Shown here in pieces: positions 1-55,372 of a stretch of DNA of 55,372 bases. Position 1 is the first letter of the stretch. Each line of letters opens with the position of its first letter. This DNA is from Burkholderiales bacterium (GTDB lineage Bacteria; Pseudomonadota; Gammaproteobacteria; Burkholderiales; Burkholderiaceae_C), in contig JANOLA010000171.1 of NCBI GenBank assembly GCA_031419535.1, forward strand, positions 1 to 55,372, given 5' to 3'. Position numbers and translations under genes: made by a program. The notes beneath the pieces were generated by a model. It saw nothing but the letters and a program-made list of their open reading frames with translations, ran no database searches and was not told the DNA's origin.

Positions 1-371
1 CGAGCCCGCTCAAACTCGTGAAGGCGGGAGTGACCGACATGCTGCGCCTGTCCGACGCGCGCATGAGCGGCACGAGCTATGGCGCGTGCATGCTGCACTG
101 CGCGCCGGAGGCGTATGTCGGTGGGCCGCTCGCGCTCGTGAAGACGGGCGACCGCATCAGCGTCGACGTTCCCGCAAGGCGCATTCACCTCGATGTGAGC
201 GACGCCGAACTCGCCACACGCCGCGCCGCGTGGACGCCGCCGCCGAAACGCTATGAACGCGGCTACGGCTGGATGTTCTCGCGCCACATTCTGCAGGCCG
301 ACCAGGGTTGCGACTTCGACTTTCTCGAAACCAGTTTCGGCGCGCCGGTCGCCGAGCCCGACATCTTCTGA
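1..371 (+). CDS. IlvD/Edd-family dehydratase, C-terminal fragment (5' end outside window)
   Basis: ORF 18..371 stays open to the left window edge. The C-terminal run SDARMSGTSYG...HCAPEA.VGGPLALVKTGD.I..D...R is typical of dihydroxy-acid/sugar-acid dehydratase C-termini. Confidence 0.85.
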   Translation, partial: SPLKLVKAGVTDMLRLSDARMSGTSYGACMLHCAPEAYVGGPLALVKTGDRISVDVPARRIHLDVSDAELATRRAAWTPPPKRYERGYGWMFSRHILQADQGCDFDFLETSFGAPVAEPDIF

Positions 372-395
372 CAGCGCAACGAGCACCAAACAGCG

Positions 396-1106
396 ATGAA
401 CCCCGCCACCCGACAACAACTGATGGGCGTGAGCAGCGCCACGCTGTGCACGGCCCTCTTCAAGCGCGGTTTCCGAAACCAGTTCATTCAGGACGTGCGC
501 CCGCTCAATCCGAACCTGCCCAACATGGTCGGGCCGGCGTACACGCTGCGCTACATCCCGGCGCGCGAAGACCTGAACCGCATCGACGTGTTTCAGAACC
601 GCGAGCACCCGCAGCGCAAGGCGGTCGAAGAATGCCCGCTAGGCGCCGTGTTCGTGATCGACAGCCGCAAGGACGCACGCGCCGCGTCGGCCGGCGCAAT
701 CTTGGTCACGCGGCTGATGAAACGGGGTGTCGCAGGTGTCGTCACCGACGGCGGCTTTCGCGACAGCCCGGAAATCGCGCGTCTGCCGTTCCCCGCCTAC
801 CACCAGCGCCCGGCCGCGCCGACCAACCTCACGCTGCACCAGGCGCTCGACATCAATGTTCCCATCGGCTGCGGCGACGCGCCGGTGTGGCCGGGTGACG
901 TGGTGGTGGGCGACGCCGAAGGCGTGGTCGTGATCCCGGCGCACCTGGCCGATGAAGTGGCGTCCGAAGCCGTCGATATGACAGCCTTCGAGGACTTCGT
1001 GACCGAGAAGGTGCATGAGGGCCGCTCGATCCTCGGTCTCTACCCACCGACCGAGGAACGCAGCCGTACCAACTTCGCCGCATGGCGGCTCGCGAAAGGG
1101 CGCTGA
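396..1106 (+). CDS. RraA-family protein (4-hydroxy-4-methyl-2-oxoglutarate aldolase / oxaloacetate decarboxylase-like)
   Basis: 236-aa ORF with the N-terminal SSATLCTALFKRG.RNQFIQ...YTLRYIPARED pattern characteristic of long RraA-like proteins. It starts 25 nt after the dehydratase stop. Confidence 0.85.
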   Translation: MNPATRQQLMGVSSATLCTALFKRGFRNQFIQDVRPLNPNLPNMVGPAYTLRYIPAREDLNRIDVFQNREHPQRKAVEECPLGAVFVIDSRKDARAASAGAILVTRLMKRGVAGVVTDGGFRDSPEIARLPFPAYHQRPAAPTNLTLHQALDINVPIGCGDAPVWPGDVVVGDAEGVVVIPAHLADEVASEAVDMTAFEDFVTEKVHEGRSILGLYPPTEERSRTNFAAWRLAKGR

Positions 1107-1119
1107 GCGAGGGGCGCGC

Positions 1120-1314
1120 TCAGTCGTCGAGCAAGTCGCCCTTGAAAAAACACCAGGCCGTGCCGTCGTGCAAATAGAAGTGCCCGTCGGCGCAACTCTC
1201 CTTGCCCGGAAAGTACTCGCGGTACGCCTTGGGCACTAGGCGCGCCAGTTGCGCGTCGGACAGTTCTTCCAGTTCTTCGGGCGTGATCGCTTGCCCGACG
1301 CGCAGTTTTCTCAT
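1120..1314 (-). CDS. small hypothetical protein (64 aa), antisense to the surrounding cluster
   Basis: ATG-initiated ORF with mostly G/C third positions and non-repetitive composition. No family recognised. Confidence 0.5.
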   Translation of the reverse strand: MRKLRVGQAITPEELEELSDAQLARLVPKAYREYFPGKESCADGHFYLHDGTAWCFFKGDLLDD

Positions 1315-1331
1315 CGCTCCTCCTGACGCCT

Positions 1332-2705
1332 ATGTCGATCGAACAACAACTCGCCGATTTTGTCTGCCATTTGAAAGTCGACGACGTCGGCGCGCCTGCC
1401 CAGCGCATCGTGCGCCTGATGGTGCAGGCCGTCGTCGGCACCGGCATCGCCGGCTCGGGCGAAGACGGCATCGCGGCCCTGCGCGAATTGCTGCTCGAGC
1501 GCGGCGGCGCGGCGCAGGCGAGCACGCTCGTCTTCGGCGACCGCCTGCCGGCCAGCGCCGCCGCGCAGTTCAACGCCACGATGTGCCGCGCACTCGACTA
1601 TTGCGACGCCATGGCCCCAGGCCCGCACATCGGCTCGTCGCTGTTCCCCGCGGCCTTGGCCGCCGCCGAGCTGGCAGGCGGCTGCAGTGGCGCCGAGTTC
1701 ATGGCGGCACTCGCTGCCGGGGCCGAGCTGAGTTCGCGCCTGAACCTGAACGAAGCGCAGTACGACGGCCTGGACCCGACCGGTGTGGCCGTCGTCTTCG
1801 CGCCCACCGCCGCCGCCGCGCGAATCCTAGCGCTCACTCCCACCCAGACGCTGCACGCGCTGGCGCTCGCGTTCAACCGCTGCGGCGGCAGTTTCCAGAG
1901 CCATGTCGACGGGTCGCTCGGCGTGCGCATCGTCCAGGGTTGGGTGGCGGAAACGGGCGTGAGCTGCGCGCAGATGGCGCAGCGCGGCATCACCGGGCCG
2001 GTGAATTTTCTGACCGGCCACTACGGCTACGCGCAGCTCTATGGCCGCGGCACGCTCGATGTGAATGGCGTCGTGCGCGGCCTGGGCAGCGACTGGCGGC
2101 TGCACCAGGTGGTGTTCAAGAAGTACCCGAGCTGCGGCGTCACGCAGGGCGTGACCGAGCTCGCGCTGGGCATGGCCGACGAACTCGGCCCCGCACTCGG
2201 TGAGCGCGGCGAAAACATGCGCCGCGCCGAGGTGCGCCTGCCACCCTACGCGCACCGCCTCGTCGGCCACCCGTTTCGCATCGGCGCGAACCCGCGTGTC
2301 GACGCGCAGTTCAGCGCTCAGTACTGCGTGGCCAATGCGCTGCTGCGGCGCTCGTCCAAGCTGCACCACTTCGCGCCCGTGATGGTCAACGACCCGGCGC
2401 TGCGCGCGCTGATCGAGCGGGTCAGCGTGATCGCCGACCCCGCGCTCGACGCGCGCGGCCACACCGCCGTGGACCTGAGCATCACCCTCGCCAACGGTCG
2501 GACCTGCGCGCGCCAACTCGACATCGCCCCGGGCTTCCCCGGCGCCGACCTCAGCGACGCACAGCACCTCGCGCGCTTCGACGATTGCCTGGCCTACGCG
2601 CCGAAGCCCTTGTCGGCGGTGCAGCGCGGTGCATGCCTGAAGGCGCTCGACGCTCTGACTGCCTTGGATGACGCGCGTGGACTTGCCGTGCTGCTCGCGA
2701 TGTGA
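1332..2705 (+). CDS. MmgE/PrpD-family protein (2-methylcitrate dehydratase-like)
   Basis: 457-aa ORF of typical PrpD length, with the N-terminal LADFV....VDDV pattern and an overall PrpD-like profile. Confidence 0.9.
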   Translation: MSIEQQLADFVCHLKVDDVGAPAQRIVRLMVQAVVGTGIAGSGEDGIAALRELLLERGGAAQASTLVFGDRLPASAAAQFNATMCRALDYCDAMAPGPHIGSSLFPAALAAAELAGGCSGAEFMAALAAGAELSSRLNLNEAQYDGLDPTGVAVVFAPTAAAARILALTPTQTLHALALAFNRCGGSFQSHVDGSLGVRIVQGWVAETGVSCAQMAQRGITGPVNFLTGHYGYAQLYGRGTLDVNGVVRGLGSDWRLHQVVFKKYPSCGVTQGVTELALGMADELGPALGERGENMRRAEVRLPPYAHRLVGHPFRIGANPRVDAQFSAQYCVANALLRRSSKLHHFAPVMVNDPALRALIERVSVIADPALDARGHTAVDLSITLANGRTCARQLDIAPGFPGADLSDAQHLARFDDCLAYAPKPLSAVQRGACLKALDALTALDDARGLAVLLAM

Positions 2706-2749
2706 GGGCGGTGGTGCCGGCGCGCCGCGAGTAAATTCACCCACATCAG

Positions 2750-2767
2750 AAAAACTCGCGAGTTTTT
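2750..2767. promoter_or_regulatory. perfect 18-nt palindrome AAAAACTCGCGAGTTTTT in the PrpD-Ldh2 spacer (operator or weak bidirectional hairpin)
   Basis: Checked base by base: 2750-2758 is the reverse complement of 2759-2767. It is the only AT-rich element in a 310-nt GC-rich spacer. Confidence 0.4.
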
Positions 2768-3015
2768 TCGGCACGGCATGAAGTCGTCCTGTGCAGGCCT
2801 GCGTTACCTGTTGGCACGCTTCCCCGGAACGATCGCCTGACAAGTCAGCGCGCACGGCACGCGCGACTATGTCAGCGAAGGGGTGCGGGTGGCACCCGCG
2901 GCGCGCCTGCTGCGCGAGCTCGTCTGAGCGCGCGCAACGGCAGCGTCTTGCGCAAGGTGCATGGCCAACGGGAAGGCTACGATGGCGGCCCTTTCGCTGC
3001 AATCAGCCCCACACC

Positions 3016-4095
3016 ATGAGCGCCACCCACCTGATCCCCCTGCCCAAGCTCAACACCGCGATCCGCCTGTTCGTGCGCGGTTTCGGCAGCGCTCCCGAAG
3101 AAGTTGAAGCAGTCGCCGCCAACCTGATCGACGCCAACCTCACCGGCCACGACTCGCACGGCATCGGCATGCTGCCGCGTTACGCGGCGGCGTTTCTCGA
3201 AGGTGGACTCAAGCCCAACACGCACGTGCGCACGGTGCTCGACGCCGGTGCGATGCTGCGCCTGGACGGCGACGCGGGCTTTGGCCAGGTGATCGGCCGC
3301 GAGGCGATGGCGCTCGGCATCGCGCGGGCGCGCCAGACGGGCACCTGCATCGTCGCGCTCGGCAACTCGCACCATCTGGGGCGCATCGGCGCCTGGGCCG
3401 AACAGGCGGCGGCCGCGGGCCTGGTGTCGCTGCACTTCGTGAATGTGATCTCGCGCGCCATCGTCGCGCCGCACGGTGGCGCCGACGCGCGCTTCGGCAC
3501 GAATCCGTTTTGCGCGGGTGTGCCCCTCACCGGCCGCCCGCCCGTGATCCTGGACTTCGCGACCAGCATGATCGCGCAGGGCAAGACGCGCGTCGCGCTG
3601 AACAAGGGCGAACTCGTCGCGCCCGATTGCTTGCTTGACGATCACGGCCGCCCGACGCGCGAGCCGCGCTTTACCGTGATCCCGCCATTCGGCGCGCTAT
3701 TGCCGTTTGGCGGCCACAAAGGCTCGGGCCTGGCCTTCATGTGCGAACTGCTCGGCGGCGCGCTTGCCGCGGGCGCGACCCAACGCACGAGCGGCGGTGA
3801 CAAGAAGCGCGTGCTGAACGGCATGTTCAGCGTGCTGCTCGACCCGGCGGCGCTCGCCGACCGCGGCGCGTTCGAGCAGGAAGCCCTGGCGTTCATCGAC
3901 TGGGTTAAGGCCTCGCCGGTGCGTGAAGGATTCGACACGGTTCTGGTGGCCGGCGAGCCCGAACGCGCCTCGCGTGCAAAGCGCAGCGCGCAAGGCGTAG
4001 CGGTCGACGCGGCGACCTGGCAGGAAATTCTGCACGCAGCCGACACGCTGGGCCTGGACCCGGCGCGCGTGAATACGGCGGCCGGGTTGGGCTGA
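3016..4095 (+). CDS. Ldh2-family (malate/L-lactate/sulfolactate dehydrogenase type 2) oxidoreductase
   Basis: Internal ATG at 3016 of track ORF 2791..4095. The motif run DANLTGHDSHGIGMLPRY and GNSHH.GR.G is typical of Ldh_2. The upstream 75 codons are Arg/Cys/Ala-rich junk. Confidence 0.85.
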   Translation: MSATHLIPLPKLNTAIRLFVRGFGSAPEEVEAVAANLIDANLTGHDSHGIGMLPRYAAAFLEGGLKPNTHVRTVLDAGAMLRLDGDAGFGQVIGREAMALGIARARQTGTCIVALGNSHHLGRIGAWAEQAAAAGLVSLHFVNVISRAIVAPHGGADARFGTNPFCAGVPLTGRPPVILDFATSMIAQGKTRVALNKGELVAPDCLLDDHGRPTREPRFTVIPPFGALLPFGGHKGSGLAFMCELLGGALAAGATQRTSGGDKKRVLNGMFSVLLDPAALADRGAFEQEALAFIDWVKASPVREGFDTVLVAGEPERASRAKRSAQGVAVDAATWQEILHAADTLGLDPARVNTAAGLG

Positions 4096-4309
4096 GAGCC
4101 TGCTCGATCGCGCGCGCATCGCGTTTGGCGCGCTGCGCGTCGAGGTGCAGCGCCGCAGCTGCGCAACGGAACCGCGCAATCCGAACAGCCGGGGATTTAC
4201 AGCGCAACTGTGCCGATTGCCGGGCACCGCCCTGACCACAATGGTGCGCACCATCGGTCGGGCAAAGTCCATTCGGGCTGGCCCCGCGCCGCGCGGGGAA
4301 ATCTAAATC

Positions 4310-9156
<4,847 letters not shown>

Positions 9157-9160
<4 letters not shown>

Positions 9161-10179
9161 GCGCGACCGGCACCGCCGATTCGCCCGGACCCGCCGACGC
9201 GGCACCGGCCACCGCGTCGGGCATGCTCGCTGACGCGCTGGAACCGGGCAGCCAACGCCCGCCGAAGCTGCTGATCGTCGACGACCAGTCGCTCAACGTT
9301 CGGGCGCTGTACGAGTGTTTCGCCGCCGACCATCAAGTCTACATGGCCACCCGCGGCGAGCAGGCACTGCGGGTGTGCGCCGACCAGCAGCCCGACCTGG
9401 TGTTGCTGGACGTCGAGATGCCGGGAATGGACGGCTACGAAGTTTGCGCGCACTTGAAAGCCAACGCGGCGACGCGCGACGTGCCGGTGATCTTCGTCAC
9501 TGCGCACCGCGACGAGCACTTCGAAGCGCGCGGTCTGGGCGCCGGTGCGGTGGACCTCATCACCAAACCGTTCAATCCCGCGATCGTGCGCACACGCGTG
9601 CGAACCCATGTCATGCTCAAGGCTCAGGGCGACCTGCTGCGCCGCTGGGCCTACATCGATGGCCTGACCGGGGTGCACAACCGGCGCAGCTTCGACGAAC
9701 GCCTGGCCGCTGAATGGGGCCGCGCGTCGCGCAACGGCACGCCGCTGAGCGTGGTGTTGTCGGACGTCGACTTCTTCAAACGCTACAACGACCGTTACGG
9801 CCACCAGGCCGGCGACGAATGCCTGCGCCGCGTCGCCACCGCGCTCAATGCCGCCTTGCGGCGGCCCGGCGACTTGCTGGCACGTTACGGCGGCGAAGAG
9901 TTCGCCTGTCTGTTGCCCGACACCGGCTTGGCCGGCGCCATGCAAGTCGCACGGCAGCTCGGCCAACAGGTTTTTGCCCAGCAGATAGCGCACGCCGACT
10001 CCACGGCCGCGCCGGTGTTGACGGTCAGTCTGGGCGTGTGCAGCAAGGCCGCCGACGTTACCGGAAGTGCTACCGGCAGCGCCGCCGAACTGCTGCGCGT
10101 CGCCGACGTTCAGCTCTACACCGCCAAAGCCGCCGGGCGCCACCAGGCCTGCGGCGTGGAACTGCCTTTCAGCTTCTGA
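9157..10179 (+). CDS. response regulator-diguanylate cyclase (REC-GGDEF, GGEEF active site, RxxD I-site)
   Basis: The ATG overlaps the kinase stop (ATGA at 9157-9160). REC motifs are LLIVDD and LLDVEMPGMDG. GGDEF motifs are DGLTGVHNRR and RYGGEEF, with RPGD five residues upstream. Confidence 0.95.
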
Positions 10180-10190
10180 GCGACCAGCGC

Positions 10191-12170
10191 TCAAACGATC
10201 AGGTCATCCAGCCCGGTGGGCGCGAAGTCGGCTCCGCCGCTCGGCGCCTGCGCCAGCGGCAGCGTCACGTGAAACACGGTGCCGCCTTCGGCCGGGCACT
10301 CGAAGGCGATGCGCCCGCGCATGCGCTCGACCAGTGCGCGCGTGATCGGCAGCCCCAGGCCGCTGCCGCCGTGCGAACGCGCGTCGCTGGCGTCGGCCTG
10401 GGCGAATTTTTCGAACACGCGGGGCCGGAAGTCGATGGGGATTCCTGGGCCCTTGTCGATCACCGCGACCGTACAGGTCGTCTCGGCGCGGCTCAAATGC
10501 ACCTCCACCGCACTGCCCGCGGGCGAGAACTTGATCGCGTTGGACACCAGGTTGCCCATCACCTGTGCCATGCGCCGCGGATCGACATTCACCCAGACTG
10601 CGGAACTCTGGCGTGGCATCGTCAACTGCACCTGGTACAGGCGCGCGAAGCCGAGCGTGCTGCGCAAGTGGTCGCGCAGCAGCTTGACCAGGTCCACCGT
10701 TTCGAGCTGCATCACCAACTGCCCGGTCTGCATCTTTTCGAGGTCGAGGATGTCGTTCACCAGTTCGACCAGGCGCTCGCAGTTGCGCGATGCCATCACC
10801 ACCAGGCGCTGCGCGGGCTCGGGCAGCGCGCCGCTGCTGCCGTCGGCGAGCAGCGCGAGCGCGCCGCGAATGCTGGTGAGCGGCGTGCGCAATTCGTGGC
10901 TCACGACGGAAACGAAGTTCTGTTTCATGCGTTCGATGCGGCGTTGTTCACCCAGGTCGCGCAACACGCAGATGTGCAGGCGGCGCCGCGCGTCCTGCAC
11001 GACACGGCAAGTGGCTTCGAGCGGAAAGGCCTCGCCGTCGAGCCGGTAGGCGTCGATCGTGAAGTGCTGCACCGCGCCGGGCTCGTTGCCGTTGTCGCGC
11101 AGCAGGCCGCCGAGCTCGGGCACCAGGTCGATCACCGGCCGGCCCAGCGTCTTGTCGGCGACGCAGCGAAAAATCGCCTCGGCGGCGGGGTTGAAGGTGA
11201 GGATCACGCCGAGCCGGTCGAACGTGACGACCCCGTCGGGAATCGCTTCGAGTACGGCGCTGATGCGCGACTGCGAGTCGCGCAGCGCCTGTTCGGTGCG
11301 GCTGCGCTGCTCCACCTCGCGTTGCAACTGCTCGTTCGAGTTCGACAGGCGGCGCGTCGCGCCACGCAAGTTGAGCAGGCCGAACAGGCCGATCGCCAGG
11401 GTCGCCAACGCGGTTCCGACGAGCAGTGCCGACGTGCGGGTGCGCGTCGCGCCGTCGTCGGCGACGTGCCGGTCGAGTGCTGCGCGCTGCGCCTGCCCGA
11501 GTTCGTGCAGCAGCGTCTGCGCTGTGCCATGCAGGGCCTGCGCGCGTGCCGCGAGGGCGGCGGCCTGGGTGTCGTCCAGGCGGGCCGTGCCGGCGCACGC
11601 CGCAGCGACCGGCCGCGCCACACCGGCTTGCAATTCGCGCTGCAACTGAGCGAGCCGCGCCACGCGCCGCAGTTGTGGTGCGGCGTTTTGTTCCGGGTCG
11701 GCCAGTCGTGTCAGCTCGGAGAGCCGGTTCAGCGCCGGCGTGTCGGGCGCCGCGGTGGCACCCGGCGCACCCGCGCCAGCAGGCGCCACCGCAGTGCGCG
11801 GCGCCCCGCTGCGCACGCCCACCGCGCACAGCGGCACCTGCGCGTCATTCGCGAAGGCTTGCTCGACGCGCGCGATTTGTTCCAGCACTTCCAACGTGTG
11901 CACGCGCCAGCGCTGCGCCTCGAGCAGCGCGCCGACGTTGCGGGCGCTGATCGCGAACAGCAGCAAGACGCACAGCGCGAGGATCGATGTCGCGAACAGC
12001 AGGCGGTTCTCGAGCCGCCAGCGGCGCCGCGAGGCCGGCCACGCAAACGGCCAGCGCGCGCGACCGGTGTCTCCCTCGCTCACGGTTGTACCTTCGTGCT
12101 GCGCATTGCGGGACTCGCCCTGGTCCACGCGAGTGGACCCTTCGGGTCCCAGGCGGCCGGGCAGGCTCAT
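10191..12170 (-). CDS. membrane sensor histidine kinase (TM - periplasmic CHASE3-like region - TM - coiled coil - PAS - HisKA - HATPase)
   Basis: Internal ATG of track ORF 10191..13553. It overlaps the GT2 stop as ATGA at 12167-12170. Motifs are the H-box SHELRTPLTSIRG and GGSGLGLPITRALV. Confidence 0.9.
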   Translation of the reverse strand: MSLPGRLGPEGSTRVDQGESRNAQHEGTTVSEGDTGRARWPFAWPASRRRWRLENRLLFATSILALCVLLLFAISARNVGALLEAQRWRVHTLEVLEQIARVEQAFANDAQVPLCAVGVRSGAPRTAVAPAGAGAPGATAAPDTPALNRLSELTRLADPEQNAAPQLRRVARLAQLQRELQAGVARPVAAACAGTARLDDTQAAALAARAQALHGTAQTLLHELGQAQRAALDRHVADDGATRTRTSALLVGTALATLAIGLFGLLNLRGATRRLSNSNEQLQREVEQRSRTEQALRDSQSRISAVLEAIPDGVVTFDRLGVILTFNPAAEAIFRCVADKTLGRPVIDLVPELGGLLRDNGNEPGAVQHFTIDAYRLDGEAFPLEATCRVVQDARRRLHICVLRDLGEQRRIERMKQNFVSVVSHELRTPLTSIRGALALLADGSSGALPEPAQRLVVMASRNCERLVELVNDILDLEKMQTGQLVMQLETVDLVKLLRDHLRSTLGFARLYQVQLTMPRQSSAVWVNVDPRRMAQVMGNLVSNAIKFSPAGSAVEVHLSRAETTCTVAVIDKGPGIPIDFRPRVFEKFAQADASDARSHGGSGLGLPITRALVERMRGRIAFECPAEGGTVFHVTLPLAQAPSGGADFAPTGLDDLIV

Positions 12171-13612
12171 GGCTTGCCCTTGGGTGCTTGCCAGCTCGCG
12201 GTGCGCGTCATCTCGCCCCACTGGCCCGGCCGCCCGCGCAGCCATTCGAACGTGCCGACGATGCGCCAGCACAGCGTGAGTTGGCGGTAGCCCAGGTTTT
12301 CGACGAGCATCGCGGCACACAGCGACACCAAGTGGCCGAGGCCCGGGTAGATGTGGAACGAGATCTCTTCGAGCAGCAACGCCATTGCCGACAGCATCAG
12401 CGCCAGGCCCACCGCGAGCAACACGAATGTCAGGCACACCGACCACGACACGACGCCCGCCGCCGCGCCGGCGAGCAGCAGCGCGAACCCGACCACTTCG
12501 ACGACCGGCCCGAGCGCCTCGAACAACAGCATCGCCGGAAACGCAAGCCATCCCACCGCGCCGCCGCGGCGGTGGAACAGCAGCTTGCGGTTGCCCCACA
12601 GGCTTTCGAGCAGTCCGCGCTGCCAGCGTTTGCGCTGGTTCTTCAGCACCTTCAGGCTCTCCGGCGCCTCGGTCCAGCACACCGGGTCGGCGAGGAACAC
12701 GATGCGGTAAGGCCGCCGCGCGTTGCGGTGGTGCAGGTGCAGCCGCGCGATCAATTCCATGTCTTCGCCGATCGTCGCCGCGCGGTAGCCGCCCGCCTCG
12801 ACGACGGCGCTGCGCCGAAACACGCCGAACGCGCCGGAGACGATGAGCAAGGCATTCAACGGCGACCAGCCGACCCGGCCGAACAGGAACGCGCGCAGGT
12901 ACTCGACGATCTGAACCCGCGCCAGCCAACTGCGCGGCATGCCCACGCTTTCGAGGAATCCGCTCGCGACGCGGCATCCGTTGGCGATGCGCACCGTGCC
13001 GCCGCTGGCGATCACGCTCGCGTCTTCGAGGAACGGCCGCACCACGCGGCGCAGGCTGTCCGATTGCAGGATCGAATCGGCGTCGACCGCGCAAAACAGT
13101 GGGTGGCGCGACGCGTTGATGCCGGCGTTCAACGCGTCGGCCTTGCCGCCATTGGCCTTGTCCACGACGCGCAGGTTCGGGTGCGTGGGCGAGCGGTAGA
13201 TCGCGTGCACCGTCGCTACCGGCAGCGCGATCCGGTAGGCCTCGGGAAATTCGACCAGACCGAACTCGTCTTTCAGCACCTGCAGCGTGGCGTCTTTCGA
13301 GCCGTCGTTGATGACGATCACTTCGAACGCCGGGTAGTCCAGGCTCAGCATCGAGCGCACCGAGGTCGCGATCGTCGCGGCTTCGTTGTAGGCAGGCGCG
13401 AGCACGCTGATCGGTGGCTCCAGGCCCGACGCGTACTGAGGCAGGCGCGCCGCCAGGCGCGCCGGGCTGTCGCGGTGAATCGCGAGCAGCGCCACCAGGT
13501 TGAGCAAGAAGTAGGTGCCGTTCAGCGCGACGAAGTAGCCCAGGAACAGCCACTGCAACACGACGAATGCGTCGTGCCAGGTGAGTGCGCTCAAAGTCGC
13601 CATGGCCGTCAT
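12167..13612 (-). CDS. processive family-2 glycosyltransferase (PgaC/IcaA/cellulose-synthase-like membrane synthase)
   Basis: N-terminal TM helices followed by VLAPAYNEA, VINDGSKD, DADS, GEDMEL and QRKRWQRG, then several C-terminal TM helices. Start set at ATG 13612; ATG 13603 is an alternative. The track's TTG at 13669 lies inside a palindrome. Confidence 0.9.
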   Translation of the reverse strand: MTAMATLSALTWHDAFVVLQWLFLGYFVALNGTYFLLNLVALLAIHRDSPARLAARLPQYASGLEPPISVLAPAYNEAATIATSVRSMLSLDYPAFEVIVINDGSKDATLQVLKDEFGLVEFPEAYRIALPVATVHAIYRSPTHPNLRVVDKANGGKADALNAGINASRHPLFCAVDADSILQSDSLRRVVRPFLEDASVIASGGTVRIANGCRVASGFLESVGMPRSWLARVQIVEYLRAFLFGRVGWSPLNALLIVSGAFGVFRRSAVVEAGGYRAATIGEDMELIARLHLHHRNARRPYRIVFLADPVCWTEAPESLKVLKNQRKRWQRGLLESLWGNRKLLFHRRGGAVGWLAFPAMLLFEALGPVVEVVGFALLLAGAAAGVVSWSVCLTFVLLAVGLALMLSAMALLLEEISFHIYPGLGHLVSLCAAMLVENLGYRQLTLCWRIVGTFEWLRGRPGQWGEMTRTASWQAPKGKP

Positions 13613-13628
13613 TGCGGGGCTCGGGCTC

Positions 13629-13721
13629 TCAAGGAAACGCCGGGCCGCCCCAAGTTTCCTTGACCCCAAGGGCCACGAAGGGGCCCCTTCGTGGCCCTTG
13701 GGGCGGACGACGTATGTCGTC
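13629..13721 (-). promoter_or_regulatory. intercistronic triple-hairpin RNA element between the HEAT and GT2 genes
   Basis: Three adjacent inverted repeats. The first has 10-bp arms at 13629-13638 and 13654-13663. The second is the 40-nt palindrome at 13664-13703. The third has 6-bp arms at 13706-13711 and 13716-13721. No U-tract follows any of them. Confidence 0.6.
13664..13703. repeat. perfect 40-nt palindrome CCCCAAGGGCCACGAAGGGG|CCCCTTCGTGGCCCTTGGGG
   Basis: All 20 base pairs verified position by position. The flanking bases at 13663 and 13704 do not pair. Confidence 0.95.
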
Positions 13722-13736
13722 GGCCTGGGGGCGCTC

Positions 13737-14792
13737 TCATGCCATTTCGCGCTCGATCATCGCCTGCCCGAGCACGTCGCGCGCGTAGCGGTCGGTCAGG
13801 GCCTCGCGCAACTCGAGCGCGGCCGGGCGCGTCAAACCCGGCGTGCACAGCAAGGCCTGGGCGGCGCGGTAGCGCACCCACCATTGCGGGTCGCAGAGCA
13901 GCGTCAGCAGCAGCGGCTTGTCGGCCGGCGTGCCGAAGCGCGCCAACGCCGCCGCCGCCTGCGAGCGCACCCACCACACCGGGTGCTGCGCGAGCTGGCG
14001 CACGCGCGGCAGTGCGGCGGGCGTCTGCACGTGCTGCAGACACATCGACAGCAGTTCGGTGTGGTCGCTGCGCATGAGCAGGCCGAGCAAGGTGGGCGAC
14101 GCGCGCACCGAATCGACGGCGGCGAGCAGCCGCACCAGGCGCACTTGCTGCGTGGCGTCGGCAGCGAGCAGGCGTTCGCGCAGCGGATCGAACAGGTGCT
14201 GGGCGCCGGCCTCGCGAAGCAGCAGTGCCAGGCGCGCCATCGGCCATTCCGGGCGCCGCGCGATCTCAACCAGCACCGGCACCGCGGCCCGCGCCGGGTC
14301 GATTTGCAGCAGCGTACGCGCAGCCGACAGGCTGAGGTAGGGCCGCGGATCGCCGAGCAGCGCGTGCACCGCGTCCCAGTCGCTGGGCTGTGCCAGATGG
14401 CCAAGCGTCACCAAGCCGAGCCACTGGCGTTCGCGGTCGCGGCGCACGAGCCAGCGCCGCGCCAGCGCGTCCAGGCCGAGCAGGTTCAAGACCACCCGCA
14501 GCCGGTCGTGCGACGGGCCGCGCAGGCTTTCGGCGATCTGGTTCCACAGCAACAGCAGCACCGGCCGTTCGCCGCGGCGCAGCAGCGGGAACGGTGGGTC
14601 TTCGCCCATCGCGTGGCGCAGCAACGCCGGGCGCCAGCGCGCAATCGTCGCGGCGGCGGCGCGTTCGCGCCAGCGCATTGCCAGGCGCATCAGCGCGACG
14701 AGCACGATCAAGCCGAACGTCAGCGCGAGCGAGGCCAAGCCGAGCCCGAAGGCGAGCTGCTGCGCGATGTCAGTGCTGGTATCGAACGCCAA
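13737..14792 (-). CDS. single-pass membrane protein with cytoplasmic HEAT (PBS-lyase-type) repeat domain
   Basis: A TM helix (LAFGLGLASLALTFGLIVLVAL) is followed by a basic segment (MRLAMRWRER), which puts the C-terminus in the cytoplasm. Repeats carry WWVR....AA.AL signatures. Start uncertain: TTG 14792 is chosen, with TTG 14738 or ATG 14690 possible. The track's ATG at 15056 would overlap the barrel gene by 286 nt. Confidence 0.75.
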   Translation of the reverse strand: MAFDTSTDIAQQLAFGLGLASLALTFGLIVLVALMRLAMRWRERAAAATIARWRPALLRHAMGEDPPFPLLRRGERPVLLLLWNQIAESLRGPSHDRLRVVLNLLGLDALARRWLVRRDRERQWLGLVTLGHLAQPSDWDAVHALLGDPRPYLSLSAARTLLQIDPARAAVPVLVEIARRPEWPMARLALLLREAGAQHLFDPLRERLLAADATQQVRLVRLLAAVDSVRASPTLLGLLMRSDHTELLSMCLQHVQTPAALPRVRQLAQHPVWWVRSQAAAALARFGTPADKPLLLTLLCDPQWWVRYRAAQALLCTPGLTRPAALELREALTDRYARDVLGQAMIEREMA

Positions 14793-15567
14793 TGCGCAAC
14801 CCGTAACGTTCGTAAAGCTCGCCTTGGCGGTGCCCCGCCGCCTCGCCACTGATCGACCAGTTCGGTGCCCAGGCGTAGCTCGCCTTGAGCGCGGCACCGC
14901 GCACCGAACTCGAGACCAAGCCGCGCCCGGGAAGGTTCTCGAGCTCGCGCCCGAAGGCGAGCAAGCCGCCGATGCTGAGCGCGTCACTGGCGTACCAGTC
15001 CAGTCGCCACACCTGGGCTGAGCTGACACCGCCGCCGTCCAGTCGCGTCGCCGCACCGGTCCAGGCGAATCGCCAGGGGCCGAGGTAGTGCTCGGCCTGA
15101 GCCTGTGCAGTCGCGTTGCCCTGCGTCAGGCCTGGATTGCGGTACAGCGTGCGGCCCGCGCCCAGGGCCAGGTTCCAGCCCGCGACACCCTCGCGCCAGA
15201 CGCGGCCACGCCATTGCCACTGCGGCAGCACGCGGTGCGTATCGCTCGCAGCAACTTCCGCCTCGGCGCGCCAAAACGGCGCGAGCGGCAGCGCCGCGCC
15301 CGCTTCAGCCTGCCGGTCGGCCAAGTCGAAACGCTCGGTGCGGCGCAGCGTGCCGTTGGCGGACCCTCCGGCGGGGCCTCGCCACAACGCGGAGAGCTCG
15401 GTGTTGCGCCAATCGGAGAGGCCGGCGCTGAGATTCTCAACGGTCTGCGCCGCCTCGAAGGCCAACGGCCCCGCGAGCGCGCCGCCGGCGCAGGCGGCGA
15501 GGCTGAGGCCGACGCCGATGCCGATGCCGACGCGCAGCGCGGCAGCTCTGCGCTGCAACCGCTTCAT
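14770..15567 (-). CDS. YaiO-like outer-membrane beta-barrel protein (signal peptide with LAAC lipobox-like site)
   Basis: Internal ATG at 15567 overlaps the regulator stop (ATGA). The 265-aa length, signal peptide MKRLQRRAAALRVGIGIGVGLSLAAC and alternating beta-strand pattern to the C-terminus support a barrel. The YaiO assignment is from recollection of the family's size and profile and needs an HMM check. Confidence 0.65.
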   Translation of the reverse strand: MKRLQRRAAALRVGIGIGVGLSLAACAGGALAGPLAFEAAQTVENLSAGLSDWRNTELSALWRGPAGGSANGTLRRTERFDLADRQAEAGAALPLAPFWRAEAEVAASDTHRVLPQWQWRGRVWREGVAGWNLALGAGRTLYRNPGLTQGNATAQAQAEHYLGPWRFAWTGAATRLDGGGVSSAQVWRLDWYASDALSIGGLLAFGRELENLPGRGLVSSSVRGAALKASYAWAPNWSISGEAAGHRQGELYERYGLRIGVRYQH

Positions 15568-15938
15568 GCCGAGGCCGCCAACAGCTGGCGCACGCGGGCC
15601 ATCAGCTCTTGCGGCTGAAACGGCTTGACGACGTAGCCGTTGCTGCCGGAATCGAGCGCGCGCACGATGTCGGGCTCTTGCGATTTGGCGCTGAGCATCA
15701 GCACCGGCACCTGCGCCCAAGCCGGTTGGGCGCGCAGCAAGGCGATCAACTCAAATCCGTCCTTGTAGGGCAGCATCAGGTCCATGATCACCAGCACCGG
15801 CACCGGACCGCCAACGATGCGGGCCTGCGCGGCATGGCCGTCGCGGCAGATCTGCACCGTGTGCCCCTCGCGCTGCATCATGAATTCGAGCAGCTCGGCA
15901 ATGCTTTCATCGTCTTCGACGATCAGGACTTGGGGCAT
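15564..15938 (-). CDS. stand-alone receiver (REC-only) response regulator
   Basis: Internal ATG at 15938 (MPQVLIVEDDES), phospho-acceptor context VIMDLMLPYKDG, then LSAKS and YVVKPF. There is no output domain. Confidence 0.9.
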   Translation of the reverse strand: MPQVLIVEDDESIAELLEFMMQREGHTVQICRDGHAAQARIVGGPVPVLVIMDLMLPYKDGFELIALLRAQPAWAQVPVLMLSAKSQEPDIVRALDSGSNGYVVKPFQPQELMARVRQLLAASA

Positions 15939-16115
15939 CGGGGCAGGCGGCTGCGAATGGGGGCAGAGCATAACCAATGTGCCGGTCTGCCAATGGGTCG
16001 ATAAACGCTGCCGCATGGCGCTACCAGTTGTGAGTTGTGCACGACGCGGCGAGGCCCGCGGACTCGATGCAGGGCCGAAAATCCTGGGGTCTTGAACCCG
16101 TGCGAGGAATTTCGA
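15939..16115. promoter_or_regulatory. divergent promoter region between the RR-led operon and the lipoprotein gene
   Basis: 177-nt spacer between two divergently oriented start codons. No specific boxes identified. Confidence 0.35.
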
Positions 16116-16796
16116 ATGGCGAATCGTTCGGTAGTGGCCACTCTCTCGATTTGTGTGCTTTCGCTGACCCTGCTGGGCGGGTGTACCGCGCTCAGCGGCG
16201 AAGGACACTTGCTCACTGAAGACGCGCGGCTCGCGGCCAACGTGCGCAGTTGCTGCAACAGCCCGAGCGAACTGCTGCGGCGCCAGCCGGCCGAGGTGGC
16301 GGCGAGCCGACCGGCGCTGCTGTGGTTTGCGGCGAGCACGCCGCATTTCGACTTCGGCAACGGCTTGGCGCCTTTCACCGTGTTCCAGCTCAACGGCCCG
16401 GCAGCCACGGCCCAGGTCGAGCTGCGCTCGCCGATGCGTTTGCGCGGTTGGGCGTATGGGGGCGACGGCAAGGCGCACTACGCCGACGCGACCGCGGTGT
16501 TCTTCGACGCCAACGGCAACCCGCTGCCGGCGCAAACCATCGAGCGCGCCCAGCGCGACGATGCCGCCGGCGTCGCCGCGCTGTTTCAGACAGTCCTGGT
16601 GCCCACAGCGGCGGCGTACCTCATCGTCACGTCGAATCCGCGGAGCAACGGCTCGAGCGAGGCCAACGCCCCGCTCGGCCCACCCGCCCAGCCAGGAGTC
16701 GTTGGCTCGGGCCCGTTGATTCGCTCGGGAGGCATGTTCGCCCTGGGCTACCGGCTGGCGACTTACGGTCCGGTGCAGGTTCGCCTGGTGGAATAG
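16116..16796 (+). CDS. hypothetical lipoprotein
   Basis: Internal ATG at 16116 gives the signal peptide MANRSVVATLSICVLSLTLLGGC with a lipobox. The mature part is beta-rich. No confident family. Confidence 0.7.
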   Translation: MANRSVVATLSICVLSLTLLGGCTALSGEGHLLTEDARLAANVRSCCNSPSELLRRQPAEVAASRPALLWFAASTPHFDFGNGLAPFTVFQLNGPAATAQVELRSPMRLRGWAYGGDGKAHYADATAVFFDANGNPLPAQTIERAQRDDAAGVAALFQTVLVPTAAAYLIVTSNPRSNGSSEANAPLGPPAQPGVVGSGPLIRSGGMFALGYRLATYGPVQVRLVE

Positions 16797-16880
16797 GCCG
16801 GCTGCCGTCGGGCGCGCCGGGGGTGCGAGCCGGACCGTGCAAGTTGATGAATACTCCGGGCTTCACTTCCCCGCACCCCC

Positions 16881-17693
16881 ATGACCCCGGAGTTCACCCC
16901 CGCCATCAGCCTGCTCGCGGAGCTGGACTTGCTCAGCATCGGCGTCGCCGGCCGCGTTGCCCACGTGCGCCTGAACCGCCCCGCCAAACGCAACGCGCTC
17001 AACGACGCGCTGATCGCGCAGCTCCACACCTGCTTCATCAACCTGCCGGCTTCAGTGAATGCGGCGGTGTTGAGCGGAGCGGGCGAACACTTTTGCGCCG
17101 GACTTGACTTGTCCGAGCTCACCGACCGAAGCATCAGCGAAGGCATGCTGCACTCGCGCACCTGGCACGCGACGATGGACGCGATCCAGTTCGTCCGGGT
17201 GCCGGTGGTGGCGGTGCTGCATGGCGCGGTGGTCGGCGGCGGCCTGGAAGTGGCGAGCAGTTGCCACATCCGGGTGGCAGAAGCGAGCACGTTTTACGGC
17301 TTGCCGGAAGGCCAGCGCGGCCTCTTCGTCGGCGGCGGCGGCTCGGCGCGCTTGCCGCGGCTGTGCGGCGTGGCGACGATGACCGACATGATGCTCACCG
17401 GCCGCGTGCTCGACGCGCAAGAAGGCCTGCAGCGCGGGCTGGCGCAGTACGTGGTGGCCGACGGCGCGGGTTTCGCGAAAGCGGTGGAACTCGCCGCGCG
17501 AATCGCCGGCAACGCAGCGTTGTCGACCTTCGCGGTGCTGCAAGCGCTGCCACGCATCGCCGACCTGTCGCAAAGCGACGGATTGTTCGTCGAGTCGCTG
17601 ATGGCGGCGATCGCCCAGGGTGACGACGCGGCCAAGCAGCGCATGCGCGACTTTCTCGAAAAACGCGCCGGCAAAGTCGGCAAGTCGACATGA
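16881..17693 (+). CDS. enoyl-CoA hydratase/isomerase (crotonase) family protein
   Basis: Motifs V.LNRP.KRNAL, SGAG.HFCAGLDL and HGAVVGGGLE.A..CH.R. Confidence 0.9.
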   Translation: MTPEFTPAISLLAELDLLSIGVAGRVAHVRLNRPAKRNALNDALIAQLHTCFINLPASVNAAVLSGAGEHFCAGLDLSELTDRSISEGMLHSRTWHATMDAIQFVRVPVVAVLHGAVVGGGLEVASSCHIRVAEASTFYGLPEGQRGLFVGGGGSARLPRLCGVATMTDMMLTGRVLDAQEGLQRGLAQYVVADGAGFAKAVELAARIAGNAALSTFAVLQALPRIADLSQSDGLFVESLMAAIAQGDDAAKQRMRDFLEKRAGKVGKST

Positions 17694-19561
17694 TCGACAT
17701 GAAATCTGGCCCGCGCTACCGCGAGCTGGCGCTCGGTGGTTCACTCGAAGCGAACTTCGTGGCGCGTGCCGATGGCACGACGCTGGTCACGTCTTGCGAG
17801 CCGCTGCAACCCTACCCGCGCCGGCTGACGGACCGGCTGCTGCACTGGGCCGAAGTGGACCCCGATCACACCCTGGCGGCGCAGCGCGATCCGAGCGGGC
17901 CCTGGCGGCGCCTCAGCTACGCGCAGGCACTGCACGGCGCGCGCGGCATTGCGCAGGCGCTGCTCGACATGGGCCTGTCGGCGCAACGCCCGGTGGCGAT
18001 CCTGTCCGACAACGACCTCGAGCACCTGCTGCTGTCGCTCGGCGCCATGCTCGCGGGTGTGCCGTTCGCGCCGATCTCGCCGGCCTATTCGACGCTGTCG
18101 TTAGACCATGGCAAGTTGCGCCACATCCTGAACCTGTTGACGCCGGGCCTGGTGTTCGCGTCCAACGCATCGCTCTACGGCCGGGCAATCGGCGCGGCGG
18201 TTCCGGCGGCGACGCCGGTGGTGTTGACGCAAGGCACGCTCGACGGCCGCGCCACGCGCAGCTTCGCCGATCTCGCCGCGACCGTGGCCACTTTAGCGGT
18301 GGACGCCGCGCATGAGGCGGTAGGCCCGGAGACGATCGCCAAATTCCTGTTCACGTCGGGGTCCACCCAGTTGCCCAAGGGCGTGATCAATACGCAGCGC
18401 ATGTGGTGCGCGAACCAGCAACAGATCGTGCAGTGTTTTCCGGAACTGGGCCGCACTCGCCCGGTGCTGGTGGACTGGCTGCCGTGGAACCACACCTTCG
18501 GCGGCAACCACAACGTCGGCCTGACGATCTACAACGGCGGCACCCTGTACATCGACGAGGGCAAGCCCGCGCCGCAGCTGATCGGCCAGACGCTGCGCAA
18601 TCTTCGCGAGATTTCGCCGACGGTCTACTTCAATGTGCCCAAGGGCTTCGAGGAAATCGCGAACGCGATGGAGCACGACGCGCAATTGCGCGAGACGCTG
18701 TTCGCGCGGGTGAAGATGTTCTTCTTCGCTGGCGCGGGCCTGGCGCAGCCGGTGTGGGACAAGCTCGATGCGCTGGGTGTTGCCACCGGCGGCGAGCGGA
18801 TTCGCATGCTCACGGGCCTGGGCATGACGGAAACCGCGCCGTTCGCCATCTGCGCGAACGCGCGCGACGTGAAGGCTGGCCACATCGGCCTGCCCGCGCC
18901 GGGCATCGAGCTCAAGCTCGTGCCGCATGGTGACAAGGTCGGCGACAAGGTCGAAGTGCGCTACCGCGGCCCGAACGTCACGCCGGGCTATTGGCGCGCA
19001 CCCGAGCAGACCGCGACGGCGTTCGACGCCGAAGGCTTTTATTGCAGCGGCGATGCGGTGAAACCGATCGCGCCCGCCCACCCCAGCCGGGGATTCATGT
19101 TTGACGGGCGCATCGCAGAAGACTTCAAGCTCGCGACCGGTACCTTCGTGTCGGTCGGGCCGCTGCGCGCGAAGGTTGTCGCCCTGGGCGACCCCTGCGT
19201 GCAAGACGCGGTGGTGACGGGAATCGACCGCAACGAGATCGGCCTGCTGATCTTTCCGCGGCTCGACGCCTGCCGGGCACTCGCTGGCTTGGCGGCAGGG
19301 GCGGCACCGGACCAGGTGCTGGCGGCCAGCGCGGTGCGCGATTTTTTCCAGCGCCTGGTTGATTCGCTGTGGGCCGGCGGCACAGGCAGCGCGACACGGG
19401 TCGCGCGCGCGCTGGTGCTCGCCGAGCCGGCGAGCATCGACCGCGGCGAAGTCACGGACAAAGGCTCGATCAACCAGCGCGCCGTGCTGACGCACCGCGA
19501 CGCCGTTGTGCGCCAGCTCTACGACGCCGGCACGCCCGGCGTGTTGCTGGCGCGGCGCTGA
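17690..19561 (+). CDS. AMP-dependent acyl-CoA synthetase (feruloyl-CoA-synthase-like)
   Basis: ATGA overlap with the crotonase stop. 623 aa with FTSGSTQLPKGV and GLGMTETAP motifs. The N-terminus resembles annotated feruloyl-CoA synthases of Burkholderiales. Confidence 0.9.
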   Translation: MIDMKSGPRYRELALGGSLEANFVARADGTTLVTSCEPLQPYPRRLTDRLLHWAEVDPDHTLAAQRDPSGPWRRLSYAQALHGARGIAQALLDMGLSAQRPVAILSDNDLEHLLLSLGAMLAGVPFAPISPAYSTLSLDHGKLRHILNLLTPGLVFASNASLYGRAIGAAVPAATPVVLTQGTLDGRATRSFADLAATVATLAVDAAHEAVGPETIAKFLFTSGSTQLPKGVINTQRMWCANQQQIVQCFPELGRTRPVLVDWLPWNHTFGGNHNVGLTIYNGGTLYIDEGKPAPQLIGQTLRNLREISPTVYFNVPKGFEEIANAMEHDAQLRETLFARVKMFFFAGAGLAQPVWDKLDALGVATGGERIRMLTGLGMTETAPFAICANARDVKAGHIGLPAPGIELKLVPHGDKVGDKVEVRYRGPNVTPGYWRAPEQTATAFDAEGFYCSGDAVKPIAPAHPSRGFMFDGRIAEDFKLATGTFVSVGPLRAKVVALGDPCVQDAVVTGIDRNEIGLLIFPRLDACRALAGLAAGAAPDQVLAASAVRDFFQRLVDSLWAGGTGSATRVARALVLAEPASIDRGEVTDKGSINQRAVLTHRDAVVRQLYDAGTPGVLLARR

Positions 19562-19566
19562 ACGTC

Positions 19567-19998
19567 ATGGCGCGCACCACAATTCACAGCGTCGACATCC
19601 ACTTCGGCGACTGCGACCCGGCCGGGATCGTCTTCTTCCCGAACTTTTCGCGCTGGATGGACGCGGCGTCGCTCGCGTTCTTCATGGAATGCGGCGTGCC
19701 GCCGTGGCGCGAACTGGTGAAGACGCGCGGCATCGTCGGCACGCCGCTGCTCGAGATCAACACCAAGTTCCACAAGGCCGCGACCTATGGCGAGACAATC
19801 GCGATCAGCACCTGGGTCGAGGAGTGGCGCGCCAAGGTGTTCATTCAGATGCACCGCGTCACCCGTGCGCAGGGAGACACGGTTGACCTGATCTGCGAGG
19901 GCCGCGAGGTGCGCGCTTTCGTCGAACGCGATGCGCAAGACCCGGACCGGTTGCGCGCGATCGCGGTGCCGCAGGACATCAAGGCGCTGTGTTCCTGA
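19567..19998 (+). CDS. 4HBT/YbgC-type acyl-CoA thioesterase (hotdog fold)
   Basis: Internal ATG at 19567, 5 nt after the ligase stop. The DCDPAGIVFFPNF motif is typical of the family. Confidence 0.85.
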   Translation: MARTTIHSVDIHFGDCDPAGIVFFPNFSRWMDAASLAFFMECGVPPWRELVKTRGIVGTPLLEINTKFHKAATYGETIAISTWVEEWRAKVFIQMHRVTRAQGDTVDLICEGREVRAFVERDAQDPDRLRAIAVPQDIKALCS

Positions 19999-20077
19999 CC
20001 CCCACCGGCGAGGCCGAACCGGGCCGACGCTGAGCGCGCGCGTTCAGGGCGCAGGCCGCGAGCGGCGCAAATTGAGT

Positions 20078-20953
20078 TTAAGCGCGCTGCATCTCCATCC
20101 ACAGCAGCGCGAGGCCGCTCGCGACGACGATCGCCGCGCCTGCCGCGACAAAGGCGTCGGGCCACTGGCCGAACAGCAGCCAGCCCCACAGCGTCATGTA
20201 GATGATTTGTTGGTACAGAAACGGGCTCAGCGTCGCCGCCGACGCGTAACGGTGCGCTTTGGCCACCCAGTAGTGGCCCAATCCGCCGAACAGCCCGCAC
20301 ACCGCGACCAAGCCCCACGACAGCGCGTCTTCGGGCGTCTTCCAGTTCGCCAAGGCAAACGGCGCGAGCACGATGCTGGCACCCAGGGCCGACATCAACT
20401 GCGTGGCCGCCGGCGATTCGCTCGCCGCCATGCGCCGCGTCAGCAGGTTGAACAGGGCGTAGAAAATGGCGTTCAGCACCGACAGCAGGATCGCCGGGTG
20501 AAACGCGTGGGTCCCGGGGCGGATCACAAGCAACACGCCGGCGAATCCGGCGACGATCGCTGCCCAGCGCCGCCGGTCCAGGTGCTCGCCCAGGAACCAG
20601 GCGCTGAACAGAGCAATCATCAGCGGCACGGAAAACTGGATCGCGGCGGTCTCCGCCAATTGCAAGTATTGCAGCGCCCAGAAATTCATCGCTGTCATCG
20701 ACGCGAGCATCAGCGCTCGAACCACTTGCAGGCGCGGTTGTTGGGCGCGCAGCATCTCGCGGCCGTACACCGGGCCCAGCAGCGCGGAGGTGATGAGCGT
20801 GTGCGCGCAAAAGCGCAGCCACACCACTTCGAGCACCGGCAAGGATTGCAACAGCCACTTCGCCGACGCGTCCAGCGTCGCGAAACAGATCGTCGTCAGC
20901 GTCACCATGCCGATGCCGATGCGCCGGCCGCGCGCGCTATCGAGATGCAGCAT
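20078..20953 (-). CDS. DMT-superfamily (EamA) transporter
   Basis: 291 aa with about ten hydrophobic helices and the N-terminal F..LDA.AKWL pattern. Confidence 0.9.
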   Translation of the reverse strand: MLHLDSARGRRIGIGMVTLTTICFATLDASAKWLLQSLPVLEVVWLRFCAHTLITSALLGPVYGREMLRAQQPRLQVVRALMLASMTAMNFWALQYLQLAETAAIQFSVPLMIALFSAWFLGEHLDRRRWAAIVAGFAGVLLVIRPGTHAFHPAILLSVLNAIFYALFNLLTRRMAASESPAATQLMSALGASIVLAPFALANWKTPEDALSWGLVAVCGLFGGLGHYWVAKAHRYASAATLSPFLYQQIIYMTLWGWLLFGQWPDAFVAAGAAIVVASGLALLWMEMQRA

Positions 20954-21209
20954 GGGTCGGCCGGCCTGTCGCGGCGCGCCGGGTCTGCGCCGTGCCGAAT
21001 TCGGGGTCCTGCCCGACGGGGAAGTCTTTCCTGTCGCAGCGGTGGTTCTTGGGGGGAGGTGTGGGCGAGGGGATCAAGGAGGCAGGGGCTCAGCGGGCAA
21101 GACGCGCGCCGGGTGCGGCGCAGCCCACAGCATAACCAGTGCCGCGCTGCCGGGTCGCGCGCCGACCCCGTGCATGGCGCGCCGCTCGCCGCGGCGCGTC
21201 GTCAGCGGT

Positions 21210-21515
21210 TCAGGCCGCGGCCAGCTCGCCGAAGAAGTGGCGAAACACGTCGGGCTCGTGCACCTCGCGCTGCACCAGACCGCTCAGGGTTTCTTCGAAC
21301 GGCTGGGCCGGCAGCAGCGAATCCAGGTCGGCCGGCAAGGTGTTGACCCACGCCGAGGTGTAGCGCGGCGTGTTGCCGCGCCGCTTCGCGTCATTCACGA
21401 GGCGCTGCGCCAGCGTGTCGGCCAGCGACGGCAGTTCCTCCCACTCGATGCTGCCGTTGTAGGCAACGATGCGGTTCACTGACGAGGGGTAGTGTTGTGG
21501 ATTTGACGGGCGCAT
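21210..21515 (-). CDS. hypothetical protein (101 aa)
   Basis: ATG ORF with strongly G/C-biased third positions and normal composition. No family recognised. Confidence 0.55.
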   Translation of the reverse strand: MRPSNPQHYPSSVNRIVAYNGSIEWEELPSLADTLAQRLVNDAKRRGNTPRYTSAWVNTLPADLDSLLPAQPFEETLSGLVQREVHEPDVFRHFFGELAAA

Positions 21516-21706
21516 GATGGTGGGCCGGAGCTGCGAAGTGATGGCAAGACTATCGGCAGCGCGATCCCCCCATTCATGGAATTAACCGGCATCGAAGCGC
21601 CTGTTTGCAACGCCGCGCCGAGGCGCGTGCGAAAGTTCGCGTGGCGCGCACGCTGAACACGGACGCGCGGCGTTGACGCCAGAGCCCCCGCGGATCTCGC
21701 GCGTGC

Positions 21707-22399
21707 TTATGTCGCGACTGGCGGGGCGCCTTTGCGCCGCGGCGGCGCCGGCGATTCATGCGACGTGAACTCGTCGACCGGCAGCGGGCGCAGCAGCGCG
21801 AGCGCGTCGTCGGGCATGGCCGCAAGCCACGCGACGCCCTGCGCCTCGTCGATCACCGCGACGCTGCGCTTTTCCTCGCCGGGGCGATGGAAGCGGCGCA
21901 TCAGCGGGTGCTGATCGGCGTTGATCGTGAGCATCGAAAACGACCACACGGTCTCACCGTTGTGCGGTGCGACCCAGCGGTCCCACAGGCCCGCCACCAT
22001 GAACGGCGCGCCATCGCGCCGCTCGATGCGCCAGCGCACCGCGCGCCCGGATTCGTAGTTCGGTTCGTAGAAACTCTCCATCGGCACCAGGCACCATTGG
22101 CGGCGCGACCACGCCTGGCGAAAGCTCGGCTTTTCGCGCGCCGTCTCGCTGCGCGCGTTGTAGGTCATGCGCGCGATCTTCGTGTCTTGCGACCAGAACG
22201 GGATCAGGCCGAAACAGGCCTTGACGCATTCGATCCCCGCTTCCGGTTCGGCAGCGGCGACGCGGCCCATGGCCCGGCGCCGCTGCAAGGGCGCGGCGTA
22301 GCCGGGGTAGGCCTCGGCCTCGTAGTCGAACGCCGCCGCCGCGGTGCCCAGGCGCTGAGCCAGCCAGTCGCGCGATGTCGGGCGGTAGTTGGTGCACAT
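21707..22399 (-). CDS. SOS-response-associated peptidase (SRAP/YedK-like abasic-site processing protein)
   Basis: Internal ATG at 22399 gives MCTNY with the invariant Cys2. Other motifs are YNARSET, F..A...RRCLVP..SFYE and ML.T..A. Confidence 0.9.
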   Translation of the reverse strand: MCTNYRPTSRDWLAQRLGTAAAAFDYEAEAYPGYAAPLQRRRAMGRVAAAEPEAGIECVKACFGLIPFWSQDTKIARMTYNARSETAREKPSFRQAWSRRQWCLVPMESFYEPNYESGRAVRWRIERRDGAPFMVAGLWDRWVAPHNGETVWSFSMLTINADQHPLMRRFHRPGEEKRSVAVIDEAQGVAWLAAMPDDALALLRPLPVDEFTSHESPAPPRRKGAPPVAT

Positions 22400-22407
22400 G
22401 GGGTTCG

Positions 22408-22428
22408 CGTCTAACGCACGTCTAACGC
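22408..22428. repeat. tandem direct repeat CGTCTAACGC x2 (11-nt period) just upstream of the SRAP start
   Basis: Units at 22408-22417 and 22419-22428 are identical. The repeat lies 9 nt upstream of the ATG at 22399 on the minus strand. Confidence 0.5.
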
Positions 22429-22478
22429 CGTGGGTCAGGCCAGAACCGCCTTGCGCACGCGGGTCTGGCGGGCTTGGC

Positions 22479-23240
22479 TTAGGCCGCGCGGTCGATGCCG
22501 TGCAGCATCGCGATCGCCACGCCCAAGGGGTCCGCGACGATGGCGAAACGGCCGACGCCGGGAATGTCGGCAGGCGCGCTGAGCAATGCACCGCCGAGCC
22601 GGCCGGCCTTGGCCGCCGTGGCGTCGCAATCGGCCACTTCCACGTAGGGCAGCCACGTCGACGCCGCTTTGGGATTCACCGAGCGTGCCAGTCCGCCGCG
22701 GTGCACACCGTCTTTCATCAGCATCGTGTACATGCCTGCTGGCCCCATGTCCATGCTGTCGTGGCTGAAGCCGAACGTGCCTTCGTAAAACGCCAGGGCC
22801 TTGGTGGGGTCGTTGGTCCAGAGCTCGTTCCAGACCCACTCGCCGGCGGGCGTCTTGGCCGGGTCGGGGCGGTCGCCTTCGGCGCTCTTCCAGAGGGAAA
22901 ACACCGCGCCTGTCGGGTCGGCAATCGTGGCGCCACGGCCCACCGGGCCGAAATCGGTGGGTGGCATCAGCGCCTTCGCACCGGCGCGCAGGGCCTGCGC
23001 GAATGAGTCGTCGACACTGTTCACCGAGAGATAGGGCATCCAGCGGCTGTGCGTGCCTGGTGCGCTTTTCCCATAGCCGCCGATGCCGTTGCTGCCGTTC
23101 ATGATCATCGAGTACTTCTGAGGCCCCATCGGCATGACCTCGGTGCGCCAGCCGAACAGCGCCTCGTAGAACTCGGCAGCGCGCGCGCTGTCGGTGCAAT
23201 GGTGTTCGAACCAGACGAACTTGCCGGGCAGATGGCTCAT
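22479..23240 (-). CDS. VOC-family (glyoxalase/bleomycin-resistance fold) protein, two tandem domains
   Basis: 253 aa with two repeats of the F.W.EL.T.D...A..FY...FGW....M pattern. Confidence 0.9.
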   Translation of the reverse strand: MSHLPGKFVWFEHHCTDSARAAEFYEALFGWRTEVMPMGPQKYSMIMNGSNGIGGYGKSAPGTHSRWMPYLSVNSVDDSFAQALRAGAKALMPPTDFGPVGRGATIADPTGAVFSLWKSAEGDRPDPAKTPAGEWVWNELWTNDPTKALAFYEGTFGFSHDSMDMGPAGMYTMLMKDGVHRGGLARSVNPKAASTWLPYVEVADCDATAAKAGRLGGALLSAPADIPGVGRFAIVADPLGVAIAMLHGIDRAA

Positions 23241-23410
23241 GAAGGTCTCCTCGGTGGGTTGATGGGTGTGAACGGCGGGTGCCGGCCAGGGTCGATTTGG
23301 CCTGCGAACAATAGCCGCTTTTGCGCAGGACTGCGCGGATGGAGGGGCAAATTTCCCAGCGCCGGGGGCTGGTCGTCGACCTGCGAGCGCGCGGTGTGGC
23401 CGCGGGCGTT

Positions 23411-24322
23411 TCAGGCGCTGCGCTGGAGCGGTCGGCCGGTGGGCAGGTAGTCGAGCAGGCGGCCGAAGCGGCTGGCCAGCGTCGGGCGGGCGACCACGTC
23501 AGGGCGCGGCGTCACGGCGGACACGCGGCCGATCGACTGGGTCAGCACCGGCGGCGCGTCGTTGGCAGGTGCCCGTACCGGCACGGCCGACGTGAGGCCG
23601 TTGAAGCTTGCCTGTGGCGCGACATAGCAGGGTCGCACCAGACGCTGTTTCGCCACCTCGGGGGTCTGCGCGACCGGGCGCAGCACCGGCTCGAGCCACT
23701 CGAGAATGGGCTGCCACTGCGCCATGTCGGTCTGCAAATGGTCGGCGGGCAAGTCAAACAGCGTCAGGCCGCGTTCGACACATCGCACATAGGCCTGGGT
23801 GTCGCGCAGCGCGCCGAGGAAAGGAATGCGCTGCTGTTTGGCCCATGCGGTGAGGGTCTGAGCGGCTTTGGTTCGGGCGTCGACACGCATGCCGATCGCC
23901 GCGACTTTGCACTTGCCGGAAGCGACGCGCGGCAGCGTCATCAGCTCGGCATAACAATCGGCGGCCGACGCGCGGTCGAACACCGAGTTGCACACGGGCA
24001 TCAAGATCACGTCGGTGTAGCCGACCACCCGCGCCAAGTCCATGCCGCGCAGGCCGCCGGGAGTGTCGAGAATCACGTGCGAGACACCCGGCGGAGCGCG
24101 CATCACGTTCTTCGGGTCGATGGCCCAGCCAAGGATCGAGGGGTGCTTGGCCGCGACGGGCTGCGCCTCGCGCAGCTTGAGCCACGGCTGGGTCGATTGC
24201 TGGCGGTCGACGTCGCCAAGCATCACGGAGATGTTGTTCCTTGCGCAGTACACCGCAAGGTGCGTCGCGAGCGTGCTCTTGCCGCTGCCTCCTTTGCGAT
24301 TCACGACTGCGATGACGGGCAT
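23411..24322 (-). CDS. orphan ParA/MinD-family ATPase with a roughly 100-aa Pro/Ala/Val-rich C-terminal tail
   Basis: Internal ATG at 24322 and the deviant Walker A VVNRKGGSGKST. The ATPase core ends near residue 200 and is followed by a low-complexity tail. No parB-like gene is adjacent. Confidence 0.9.
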   Translation of the reverse strand: MPVIAVVNRKGGSGKSTLATHLAVYCARNNISVMLGDVDRQQSTQPWLKLREAQPVAAKHPSILGWAIDPKNVMRAPPGVSHVILDTPGGLRGMDLARVVGYTDVILMPVCNSVFDRASAADCYAELMTLPRVASGKCKVAAIGMRVDARTKAAQTLTAWAKQQRIPFLGALRDTQAYVRCVERGLTLFDLPADHLQTDMAQWQPILEWLEPVLRPVAQTPEVAKQRLVRPCYVAPQASFNGLTSAVPVRAPANDAPPVLTQSIGRVSAVTPRPDVVARPTLASRFGRLLDYLPTGRPLQRSA

Positions 24323-24816
24323 GGGGTTTCCGCAACTGCGCACGCTGCGCCTGATGACCGCCCTTGACATTCGCTCTGCCCGGTGGGCAATCGTTTCCCG
24401 GGCCTTGTGAGAATTAAAGCACCATAGATCGTTGTTGAGTGAGGCGGTTACCCCCTGGAACAGACGGGAAATGCCGGCCTAAAGCCCCGTGCGCGGGCCT
24501 AAGTCACGCGACGAGACGGTGCACCACCCATGTGGGTGGTTCGACGCGGCCGCGCCCGCACAGCTTGGCCCGTGGGTGGCTTGCGAGTCGGCGCGGCGAA
24601 CCCGACCCGACACGCGGTTCACAGAGGAGGAAGCAATCCAATCTCGTGTGATTCGAGCCGTGCTCGAGGCGCCCGACGTGCCGATCCGTGGGGCTCCGCT
24701 CGCCGCTGAAAACTCGGCGCGTTAAGGTGGGTCCGCGCCGAACGGTGGCCCCTGCCACAGGCGCCGTCATTCGGCGCGAGCGCACGTTTGTGACACGCAT
24801 CGACAAGTGAATCCAA

Positions 24817-24836
24817 ACGTGACATTGACGTGACAT
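24817..24836. repeat. direct repeat ACGTGACAT x2 with 11-nt period (third GTGACA copy at 24790-24795)
   Basis: Units at 24817-24825 and 24828-24836 are identical. They sit in the non-coding spacer between the crotonase stop and the ParA-like gene. Confidence 0.5.
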
Positions 24837-24889
24837 GTTGTGCTCGCGCCGCGCCAGGTCGCTCTCGCGGCGCAGCGAGGCACCTGAAC

Positions 24890-25666
24890 TCAACGGCCAC
24901 GCCACACCGGCTTGCGTTTTTCCTGAAAGGCGCGAACGCCTTCGATCGAATCCTCGGAGCGCAGCGCGGCCACCAAGGCAGGCAGGCGCAAGGCCTGCGC
25001 CTGCACTGGTGACAGCGCAGCGGTGTCACGCACGACGGCCTTGATCGCCTGCACCGACAACGGCGCGCACGCGAGAATTTGGCCGACCCAGCGCGCGACC
25101 GCGGCGTCGAGTTCGGCGCGCGAGACGACTTCGTTGACCAAACCGATCTCGAGCGCGCGAGCCGCGCTGATGCGCTGGCCGGTCAGCAGCATGCCCATCG
25201 CGAGCCGGTGCGGAATCTGCCGTTGCAGCAGCGCCATGCCGCCGTCCAACGGCAGGCGCCCGACCAGCGGTTCGGGCAGGCCGAAGCTGGCGTCTTCGCA
25301 AGCGATCACGATGTCGCAACCGAGCACCATCTCGAAACCGCCGCCGAGCGCAAAGCCGTTGATGCGCGCGATCACCGGAATGTTCAGCGTGTCGCGCAGC
25401 GCGATCCCGCCAAAACCGCCAGGACGCGGAGCCGCCCAGTACTCCAATCCACTTGTGGACGGTGCGTTCTTCATGTCGGCGCCGACGCAAAACGCGCGCT
25501 CGCCCGCACCTGTCAAGACGATCACGTGGATATCGCGGCGTTGTTCGAGTTCGCACCAGATGCGCTGCAGCTCGGCTTCGGTCGTCGGGTCGATCGCGTT
25601 CAGCACCTCGGGCCGCGCCAGCGTCACCGTCGCGACGTGATCGGCGACGGTGAAGTCGACGCTCAT
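24890..25666 (-). CDS. enoyl-CoA hydratase/isomerase family protein
   Basis: Internal ATG at 25666 overlaps the CoA-transferase stop (ATGA). Motifs are LARPEVLNA, TGAGERAFCVGADM and NGFALGGGFE. Confidence 0.9.
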   Translation of the reverse strand: MSVDFTVADHVATVTLARPEVLNAIDPTTEAELQRIWCELEQRRDIHVIVLTGAGERAFCVGADMKNAPSTSGLEYWAAPRPGGFGGIALRDTLNIPVIARINGFALGGGFEMVLGCDIVIACEDASFGLPEPLVGRLPLDGGMALLQRQIPHRLAMGMLLTGQRISAARALEIGLVNEVVSRAELDAAVARWVGQILACAPLSVQAIKAVVRDTAALSPVQAQALRLPALVAALRSEDSIEGVRAFQEKRKPVWRGR

Positions 25667-26850
25667 GCCGTGCGGGCCTTCGCCGCCGCGCCGAGTTCGG
25701 CCAACACTTGCTCGGTGTGTTCGCCCAGGCGCGGCGGTATCCGACGCAGCGACACCGGTGCGCTCGACATCGAGATGGGGCTGGCGATGAACCGATAGCC
25801 GGCAGCCCCATCCGCCTGCGACTCGAGGATCATGCGGTTGTGCAGCGTCTGCGGATCGACCAGCACTTCGCGCATGTCGCGTACCGGCGCGCACAGCAGG
25901 TCTTGCTGTTCCAGGCGTTGCAGCCAATGCTCTCGCGTGTCGGTCTTGAAGCGTTCGCGGAACTGGCGCTGCAGTTCGGCCTTGTTCGCGAACTGCGCGT
26001 CCAGGTTCGCAAAGCGCGCATCGAGCGACAGGTCGGGAAGGTCGAGCGCGGCGCAGATGTCGCGCAAGGGATTGGCCTTGAACGCGCCGACCAGGACCAA
26101 CGGATGGTCGGACGTCTCGAACACGCCCGACAGAGGGAACGCCGCCCAGTTCACCTCGGTGCCGCGCATCAGGAGCATCGCGGCCTCTTGCATTTGCATC
26201 GCGAGCATGGAGTTGTAGAGCGACACGCTGATCTTTTGCCCGACACCGCTGCGTTCGCGCTGCAGCAGGGCGAGCAGGATGCCTTGCACCAGGTGCATGC
26301 CCGCGGAGTAGTCAGCGAGCGCCGTCGGGTACGTGGACAGCGGCAGCGACGGGTCGGCGCGGCGCGCCATCGCGCCGCTCATCGCCTGGGCCAGCACGTC
26401 TTGCCCGCCTTTGTAGGCATAAGGCCCGGTCTCGCCGAAGCCGGTACCCACGGCGTAGACGATGCGCGGGTTGAGCTTGGCGCAAGCGTCGTAGCCCAGG
26501 CCCATGCGGTCCATCACGCCGGCACGGAAATTGTTGACAACCACGTCGGCGCCCGCGATCAAATCCTTCACGCTCGCCATCGCCGCCGCGTCGCGCAGGT
26601 CGAGCGCCACGCTGCGCTTGTTGCGGTTCAGGCTGCAGAAAATCGGGTTGTCGATGCCGCCTTGCGGCGGAAATGTGGACCGGCTCAGGTCACCCGCACC
26701 GGCGCGCTCGATCTTCACCACGTCGGCGCCGTAGTCGCCGAGCATTTGCGTGCACACCGGGCCCATCATGACCTGGGTGAAATCGATGACGCGCACGCCA
26801 GACAGCGGCAGGTTGCTCGTCGCGGCACCGGCCCCCACTTTCGGGTTCAT
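25663..26850 (-). CDS. CaiB/BaiF family III CoA-transferase
   Basis: 395 aa. Motifs are PL.G.RV.DFTQV..GP..TQ.LGD.GA.V.K.E and GQDV.AQA.SG. Confidence 0.9.
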   Translation of the reverse strand: MNPKVGAGAATSNLPLSGVRVIDFTQVMMGPVCTQMLGDYGADVVKIERAGAGDLSRSTFPPQGGIDNPIFCSLNRNKRSVALDLRDAAAMASVKDLIAGADVVVNNFRAGVMDRMGLGYDACAKLNPRIVYAVGTGFGETGPYAYKGGQDVLAQAMSGAMARRADPSLPLSTYPTALADYSAGMHLVQGILLALLQRERSGVGQKISVSLYNSMLAMQMQEAAMLLMRGTEVNWAAFPLSGVFETSDHPLVLVGAFKANPLRDICAALDLPDLSLDARFANLDAQFANKAELQRQFRERFKTDTREHWLQRLEQQDLLCAPVRDMREVLVDPQTLHNRMILESQADGAAGYRFIASPISMSSAPVSLRRIPPRLGEHTEQVLAELGAAAKARTA

Positions 26851-28241
26851 GCGGCCTCCCGCTGCATGCGGCTTGCAGCCGCGGCGGCGAGCGCCGGCAC
26901 GTCGGCGTTGCGGCCGGTCTGGTCGCCGGGGTCGGCGCCCTGGGCGCGCAACTTCAACTGCAAAGCCTTCACGTCGACATTGCGCACCGTCACGCCGGCG
27001 TCCAGCGCCATCGCCGCGGCAATGCCCGCGGCTTCACCCATCGCCATGCAAGGCGGGATCTCGCGCGACATCTTCTGCGCCGACGACGTGGCCGAATAGT
27101 GGCGCCCGGCCACCAGCAGGTTGTCGACGCCGCGCGGCAGCAGCGATCGATACGGCGTCGTGTAGTCGCGGCCGCGCGCAATCGCGTCGGGAAAACGCAT
27201 GCGCTGCATCAGGTCTTCCTTGGTGACGATGTATTCGCCCTCCAGCAGGCGCGTCTGGCGCACGCCGGTCTGCGGCGCGACGTCGATGATGACGCAGCGC
27301 TCGAATCCGGGCAGATGGGCGCGCACGAAGTCGACGGTTTGGTGGATGTGCTGGCGGCCGCGGATTTCCGCCTGCGTCAGGTCTTCCACTTTCAGCCCGT
27401 CCAGCCCGGTCATGTGCGGGCAGTTGCACCACACCACGCCGGGCAGCGGTGTCTTCAGCCACCAATGGGCCCAGGAACCGCCGATGAGGCGCTTGATTTC
27501 CTTGTCCAGCAGCGCAAAGGCCTCGGGCAGTTCGCGCTCGAAGCGCTCGGCCGCGTCGGTGTCCACCGAGCCGAGACGAAACACCGTGGTCAGCATGTAG
27601 GCCCCGGCCGTGAACGGCGCGCCGGCGCTCGCCGCCACGTCGAGGTCGCCGGTGGTGTCGATCACCACGTCGCCGAGCAGCGCCTGGCGGCCCTGCTTGG
27701 TGTCGCAGACCACGCCCTTGATCTTTCCGTCTTCGACCAGCGCATGCGAGAACCACGAGTGCAGCCGCAGCTCGACGCCATGGCGCGCCACGCCTTCAAG
27801 CGCCACGCGCTTCCAGCCGTCGGGGTCGAACGCGACGGCGAAGCAGATCGGGTGCGGCTTGTCGTGGCTGTGAAAGTCGAACGTGCCCCAGCGCGTCCAG
27901 CGGCTCACGGCGGCCGCGCTGCGGCCCCATTCGTCTTCGCGCGGATAGCTCGCCAGGCCGAGCGCCGCCAAGCGTTCGATCATGTCCAGGCAGACGCCGC
28001 GCACTGAAATTTCGTGCAGGTGCGCGTCCCACATGTCGTCGAGCACGAGCACCATGCCGCCCGAAGCCAGGCCGCCCAGGTGGTTGTAGCGCTCCACGAG
28101 CAGCGTCGACGCGCCGTTGCGCGCGGCGGCAAACGCCGCGGCCATGCCGGCCGGGCCACCGCCGACGACGAGCACGTCGGCACGGCCGGCCACTTTCAGG
28201 TCGCGCGCGGGTTCGCGAATCGATGCGTTCGGGGGATTCAT
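26847..28241 (-). CDS. FAD-dependent oxidoreductase (FAD_oxidored/GidA-like fold)
   Basis: Dinucleotide-binding motif DVLVVGGGPAGMAAAFAAARNG...LVE...LGG. ATGA overlap with the transferase gene. Confidence 0.85.
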   Translation of the reverse strand: MNPPNASIREPARDLKVAGRADVLVVGGGPAGMAAAFAAARNGASTLLVERYNHLGGLASGGMVLVLDDMWDAHLHEISVRGVCLDMIERLAALGLASYPREDEWGRSAAAVSRWTRWGTFDFHSHDKPHPICFAVAFDPDGWKRVALEGVARHGVELRLHSWFSHALVEDGKIKGVVCDTKQGRQALLGDVVIDTTGDLDVAASAGAPFTAGAYMLTTVFRLGSVDTDAAERFERELPEAFALLDKEIKRLIGGSWAHWWLKTPLPGVVWCNCPHMTGLDGLKVEDLTQAEIRGRQHIHQTVDFVRAHLPGFERCVIIDVAPQTGVRQTRLLEGEYIVTKEDLMQRMRFPDAIARGRDYTTPYRSLLPRGVDNLLVAGRHYSATSSAQKMSREIPPCMAMGEAAGIAAAMALDAGVTVRNVDVKALQLKLRAQGADPGDQTGRNADVPALAAAAASRMQREAA

Positions 28242-28269
28242 TCTTGCTCCGGGTTCAGGGGGCGGCCGG

Positions 28270-29112
28270 TCAAGCCGACTCGGGTTGCCAGCGAATGACG
28301 GCTTTTTCGACGAGCACGACCGCCATGAAAAAGCACCCCGACAAGCAGGCGCTCATGATGATCGCTGCGTAGAGCAGCGCCGCATCGAAGTTATAGGTGG
28401 CCTGGATGATCATCGCGCCGATGCCCTGCGTCGCACCGATCCACTCGCCGACGACGGCGCCGATCACCGCCATCGACGCAGCGATGCGCAGCGCCGAGAA
28501 CAGGTAGGGCAGCGCGCTGAACAGCCGCAGCTTGAAGAAGATTTCGCTGCGGCTCGCCGAGAGCACACGCATCAATTCCATCGCCTGCGGGTTCACCGCT
28601 TCCAGGCCACGCACGCTGTTCACGAGCGTCGGGAAAAAGCACACCAGCGCGGCGATCGCGATCTTCGGCTCGACGCCGTTGCCCATCAGCAGCACCAGGA
28701 TCGGCGCTTTGGCGACCACCGGAATCGAGTTGAACATCACGACGACGGGGAAGAAGATTTCCTGCAAGCGCCGGTTATGCACGAACAGCGTCGCCACCAG
28801 GATGGCGACCACGTTGCCGATCAGAAATCCGCCCAGCGCTTCGCCCGCGGTGGGCAGCAAATTGGCGAGCAGGATGTCGCGCTTGGCGAACAGCGTCTGC
28901 GCCACCGCCCACGGTGACGGCGCGATGAAGGGTTTCACATCGAATGCAGCGACGATTGCCCACCACAGCCCAATCAACGCGGCGATGCCGATCGCCGGCA
29001 TCCAGCGCCGGCGCCGGCGTTCGCGGCGTTGCATCGCGTCAAAGCGCGCCTGCTCCTCGTCCGGCGCGACGGGCGCGGGGTGAAGGTCCGCCATCGGCAC
29101 GCTCATCAGCAA
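28270..29112 (-). CDS. ABC transporter permease (NitT/TauT family)
   Basis: Six hydrophobic helices with an EAA-like loop (A...R.LSASR.EIFFK..L..A.P). The start overlaps the ATPase stop. Confidence 0.9.
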   Translation of the reverse strand: MLMSVPMADLHPAPVAPDEEQARFDAMQRRERRRRRWMPAIGIAALIGLWWAIVAAFDVKPFIAPSPWAVAQTLFAKRDILLANLLPTAGEALGGFLIGNVVAILVATLFVHNRRLQEIFFPVVVMFNSIPVVAKAPILVLLMGNGVEPKIAIAALVCFFPTLVNSVRGLEAVNPQAMELMRVLSASRSEIFFKLRLFSALPYLFSALRIAASMAVIGAVVGEWIGATQGIGAMIIQATYNFDAALLYAAIIMSACLSGCFFMAVVLVEKAVIRWQPESA

Positions 29113-29963
29113 GCCTCCAGCAAGCGCCGCAACTCGCTCGTCAGCGCGACGAACTCGCGGCTCTCGCGCAGCGCCGGGGTTCGGTCGGCCGGAAGCTCCA
29201 CCGGCACGATCGCGTGCACGCGCCCCGGGTTCGCCGCCATCATCATCACGCGCTGGCCGAGGTAGGCCGCTTCATGGATGCTGTGGGTAACGAACAGCAC
29301 CGTGATTCCGAGTTCGCGCCAGACCCGGCGCAGTTCTTCGTTCAGCCGCTCGCGCGTGATTTCGTCGAGCGCGCCGAACGGCTCGTCCATCAACAGAATC
29401 TTCGGGTCGCTCGCGAGCGCCCGAGCGATCGAGACGCGCTGGCGCATGCCGCCCGAAAGCTCATGCGGGTAGGCGCGCTCGCTGCCCTTCAGGCCCACCA
29501 GTTCGAGCAGCTCGCGCGGCGTCGCCTTGCCGCGGCGCGCCCGGCTCACCGCCACTTGCAGCGGCAGCTCGACGTTTTGCAGCGCGTTGCGCCAAGGCAG
29601 CAGCGCCGGATCCTGAAACACAAAACCAATGTCGCGGTTCAGCCGCGCCACCTGCGGCGCGGCGCCGAACACGCGCACTTCGCCGCTGTTCGGTTGCACC
29701 AGATCGGCGACGACGCGCAGCAGCGTCGACTTGCCGCATCCGGAAGGCCCGAGCAGCGTGAGGAACTCGCCGGTGGCGACATCGACGCTCAGGCCCTGCA
29801 ACGCCGTGATCGTGCGGTGCTCGGTGAAAAAGCGCACCTGCACGTTGCGGCAGCTCACGGCAACTGCCCGCGCCGGGTCGATTCCAGGCTGTGTGGCCTG
29901 AAACTCGCCCGATTCTTCGCGTGGCAAATCCAGCCCCGCCAGGCCAGCGCGGCCCGCGTCCAC
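29106..29963 (-). CDS. ABC transporter ATP-binding protein (NitT/TauT family)
   Basis: Walker [12 protein letters not shown], signature LSGGMRQRV, Walker B LLMDEPFGALD. Confidence 0.9.
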   Translation of the reverse strand: MDAGRAGLAGLDLPREESGEFQATQPGIDPARAVAVSCRNVQVRFFTEHRTITALQGLSVDVATGEFLTLLGPSGCGKSTLLRVVADLVQPNSGEVRVFGAAPQVARLNRDIGFVFQDPALLPWRNALQNVELPLQVAVSRARRGKATPRELLELVGLKGSERAYPHELSGGMRQRVSIARALASDPKILLMDEPFGALDEITRERLNEELRRVWRELGITVLFVTHSIHEAAYLGQRVMMMAANPGRVHAIVPVELPADRTPALRESREFVALTSELRRLLEAC

Positions 29964-29965
29964 CC

Positions 29966-30997
29966 TTACGCCTTCACGCGCGCGGCCTGCGTGGCCTTCA
30001 GGATGTCGAGCGTGATCACGTCTTCGACCTTGGGCGTGCGCGCCGTGAACTGGCCGAGTTCGCTGTACAGCGATATCTGCTCCTGCCAGTTCGCCGGGTC
30101 CATGCCGCCCCAGCCGAGCGTGCGCGAGCCTTCGCCGAAGCTGTAGTTGAGCATCACGTCGGCGGCGATCCGTTCATCGTCGCGCACCAGGTTCGGATAC
30201 TCCTTCACCAGCAGGTCCACCGCCTGATCGCGGTTCTTGTCGGCCCACTGCCAGCCCTTGGCCGATGCGCGAATGAACCCGGCCAGCACATCGGCCTTGG
30301 TCTGCAAGGTCTGGGTCGTCGCGTAATACGGCAGCGCGTACAGCTTGACGCCGGTGTCCCACAGCGCCATGTCGACACGTTCGGCGCCCAGCACCTTGAG
30401 CGCGGAGGTGTTGGTGAGCCAGCCGGTGACGGCGTCGACCTGGCCGGTCATCAATGGCGTCATGTCGGCGCCGATCGGAATGATGTTGACCTCTTTCTCG
30501 GGAATCTTGTTCTTCGCGAGCAGCGCGCGCAGCAAGATGATGCCGGTGGACTGGATGCCGATCTTCTTGCCCACCATGTCTTGCGCGTTGCGGATCGGGT
30601 TCTTCTTCAGCGAGAAGAAACAGTAGGGGTGCTTCTGAATGCCCACCGCGAAACACTTGATCGGCAGGCCTTGCGATACCGCCAGCATCAGCGAAGGGCT
30701 GGACGAAACCTGCCCCAGCTCGAACCTACCCGACGCGACGATAGCCACGCCGTCGATGCTCGGGCCGCCCGGCTGGATTTGAAAGTCGATGTCTTCCTGC
30801 TCGAAGTAGCCGAGCTTCTTCGCGGCGATTTCGCCGAGCTGGTTGCCACCGATCAACCAGCCGAGCTGCATGTTGATCTTGTGCTTTGCGGCGGCGCCGG
30901 CCTCGATCGACAGCAGGCTGCCGCCGGCCATCAGGCCTGCGGCAGCGAGGGATGCGCCAAGCAAGCGGCGACGGTCACGGTCCTGCGGCTGGGTCAT
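29966..30997 (-). CDS. ABC substrate-binding protein (NMT1/THI5-like), Tat-type signal
   Basis: Internal ATG at 30997 is preceded by GGAGAA. The signal is RDRRRLLGASLAAAGLMAGG. An NMT1-like periplasmic binding profile follows. Confidence 0.85.
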   Translation of the reverse strand: MTQPQDRDRRRLLGASLAAAGLMAGGSLLSIEAGAAAKHKINMQLGWLIGGNQLGEIAAKKLGYFEQEDIDFQIQPGGPSIDGVAIVASGRFELGQVSSSPSLMLAVSQGLPIKCFAVGIQKHPYCFFSLKKNPIRNAQDMVGKKIGIQSTGIILLRALLAKNKIPEKEVNIIPIGADMTPLMTGQVDAVTGWLTNTSALKVLGAERVDMALWDTGVKLYALPYYATTQTLQTKADVLAGFIRASAKGWQWADKNRDQAVDLLVKEYPNLVRDDERIAADVMLNYSFGEGSRTLGWGGMDPANWQEQISLYSELGQFTARTPKVEDVITLDILKATQAARVKA

Positions 30998-31122
30998 GCG
31001 GTTCTCCGGAGAAGTGGAATGCCAAATGGACGATTCTGTTGGCGATTCTGCTGAGGATCGCCCGGTTCCCGCAAGCGGGGTTTCCATTGGGCAGGCGACC
31101 CAGAGCGCTCAGGCGAGCGAAC

Positions 31123-33315
<2,193 letters not shown>

Positions 33316-33349
33316 TCACTCTCGCTGCGCCCGCAGAGAAACTCCCCGC

Positions 33350-34354
33350 ATGAGCGCTGCTGCCCCGCCCTCACCCCCCGGCCCCACCCCTCCCGAACAG
33401 CGCAAGCGCACGCGCCGAGCGCTCTGGGTCGGGCTCGCGCTGGTGACGGTCTGGGGCGCGAACTTCAGTGTGCAAAAGGCAGTGTTCAGCGCGATCACGC
33501 CCGGCGGCTTTCTGTTCGCGCGCTACCTCATCATGCCGCTCGCGGCCACGCTGCTGCTTTGCGTGCGCTACCGCTTGCAGTGGCCGCGCGTCACGCGCGC
33601 TGACTTCGTCGCATTGCTCAAACTTGGCCTGGCCGGGCACCTCATTCACGTCAGCCTGGTGACCTACGGCATCCACTGGTCGACGGCGTTCTCGAGCGCG
33701 CTGCTGCTCGCCTGCGGCCCGGTGTTCACGCTGCTGATCCTGCGCTGGCACGGCATCGAGCATCTCGGGCGCGGCCAGATCGCAGGCGTCGCCTTGGCGG
33801 CCTGCGGAATGCTGCTGTTCTTGTCGGACAAGCTGACCGCCGGTGGCGGCTGGCAGGCGAGTGTGGGAGATCTGACCGTGATCGCCGCCGCCTGGTTCTT
33901 CTCGTACTACACGGTCTCGGCCAAGCCGCTGATCGAACGCTTGGGCGGCGTGACGGTGATGGCCTACGCGGTGCTGCTCGGCAGCGCGCCGGTCGTGCTG
34001 GTCAACCTGCCGGCGGGTTTGGCGGTGGATTGGGCGCAGGTCAGCGCGGCAGTGTGGGCCGGCACGCTGTGGACCATTCTGGTCGCGGCGTTTCTCGGCT
34101 GGATGGTCTGGGGCTGGGTCAATGCCGTGCGCGGCGTGGCGCGCAGCGCACCGCTGATGTACCTGACGCCTCCGGTGGCGGGCATCGTCGCCTGGGCCCT
34201 CACCGGCGAGCGCTTCAGCGCCGTGAAGATCGGCGGGGCGGCGATCACGCTGGCCGGCGTTGCATTGGCGCAGCTCACGTCGCGCGCGCCGCGTGAACCG
34301 GCTCTGGACACGGTGCTCGAGGCCGTGCGCGAGGCGCCTGCACCAGTGGACTGA
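33350..34354 (+). CDS. DMT-superfamily (EamA) transporter
   Basis: Internal ATG at 33350. Ten predicted helices and two EamA-like halves. Confidence 0.85.
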   Translation: MSAAAPPSPPGPTPPEQRKRTRRALWVGLALVTVWGANFSVQKAVFSAITPGGFLFARYLIMPLAATLLLCVRYRLQWPRVTRADFVALLKLGLAGHLIHVSLVTYGIHWSTAFSSALLLACGPVFTLLILRWHGIEHLGRGQIAGVALAACGMLLFLSDKLTAGGGWQASVGDLTVIAAAWFFSYYTVSAKPLIERLGGVTVMAYAVLLGSAPVVLVNLPAGLAVDWAQVSAAVWAGTLWTILVAAFLGWMVWGWVNAVRGVARSAPLMYLTPPVAGIVAWALTGERFSAVKIGGAAITLAGVALAQLTSRAPREPALDTVLEAVREAPAPVD

Positions 34355-34423
34355 TTCCGCGGTGAGGCCATGCCTCGCAAAACGGTGTACGCTGGGCCAC
34401 CCATGGCTTCGCAGCGACCGACC

Positions 34424-36046
34424 ATGCTTCTGACCCGCAATTTCCTTGCCCCGGCGCTGATCCTCGCGCTGCTGGGCGCATGCTCCAAACCTCCCGAGAC
34501 CGGCGCCGCCACCGCATCCAGCGCCAGCGCGGCCAAGGCGACCGGGATCGCCTGGCAGTACGTGACGAGCGAGGCGCAGGTTGACGCTGCCTTTGCCCAG
34601 GCGCGCACAGAGGGCAAGCCGCTGTTCCTGTACTGGGGCGCGAAATGGTGCCCGCCGTGCAACCAGCTCAGCGCCACCTTGTTCAACCGGCAAGACTTCA
34701 TCGAACGGTCCCGCGCCTTCGCGCCGGTCTACATCGACGGCGACAGCCCCGGCGCGCAAAAGCTGGGGAGCCGCTTCAAGGTGCGCGGCTACCCGACGAT
34801 GGTGATGTTCAATTCGCAGGGCAGCGAGCTGACGCGCCTGCCCGGCGAAGTGGACGCGGCGCAATACACGCAGGTGCTGACGCTGTCGATGAACGCGCAG
34901 CGTCCGGTCAAGGCGGTGCTCGCCGATGCGCGCGCCGGTGGCAAGGGCTTGAGCGGCAACGACTGGCGCTTGCTCGCCTTCTATTCCTGGGAGACCGACG
35001 AGCAGCAGGCCATCGCCAAAGCCGAGTTGCCCGCCGTGCTGGCGCAGCTTGCGGCAGCCTGCCCCACGGATCAAGTGGAAGCCTCGACGCGGCTGCTGCT
35101 CAAAGCGGTTGCGGCAACACCCAAGGACGCGAAAGACAGCAAGGCCGCCAAAGCCGACTCCGCCGTCCCCGCCGCGCTCGACCGCGTCTTGCAGCTGCTA
35201 GGCAACGCGCCCGAAGCGCGCGCGCAGATGGACGTGCTGGGCAACAACGCCGCCGAGCTGGTGCGCGCGCTGAGCGCGCTGGCGACGCCCGAGCGCGCCA
35301 AGCTGCTCGCCGCCTTCGATGGCGCACTGCGCACGCTGCAGGCCGACACCACGCTGTCGCGCGCGGATCGGCTGACGGCGCTCTACGCCCGGGTGGAACT
35401 GGTGCGCATTGATGCGCCCAAGGACAGCGCGGTGGCGCTGCCCGCGGCCTTCTTGACCGAGCTGAACGAGCATGTCGCGCGGGCCGACCGCGAGATCGTC
35501 GACGGCTATGAGCGCCAAGCGGTGATTCCGTTCGCCGGCTATGTGTTGCAGCAGGCCGGCCTGCTCGACGAGTCCGACGCGCTGTTGCAGGCGAACCTGG
35601 CGAAGAGCCATTCCCCGTACTACTTGATGTCCGAACTGGCGAGCAACGCGAAGAAGCGCGGCGACAAGAGCGGCGCGCTGAGCTGGTCCGAGCGGGCGTT
35701 CGACGCCAGCGTCGGCCCCGCGACGCGACTGCAATGGGGCGCGAGCTACATCGGCGCGCTGGTCGAATTGGCGCCGCAAGACGAGCAGCGCATCGAAAAG
35801 GCGGCACTGAAGGTACTCGACGAAGCCGCCGCCCAGCCCGACGTGTTTTACGAGCGCAGCGCTCGCTCGCTGCAACGGGTGGGCACGCGGCTGGTGGCCT
35901 GGAACAAAGACGGCGCACACGCCGCGGTGGTCAAGCGCCTGCAGAGCCGAGTCGACACCTTGTGCGCCGCCTTGCCCACGGGGGATGCGCAGCGCGCCAC
36001 CTGCGAAGGCCTGCTCAAGCCGGCGCCGACCAAAGGCGACGCATGA
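34424..36046 (+). CDS. thioredoxin-fold lipoprotein with a long alpha-helical C-terminal domain
   Basis: Signal peptide MLLTRNFLAPALILALLGAC with a lipobox. The thioredoxin motif is YWGAKWCPPCN and a GYPT cis-Pro loop is present. Start could instead be 34370 or 34403. Confidence 0.8.
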   Translation: MLLTRNFLAPALILALLGACSKPPETGAATASSASAAKATGIAWQYVTSEAQVDAAFAQARTEGKPLFLYWGAKWCPPCNQLSATLFNRQDFIERSRAFAPVYIDGDSPGAQKLGSRFKVRGYPTMVMFNSQGSELTRLPGEVDAAQYTQVLTLSMNAQRPVKAVLADARAGGKGLSGNDWRLLAFYSWETDEQQAIAKAELPAVLAQLAAACPTDQVEASTRLLLKAVAATPKDAKDSKAAKADSAVPAALDRVLQLLGNAPEARAQMDVLGNNAAELVRALSALATPERAKLLAAFDGALRTLQADTTLSRADRLTALYARVELVRIDAPKDSAVALPAAFLTELNEHVARADREIVDGYERQAVIPFAGYVLQQAGLLDESDALLQANLAKSHSPYYLMSELASNAKKRGDKSGALSWSERAFDASVGPATRLQWGASYIGALVELAPQDEQRIEKAALKVLDEAAAQPDVFYERSARSLQRVGTRLVAWNKDGAHAAVVKRLQSRVDTLCAALPTGDAQRATCEGLLKPAPTKGDA

Positions 36047-36795
36047 GTGCACCGACAGCCGGCCAGCCTGGCGCTGGAAAAGCCGCCTTGGTCGTCGGCG
36101 CGGGAGACGCGACCGGCGCTGCCGTGGCACGGCGCTTCGCCCGCGAAGGCTATGCCGTGTGCGTGACGCGCCGCACGGCGGACAAAGTGGCGGCGCTGGC
36201 CGAATCGATTCGCGCCACGGGTGGCACCGCCCATGGGTTCGCCTCCGACGCACGGATCGAGGCAGAAGTCAGCGCGCTGTTCGAGCGCATCGAACGCGAC
36301 ATCGCGCCGCTCGACGTGGTGGTGTTCAACATCGGCGGCAATGTGCGCTTTGGCATCACCGAGACGACGGAACGGATTTACCGCAAGGTCTGGGAGATGG
36401 GCGCGCTGGCCGGCTTTTTGGTCGGCCGCGAAGCGGCCCGCGTGATGCTGCCGCGCGGCCGCGGCACGATTCTCTTCACCGGCGCCACTGCGAGCCTGCG
36501 CGGCGCGGCCGGTTTTTGCGCCTTCTCCGGCGCCAAGCACGCGCTGCGCTCGCTCGCGCAAAGCATGGCGCGCGAACTCGGGCCGCAAGGCCTCCACGTC
36601 GCGCATGTGATCGTCGACGGCGCGATCGACACGCAGTTCATCGCCGAGAACTTTCCGCAGCGCTACGCGCTGAAAGAGCAGGACGGAATCCTGAACCCCG
36701 AGGCGATCGCCGAGAACTACTGGCAACTGCACCTGCAGCACCGCAGTGCCTGGACGCACGAACTCGACTTGCGGCCCTGGCTGGAACAATTCTGA
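36043..36795 (+). CDS. SDR-family oxidoreductase
   Basis: ATGA overlap with the upstream stop. Glycine-rich VVGAGDATG, NIGG, and S...Y(F)SGAK-type catalytic region. Confidence 0.9.
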   Translation: MSAPTAGQPGAGKAALVVGAGDATGAAVARRFAREGYAVCVTRRTADKVAALAESIRATGGTAHGFASDARIEAEVSALFERIERDIAPLDVVVFNIGGNVRFGITETTERIYRKVWEMGALAGFLVGREAARVMLPRGRGTILFTGATASLRGAAGFCAFSGAKHALRSLAQSMARELGPQGLHVAHVIVDGAIDTQFIAENFPQRYALKEQDGILNPEAIAENYWQLHLQHRSAWTHELDLRPWLEQF

Positions 36796-36808
36796 AGTGG
36801 AAGATGCC

Positions 36809-37414
36809 ATGACCCGCAGCGTCGAGTTCTTTTTCGATTTCGGCAGCCCGGCGAGTTACCTCGCCTACACGCAGCTGCCGCGCATTGCCGCGCAATGCGC
36901 GGCGTCAATCGTCTGGCGGCCGATGCTGCTGGGCGGTGTGTTCAAGGCCGTCGGCAACGCGAGTCCCGCCGCCGTGCCGGCGAAAGGACGTTGGATGTTC
37001 GGCGACCTGAACCGCTGGGCGCAACGCTACGGCGTGGCATTCACGCACAACCCGCATTTCCCGGTGAACACGCTGACGCTGATGCGCATCGCCACCGGGG
37101 TTCAGATGCGGCAGCCGCAAGACTTCGAGCGCTGCTGTGATGCGCTCTTCGGTGCGATGTGGCGCGAACCGCGCAACCTGGGCGAAGCGACCGAACTGGC
37201 GCAAGTGCTGGCCCAGGCCGGGTTCGACGCGGACGCCACACTCGCCCTTGCGTCGTTGGCCGATGTGAAAGCGCGGCTGATTGCGACCACCGAAGAAGCG
37301 GTGGCGCGCGGCGTGTTTGGAGCGCCAAGTTTCTTTGTCGGCGAGCAGTTGTTCTTCGGCCAGGACCGGCTCGACTTCGTTCGCGAAGCGCTCGCCGAGC
37401 CGGTGCCTCGCTAA
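36809..37414 (+). CDS. 2-hydroxychromene-2-carboxylate isomerase / DsbA-like thioredoxin-fold protein
   Basis: Internal ATG at 36809. Motifs are FFFDFGSP.SYLA and GVFGAPSFFVG..LFFGQDRL. Confidence 0.9.
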   Translation: MTRSVEFFFDFGSPASYLAYTQLPRIAAQCAASIVWRPMLLGGVFKAVGNASPAAVPAKGRWMFGDLNRWAQRYGVAFTHNPHFPVNTLTLMRIATGVQMRQPQDFERCCDALFGAMWREPRNLGEATELAQVLAQAGFDADATLALASLADVKARLIATTEEAVARGVFGAPSFFVGEQLFFGQDRLDFVREALAEPVPR

Positions 37415-37459
37415 ACTCGCAGGCCGCAAACCTTTACGACCCAGAGCGAAAGACCCACC

Positions 37460-37762
37460 ATGATTCTCGAAATCGCCGACATTCGCATCGCCCCGGGCAA
37501 GGGCAAGGAGTTCGACGCGGCGATCAAGCTCGCAGTCGAAACCGTCGCGTCCAAGGCCAAGGGTTTTCGCGGCTACAAAGTCAATCGCGGCATCGAGTCG
37601 CCCGAGCGCTACATCCTGATGATTTATTGGGACACGCTGGAGAACCACACGGTGGACTTTCGCAGCGGCCCGCTTTTCCCACAGTGGCGCGCCATCGTCG
37701 GCCCGTTCTTTGCCACGCCGCCGTCGGTGGAGCACTTCGAGCTGGTGGCGAAGTCGGCCTGA
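37460..37762 (+). CDS. antibiotic-biosynthesis-monooxygenase (ABM) domain protein
   Basis: 100 aa with a ferredoxin-like ABM pattern (..Y.L.I.W....H...FR.S..F..W). Confidence 0.85.
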   Translation: MILEIADIRIAPGKGKEFDAAIKLAVETVASKAKGFRGYKVNRGIESPERYILMIYWDTLENHTVDFRSGPLFPQWRAIVGPFFATPPSVEHFELVAKSA

Positions 37763-37765
37763 AGC

Positions 37766-38167
37766 TCAGGGGCCGAGCACGAGTTGCGTCTGCGTCACCA
37801 CGGCGCACAGGCGCCCTTCCTCTGACGTGATTCGCGTCTGCCAGACCGAGGTCGTCTTGCCGCGGTGCAGCGGTGTCGACTCGCCGGTGACGGTGCTGCC
37901 GGCCTTGGCGCCGGCGATGAACTGGGTGCTCGAATTCAGCGTCGTCGTGCGCTTTCCCGGGGCCAGGTTCATGAAAGTGCCGACGGCGCCGAGCGTATCG
38001 GCGAATGCCATGAACGCGCCGCCGTGCAGTGAGTCGCCCGTGGTGTACAGGTCGGGGCGGACCTTCATCGTGGCGACGACTCTGTCCGGCTCGGCCACGC
38101 TGAGCTGCACGCCCATCAGGCCGGGCAGCAGCGGCTCCATCAGTTGCTGTAGTGCGCTGAGGTTCAT
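37766..38167 (-). CDS. PaaI-family (hotdog) thioesterase
   Basis: 133 aa with the motif run N..G.LHGGA...ADT..G and a PaaI-like length. Confidence 0.9.
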   Translation of the reverse strand: MNLSALQQLMEPLLPGLMGVQLSVAEPDRVVATMKVRPDLYTTGDSLHGGAFMAFADTLGAVGTFMNLAPGKRTTTLNSSTQFIAGAKAGSTVTGESTPLHRGKTTSVWQTRITSEEGRLCAVVTQTQLVLGP

Positions 38168-38271
38168 CGGTGGCTCCGGCAGGGTTGGAGAATTCCACCG
38201 CGATCGTAGGCCCGATTTCGCCGCGTCTGGCCGCGTCCGGTCCCGTCTGGCGCAGCCCGTCTCGATTGGAC

Positions 38272-39045
38272 CTACCGGCCTCCGGTCACGTCGAGAATCG
38301 AGGCCGTCGTGTAGCTCGCCGCGTCGCTGAGCAGCCAGACGATGGCCTGCGCCACCTCTTCGGCGCTGCCGGGGCGCTGCATCGGCACTTGCGGTGCCGC
38401 TTGCCAGGCTCGATCGGGCAGGCCACCCGAGGCGTGGATCTCGGTGTCGATGATGCCCGGACGCACCGCGTTGACGCGAATGCCCTCGGCGGCGACCTCT
38501 CTGGCCAGGCCGACGGTGAAGGTGTCGATCGCGGCCTTCGCCGCCGCGTAGTCGACATACTGCCCCGCCGCACCCAGACGTGCGGCGGCGGAGGACAGAT
38601 TGACGATGCTTCCGCCCGGCCCTCCCTGGGCGGTGGACAGGCGCTGCACCGCCTCGCGCGCACAGTAGAAACTGCCGAACACGTTGATCGCGAACATGCG
38701 CTGCAAGCGCTGCGGGCGCATCGAGTCGACGCGGCTCGGCACGTCGATCACGCCGGCGTTGTTGACGAGCGCACCAAAGCGCGGCAACTCGGCGTCAATG
38801 CGCGCAAACATCGCCTGCACCTGGGCCGCATCGGCCACGTCGGCTTGCAGCGCCAGCGCGCTGCCGCCGCCCGCGCGGATCGAGTCGACCACCCGCTGCG
38901 CGGCCGCGCTGTCGCTGGCGTAGTTCACCGCGACAACCCAACCGTCGCGGGCGCACAGCCGCGCCGTCGCGGCGCCGATGCCGCGGCTCGCGCCGGTGAC
39001 GAGCACCGTGCGCGCCGGGGCGTCGCCTTCAGTCTTCCTCGCCAT
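38272..39045 (-). CDS. SDR-family oxidoreductase
   Basis: Internal ATG at 39045. Motifs are TGASRGIG, NNAG and Y..AKAA. The start overlaps the FHA gene end by 17 nt. Confidence 0.9.
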   Translation of the reverse strand: MARKTEGDAPARTVLVTGASRGIGAATARLCARDGWVVAVNYASDSAAAQRVVDSIRAGGGSALALQADVADAAQVQAMFARIDAELPRFGALVNNAGVIDVPSRVDSMRPQRLQRMFAINVFGSFYCAREAVQRLSTAQGGPGGSIVNLSSAAARLGAAGQYVDYAAAKAAIDTFTVGLAREVAAEGIRVNAVRPGIIDTEIHASGGLPDRAWQAAPQVPMQRPGSAEEVAQAIVWLLSDAASYTTASILDVTGGR

Positions 39046-40033
39046 CCCTGCCCTCGGCCACGTCGCCGCGCGTCGGCAGCTTCGCCTTGTCGTCGAGCGC
39101 GCCTTGCAGCGCCGCAGCACCCTCCAGGTACCGATCGACGCTGGCCGGGCGCGCCAGGCGCAGCGCAGGGGCATACAGATGGCTCATGTACAGCTCTTCG
39201 CCGAAGCGTTCGTTGCGCTGCATGTTGAACCAAAGCGTCAACGCCACCGCGACGGCACAGCCGGCGAAAGCGGACGCGCGCAGCAGCTTCGGCCGGGACA
39301 GTTCGACCGCGAGCAAGTGGTAGTAGAGCGTCGCCGCCGCCGCCGCGTACAGCGCGATGAAGTCGAAGTTGCTGACCCAAGACCACGACAGCGCGAACGC
39401 CAGCAGCCCCGGCAAATGATCGACCGCGAGCAGCGCGCTGCCGGCAAACAGGAACACACGCAGATGCCAGCCGAAGCGGGCTTGGCGCGTGAAGGTCTTG
39501 CTGAGCAGGGCCCACAGGCCGCACCACACCGCCGTCACCGACACGGCCGCGAGCAGCAGCCCGGCGCTGGCGCGCCCGAGCGCGTCCGGGTCGGTGTCGA
39601 GGTAGGTGATGAACAGCAACATCGCGAGCAGCACGCCGGCCGCCACCAAACTCGGCACCCAGCGCCGGCTGCGGGTGGCCAAACCGGCCAGCGGCAATTC
39701 GGCTGCAATGGCCTCGGCGGCGCTGCGCAGGCGCAGCCGCGTGCGGCCCGCGATCAGCTCAAGCGGCGCGCTGTCCGCCGGCCAGCGGTGCTGCTCGCCG
39801 CTGTGCAGGCGCTTGCGGCCGACCTGCACGCCGTTGCTGGTGGCATCGACGCTGAGCTGCAGACCTTCCTCGCCGGCCTCGACCTGAAAGTGGTGCGGCG
39901 CGACGAAGGGGTCGGACAGCACCATGTGGTTGTCCAGTGCGCGCCCCACGCGCAGCGGCCAGCGCCGCACGACCACGCTGTGGCGCGCCTGGCCGTCGCG
40001 GTCGACCACTTCGAGAATCGCTAAGGCACCCAT
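39029..40033 (-). CDS. FHA-domain membrane protein (N-terminal FHA plus about five TM helices)
   Basis: FHA signatures are VGRALDNHMVLSDPFV..HH and S.NGV.V, followed by five hydrophobic helices. The start overlaps the protease stop by 13 nt. Confidence 0.85.
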   Translation of the reverse strand: MGALAILEVVDRDGQARHSVVVRRWPLRVGRALDNHMVLSDPFVAPHHFQVEAGEEGLQLSVDATSNGVQVGRKRLHSGEQHRWPADSAPLELIAGRTRLRLRSAAEAIAAELPLAGLATRSRRWVPSLVAAGVLLAMLLFITYLDTDPDALGRASAGLLLAAVSVTAVWCGLWALLSKTFTRQARFGWHLRVFLFAGSALLAVDHLPGLLAFALSWSWVSNFDFIALYAAAAATLYYHLLAVELSRPKLLRASAFAGCAVAVALTLWFNMQRNERFGEELYMSHLYAPALRLARPASVDRYLEGAAALQGALDDKAKLPTRGDVAEGRDGEED

Positions 40034-41352
40034 GCGTAGGACTCGAGGTAGTGGCGCGCCAGCTTCATGGCGTTGGGGAAACTCACGCCTAACGCGTCGA
40101 AACGGCCTTGCACGCCGGCGTCGGCTTGATCGAGCGTGGCGACGAGAACGGAGACGTCATACAGCGTTGCCAACTTGCGGTAGGCGCGCAGACAGGTGAC
40201 GGCGCGCAGGGTCAGGCCGGCGCGGTCGACATAGTCTTCATGGCAGATCGGTTTGGTCTGGTGCTGTGCGCCCAGGCGACCGAACGATTCATTGCGAAAA
40301 CTCGCCGAGTGGCGCGCCGCGAAGCGCAGCGCGCCGAGCTTGCTTGCGTCGTAGCTCTCATGGCGGACTGACAGCGAGCCGGTGTTGAATTCGCCGACGA
40401 AGATGCGCGTGTCCATCACGCAGTCGGAGCGTTCCAGGTCCATGCCGCCGGTGCGTGACGGTTCGCTGCTGCCCCAGCAGCGCATGAAGCCATCGGCAGG
40501 AACCGGCACGCGGTAGCGCACATGGGTCGCGGGTTTGAATCCCTGCTGGATGAAGCGCTCGGTCAGCACCTCCTGGTGGGCCAGCAACTGGTCGCGCACC
40601 GCGGCGTGCGCAGGAATTTCGAGCTGGCGCGCGCCGCGGCCGCGCTGCATCAGGGCCGTGGCAAAGGTGGCCGGCACCAGGAAGCTGACCTGTTCACCGT
40701 CGACCCGGCGTGCCACGTTCACGCCGACGACGCGCCCTTCCTGGTCGAGCGCCGGCCCGCCGCTCATGCCGCCGCTCAGCGCGCCGCCGAAAAAGATCTG
40801 CGGGTAGAAGCTGCGCTTCACCATGCCGTTGTAGTTGCCCTCGGTCACGGCGAAGCCCACATCGAGCGGGTTGCCCAGCGAGTAGATGCGTTCGCCCTGG
40901 GCCAGCGCGCGAGTTTCGTCGCGAAAGGCGAGCGCATCGAACGAACGGGAGGGCGCGTCGCCGGCCTTGAGCAGCGCTAAGTCGTGCAACACATCGATTT
41001 GCAGGATGCGCACCGGCGCCTCGCGCCCGTCCGCGGTGACGTAGACCAGGTCGTGCCGGTCGGGCTTGAGCGCGGCCTCGCTGATCACATGAAAGTTGGA
41101 GATGATCAAGCCGTCATTGGTGACAAAGAAGCCCGAACCGACCGAGGTCTGGCTTGCGCGGCCCTTCAGCACGGTGCGAATCTGCACGAGTTGCGAGCGC
41201 GCCTGCTCGTAGACCTTGCGCGCCGACAGCGACACGCCGGGCGCCGCGGCGGGGGACGACCCGGCAGCGTCGGCAGTGGCCGGCGCCTGCGCCGAAGCCA
41301 CGGTCACACACAGGGAGGTGAGCAGCGGCGCGGCCCAGCGGGGAAGGTTCAT
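40021..41352 (-). CDS. secreted trypsin-like (S1) serine protease with a Cys-containing C-terminal domain of roughly 200 aa
   Basis: Internal ATG at 41352 gives a signal peptide (MNLPRWAAPLLTSLCVTVASAQA). Triad contexts are SNFHV, HDLALLK and GMSGGPAL. The C-terminal extension contains four Cys. Confidence 0.85.
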   Translation of the reverse strand: MNLPRWAAPLLTSLCVTVASAQAPATADAAGSSPAAAPGVSLSARKVYEQARSQLVQIRTVLKGRASQTSVGSGFFVTNDGLIISNFHVISEAALKPDRHDLVYVTADGREAPVRILQIDVLHDLALLKAGDAPSRSFDALAFRDETRALAQGERIYSLGNPLDVGFAVTEGNYNGMVKRSFYPQIFFGGALSGGMSGGPALDQEGRVVGVNVARRVDGEQVSFLVPATFATALMQRGRGARQLEIPAHAAVRDQLLAHQEVLTERFIQQGFKPATHVRYRVPVPADGFMRCWGSSEPSRTGGMDLERSDCVMDTRIFVGEFNTGSLSVRHESYDASKLGALRFAARHSASFRNESFGRLGAQHQTKPICHEDYVDRAGLTLRAVTCLRAYRKLATLYDVSVLVATLDQADAGVQGRFDALGVSFPNAMKLARHYLESYAWVP

Positions 41353-41547
41353 CGCGCCGGATTTTACGGTTGCACGATCGACCCTCCACGGCAAAGGCGT
41401 CGTGCAGCAAGTCACGTTCGCTGCGCGCGCACGGCGCCAATGAAATGCCTCGTCACGTCAGTAGCGACTGCGAAGCGCACGAGCGATGTGCCCCGGACGA
41501 AGATTGAACTGTGCGGCTTGCCAGCTGCTCGGCTCTCGGAAACTCCC

Positions 41548-42516
41548 ATGTCGATACGCGTCACGCCCAGCTCCACGATGACCCTCAGCGCTGTCAGCGC
41601 TGCCTTGATGATCGCTTGCGCAGGCACCGCGGACCACGATGCGCTGCCCTTGAGCAGCCAAACCGCGACGCAATACTCGGCCAACGCCAGCATGATCGGC
41701 GCCGACGCGAGCAGCGCGCTCGACGCCACGCTGTCGACCGCCATGCGACTCGTGACGGCGACGTCCAGCGCATCGAAGGCGGGGCGCAAGCAGGCCCGGG
41801 CGACCGGAAAGCAAGGCTTGAACTGCGCCGGTGGCGGCCAGGCGACGATGACGATCAGCGGCGCCGACGCGGCGCAAGAACTCAACGGCCAACTCGACGC
41901 CGGTGAGGTGTACCAGATCGCCTTCGTCGATTGCCGGGCCGGTGCCGGGCAGACATTGCTGGACGGGAACGTCACGATGACGGTGGTCGGCAACGGCGGC
42001 GCTGTGGTGTCTGTGACCGTGTCGACGACCACCTTGATTGCCACATTGCCGCGCGGTAAGCTTTGGTTCATCGGCAGCGCCGCAGTGCAGCGCAGCAGCG
42101 TGGTCAACGGTAGCGGCAGCAGCGTGACCACACGCGTGACGGCGGCCAGCCTGAACATCAGCACAGACTTCAACGGCCGAACCGGCAACTTCACGCTGAG
42201 CGACGTCGACCTGACGCGCCAGGCGAGCCTTGCCGCGGGCGTGCTGGTTTCCGCCAGCATCAGCGGCACGCATTCGCTGTCAGGAACGATCGGCGGACAA
42301 ACTTTCGACTACGCCGTCGCGACCCAAGGTGGCGCCGCGTTCAATTCGATGGGCGCACCGACCCAGGGCACCTGGGTGCTCACGCTGGCGCAGCAGATCG
42401 TCACGATCGGCGTCGAGAACGCGACCGCGACGATCGACATCGACGAAGGCAAGGACGGCAGCGTCGAGCGCAGCTTCGCCGTGCCGATCGCGCTGCTGAC
42501 GGCCGACGCTGGGTAA
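41548..42516 (+). CDS. hypothetical secreted/lipoprotein, Thr/Ser/Gly/Ala/Val-rich beta-type
   Basis: Internal ATG at 41548 (or 41578) of track ORF 40984..42516. The signal-like segment is TMTLSAVSAALMIAC. The part of the track ORF upstream of 41548 is antisense to the protease gene. Confidence 0.65.
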   Translation: MSIRVTPSSTMTLSAVSAALMIACAGTADHDALPLSSQTATQYSANASMIGADASSALDATLSTAMRLVTATSSASKAGRKQARATGKQGLNCAGGGQATMTISGADAAQELNGQLDAGEVYQIAFVDCRAGAGQTLLDGNVTMTVVGNGGAVVSVTVSTTTLIATLPRGKLWFIGSAAVQRSSVVNGSGSSVTTRVTAASLNISTDFNGRTGNFTLSDVDLTRQASLAAGVLVSASISGTHSLSGTIGGQTFDYAVATQGGAAFNSMGAPTQGTWVLTLAQQIVTIGVENATATIDIDEGKDGSVERSFAVPIALLTADAG

Positions 42517-42519
42517 GCG

Positions 42520-42538
42520 CGCGCCGCACTGCGGCGCG
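42520..42538 (+). terminator. GC hairpin after the secreted-protein gene (weak terminator candidate)
   Basis: CGCGCCGC-ACT-GCGGCGCG, an 8-bp stem starting 4 nt after the stop. It is followed by ATT only, with no real U-tract. Confidence 0.3.
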
Positions 42539-42591
42539 ATTCAGCGCCCGGCTTGCTACAGTCGGCCCCTGTGATTCGCAGGGGATCGACC

Positions 42592-43623
42592 ATGCAGCGC
42601 CGCCAATTCATCGCCTCCACCACGGCACTGGTTGCCATCGCCAACTCCTCGGGCTTGCGCGCCCAGGCACTCGAAAAGCCGGCGTTGACGATCGCGGTGG
42701 GCGGCAAGAACCTGTTGTACTACCTGCCGCTCACGGTGGCGGAAAGCCTGGGCTACTTCAAGCACGAAGGCTTGGACGTGACGATTGCCGACTTCGCCGG
42801 CGGCTCGCGCGCATTGCAGGCGGTGGTGGGCGGCAGCGCCGATGTCGTGTCCGGCGCGTTCGAGCACACGCTCAACATGCAGGCCAAGGGCCAGGCGCTG
42901 CGCGCCTTCGTGCTGCAAGGGCGGGCGCCGCAGATCGTGTTCGGCATCAACCCGAAAACCATGCCGGACTACAAGGGCCTGGCCGATCTGAAGGGCAAGA
43001 AGATCGGCGTCACCGCGCCGGGCTCGAGCACCAACGTGATGGCCAACTTCGTGATCGCGAAGGCGGGCTTGAAGCCCAGCGATGTCAGCATCATCGGCAT
43101 CGGCGCCGGCAATGGTGCGGTGGCAGCGATGCGCTCCGGCCAAATCGACGCGATCAGCAACCTCGACCCGGTGATCACGCTGTTGCAGCGTTCGGGCGAT
43201 CTGAAAGTGATCAGTGACACGCGCATCGTCGCCGAGTCCGACAAGGTGTTCGGCGGGCCGATGCCCGCCGGCTGCCTGTACGCGCCGATGGCGTTCATCA
43301 CGAAGAACCCGGCCACCACGCAGGCCCTGGCCAACGCGATCGTGCGCGCGAACAAGTGGATCCAGGCCGCCGGCCCCGGCGACATCATCAAGGCCGTGCC
43401 CGAGAGTTATCTGCTCGGCGACCGGGCCGTCTACATCGATGCGTTCCTCGCGTGCAAGGGCGCACTGTCCGCCGACGGGATGATTCCCGAGGCGGGCGCA
43501 GCAACGGCGGTGCGCGCCCTGCAAAGCGCCGATGCGACGCTTGCCGACGTGAAGTTCGACTTGGGCACGGTATTCACGAACGACTTCGTGAAGAAGGCGA
43601 ACGCGAAGTATCCCAAGAGCTGA
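42592..43623 (+). CDS. ABC substrate-binding protein (NMT1-like, NitT/TauT family), Tat-type signal
   Basis: Internal ATG at 42592 (MQRRQFIASTTAL). Periplasmic binding profile with KGKKIGVTAPGSSTN. Confidence 0.85.
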   Translation: MQRRQFIASTTALVAIANSSGLRAQALEKPALTIAVGGKNLLYYLPLTVAESLGYFKHEGLDVTIADFAGGSRALQAVVGGSADVVSGAFEHTLNMQAKGQALRAFVLQGRAPQIVFGINPKTMPDYKGLADLKGKKIGVTAPGSSTNVMANFVIAKAGLKPSDVSIIGIGAGNGAVAAMRSGQIDAISNLDPVITLLQRSGDLKVISDTRIVAESDKVFGGPMPAGCLYAPMAFITKNPATTQALANAIVRANKWIQAAGPGDIIKAVPESYLLGDRAVYIDAFLACKGALSADGMIPEAGAATAVRALQSADATLADVKFDLGTVFTNDFVKKANAKYPKS

Positions 43624-43680
43624 AGGGGTTGAGGGCATCAAGGCCGACCCCCGGCGACTCCCGGCGACACGCAGCGAGCG

Positions 43681-44499
43681 ATGACCGCGCTTGACCCAAA
43701 CCCCCCGGCGTTGACGCTCGGCGCAGTGACTTGCACCTTCGCGGCGCGCCCGTCCGCGCAGCCGGCCTTTACGGCCGTGCGCGACGTGAGTTTGCACGTG
43801 GCGGCGGGCGAGTTCGTCAGCGTTGTCGGACCCACCGGCTGCGGCAAGAGCACCTTGCTCAATGTGGCGGCTGGGTTGCTGGAGCCGAGCTCCGGCCGCG
43901 TCGAAGTGTTCGGTGCGCCGCTCGCCGGCATCAACCGACGCGCCGGCTACATGTTCCAGACCGAGAGCCTGATGCCCTGGCGCACCGCGCTGCAAAACGT
44001 GATGGCGGGGCTGGAATTTCGCGGCGACGCCGACGCACGCAGCCAGGCCGAAGCTTGGCTCAAGCGCGTGGGCCTGGGCGGCTTTGGCGACCGCTATCCG
44101 CACCAGCTTTCCGGGGGCATGCGCAAGAGAACGTCGCTCGCACAGACGCTCGCGCTGGACCCGGACCTGATCTTGATGGACGAGCCGTTTTCGGCGTTGG
44201 ACATTCAGACGCGGCAGTTGATGGAAAACGAACTGCTCGAGATCTGGTCGCGCAAACGCAAGGCGGTGCTGTTCATCACGCACGACCTGGACGAGGCGAT
44301 TGCGCTGAGCGATCGCGTCATCGTGCTCAGCGCCGGGCCGGCGTCGCGCCCGATCGGCGAATTCGCGGTCGACCTGCCGCGCCCGCGCGACGTGGCCGAA
44401 GTGCGAACCGCGCCGCGCTTCATCGAACTGCACCGCGCGATCTGGGCGGTGCTGCGCGACGAGGTGCTCAAGGGCTACCAGCAGCAGTTGGCCGCTTGA
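43681..44499 (+). CDS. ABC transporter ATP-binding protein
   Basis: Walker [12 protein letters not shown], signature LSGGMRKR, Walker [13 protein letters not shown]. Confidence 0.9.
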
Positions 44500-44514
44500 C
44501 GGCTCCACCTCACG

Positions 44515-45348
44515 ATGGGCTTGTGGAACTTTCTTCGGCCCCGCGCGGGCAACCTGCGAGTCTGGCAGGTGGCCGTGCTTGCCGCGGTGTTCGGGCTGTG
44601 GCACCTGCTCACGACACCGGGGCTGGTGCGGCCGCTACTGTTCGAGAACGACCGCCAGGCGGCGTTCTTCTTCGGCGAACCGCTGAAGATTTTTGGCCGC
44701 ATCTGGGCCTGGTTCGTCGTCAACGCAGACATCTATCCGCACCTGTGGGTCACGCTGCTCGAGACGGCGCTGGCCTTTGCGCTCGGTACCGCGCTGGGGC
44801 TGGGCATCGGCTTGTGGCTCGCGCTGAGCCCGTTGGCCGCGGCGATTGCCGACCCCTACATCAAGGCGCTGAACAGCATGCCGCGCGTCATCCTCGCGCC
44901 GATTTTTTCGGTGTGGTTCGGGCTGGGCCTGGCGAGCAAGGTGGCGCTGGGCGTGACACTGGTTTTTTTCATCGTGTTCTTCAACGTCTACCAGGGCGTG
45001 AAGGAGGTCAGCCCGGTGGTGCTGGCCAACGCTCGCATGCTGGGCGCCTCGCGGCGCCAGCTGCTGCGCCATGTGTACCTGCCCAGCGCCACCGCCTGGG
45101 TGTTCAGTTCGCTGCACACGAGCGTCGGCCTGGCGTTCGTCGGCGCCGTCGTCGGCGAATACCTCGGTTCGTCGCGCGGCGTGGGCTACCTGATTCTTCA
45201 AGCCGAGGGCGCTTTCGACATCAACACCGTGATGGCGGGGATCCTGGTGCTGACGGCGTTCGCGCTGCTGCTTGACGCGAGTGTCAGCCGTGTCGAGCGC
45301 CGCTTGATGAAGTGGCAGCCGCGGGCCGGCGAGACGGAAAAGATCTGA
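44515..45348 (+). CDS. ABC transporter permease
   Basis: Six helices with an EAA-type loop (EVSP....[20 protein letters not shown]). Confidence 0.9.
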
Positions 45349-48276
<2,928 letters not shown>

Positions 48277-48372
48277 TTGGCGTCGTGGCGAAGGCAGGCG
48301 CAAGGGCCGCGCGCCGGGCAGTGCGCCGAGCCGCTTAGACTGCGCCTGTCGCATTTCGCGCTGGAGTCCGCC

Positions 48373-48981
48373 ATGCCCTTGACCGTTGACTACTACTTTG
48401 CGCCGCAATCGCCCTATGCCTACCTCGGCCACGAGCGCTTTACCGAGCTGATTCGCGGCGCGGGAGCGATAGTCAATGTGCGGCCGATCGATCTCGGCGG
48501 CAAGATCTTCCCGATCTCCGGCGGGCTGCCGCTCGCCAAACGCGCGCCGCAGCGCCAGGCCTATCGCTTGGTCGAGCTGAAGCGCTTCAGTGAACACTTG
48601 AACCAGCCGCTGAACCTGCACCCGAAGTTTTTTCCGGTGCCCGGCGACGAGGCGGCCAAACTCATCATCGCCGTCGACGGCCAAGATGGCACTGGCGCCG
48701 CGCTCGCGCTCACCGGCGCGATTCTTCGCGGCGTGTGGGCGCAAGAGCGCAACATCGCCGACGCGAACGACCTGGCGAAGATCCTGTCGGAACAGAAGCT
48801 GCCCGAACGGCGCCTGGACGACTCGCACGCGGCGAGCGTGCAGGAGCTCTACCACGCCTACACGCAGCGTGCGATCGAGACAGGCGTGTTCGGCGCTCCG
48901 AGCTACGTGATCGACGGTGAAATTTTCTGGGGCCAGGACCGGCTCGATTTCGTGCAGCGCCGGCTGGCGCGAGGGGATTGA
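48373..48981 (+). CDS. 2-hydroxychromene-2-carboxylate isomerase / DsbA-like protein (paralog of 36809-37414)
   Basis: Internal ATG at 48373. Motifs are YYFAPQSPY.YLG and GVFGAPSYVIDGEIFWGQDRL. Confidence 0.9.
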   Translation: MPLTVDYYFAPQSPYAYLGHERFTELIRGAGAIVNVRPIDLGGKIFPISGGLPLAKRAPQRQAYRLVELKRFSEHLNQPLNLHPKFFPVPGDEAAKLIIAVDGQDGTGAALALTGAILRGVWAQERNIADANDLAKILSEQKLPERRLDDSHAASVQELYHAYTQRAIETGVFGAPSYVIDGEIFWGQDRLDFVQRRLARGD

Positions 48982-48984
48982 GGC

Positions 48985-49665
48985 ATGCAAGAACGATTGG
49001 AGTTGATCGCGGCCGACGGCCACCGTTTGGCCGCGAACCTGGCGCTGCCCAAGACCAAGGCGCGCGGCGCGCTGGTCGTGGTGCAAGAGATCTTCGGCGT
49101 CAATTCGCACATCCGCGCCGTCGCGGACGGCTTTGCGGCTGACGGCTACCTGGTCGTCGCGCCCGCCCTGTTCGACCGAGTCGAGCGCAGCGTCGAACTC
49201 GGATACGACGCGGCGGACATTGCGCGTGGCCGCGCGCTGAAAGACGCCAGCCCCACCGACAAGGCGCTGCTCGACCTGCAGGCGGCCGTGGCCGCAGCGC
49301 GCGCGCGGCTCGGGCCGAACGGGCGCGTGGGCATGGTGGGCTACTGCTGGGGCGGGCTGCTGAGCTGGCTCGCCGCGTGCGAACTCGACGGAATTGCCGC
49401 CAGCGTGCCGTACTACGGCGGCGGCATTCCCGATCACGCGGCGCGGGCGCCGCGCTGCCCGGTGCTGGCGCATTTCGGCGAGCGCGATGCGCTGATTCCG
49501 ATGGCAGGTGTCGAAGAATTACGCCGCCTGTACCCCGGCATCACGGTTCAGCTGTACCCGGCCGGCCACGGCTTCAATTGCGACCAGCGCGGCTCGTTCG
49601 ACGCAGCCAGCGCGACCTTGGCGCGCCAACGAAGCTTGGCGTTCTTTCGAGAGCATGTCGGCTGA
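48985..49665 (+). CDS. dienelactone hydrolase family protein
   Basis: Motifs are [11 protein letters not shown] and the nucleophile elbow GYCWGG, at a typical DLH length. Confidence 0.9.
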
Positions 49666-50554
49666 GCTGAGCCCGCGCGTGACAACCACGCTACGCTGTC
49701 TCGGCGTCGCCTGGCTGGCCGCGCTGGCCTTGAACACGTTCGCTGAGCCTTACCGCGGACCGCTGTTCGACGCCCACCTGCACTACAACGACGAGGCGTG
49801 GCAGTCCGCGCACCCCGTCGCCGACGCGCTCGGGCGCATGCAGCGCAGCGGCGTGCGCGCGATCGTCGCGAACAGCCGGCCCAACGACGGCACGAAGACG
49901 CTCGCCGCAGCGCGCGAGCTGACCCAGGCGGCCGGCGTGACGGTGGTGCCGTTCATTCGCCTGTACCGCAACCGTGCCGACTACAACTCGTGGTTCCAGG
50001 ACGAGAGCATCTACCAGATGGTGCTGAGCGAAATCAGCTCCGGTACGCCGGCCGGGCCCTACCGGGGCCTGGGCGAATTTCATCTCTACGACAGCGCCAA
50101 TGCGAACGGCCCTGTGGCGCGCAAGCTGATGCAACTCGCGCAGGACAAGGGCCTGGCGGTGCTGGCCCATGTGGATGACGTGGCGATCGACCTGCTGATG
50201 GCGCCTGCACCGAACGCGCGGCTGATCTGGGCGCACAGCAGCATCGGCGGAGCGCCGGTAAGCCGGCTGCGCGAGCTGCTGCGCCGCTATCCGCTGCTGA
50301 TGGGCGAGTTGTCGTACCGGCCGGGCTTGACGCAAGGCAGCGGCCGGCTCAGCGCTGAGTGGAAGCTGCTTCTGAGTGAGTTTCCGGCCCGCTTCATGGT
50401 CGGCTCGGACACCTGGGTCAACCAGCGCTGGCAGGGCTATGAAGCCTTGATGCAAGAGGCGCGCGAATGGCTAGGTGACCTTGACCCCGCGATCGCGAAA
50501 CGCATCGCCTGGGACAACGGCGCGGCGCTGTTCGGTTTGCCCACACCGCGCTGA
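49655..50554 (+). CDS. amidohydrolase-2-type (TIM-barrel metal-dependent) hydrolase with signal peptide
   Basis: Internal ATG at 49655. Signal-like N-terminus followed by the FDAHLHY metal-binding motif. Overlaps the DLH end by 11 nt. Confidence 0.8.
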
Positions 50555-50617
50555 GCTTCACCGTTCGCGCCGCGGGCGGGCGCAATCCGAGGCCAAACAC
50601 GAGGCGAATCCGAGGCG

Positions 50618-50643
50618 AAAAAAAGCCGGCGTCGCGCGCCGGC
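50618..50643 (-). terminator. Rho-independent terminator of the SWIB gene
   Basis: On the minus strand: GCCGGCG-CGCGA-CGCCGGC followed by TTTTTTT. It lies 21 nt downstream of the stop at 50664. Confidence 0.75.
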
Positions 50644-50663
50644 TTGCAGCTAAGCCTTGCGGC

Positions 50664-51083
50664 TTACTTCAGATGCGCGTTGATCAGCTTGGTCATCTCG
50701 AACATCGAGACTTGCGCCTTCTTGAAGATTTCCTTCAGCTTGGCGTCGGCATTGATCATCGTGCGCTTCGTCGCGTCTTGCAGGCTGTTTTTCTTGATGT
50801 AGTCCCACACCTTCTTCGTCACTTCAGTGCGGGGCATCGGGTTCGCACCGATCACCGCGGCCAGCATCGCGCTCGGCGTCATCGGCTTCATGAAGGCGGC
50901 GTTCGGGGTGCGCTTCTTCGCTGGAGCCTTCGCCTTTTTCGCTGCCGCCTTCTTGGCCGGAGCCTTCTTGGCCGGAGCCTTCTTCGCTGCCGCCTTCTTG
51001 GCCGGAGCCTTTTTCGCTGCCGCCTTCTTGGCCGGGGCCTTCTTCGCTGCTGCTTTCTTCGCAGCCTTCTTCGCAGTTGCCAT
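50664..51083 (-). CDS. histone-H1-like (AKKA-repeat) / SWIB-MDM2 domain fusion protein
   Basis: The N-terminal roughly 55 aa are AKKAAAKKAP-type repeats. The C-terminal part (P....LA.V.G......R.EV.KK.W.YIK...LQD....R.I..D.KL..IF) matches the SWIB fold signature. Confidence 0.9.
   Translation of the reverse strand: MATAKKAAKKAAAKKAPAKKAAAKKAPAKKAAAKKAPAKKAPAKKAAAKKAKAPAKKRTPNAAFMKPMTPSAMLAAVIGANPMPRTEVTKKVWDYIKKNSLQDATKRTMINADAKLKEIFKKAQVSMFEMTKLINAHLK
50935..51067. repeat. in-frame tandem repeat (about 30-nt unit, roughly four copies) encoding the AKKA tract
   Basis: Near-identical units TT(C/T)TTCGCTGCCGCCTTCTTGGCCGG(A/G)GCC are read directly from the plus strand. Confidence 0.8.
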
Positions 51084-51298
51084 GTCAATTCACTCCATCA
51101 AGTAGGTTGTTGATGTGCTCGGGTTGGGCGAGAGCCGCATGGGTTCTCATTTCTCCATAGCACCGTGCGGGGCGAATGGTACTGCGTGAATGCGCGGTTG
51201 CAAAGCGGTTTTCACTCTGAAAGCACGCAATTCTTCGAGGAGAGAGGCGCTTTTGTCGCGCTCACGCGTCAACGCGGGTCTCGAATCGCGATCGCGCT
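51084..51298. promoter_or_regulatory. divergent promoter region, visibly less GC-rich than its surroundings
   Basis: 215-nt spacer between divergent start codons at 51083 (-) and 51299 (+). It contains AT-rich stretches (tcaattcactccatcaagtaggttgttgatg). Confidence 0.4.
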
Positions 51299-51670
51299 AT
51301 GCTGCGCGGCATGTTGAAAATCCTGCTCCGCTGGCTGCTGCTCGCCTGTGCGCTGTTGCTCGTGGCGAACCTCTACCCCGGGGTCGTCGTCAAGAATTTC
51401 GGTGCCGCGATGCTCGCGGCGCTCGTGCTCGGCCTGCTCAATTCGCTGCTGCGGCCGGTGCTCGTGCTGCTGACGCTGCCGGTCACGCTGCTGACGCTCG
51501 GCCTGTTCTTGTTCGTCATCAACGCGCTGATGTTCTACTTCGCCGCCCATTTGCTCGACGGCCTGCAAGTGGCCGGCTTCTCCGCGGCCTTGCTGGGCTC
51601 GCTGATCTACAGCCTGTGCGGCATGGTGATCGACACCGCGATCGAACGGCTTTTCGCGCCGCGCCGCTGA
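51299..51670 (+). CDS. small four-helix membrane protein (PF04020-like; often labelled 'phage holin family')
   Basis: 123 aa with four hydrophobic helices and the motif LLNSLLRP.L..LTLP.T..TLGLF..VINAL. Confidence 0.8.
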   Translation: MLRGMLKILLRWLLLACALLLVANLYPGVVVKNFGAAMLAALVLGLLNSLLRPVLVLLTLPVTLLTLGLFLFVINALMFYFAAHLLDGLQVAGFSAALLGSLIYSLCGMVIDTAIERLFAPRR

Positions 51671-51720
51671 CCGTCGACATTGGCCCGGGCCTGAATGGCT
51701 GGGCGCCGCATGCGCCCGGT

Positions 51721-53334
51721 TCAACGATTCTCAGTCGCGGCGCGCTCGTCGGCGGCGATCTGCCGCCGCTGGCCTTCGACGTCGCGCAGACGCGCGTCGA
51801 TCACGGACGCTTCGATGAAATCGATGTTGCCGCCGGCGCGAACGCTGCGCTGTGCGGCACGCAAACGATCGGCCGCGCCATTCAGATCCCCCAGCGCAAG
51901 GCGCACCTCGGCTTCGGCGCGCATCGCCCGCAGCGGCTGACCGAGCCGCCCCCAGGCCTGGCCCAGCAGGGTCCAGGCGGCGGCATCGCGCGGGTGCAGC
52001 GCGAGCCAGGTCTGCAGCGGGTCGACGTTTCGTTTCAGCGCCGCTGCGGCATCGCCGGTCGCGCCAGTCGCGCCGGTCGCTGCGGAATTCGCCAGCGCCA
52101 CCTGCGCCTCGAGCAGCATCACGGGGCGCGACGGAGTTTCGGAAAACGGTTTGAGCACGGCGGCAGCACGAGCTGTGTCGCCGCGCGCGAACAGGGATTG
52201 CGCGACGAGCAATCCGATGGTGCGTGCGGCTCGGGGCTCACCGGGCTGGGCCGCCGCGAGGCCGAGCGCTTGGTTCAATGCGCTGTCGGCGCGAGCCCAG
52301 TCGCGAAGCAGTGTCGACGCCAATGCGCTGCTGTAGACGGCGGCAAGGCGCTCGCTCGGTGTGCTGCCGGTGCGGTCGGCGTCCATCGCCTGCCAGCGCC
52401 GCAGGGCGTCGACGCGGCTGTCCATCAGCACGCGTGCACGCGCCTGGGCCAGCCCATGCTCCAGGGCGCTGCCCGGCTGCGCCGCTGGGCCCGTGCCGAG
52501 CCGGGCTCGCGCCTCGCCGATGCGCTCTGAACTCAGCGGGTGGCTGCGCAGGTAGGGGTAGGCACCGCTGTCGTTCAGGCGTGACGACTGGTCGAGCTTC
52601 TCGAACATCGCGGCCATGCCGGCAGGCGCGAAACCCGCGCCGGTGAGCAGCGCGAAGCCGATGCGGTCTGCCTCGCGCTCCATGTCGCGCGAGAAATTCA
52701 GTTGGCCCTGGATCGCTGCCGCCTGACCGCCGACGATCAAGGCGTTTGCCGCGTCGGCGGAGTTGCTGCGTGCCGCGGCCAACACGCCCAGGATCAGCGC
52801 CGCCGCGCCGATCAGAGACTGGCGCTTGCCCACGGCGATGCTGCGCGCGATGTGGCGCTGCGTGACGTGCGACAGCTCATGCGCCAGCACCGACGCGAGC
52901 TCGTCGCGGCTTGTCGTCAGCGCGATCAAGCCGAGGTAGACGCCGATATAGCCACCGGGCAGTGCGAACGCATTGATCGCCCGGTCGCGCACCAGGAACG
53001 GCTCCCACGCGAAGCGCTGGTCGAGGTCGGCGGGGATGTTTCCGTTGGCACGCGCCTGCGCGAGCAGCGGCTGCCACAGCGACTCGATGTATTCGAGCAG
53101 CACGGGATCGTCGAGGTAATCAGGGTCGCGCCGGATTTCGCGCATCACCTGGTCGCCGAGTTTGCGTTCGGTGCCGATGCCGAAGTCTTCCGATTCCGTG
53201 TCCCCCAGCGCCGGCAGGTTGATTTGCGCAACGGCCGGTGCGGCGGTCGCCGCCGCCATCAAGCCGGCGCATATGGCCGCGAGCCAGCGATGGCGCCGGG
53301 GGCGGTGGGAGCGAGGACGGGGCGTGGCGGACAC
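51721..53334 (-). CDS. bepA: M48 metalloprotease with C-terminal TPR region (BepA/YfgC-like beta-barrel assembly-enhancing protease)
   Basis: Signal peptide, INAFALPGG, the zinc motif HELSHVTQRH and a helical-repeat C-terminus. Confidence 0.85.
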   Translation of the reverse strand: MSATPRPRSHRPRRHRWLAAICAGLMAAATAAPAVAQINLPALGDTESEDFGIGTERKLGDQVMREIRRDPDYLDDPVLLEYIESLWQPLLAQARANGNIPADLDQRFAWEPFLVRDRAINAFALPGGYIGVYLGLIALTTSRDELASVLAHELSHVTQRHIARSIAVGKRQSLIGAAALILGVLAAARSNSADAANALIVGGQAAAIQGQLNFSRDMEREADRIGFALLTGAGFAPAGMAAMFEKLDQSSRLNDSGAYPYLRSHPLSSERIGEARARLGTGPAAQPGSALEHGLAQARARVLMDSRVDALRRWQAMDADRTGSTPSERLAAVYSSALASTLLRDWARADSALNQALGLAAAQPGEPRAARTIGLLVAQSLFARGDTARAAAVLKPFSETPSRPVMLLEAQVALANSAATGATGATGDAAAALKRNVDPLQTWLALHPRDAAAWTLLGQAWGRLGQPLRAMRAEAEVRLALGDLNGAADRLRAAQRSVRAGGNIDFIEASVIDARLRDVEGQRRQIAADERAATENR

Positions 53335-53458
53335 GACGGTTCAGATGGGTTGAAGGTGGACGACGCTGCGCGCTGCAGGTCGGCGCGGGTCGGGACGGCC
53401 CCCCGTTGGGTGGTGCGACCCAGCAGCGTGGCTATCATGCCGCACATTCGTTTCCCGC

Positions 53459-53980
53459 ATGTTTCCAGCCATGTCCCAAGCCCCTGACTCGCCGCTCACG
53501 CACTTCGACGCCCAGGGCCAGGCGCACATGGTCGATGTGTCCGCGAAAGCCGAAACGCACCGAACCGCGCGCGCCAGTGGCGTGATTCGCATGCTGCCGG
53601 CGACGCTGGCGCTGATCGAGTCGGGAAACTCGAAGAAGGGTGACGTGATCAGCGTGGCGCGCATCGCGGCGATTCAGGCGGCGAAGCGAACCTCGGAGCT
53701 GATTCCACTGTGCCACCCCCTGCCGATCACGCGTGTCGCGGTGGAATTCGAGATCGACAGTGCAGGCTCAGCGGTGCGGTGCACGGCGCAGGTCGAGACA
53801 CTGGGCCGAACCGGCGTCGAGATGGAAGCCTTGACCGCGGTGCAGATCGGCTTGCTGACCGTCTACGACATGTGCAAGGCCGCGGACCGCGGCATGGTGA
53901 TGGGCGAGATTCGTGTGCTCGAGAAGCACGGGGGCAAGTCGGGTGACTGGGTCGCGGCGGGCGTTAGCGGAAATCCTTGA
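53459..53980 (+). CDS. moaC: cyclic pyranopterin monophosphate synthase
   Basis: Motifs are MVDVS.K..T.R.A, KGDV...[18 protein letters not shown] and GVEMEALTA......T.YDMCKA. Start could be 53471. Confidence 0.95.
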
Positions 53981-55372
53981 ACGTGAATTTGCGCTGGGGC
54001 GGGGAGCATTGGTATGGCTTGTCGGCGAACGCCACCGCCGCGTCCTTGCACGGCGCGAAGTAACCCTCCGCCTGCGGATTGCGAAACTCTTTCAGGCGCG
54101 CTGCAACGTACTTGGCGCGCTCGGTGTCCCCGGTGGCGTGAAGCGCATTTGCCCAGGCCATCATCAGGCGTGTATCGAGAAGGTAGTGGGCGGCGCGCTG
54201 TGCGGCCGCCAACGCGATCTGCGGGTCTTCAGAGGTCGTTGCCGCAGCGTAGTCGGCATGGTGCGAAAAGAACACGCTGCGTTGGCCATCGGCAATGCGC
54301 TGCGTGAGCGGCGCTGCGTTTGCGGGTGGGGCGAAGATGACCACCACGGACAGGTAGTCGAAGATTGAATAGGCCGAGCCGAGGATCAACAAAACAGCGC
54401 TGGCGCGAAAGGGCCATGCCTGACGCCTTGCCGGCGTTGCCACAGGTGAACTCGGGGGGTCGATCGGGTTGCCGAGACACACCCCAAGCGCGAACGCAGC
54501 GGGCAGCAAGAAGTATGCGTACCACAGCGGGTATTCGAGCATGCTGTGCATGAGGATCAGCAGCACCATTACGAACGCGGCTCGCTGCGGCGAGGCGGGG
54601 TCGCTGCCGCTCACAGGCTGCAGGCAATTGCGCGCTGCGCGCACGACGGCCCAACCCAGCAACCCCAAGACAATGCCCGCAAGCGGCAAGCCGAGTTCGA
54701 CTGCGAACTGAAGTGGAAGATTGTGGGTGTGGTCGAAGAACGCCACCGGCCTGTTCGGAAACTCCGTGAGCGTCCACGCGAAATTGAACTCGCCGAAACC
54801 GACGCCACTCAAGGGGTATTCCTTGATGAGTTCAAGGGTGTTTGCCCAAATGCCGAAGCGTGAGCTCGAGACATCGCCGTCCATGCTGAATCGGCCGGCG
54901 CCGCCGAAGGCCCGATGGCTGTGCTCAGCCCAGGACGTTGCGCCGAACCAGAACAAGCCGTAGGCCAACGGCGAGACAAGCAGCGCGCAGCGCGTTGATT
55001 TCGCCAGACGGCTGTCCAGCAAGCCCCACAGCGCGAGCAGCAGCGTGCCGAGGAATCCGCTGCGCGAACCGCTCAGTACGACGACGATCAGCATCAGCAT
55101 CGCGAGGGCGATACTCAGCGAGCGGCGCATTGCACGCGCCTCAGCCAGCCACAGAACGGCGACGATGGCCGACAGCAACAAGCTGCATAGGTGATTCGAC
55201 TGGCGCAAATTGCCGACAGCACGGCCGTCGACAGTGGCGCGCGCGACCCATCCTCCGTCGGGCCACGCGGGAGCAAGAATCTGAATAAGTCCGATCACGC
55301 CGCTCGCCAGCCCGGTGCAGACGAGTGCGACGCAAAACGTCCGGAACAACGTGTCCGCCCGACCCACCCAGG
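53964..55372 (-). CDS. O-antigen-ligase/PglL-type (Wzy_C) membrane protein with C-terminal soluble domain; 5' end outside window
   Basis: The ORF is open to the right window edge. It has multiple TM helices, the Wzy_C loop [18 protein letters not shown] and a C-terminal helical domain (..ARLKEFRNP). It overlaps the moaC 3' end by 17 nt (convergent). Confidence 0.8.

Follow-up and report, generated by a model that had tools for sequence, protein, structure and literature searches.

A receiver-YaiO-HEAT-GT2-kinase operon from a Burkholderiales bacterium is a candidate undescribed synthase-dependent exopolysaccharide system

Does the compact operon at positions 10191-15938 of a 55,372-nucleotide stretch of Burkholderiales DNA (the window) encode a polysaccharide machine that is already known, or one that has not yet been described? 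All five minus-strand open reading frames listed by an initial annotation are present at the coordinates it gave, in the order REC, YaiO, HEAT, GT2 and HK (Table 1). That annotation had read them as a synthase, a HEAT co-factor, an outer-membrane barrel and a two-component switch; the reading is supported and its checkable predictions held, with function remaining an inference. As far as function can be inferred, the module's most likely role is to produce an unknown polysaccharide and export it to the cell surface, with two-component (phosphorylation) control. The literature that we searched yielded no description of the module and no experiment on any family member.

Table 1. Features of the operon and its immediate surroundings in the window
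Feature	Position	Strand	Basis
Convergent REC-GGDEF diguanylate cyclase gene; possible accessory input, not core	9157-10179	+	GGDEF 6.4e-44, Response_reg
Membrane sensor histidine kinase (HK), 659 aa	10191-12170	-	Pfam PAS, HisKA, HATPase_c
Processive membrane GT2 synthase, 481 aa, distant PgaC/IcaA relative	12167-13612	-	Glyco_tranf_2_3, Glycos_transf_2, Chitin_synth_2
Hairpin-rich HEAT-GT2 intergenic spacer with perfect 19-bp stem	13613-13736	-	RNA folding
Single-pass inner-membrane protein, HEAT/ARM alpha-solenoid, 351 aa, TTG start	13737-14792	-	HEAT_2 9.4e-16
YaiO-family outer-membrane beta-barrel, 265 aa, N-terminal signal peptide	14770-15567	-	TIGR04390, PF19413
Stand-alone receiver (REC) response regulator, 124 aa, first operon gene	15564-15938	-	Pfam Response_reg 2.4e-25
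Divergent intergenic region upstream of REC, presumed promoter region	15939-16115		Position only

The five-gene set is translationally coupled, co-translation being indicated by its stop/start overlaps. Both ATGA overlaps noted previously, at 15564-15567 (REC stop, YaiO start) and 12167-12170 (GT2 stop, HK start), are seen in the sequence, and the one thought probable at 14770-14792 is borne out, since HEAT starts with a TTG at 14792, 23 nt of it overlapping the end of YaiO; in a relative at 94% identity, an independent gene call likewise puts the HEAT protein at 351 aa. Tight coupling had been claimed for all five genes, which holds at these three junctions but not between HEAT and GT2, where a 124-nt spacer intervenes. 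This spacer folds with an RNA minimum free energy of -76.8 kcal/mol (z = -6.4 against shuffles), has no second copy in the window and is missing from the 94%-identical relative, whose HEAT-GT2 gap is 19 nt. A sigma-70-like consensus was sought in the region upstream of REC (15939-16115) and was not found.

As anticipated, the gene set recurs strongly in distant genomes. We identified 82 related loci from at least eight phyla, their hosts including beta- and gammaproteobacteria, Nitrospira, Acidobacteriota, Gemmatimonadota, Myxococcota, Bacteroidota and others; Massilia, Stutzerimonas stutzeri, Stenotrophomonas and Halomonas are cultivable carriers. Of the 73 loci whose flanks are long enough, 65 have HEAT directly upstream of GT2 and eight have it elsewhere in the cluster; a REC gene is found upstream in 53/67 loci, and 36 of the 51 loci with complete flanks contain a YaiO barrel. 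All-against-all clustering of the locus flanks revealed no further widely shared gene. By this comparison of sequences the gene set is not a chance neighbourhood, and its core is REC-HEAT-GT2, with YaiO facultative. REC is absent from Stenotrophomonas-type loci and so is not essential to the synthase. A membrane protein of the sulfatase family, a type involved in periplasmic decoration of glycans, stands beside the module in eight loci, mostly of Xanthomonadales type.

The synthase carries the motifs NDGS, DAD (DxD), GEDMEL and QRKRW (QRxRW), all invariant across its family, together with an N-terminal transmembrane helix and a C-terminal hydrophobic block (residues 353-421). Its nearest characterised relative is PgaC of the PgaABCD/HmsHFRS systems of E. 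coli and Yersinia (poly-beta-1,6-GlcNAc), which likewise has N- and C-terminal membrane helices, and the operon could accordingly be a divergent PNAG system of the Pga/Hms/Ica type, a variant for a known polymer in which GT2 makes poly-beta-1,6-GlcNAc and HEAT and YaiO replace PgaD and PgaA. PgaC_IcaA is indeed the top NCBIfam match (1.5e-37), and GT2 shares 26% identity with E. coli PgaC (E 3e-30; hhalign probability 99.8%) and is fully colinear with it, both membrane regions included, with the blocks GGKADALN, VSGAFGVFRR, GEDMEL and QRKRWQRG in register. However, the 129.6-bit score is far under the 422.3-bit equivalog cut-off, and GT2 falls outside the PgaC, BcsA, NodC and NfrB equivalog models, as the initial annotation had supposed. 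The family also differs from PgaC by an insertion of ~35 residues in the GT-A domain, and its homologues, at least 46% identical across phyla, form a clade of their own. The PilZ, PgaB, PgaD, BcsB and Wza genes reported as missing were not found in the operon or among the 28 window ORFs scanned, in which no other polysaccharide-pathway gene was detected; no MshEN partner was found either. PgaB, the PNAG deacetylase/hydrolase, is needed for PNAG export in E. coli. We hold a PNAG machine to be unlikely here, although it deserves to be kept in mind, and the earlier remark that the layout is unlike PNAG is correct for the system but not for the synthase fold.

The comparison with PgaABCD extends to the partners. 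In both, a small membrane co-subunit gene adjoins the synthase, but that of the window encodes a 351-aa, one-TM HEAT solenoid whereas PgaD has two transmembrane helices. A single hydrophobic helix (residues 12-35) lies between an acidic N-terminus and an Arg-rich segment, from which an N-out/C-in topology with a cytoplasmic solenoid is predicted, on the positive-inside rule alone. The AlphaFold2 model (pLDDT 94) comprises a long helix (9-61) followed by ~nine helical hairpins, a confident prediction of a membrane-anchored alpha-solenoid, and its Foldseek matches are importin-alpha, alphaRep and the PP2A-A subunit; importin-alpha and PP2A-A are protein-docking scaffolds. At E<=1e-30 the family falls into 378 clusters of 50% identity, and all are ~350 aa long. 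A seeming fusion of HEAT to GT2 in a single protein, which would have been proof that the two are physically coupled, was rejected as a frameshift artefact.

The proposed YaiO-like outer-membrane barrel was confirmed at the level of profile and fold: it matches TIGR04390 (2e-28, 99.9 bits against a cut-off of 32, residues 38-263) and PF19413 (3.5e-9, 37.3 bits against 23.9), and its AlphaFold2 model, a confident one (pLDDT 86.5), has 14 strands over residues 35-264, with the 14-strand porins OmpG (2x9k), CymA and FadL as top structural matches. The LAAC lipobox that had been pointed out is present, but lipidation is doubtful, because the Cys is not kept in more distant homologues, which conserve an AxA|GP signal-peptidase-I site in its place. 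PgaA is also an outer-membrane barrel, of 16 strands rather than 14, and the YaiO barrel is fused to TPRs in many relatives of the module; such TPR-YaiO fusions, seen in Stenotrophomonas, Nitrospira and other loci, have the architecture of the known polysaccharide export porins PgaA, BcsC and NfrA. TIGR03939 was matched only weakly, and only by the TPR part of a relative. The window YaiO has no TPR domain and no periplasmic scaffold is encoded in the window, which leaves the crossing of the periplasm by a chain unexplained. Porins for PNAG, cellulose and alginate have 16-18 strands; the YaiO barrel is smaller, and an open pore has not been shown.

A link between yaiO and the GT2 gene yaiP of E. 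coli had been given as adjacency, which is right in essence: they do share a cluster but are not immediate neighbours, the order on one strand being yaiS-yaiP-yaiX-yaiO (yaiX disrupted by IS2 in K-12). This uncharacterised cluster thus pairs a YaiO-family barrel with a PgaC-like GT2 on the same strand, and by analogy it lends independent support to YaiO barrels serving GT2 synthases. It differs in having no HEAT protein, REC or kinase, its partners being a deacetylase (yaiS) and an acyltransferase (yaiX); YaiP, of 398 aa, shares only 25% identity with the window GT2 (E 1e-8), in an alignment confined to the GT domain, and the relationship between the two YaiO proteins shows only in profile comparison.

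Two further systems resemble the module in part. NfrBA(C), the E. coli phage N4 receptor system (poly-ManNAc; annotated in RefSeq as an exopolysaccharide secretion system), also combines a GT2 synthase with an outer-membrane protein, but NfrB bears an MshEN c-di-GMP domain at its C-terminus and its alignment to the window GT2 covers only ~100 N-terminal residues (E 2e-4), and NfrA does not match TIGR04390. BcsA-BcsB-BcsC likewise has a processive GT2 with QxxRW, a TPR-barrel export porin as in the relatives of the window module, and post-translational activation by a cytoplasmic regulatory module, the last being only proposed for the window system. Unlike it, the window system lacks a PilZ domain and BcsB, and BcsA models match its GT2 only locally, around QxxRW.

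Taking the observed domains, motifs, predicted folds and synteny together, we consider that the operon probably encodes an as yet undescribed type of synthase-dependent exopolysaccharide machine that is self-contained; its polymer and mechanism, its topology and subunit contacts and the direction of its regulation are inferred, not shown. GT2 would act as a PgaC-like processive synthase-translocase that builds a beta-linked homoglycan from a common UDP-sugar, UDP-GlcNAc being the leading guess by similarity to PgaC; the C-terminal transmembrane helices of GT2 itself would be the path by which the chain is threaded across the inner membrane. The HEAT protein may be an obligatory co-subunit, its TM helix packed on the synthase and its solenoid in the cytoplasm, filling the place that PgaD, a PilZ domain or Alg44 takes in other systems. 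The 14-strand YaiO barrel would form the outer-membrane exit, to which other lineages add a periplasmic TPR scaffold of the PgaA, BcsC or NfrA type.

In regulation, this proposed machine has a stand-alone receiver and a kinase built into the operon in place of c-di-GMP binding by PgaCD. A Pfam scan found no output or other domain in the REC protein, and D9, the phospho-acceptor D53 and K105 are kept in 51-56 of 57 REC homologues taken from upstream of HEAT/GT2. The kinase has transmembrane helices at 53-85 and 246-268, on either side of a ~160-aa periplasmic segment. We propose that the receiver is phosphorylated on D53 by the operon kinase, or by other kinases in other genomes, and then turns synthesis on or off through contact with the HEAT solenoid or the synthase, so that gating would be by phosphorylation and not through a recognisable c-di-GMP receptor. 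The switch had been called dedicated: the kinase is present in the window, but a kinase gene lies immediately 3' of GT2 in only 11 of 76 loci, and one occurs anywhere in the locus in 25/51. If the proposal is true, the module represents a new variant of synthase-dependent exopolysaccharide secretion, phosphorylation-switched and without a recognisable c-di-GMP receptor.

The module might also be the Xanthomonas xagABCD biofilm-polysaccharide system under another name, and hence already known genetically. That locus is likewise a GT2-centred biofilm operon whose polymer is still unidentified (PMC3609779, PMC8042644), and Xanthomonadales carry the REC-less form of the window module: the Stenotrophomonas operon consists of HEAT, GT2, TPR-YaiO and a sulfatase-like gene, a four-gene form that recalls the four-gene xag operon headed by a non-GT gene, and Dyella, Rhodanobacter and Lysobacter were counted as the same type by HEAT hits. 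Against this, the described partners differ: the reported xagBCD-like products of iron oxidisers, namely a ~690-aa GT2, a ~500-aa domainless protein, a ~330-aa GH10-like protein and a BcsB-like partner, match none of the window partners (PMC4643136, PMC8250860). A published KEGG-based table gives no COG for XagA (PMC9040811), whereas a COG is usual for HEAT proteins. Among the top 120 matches of the Stenotrophomonas HEAT protein are Stenotrophomonas, Dyella, Rhodanobacter and Lysobacter but no Xanthomonas-named protein, and when peptides encoded by the published Xoc xag primers were compared with the loci, nothing but noise resulted. This evidence is indirect, without a direct sequence comparison, but argues against identity with xagABCD, which we judge improbable.

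Equally hard to sustain is a GT2 that makes a periplasmic or membrane-bound glycan or glycolipid (e.g., an osmoregulated glucan or lipid-linked sugar) beside an unrelated co-transcribed porin: YaiO is absent from 15 of the 51 fully flanked loci, the window has no periplasmic scaffold, a 14-strand barrel without TPRs is unlike known export porins, and glycolipids are the products of some GT2 enzymes with comparable Pfam hits (HpnI and MGlcDAG-type, among the weak-score NCBIfam relatives), yet QRxRW, GED and C-terminal transmembrane helices are the signature of a processive synthase-translocase, YaiO overlaps both its neighbours and recurs in 56 of all 82 related loci, its TPR fusions resemble PgaA and BcsC, and E. 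coli has a second, independent GT2-YaiO cluster.

For the undescribed exopolysaccharide machine that we favour, c-di-GMP control through an unrecognised site is not excluded, as 13 of 82 related loci, and the window too, have GGDEF genes next to the module or fused with it. The convergent REC-GGDEF arrangement is also found in a close relative (L084), and six of the 13 GGDEF-bearing loci carry a REC-GGDEF-REC fusion directly upstream of HEAT.

The contig around 10191-15938 has a G+C content of 68-70%, and on its minus strand we found the five open reading frames exactly at the coordinates that the initial annotation had assigned to an exopolysaccharide operon. Profile searches upheld each of the five domain assignments (see the table). 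The ATGA overlaps at the REC/YaiO and GT2/HK junctions are both present, and the overlap suspected between HEAT and YaiO is borne out: TTG 14792, the one plausible start codon of HEAT, gives a 23-nt overlap with the YaiO stop, and a separate gene call in L084, a close relative (94% identical), yields the same 351-aa HEAT product. The proposed tight coupling of all five genes holds for these overlaps but not for the HEAT/GT2 junction, where a spacer intervenes. Scans for sigma-70 promoters and intrinsic terminators returned nothing exceeding the shuffle background. The operon as first described is confirmed, and its reading as an exopolysaccharide system is supported to the extent that sequence evidence allows.

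Coordinates of the operon genes and of the related features discussed in the text
Feature	Location	Strand	Details
REC-only response regulator	15564-15938	minus	124 aa; Response_reg 2.4e-25
YaiO-family outer-membrane protein	14770-15567	minus	265 aa; TIGR04390 2e-28, 99.9 bits vs cut-off 32
HEAT-repeat protein	13737-14792	minus	351 aa; HEAT_2 9.4e-16
Family-2 glycosyltransferase (GT2)	12167-13612	minus	481 aa; profile search
Histidine kinase (HK)	10191-12170	minus	659 aa; PAS + HisKA + HATPase_c
HEAT-stop/GT2-start spacer	13613-13736	minus	124 nt; folds into three neighboring hairpins, one with a perfect 19-bp stem
Sulfatase/alkaline-phosphatase-family membrane protein	L041 10796-14103; L002 10307-12778 (related loci)		~800 aa; PF00884 8.4e-33
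E. coli K-12 cluster	L083, NC_000913.3 380069-384616	one strand	yaiS deacetylase, yaiP PgaC-like GT2, yaiX acyltransferase (IS2-split), yaiO

The GT2 comes from a family that is both very large and unusually well conserved: at least 7998 of 8000 scored candidates matched at E<=1e-20, and identity was at least 61% in all of the best 120 matches. Scanning one genome per species, we obtained 80 loci, in which GT2 identities were 46-64%. Their sources were Burkholderiales (Massilia, Polaromonas), Gallionella, Methylophilaceae, Stenotrophomonas, Luteimonas, Stutzerimonas, Halomonas, Rheinheimera, Nitrospira, Acidobacteriota, Gemmatimonadota, Myxococcota, Bacteroidota, a 'Cyanobacteria' MAG, Nitrospinales and Marinimicrobia. 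We then counted gene positions by iterated HMMER searches of the five window proteins against all six-frame ORFs of the loci. Recurrence of the gene set in related genomes, on which the initial annotation had made its proposal depend, extends to distant ones: HEAT lies directly 5' of GT2 in 65 of the 73 loci with enough upstream sequence, and elsewhere in the cluster in the remaining eight, mostly Nitrospira. REC was found upstream on the same strand in 53/67 loci, and a YaiO homologue in 36 of the 51 loci flanked by 6 kb or more on each side (56 of 82 related loci overall). A kinase is immediately 3' of GT2 in only 11/76 loci and anywhere in the locus in 25/51. According to these counts the conserved core is therefore REC-HEAT-GT2, with YaiO as a frequent fourth member and the kinase as a variable one; YaiO and REC are each absent from some lineages. 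The closest relative, L084, matches the window order gene for gene, including a convergent REC-GGDEF gene and a CHASE hybrid kinase. All-against-all clustering of the flanking ORFs revealed no further widely common family; one apparent candidate, present in 48 loci, consisted of ORFs antisense to REC and HEAT, which are artefacts of the high GC content. Gene order offers strong evidence for a widespread module that has apparently gone unstudied.

The enzyme at the center of this module carries the hallmarks of a polysaccharide synthase. The UDP-binding NDGS, DxD, GED and QRxRW motifs are invariant across the family (N102-D103, D177/D179, G282-E283-D284 and Q326-R327-R329-W330 in 21 members), as is the C-terminal tail (W457, W465-G466, M468, R470). 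Hydropathy analysis placed one helix at the N-terminus and a hydrophobic block at 353-421, and the protein satisfies the general definition of a synthase as a processive inner-membrane GT2 with such motifs and post-catalytic transmembrane helices. Its best curated-family match is PgaC/IcaA (TIGR03937). E. coli PgaC itself is 26% identical in an alignment of 409 residues that starts at the N-terminal helix and runs through to the C-terminal membrane region, and profile comparison gives a probability of 99.8%. By sequence, the PDB returned only local matches, to cellulose and chondroitin synthases. From its motifs, membrane helices and colinearity with PgaC, GT2 would act as a processive synthase-translocase, an activity that is inferred. 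A beta-linked homopolymer is the likeliest product, and if the PgaC relationship is any guide, GlcNAc would be the best, albeit weakly supported, guess for the monomer.

Directly upstream, the HEAT protein forms a separate and uniform family, with 378 clusters at 50% identity (E<=1e-30), nearly all of ~350 aa and matching end to end. Hydropathy indicates a single transmembrane helix with an acidic N-terminus and six arginines just past the helix, and this charge distribution therefore suggests an N-out/C-in orientation; the cytoplasmic placement of the solenoid proposed earlier fits the Arg-rich segment by the positive-inside rule only. The AlphaFold2 model (60 homologues, pLDDT 94) has a continuous helix at 9-61, predicted to form a membrane anchor plus stalk, followed by about nine helical hairpins. 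Its structural neighbors, importin-alpha, designed alphaRep/armadillo proteins and the PP2A A subunit, are protein-binding scaffolds without catalytic precedent, and a sequence search of the PDB returned designed alphaRep proteins only. The near-universal adjacency to GT2 and the frequent stop/start overlap of the two genes, for example in the related locus L001, would suit an obligatory co-subunit of the synthase, with physical contact inferred. One database protein that resembled a HEAT-GT2 'Rosetta-stone' fusion (P0056, 817 aa; L001 8001-10454) proved to be the product of a one-base frameshift: three-frame translation of L001 recovered a normal HEAT C-terminus (…DIVEHALAEEHA) and stop in another frame, overlapping the GT2 start, and P0056 is therefore an artefact that provides no evidence of physical coupling.

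The YaiO assignment withstood the barrel check on which the initial annotation had let it stand or fall, scoring above family cut-offs (PF19413 37.3 bits vs 23.9; the TIGR04390 match spans residues 38-263 of 265) and yielding a predicted 14-strand barrel. In the AlphaFold2 model (23 homologues, pLDDT 86.5), a hydrophobic N-terminal helix at 4-26 precedes 14 antiparallel strands that span residues 35-264 and are joined by short loops, so that a signal peptide and a closed barrel are both supported by predicted structure. Foldseek aligned this model to porins, with the best TM-scores for 14-strand OmpG and for CymA and FadL; a sequence search of the PDB gave no match. The LAAC lipobox noted earlier is present as a motif, but its Cys is not kept in more distant homologues, which keep an AxA|GP cleavage site instead. 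Encoded in the operon with overlapping stops, YaiO meets the expectation of a dedicated outer-membrane porin accompanying the synthase. The expectation of a periplasmic TPR scaffold is not met by the window protein, which is a barrel only. Known export porins, PgaA, BcsC and NfrA, have a TPR-plus-barrel architecture. In Nitrospira loci the YaiO barrel terminates a TPR protein of 700-800 aa, and the TPR part of the Stenotrophomonas TPR-YaiO weakly resembles the PgaA and BcsC TPRs. Together with the family membership and the predicted barrel, these TPR fusions and an independent GT2-YaiO cluster in E. coli suggest that YaiO may serve as the outer-membrane exit, an export role that remains inferred. 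Two points weaken the export reading: the predicted barrel would be smaller than known polysaccharide porins, and no periplasmic scaffold is encoded in the window.

In E. coli K-12, yaiO and yaiP do share a same-strand cluster, but they are not neighbors as the initial annotation had them: yaiX lies between the two. The window GT2 is only 25% identical to YaiP. The yaiS-yaiP-yaiX-yaiO cluster looks like a cryptic, IS-inactivated polysaccharide locus. In the literature we searched, the main present-day use of yaiO is in PCR, as a marker.

Gram-negative bacteria build biofilm matrix chiefly through synthase-dependent systems (cellulose, PNAG, alginate, Pel, Nfr). In its workings the module would resemble the Pga, Bcs, Nfr and alginate systems, yet it fails the membership tests of each, and its GT2 scores below the PgaC, BcsA and NodC cut-offs. 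Against the PgaC equivalog it reaches 129.6 bits (cut-off 422.3), and PgaB deacetylase/hydrolase, PgaD and PgaA were not found in the operon or among the 28 window ORFs scanned. For cellulose synthase, GT2 scores 51.7 bits against TIGR03030 (cut-off 699) and 33.3 bits against PRK11498 (cut-off 992) and has no PilZ domain, and the earlier claim that PilZ and BcsB are lacking held for the operon and the same 28 ORFs. As for NfrAB, GT2 is not NfrB-like: it lacks the C-terminal MshEN of NfrB and aligns with NfrB at the N-terminus only. NfrA has no match to the YaiO model TIGR04390, and the idea that NfrA is a YaiO-type barrel was rejected. Sugar-nucleotide, flippase, Wza/Wzc, PilZ, BcsB and PgaB genes were likewise missing from the window ORFs profile-scanned, and the module is therefore self-contained, presumably drawing on housekeeping UDP-sugar.

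We also considered xagABCD, a Xanthomonas biofilm locus whose polymer 'remains to be established' (PMC8042644; PMC3609779). Clusters described as of the xagBCD type encode a ~690-aa GT2 together with a 500-aa protein lacking domains, a protein resembling GH10 and a partner resembling BcsB (PMC4643136; PMC8250860), and no COG is given for XagA (PMC9040811). Among the best matches to a Stenotrophomonas HEAT protein there was no named Xanthomonas protein, and peptides from six-frame translation of the published Xoc xagA-D primers matched the loci only as low-complexity noise. This evidence is indirect, without a direct sequence comparison, and argues that Xag is a different system from the module. 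Neither a polysaccharide-porin role for the YaiO family nor a HEAT protein partnering a PgaC-like synthase is the subject of any paper retrieved by full-text literature searches.

For the control of the module, the two-component switch proposed earlier has the expected parts: HisKA (6.4e-19) and HATPase_c (5.7e-28) in the kinase, and in the receiver the acidic pocket, Asp and Lys (D9, the phospho-acceptor D53 and K105 conserved in 51-56 of 57 homologues). REC lacks any output domain, and in most lineages its gene opens the module. Hydropathy of the kinase indicates two helices around a ~160-aa periplasmic segment; a CHASE3 sensor match was not significant (E = 0.68). To our knowledge, all well-studied synthase-dependent systems are switched by c-di-GMP. 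Profile searches of the five operon proteins detected no c-di-GMP receptor module (PilZ, PgaCD interface, Alg44, PelD, MshEN). Control by c-di-GMP through an unrecognized site is not excluded, because GGDEF genes recur as neighbors, in 13/82 related loci and, in the window, convergent to the operon. Some loci fuse a diguanylate cyclase to the receiver of the module: the REC homologue forms the C-terminal end of an (Hpt-)REC-GGDEF-REC protein in Gemmatimonadota, Myxococcota, Marinimicrobia and certain unclassified MAGs. ORFs of this type lie directly 5' of HEAT (L065, L070, L073, L075, L078, L080 and L082), and the L075 protein retains GGEEF.

The window neighbor at 4310-10179 on the plus strand encodes a 1616-aa hybrid kinase (CHASE, PAS, HisKA, REC, Hpt) and a REC-GGDEF diguanylate cyclase with a 4-nt overlap. 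The pair converges on HK, with the two stop codons 11 nt apart, recurs in L084, and may provide a second signalling input, through c-di-GMP, to the polysaccharide module.

Taken together, the data support a synthase-dependent exopolysaccharide secretion module with unusual partners and control logic, whose function, polymer and phospho-switch are all inferred from sequence. Phosphorylated REC, charged by the operon kinase or by others, might act on the complex through protein-protein contact, a mechanism that is likewise inferred. A bolder proposal, which we consider less likely than not and offer only tentatively, is that the module represents an unrecognized, widespread class of synthase machines: phosphorylated single-domain REC would dock on the HEAT solenoid of an obligatory co-subunit and open a PgaC-like synthase, gating would depend on phosphorylation rather than c-di-GMP, and the polymer would leave through a 14-strand YaiO, the smallest polysaccharide porin known, giving the orphan E. 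coli YaiO its first function. The module occurs in lineages from soil, water and wastewater, among them Nitrospira, Massilia, Stenotrophomonas, Stutzerimonas and Acidobacteriota. If its inferred role in polysaccharide secretion holds, it would add a new matrix polymer pathway, a HEAT solenoid as a new type of synthase co-subunit, a two-component signal that controls an enzyme directly, and a first functional context for the YaiO family, E. coli yaiO included. Several carriers are cultivable, and the hypothesis is therefore directly testable.

The architecture of the module varies among loci. The Stenotrophomonas-type order is HEAT, GT2, TPR-YaiO, a 793-aa sulfatase-family membrane protein and a 309-aa secreted protein without a Pfam match, with no REC. 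One metagenomic locus combines REC, HEAT, GT2(-TPR, an apparent fusion, P0096), a sulfatase-like gene and TPR-YaiO. Sulfatase-family genes occur in eight loci, of the Xanthomonadales type and some others, and their product may add phosphoglycerol or phosphoethanolamine to the polymer. The HEAT-GT2 spacer of the window folds with a minimum free energy of -76.8 kcal/mol (z = -6.4), and no T-run follows its hairpins. Its sequence occurs once in the window and is missing from L084, where the HEAT-GT2 gap is 19 nt; it could represent a REP-like insertion, or a site of mRNA processing or stability that uncouples GT2 translation.

Profile scans assigned 20 further window ORFs to ordinary metabolism, transport and repair, such as RraA-like, PrpD, Ldh_2, EamA, CoA-transferase, flavin oxidoreductases, ABC transporter genes, a UvrA-like ATPase and an M48 peptidase. 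Divergent from the operon, the plus-strand ORF at 16116-16796 has a lipoprotein-like signal (…LTLLGGC) and no Pfam match; L084 has a 226-aa domain-less gene at this position, and the ORF is not conserved in other loci. At 45349-48273 (plus strand), the UvrA-like ATPase (975 aa; UvrA_inter, UvrA_DNA-bind) lies directly 3' of NMT1-type ABC transporter genes. At 16881-19561 (plus strand), an enoyl-CoA hydratase ORF (270 aa) overlaps an acyl-CoA synthetase-like ORF (623 aa) by 4 nt; its L084 counterpart (4159-6825) is a single 888-aa gene call with ECH and AMP-binding domains, reflecting either a fusion/fission event or a difference in gene calling.
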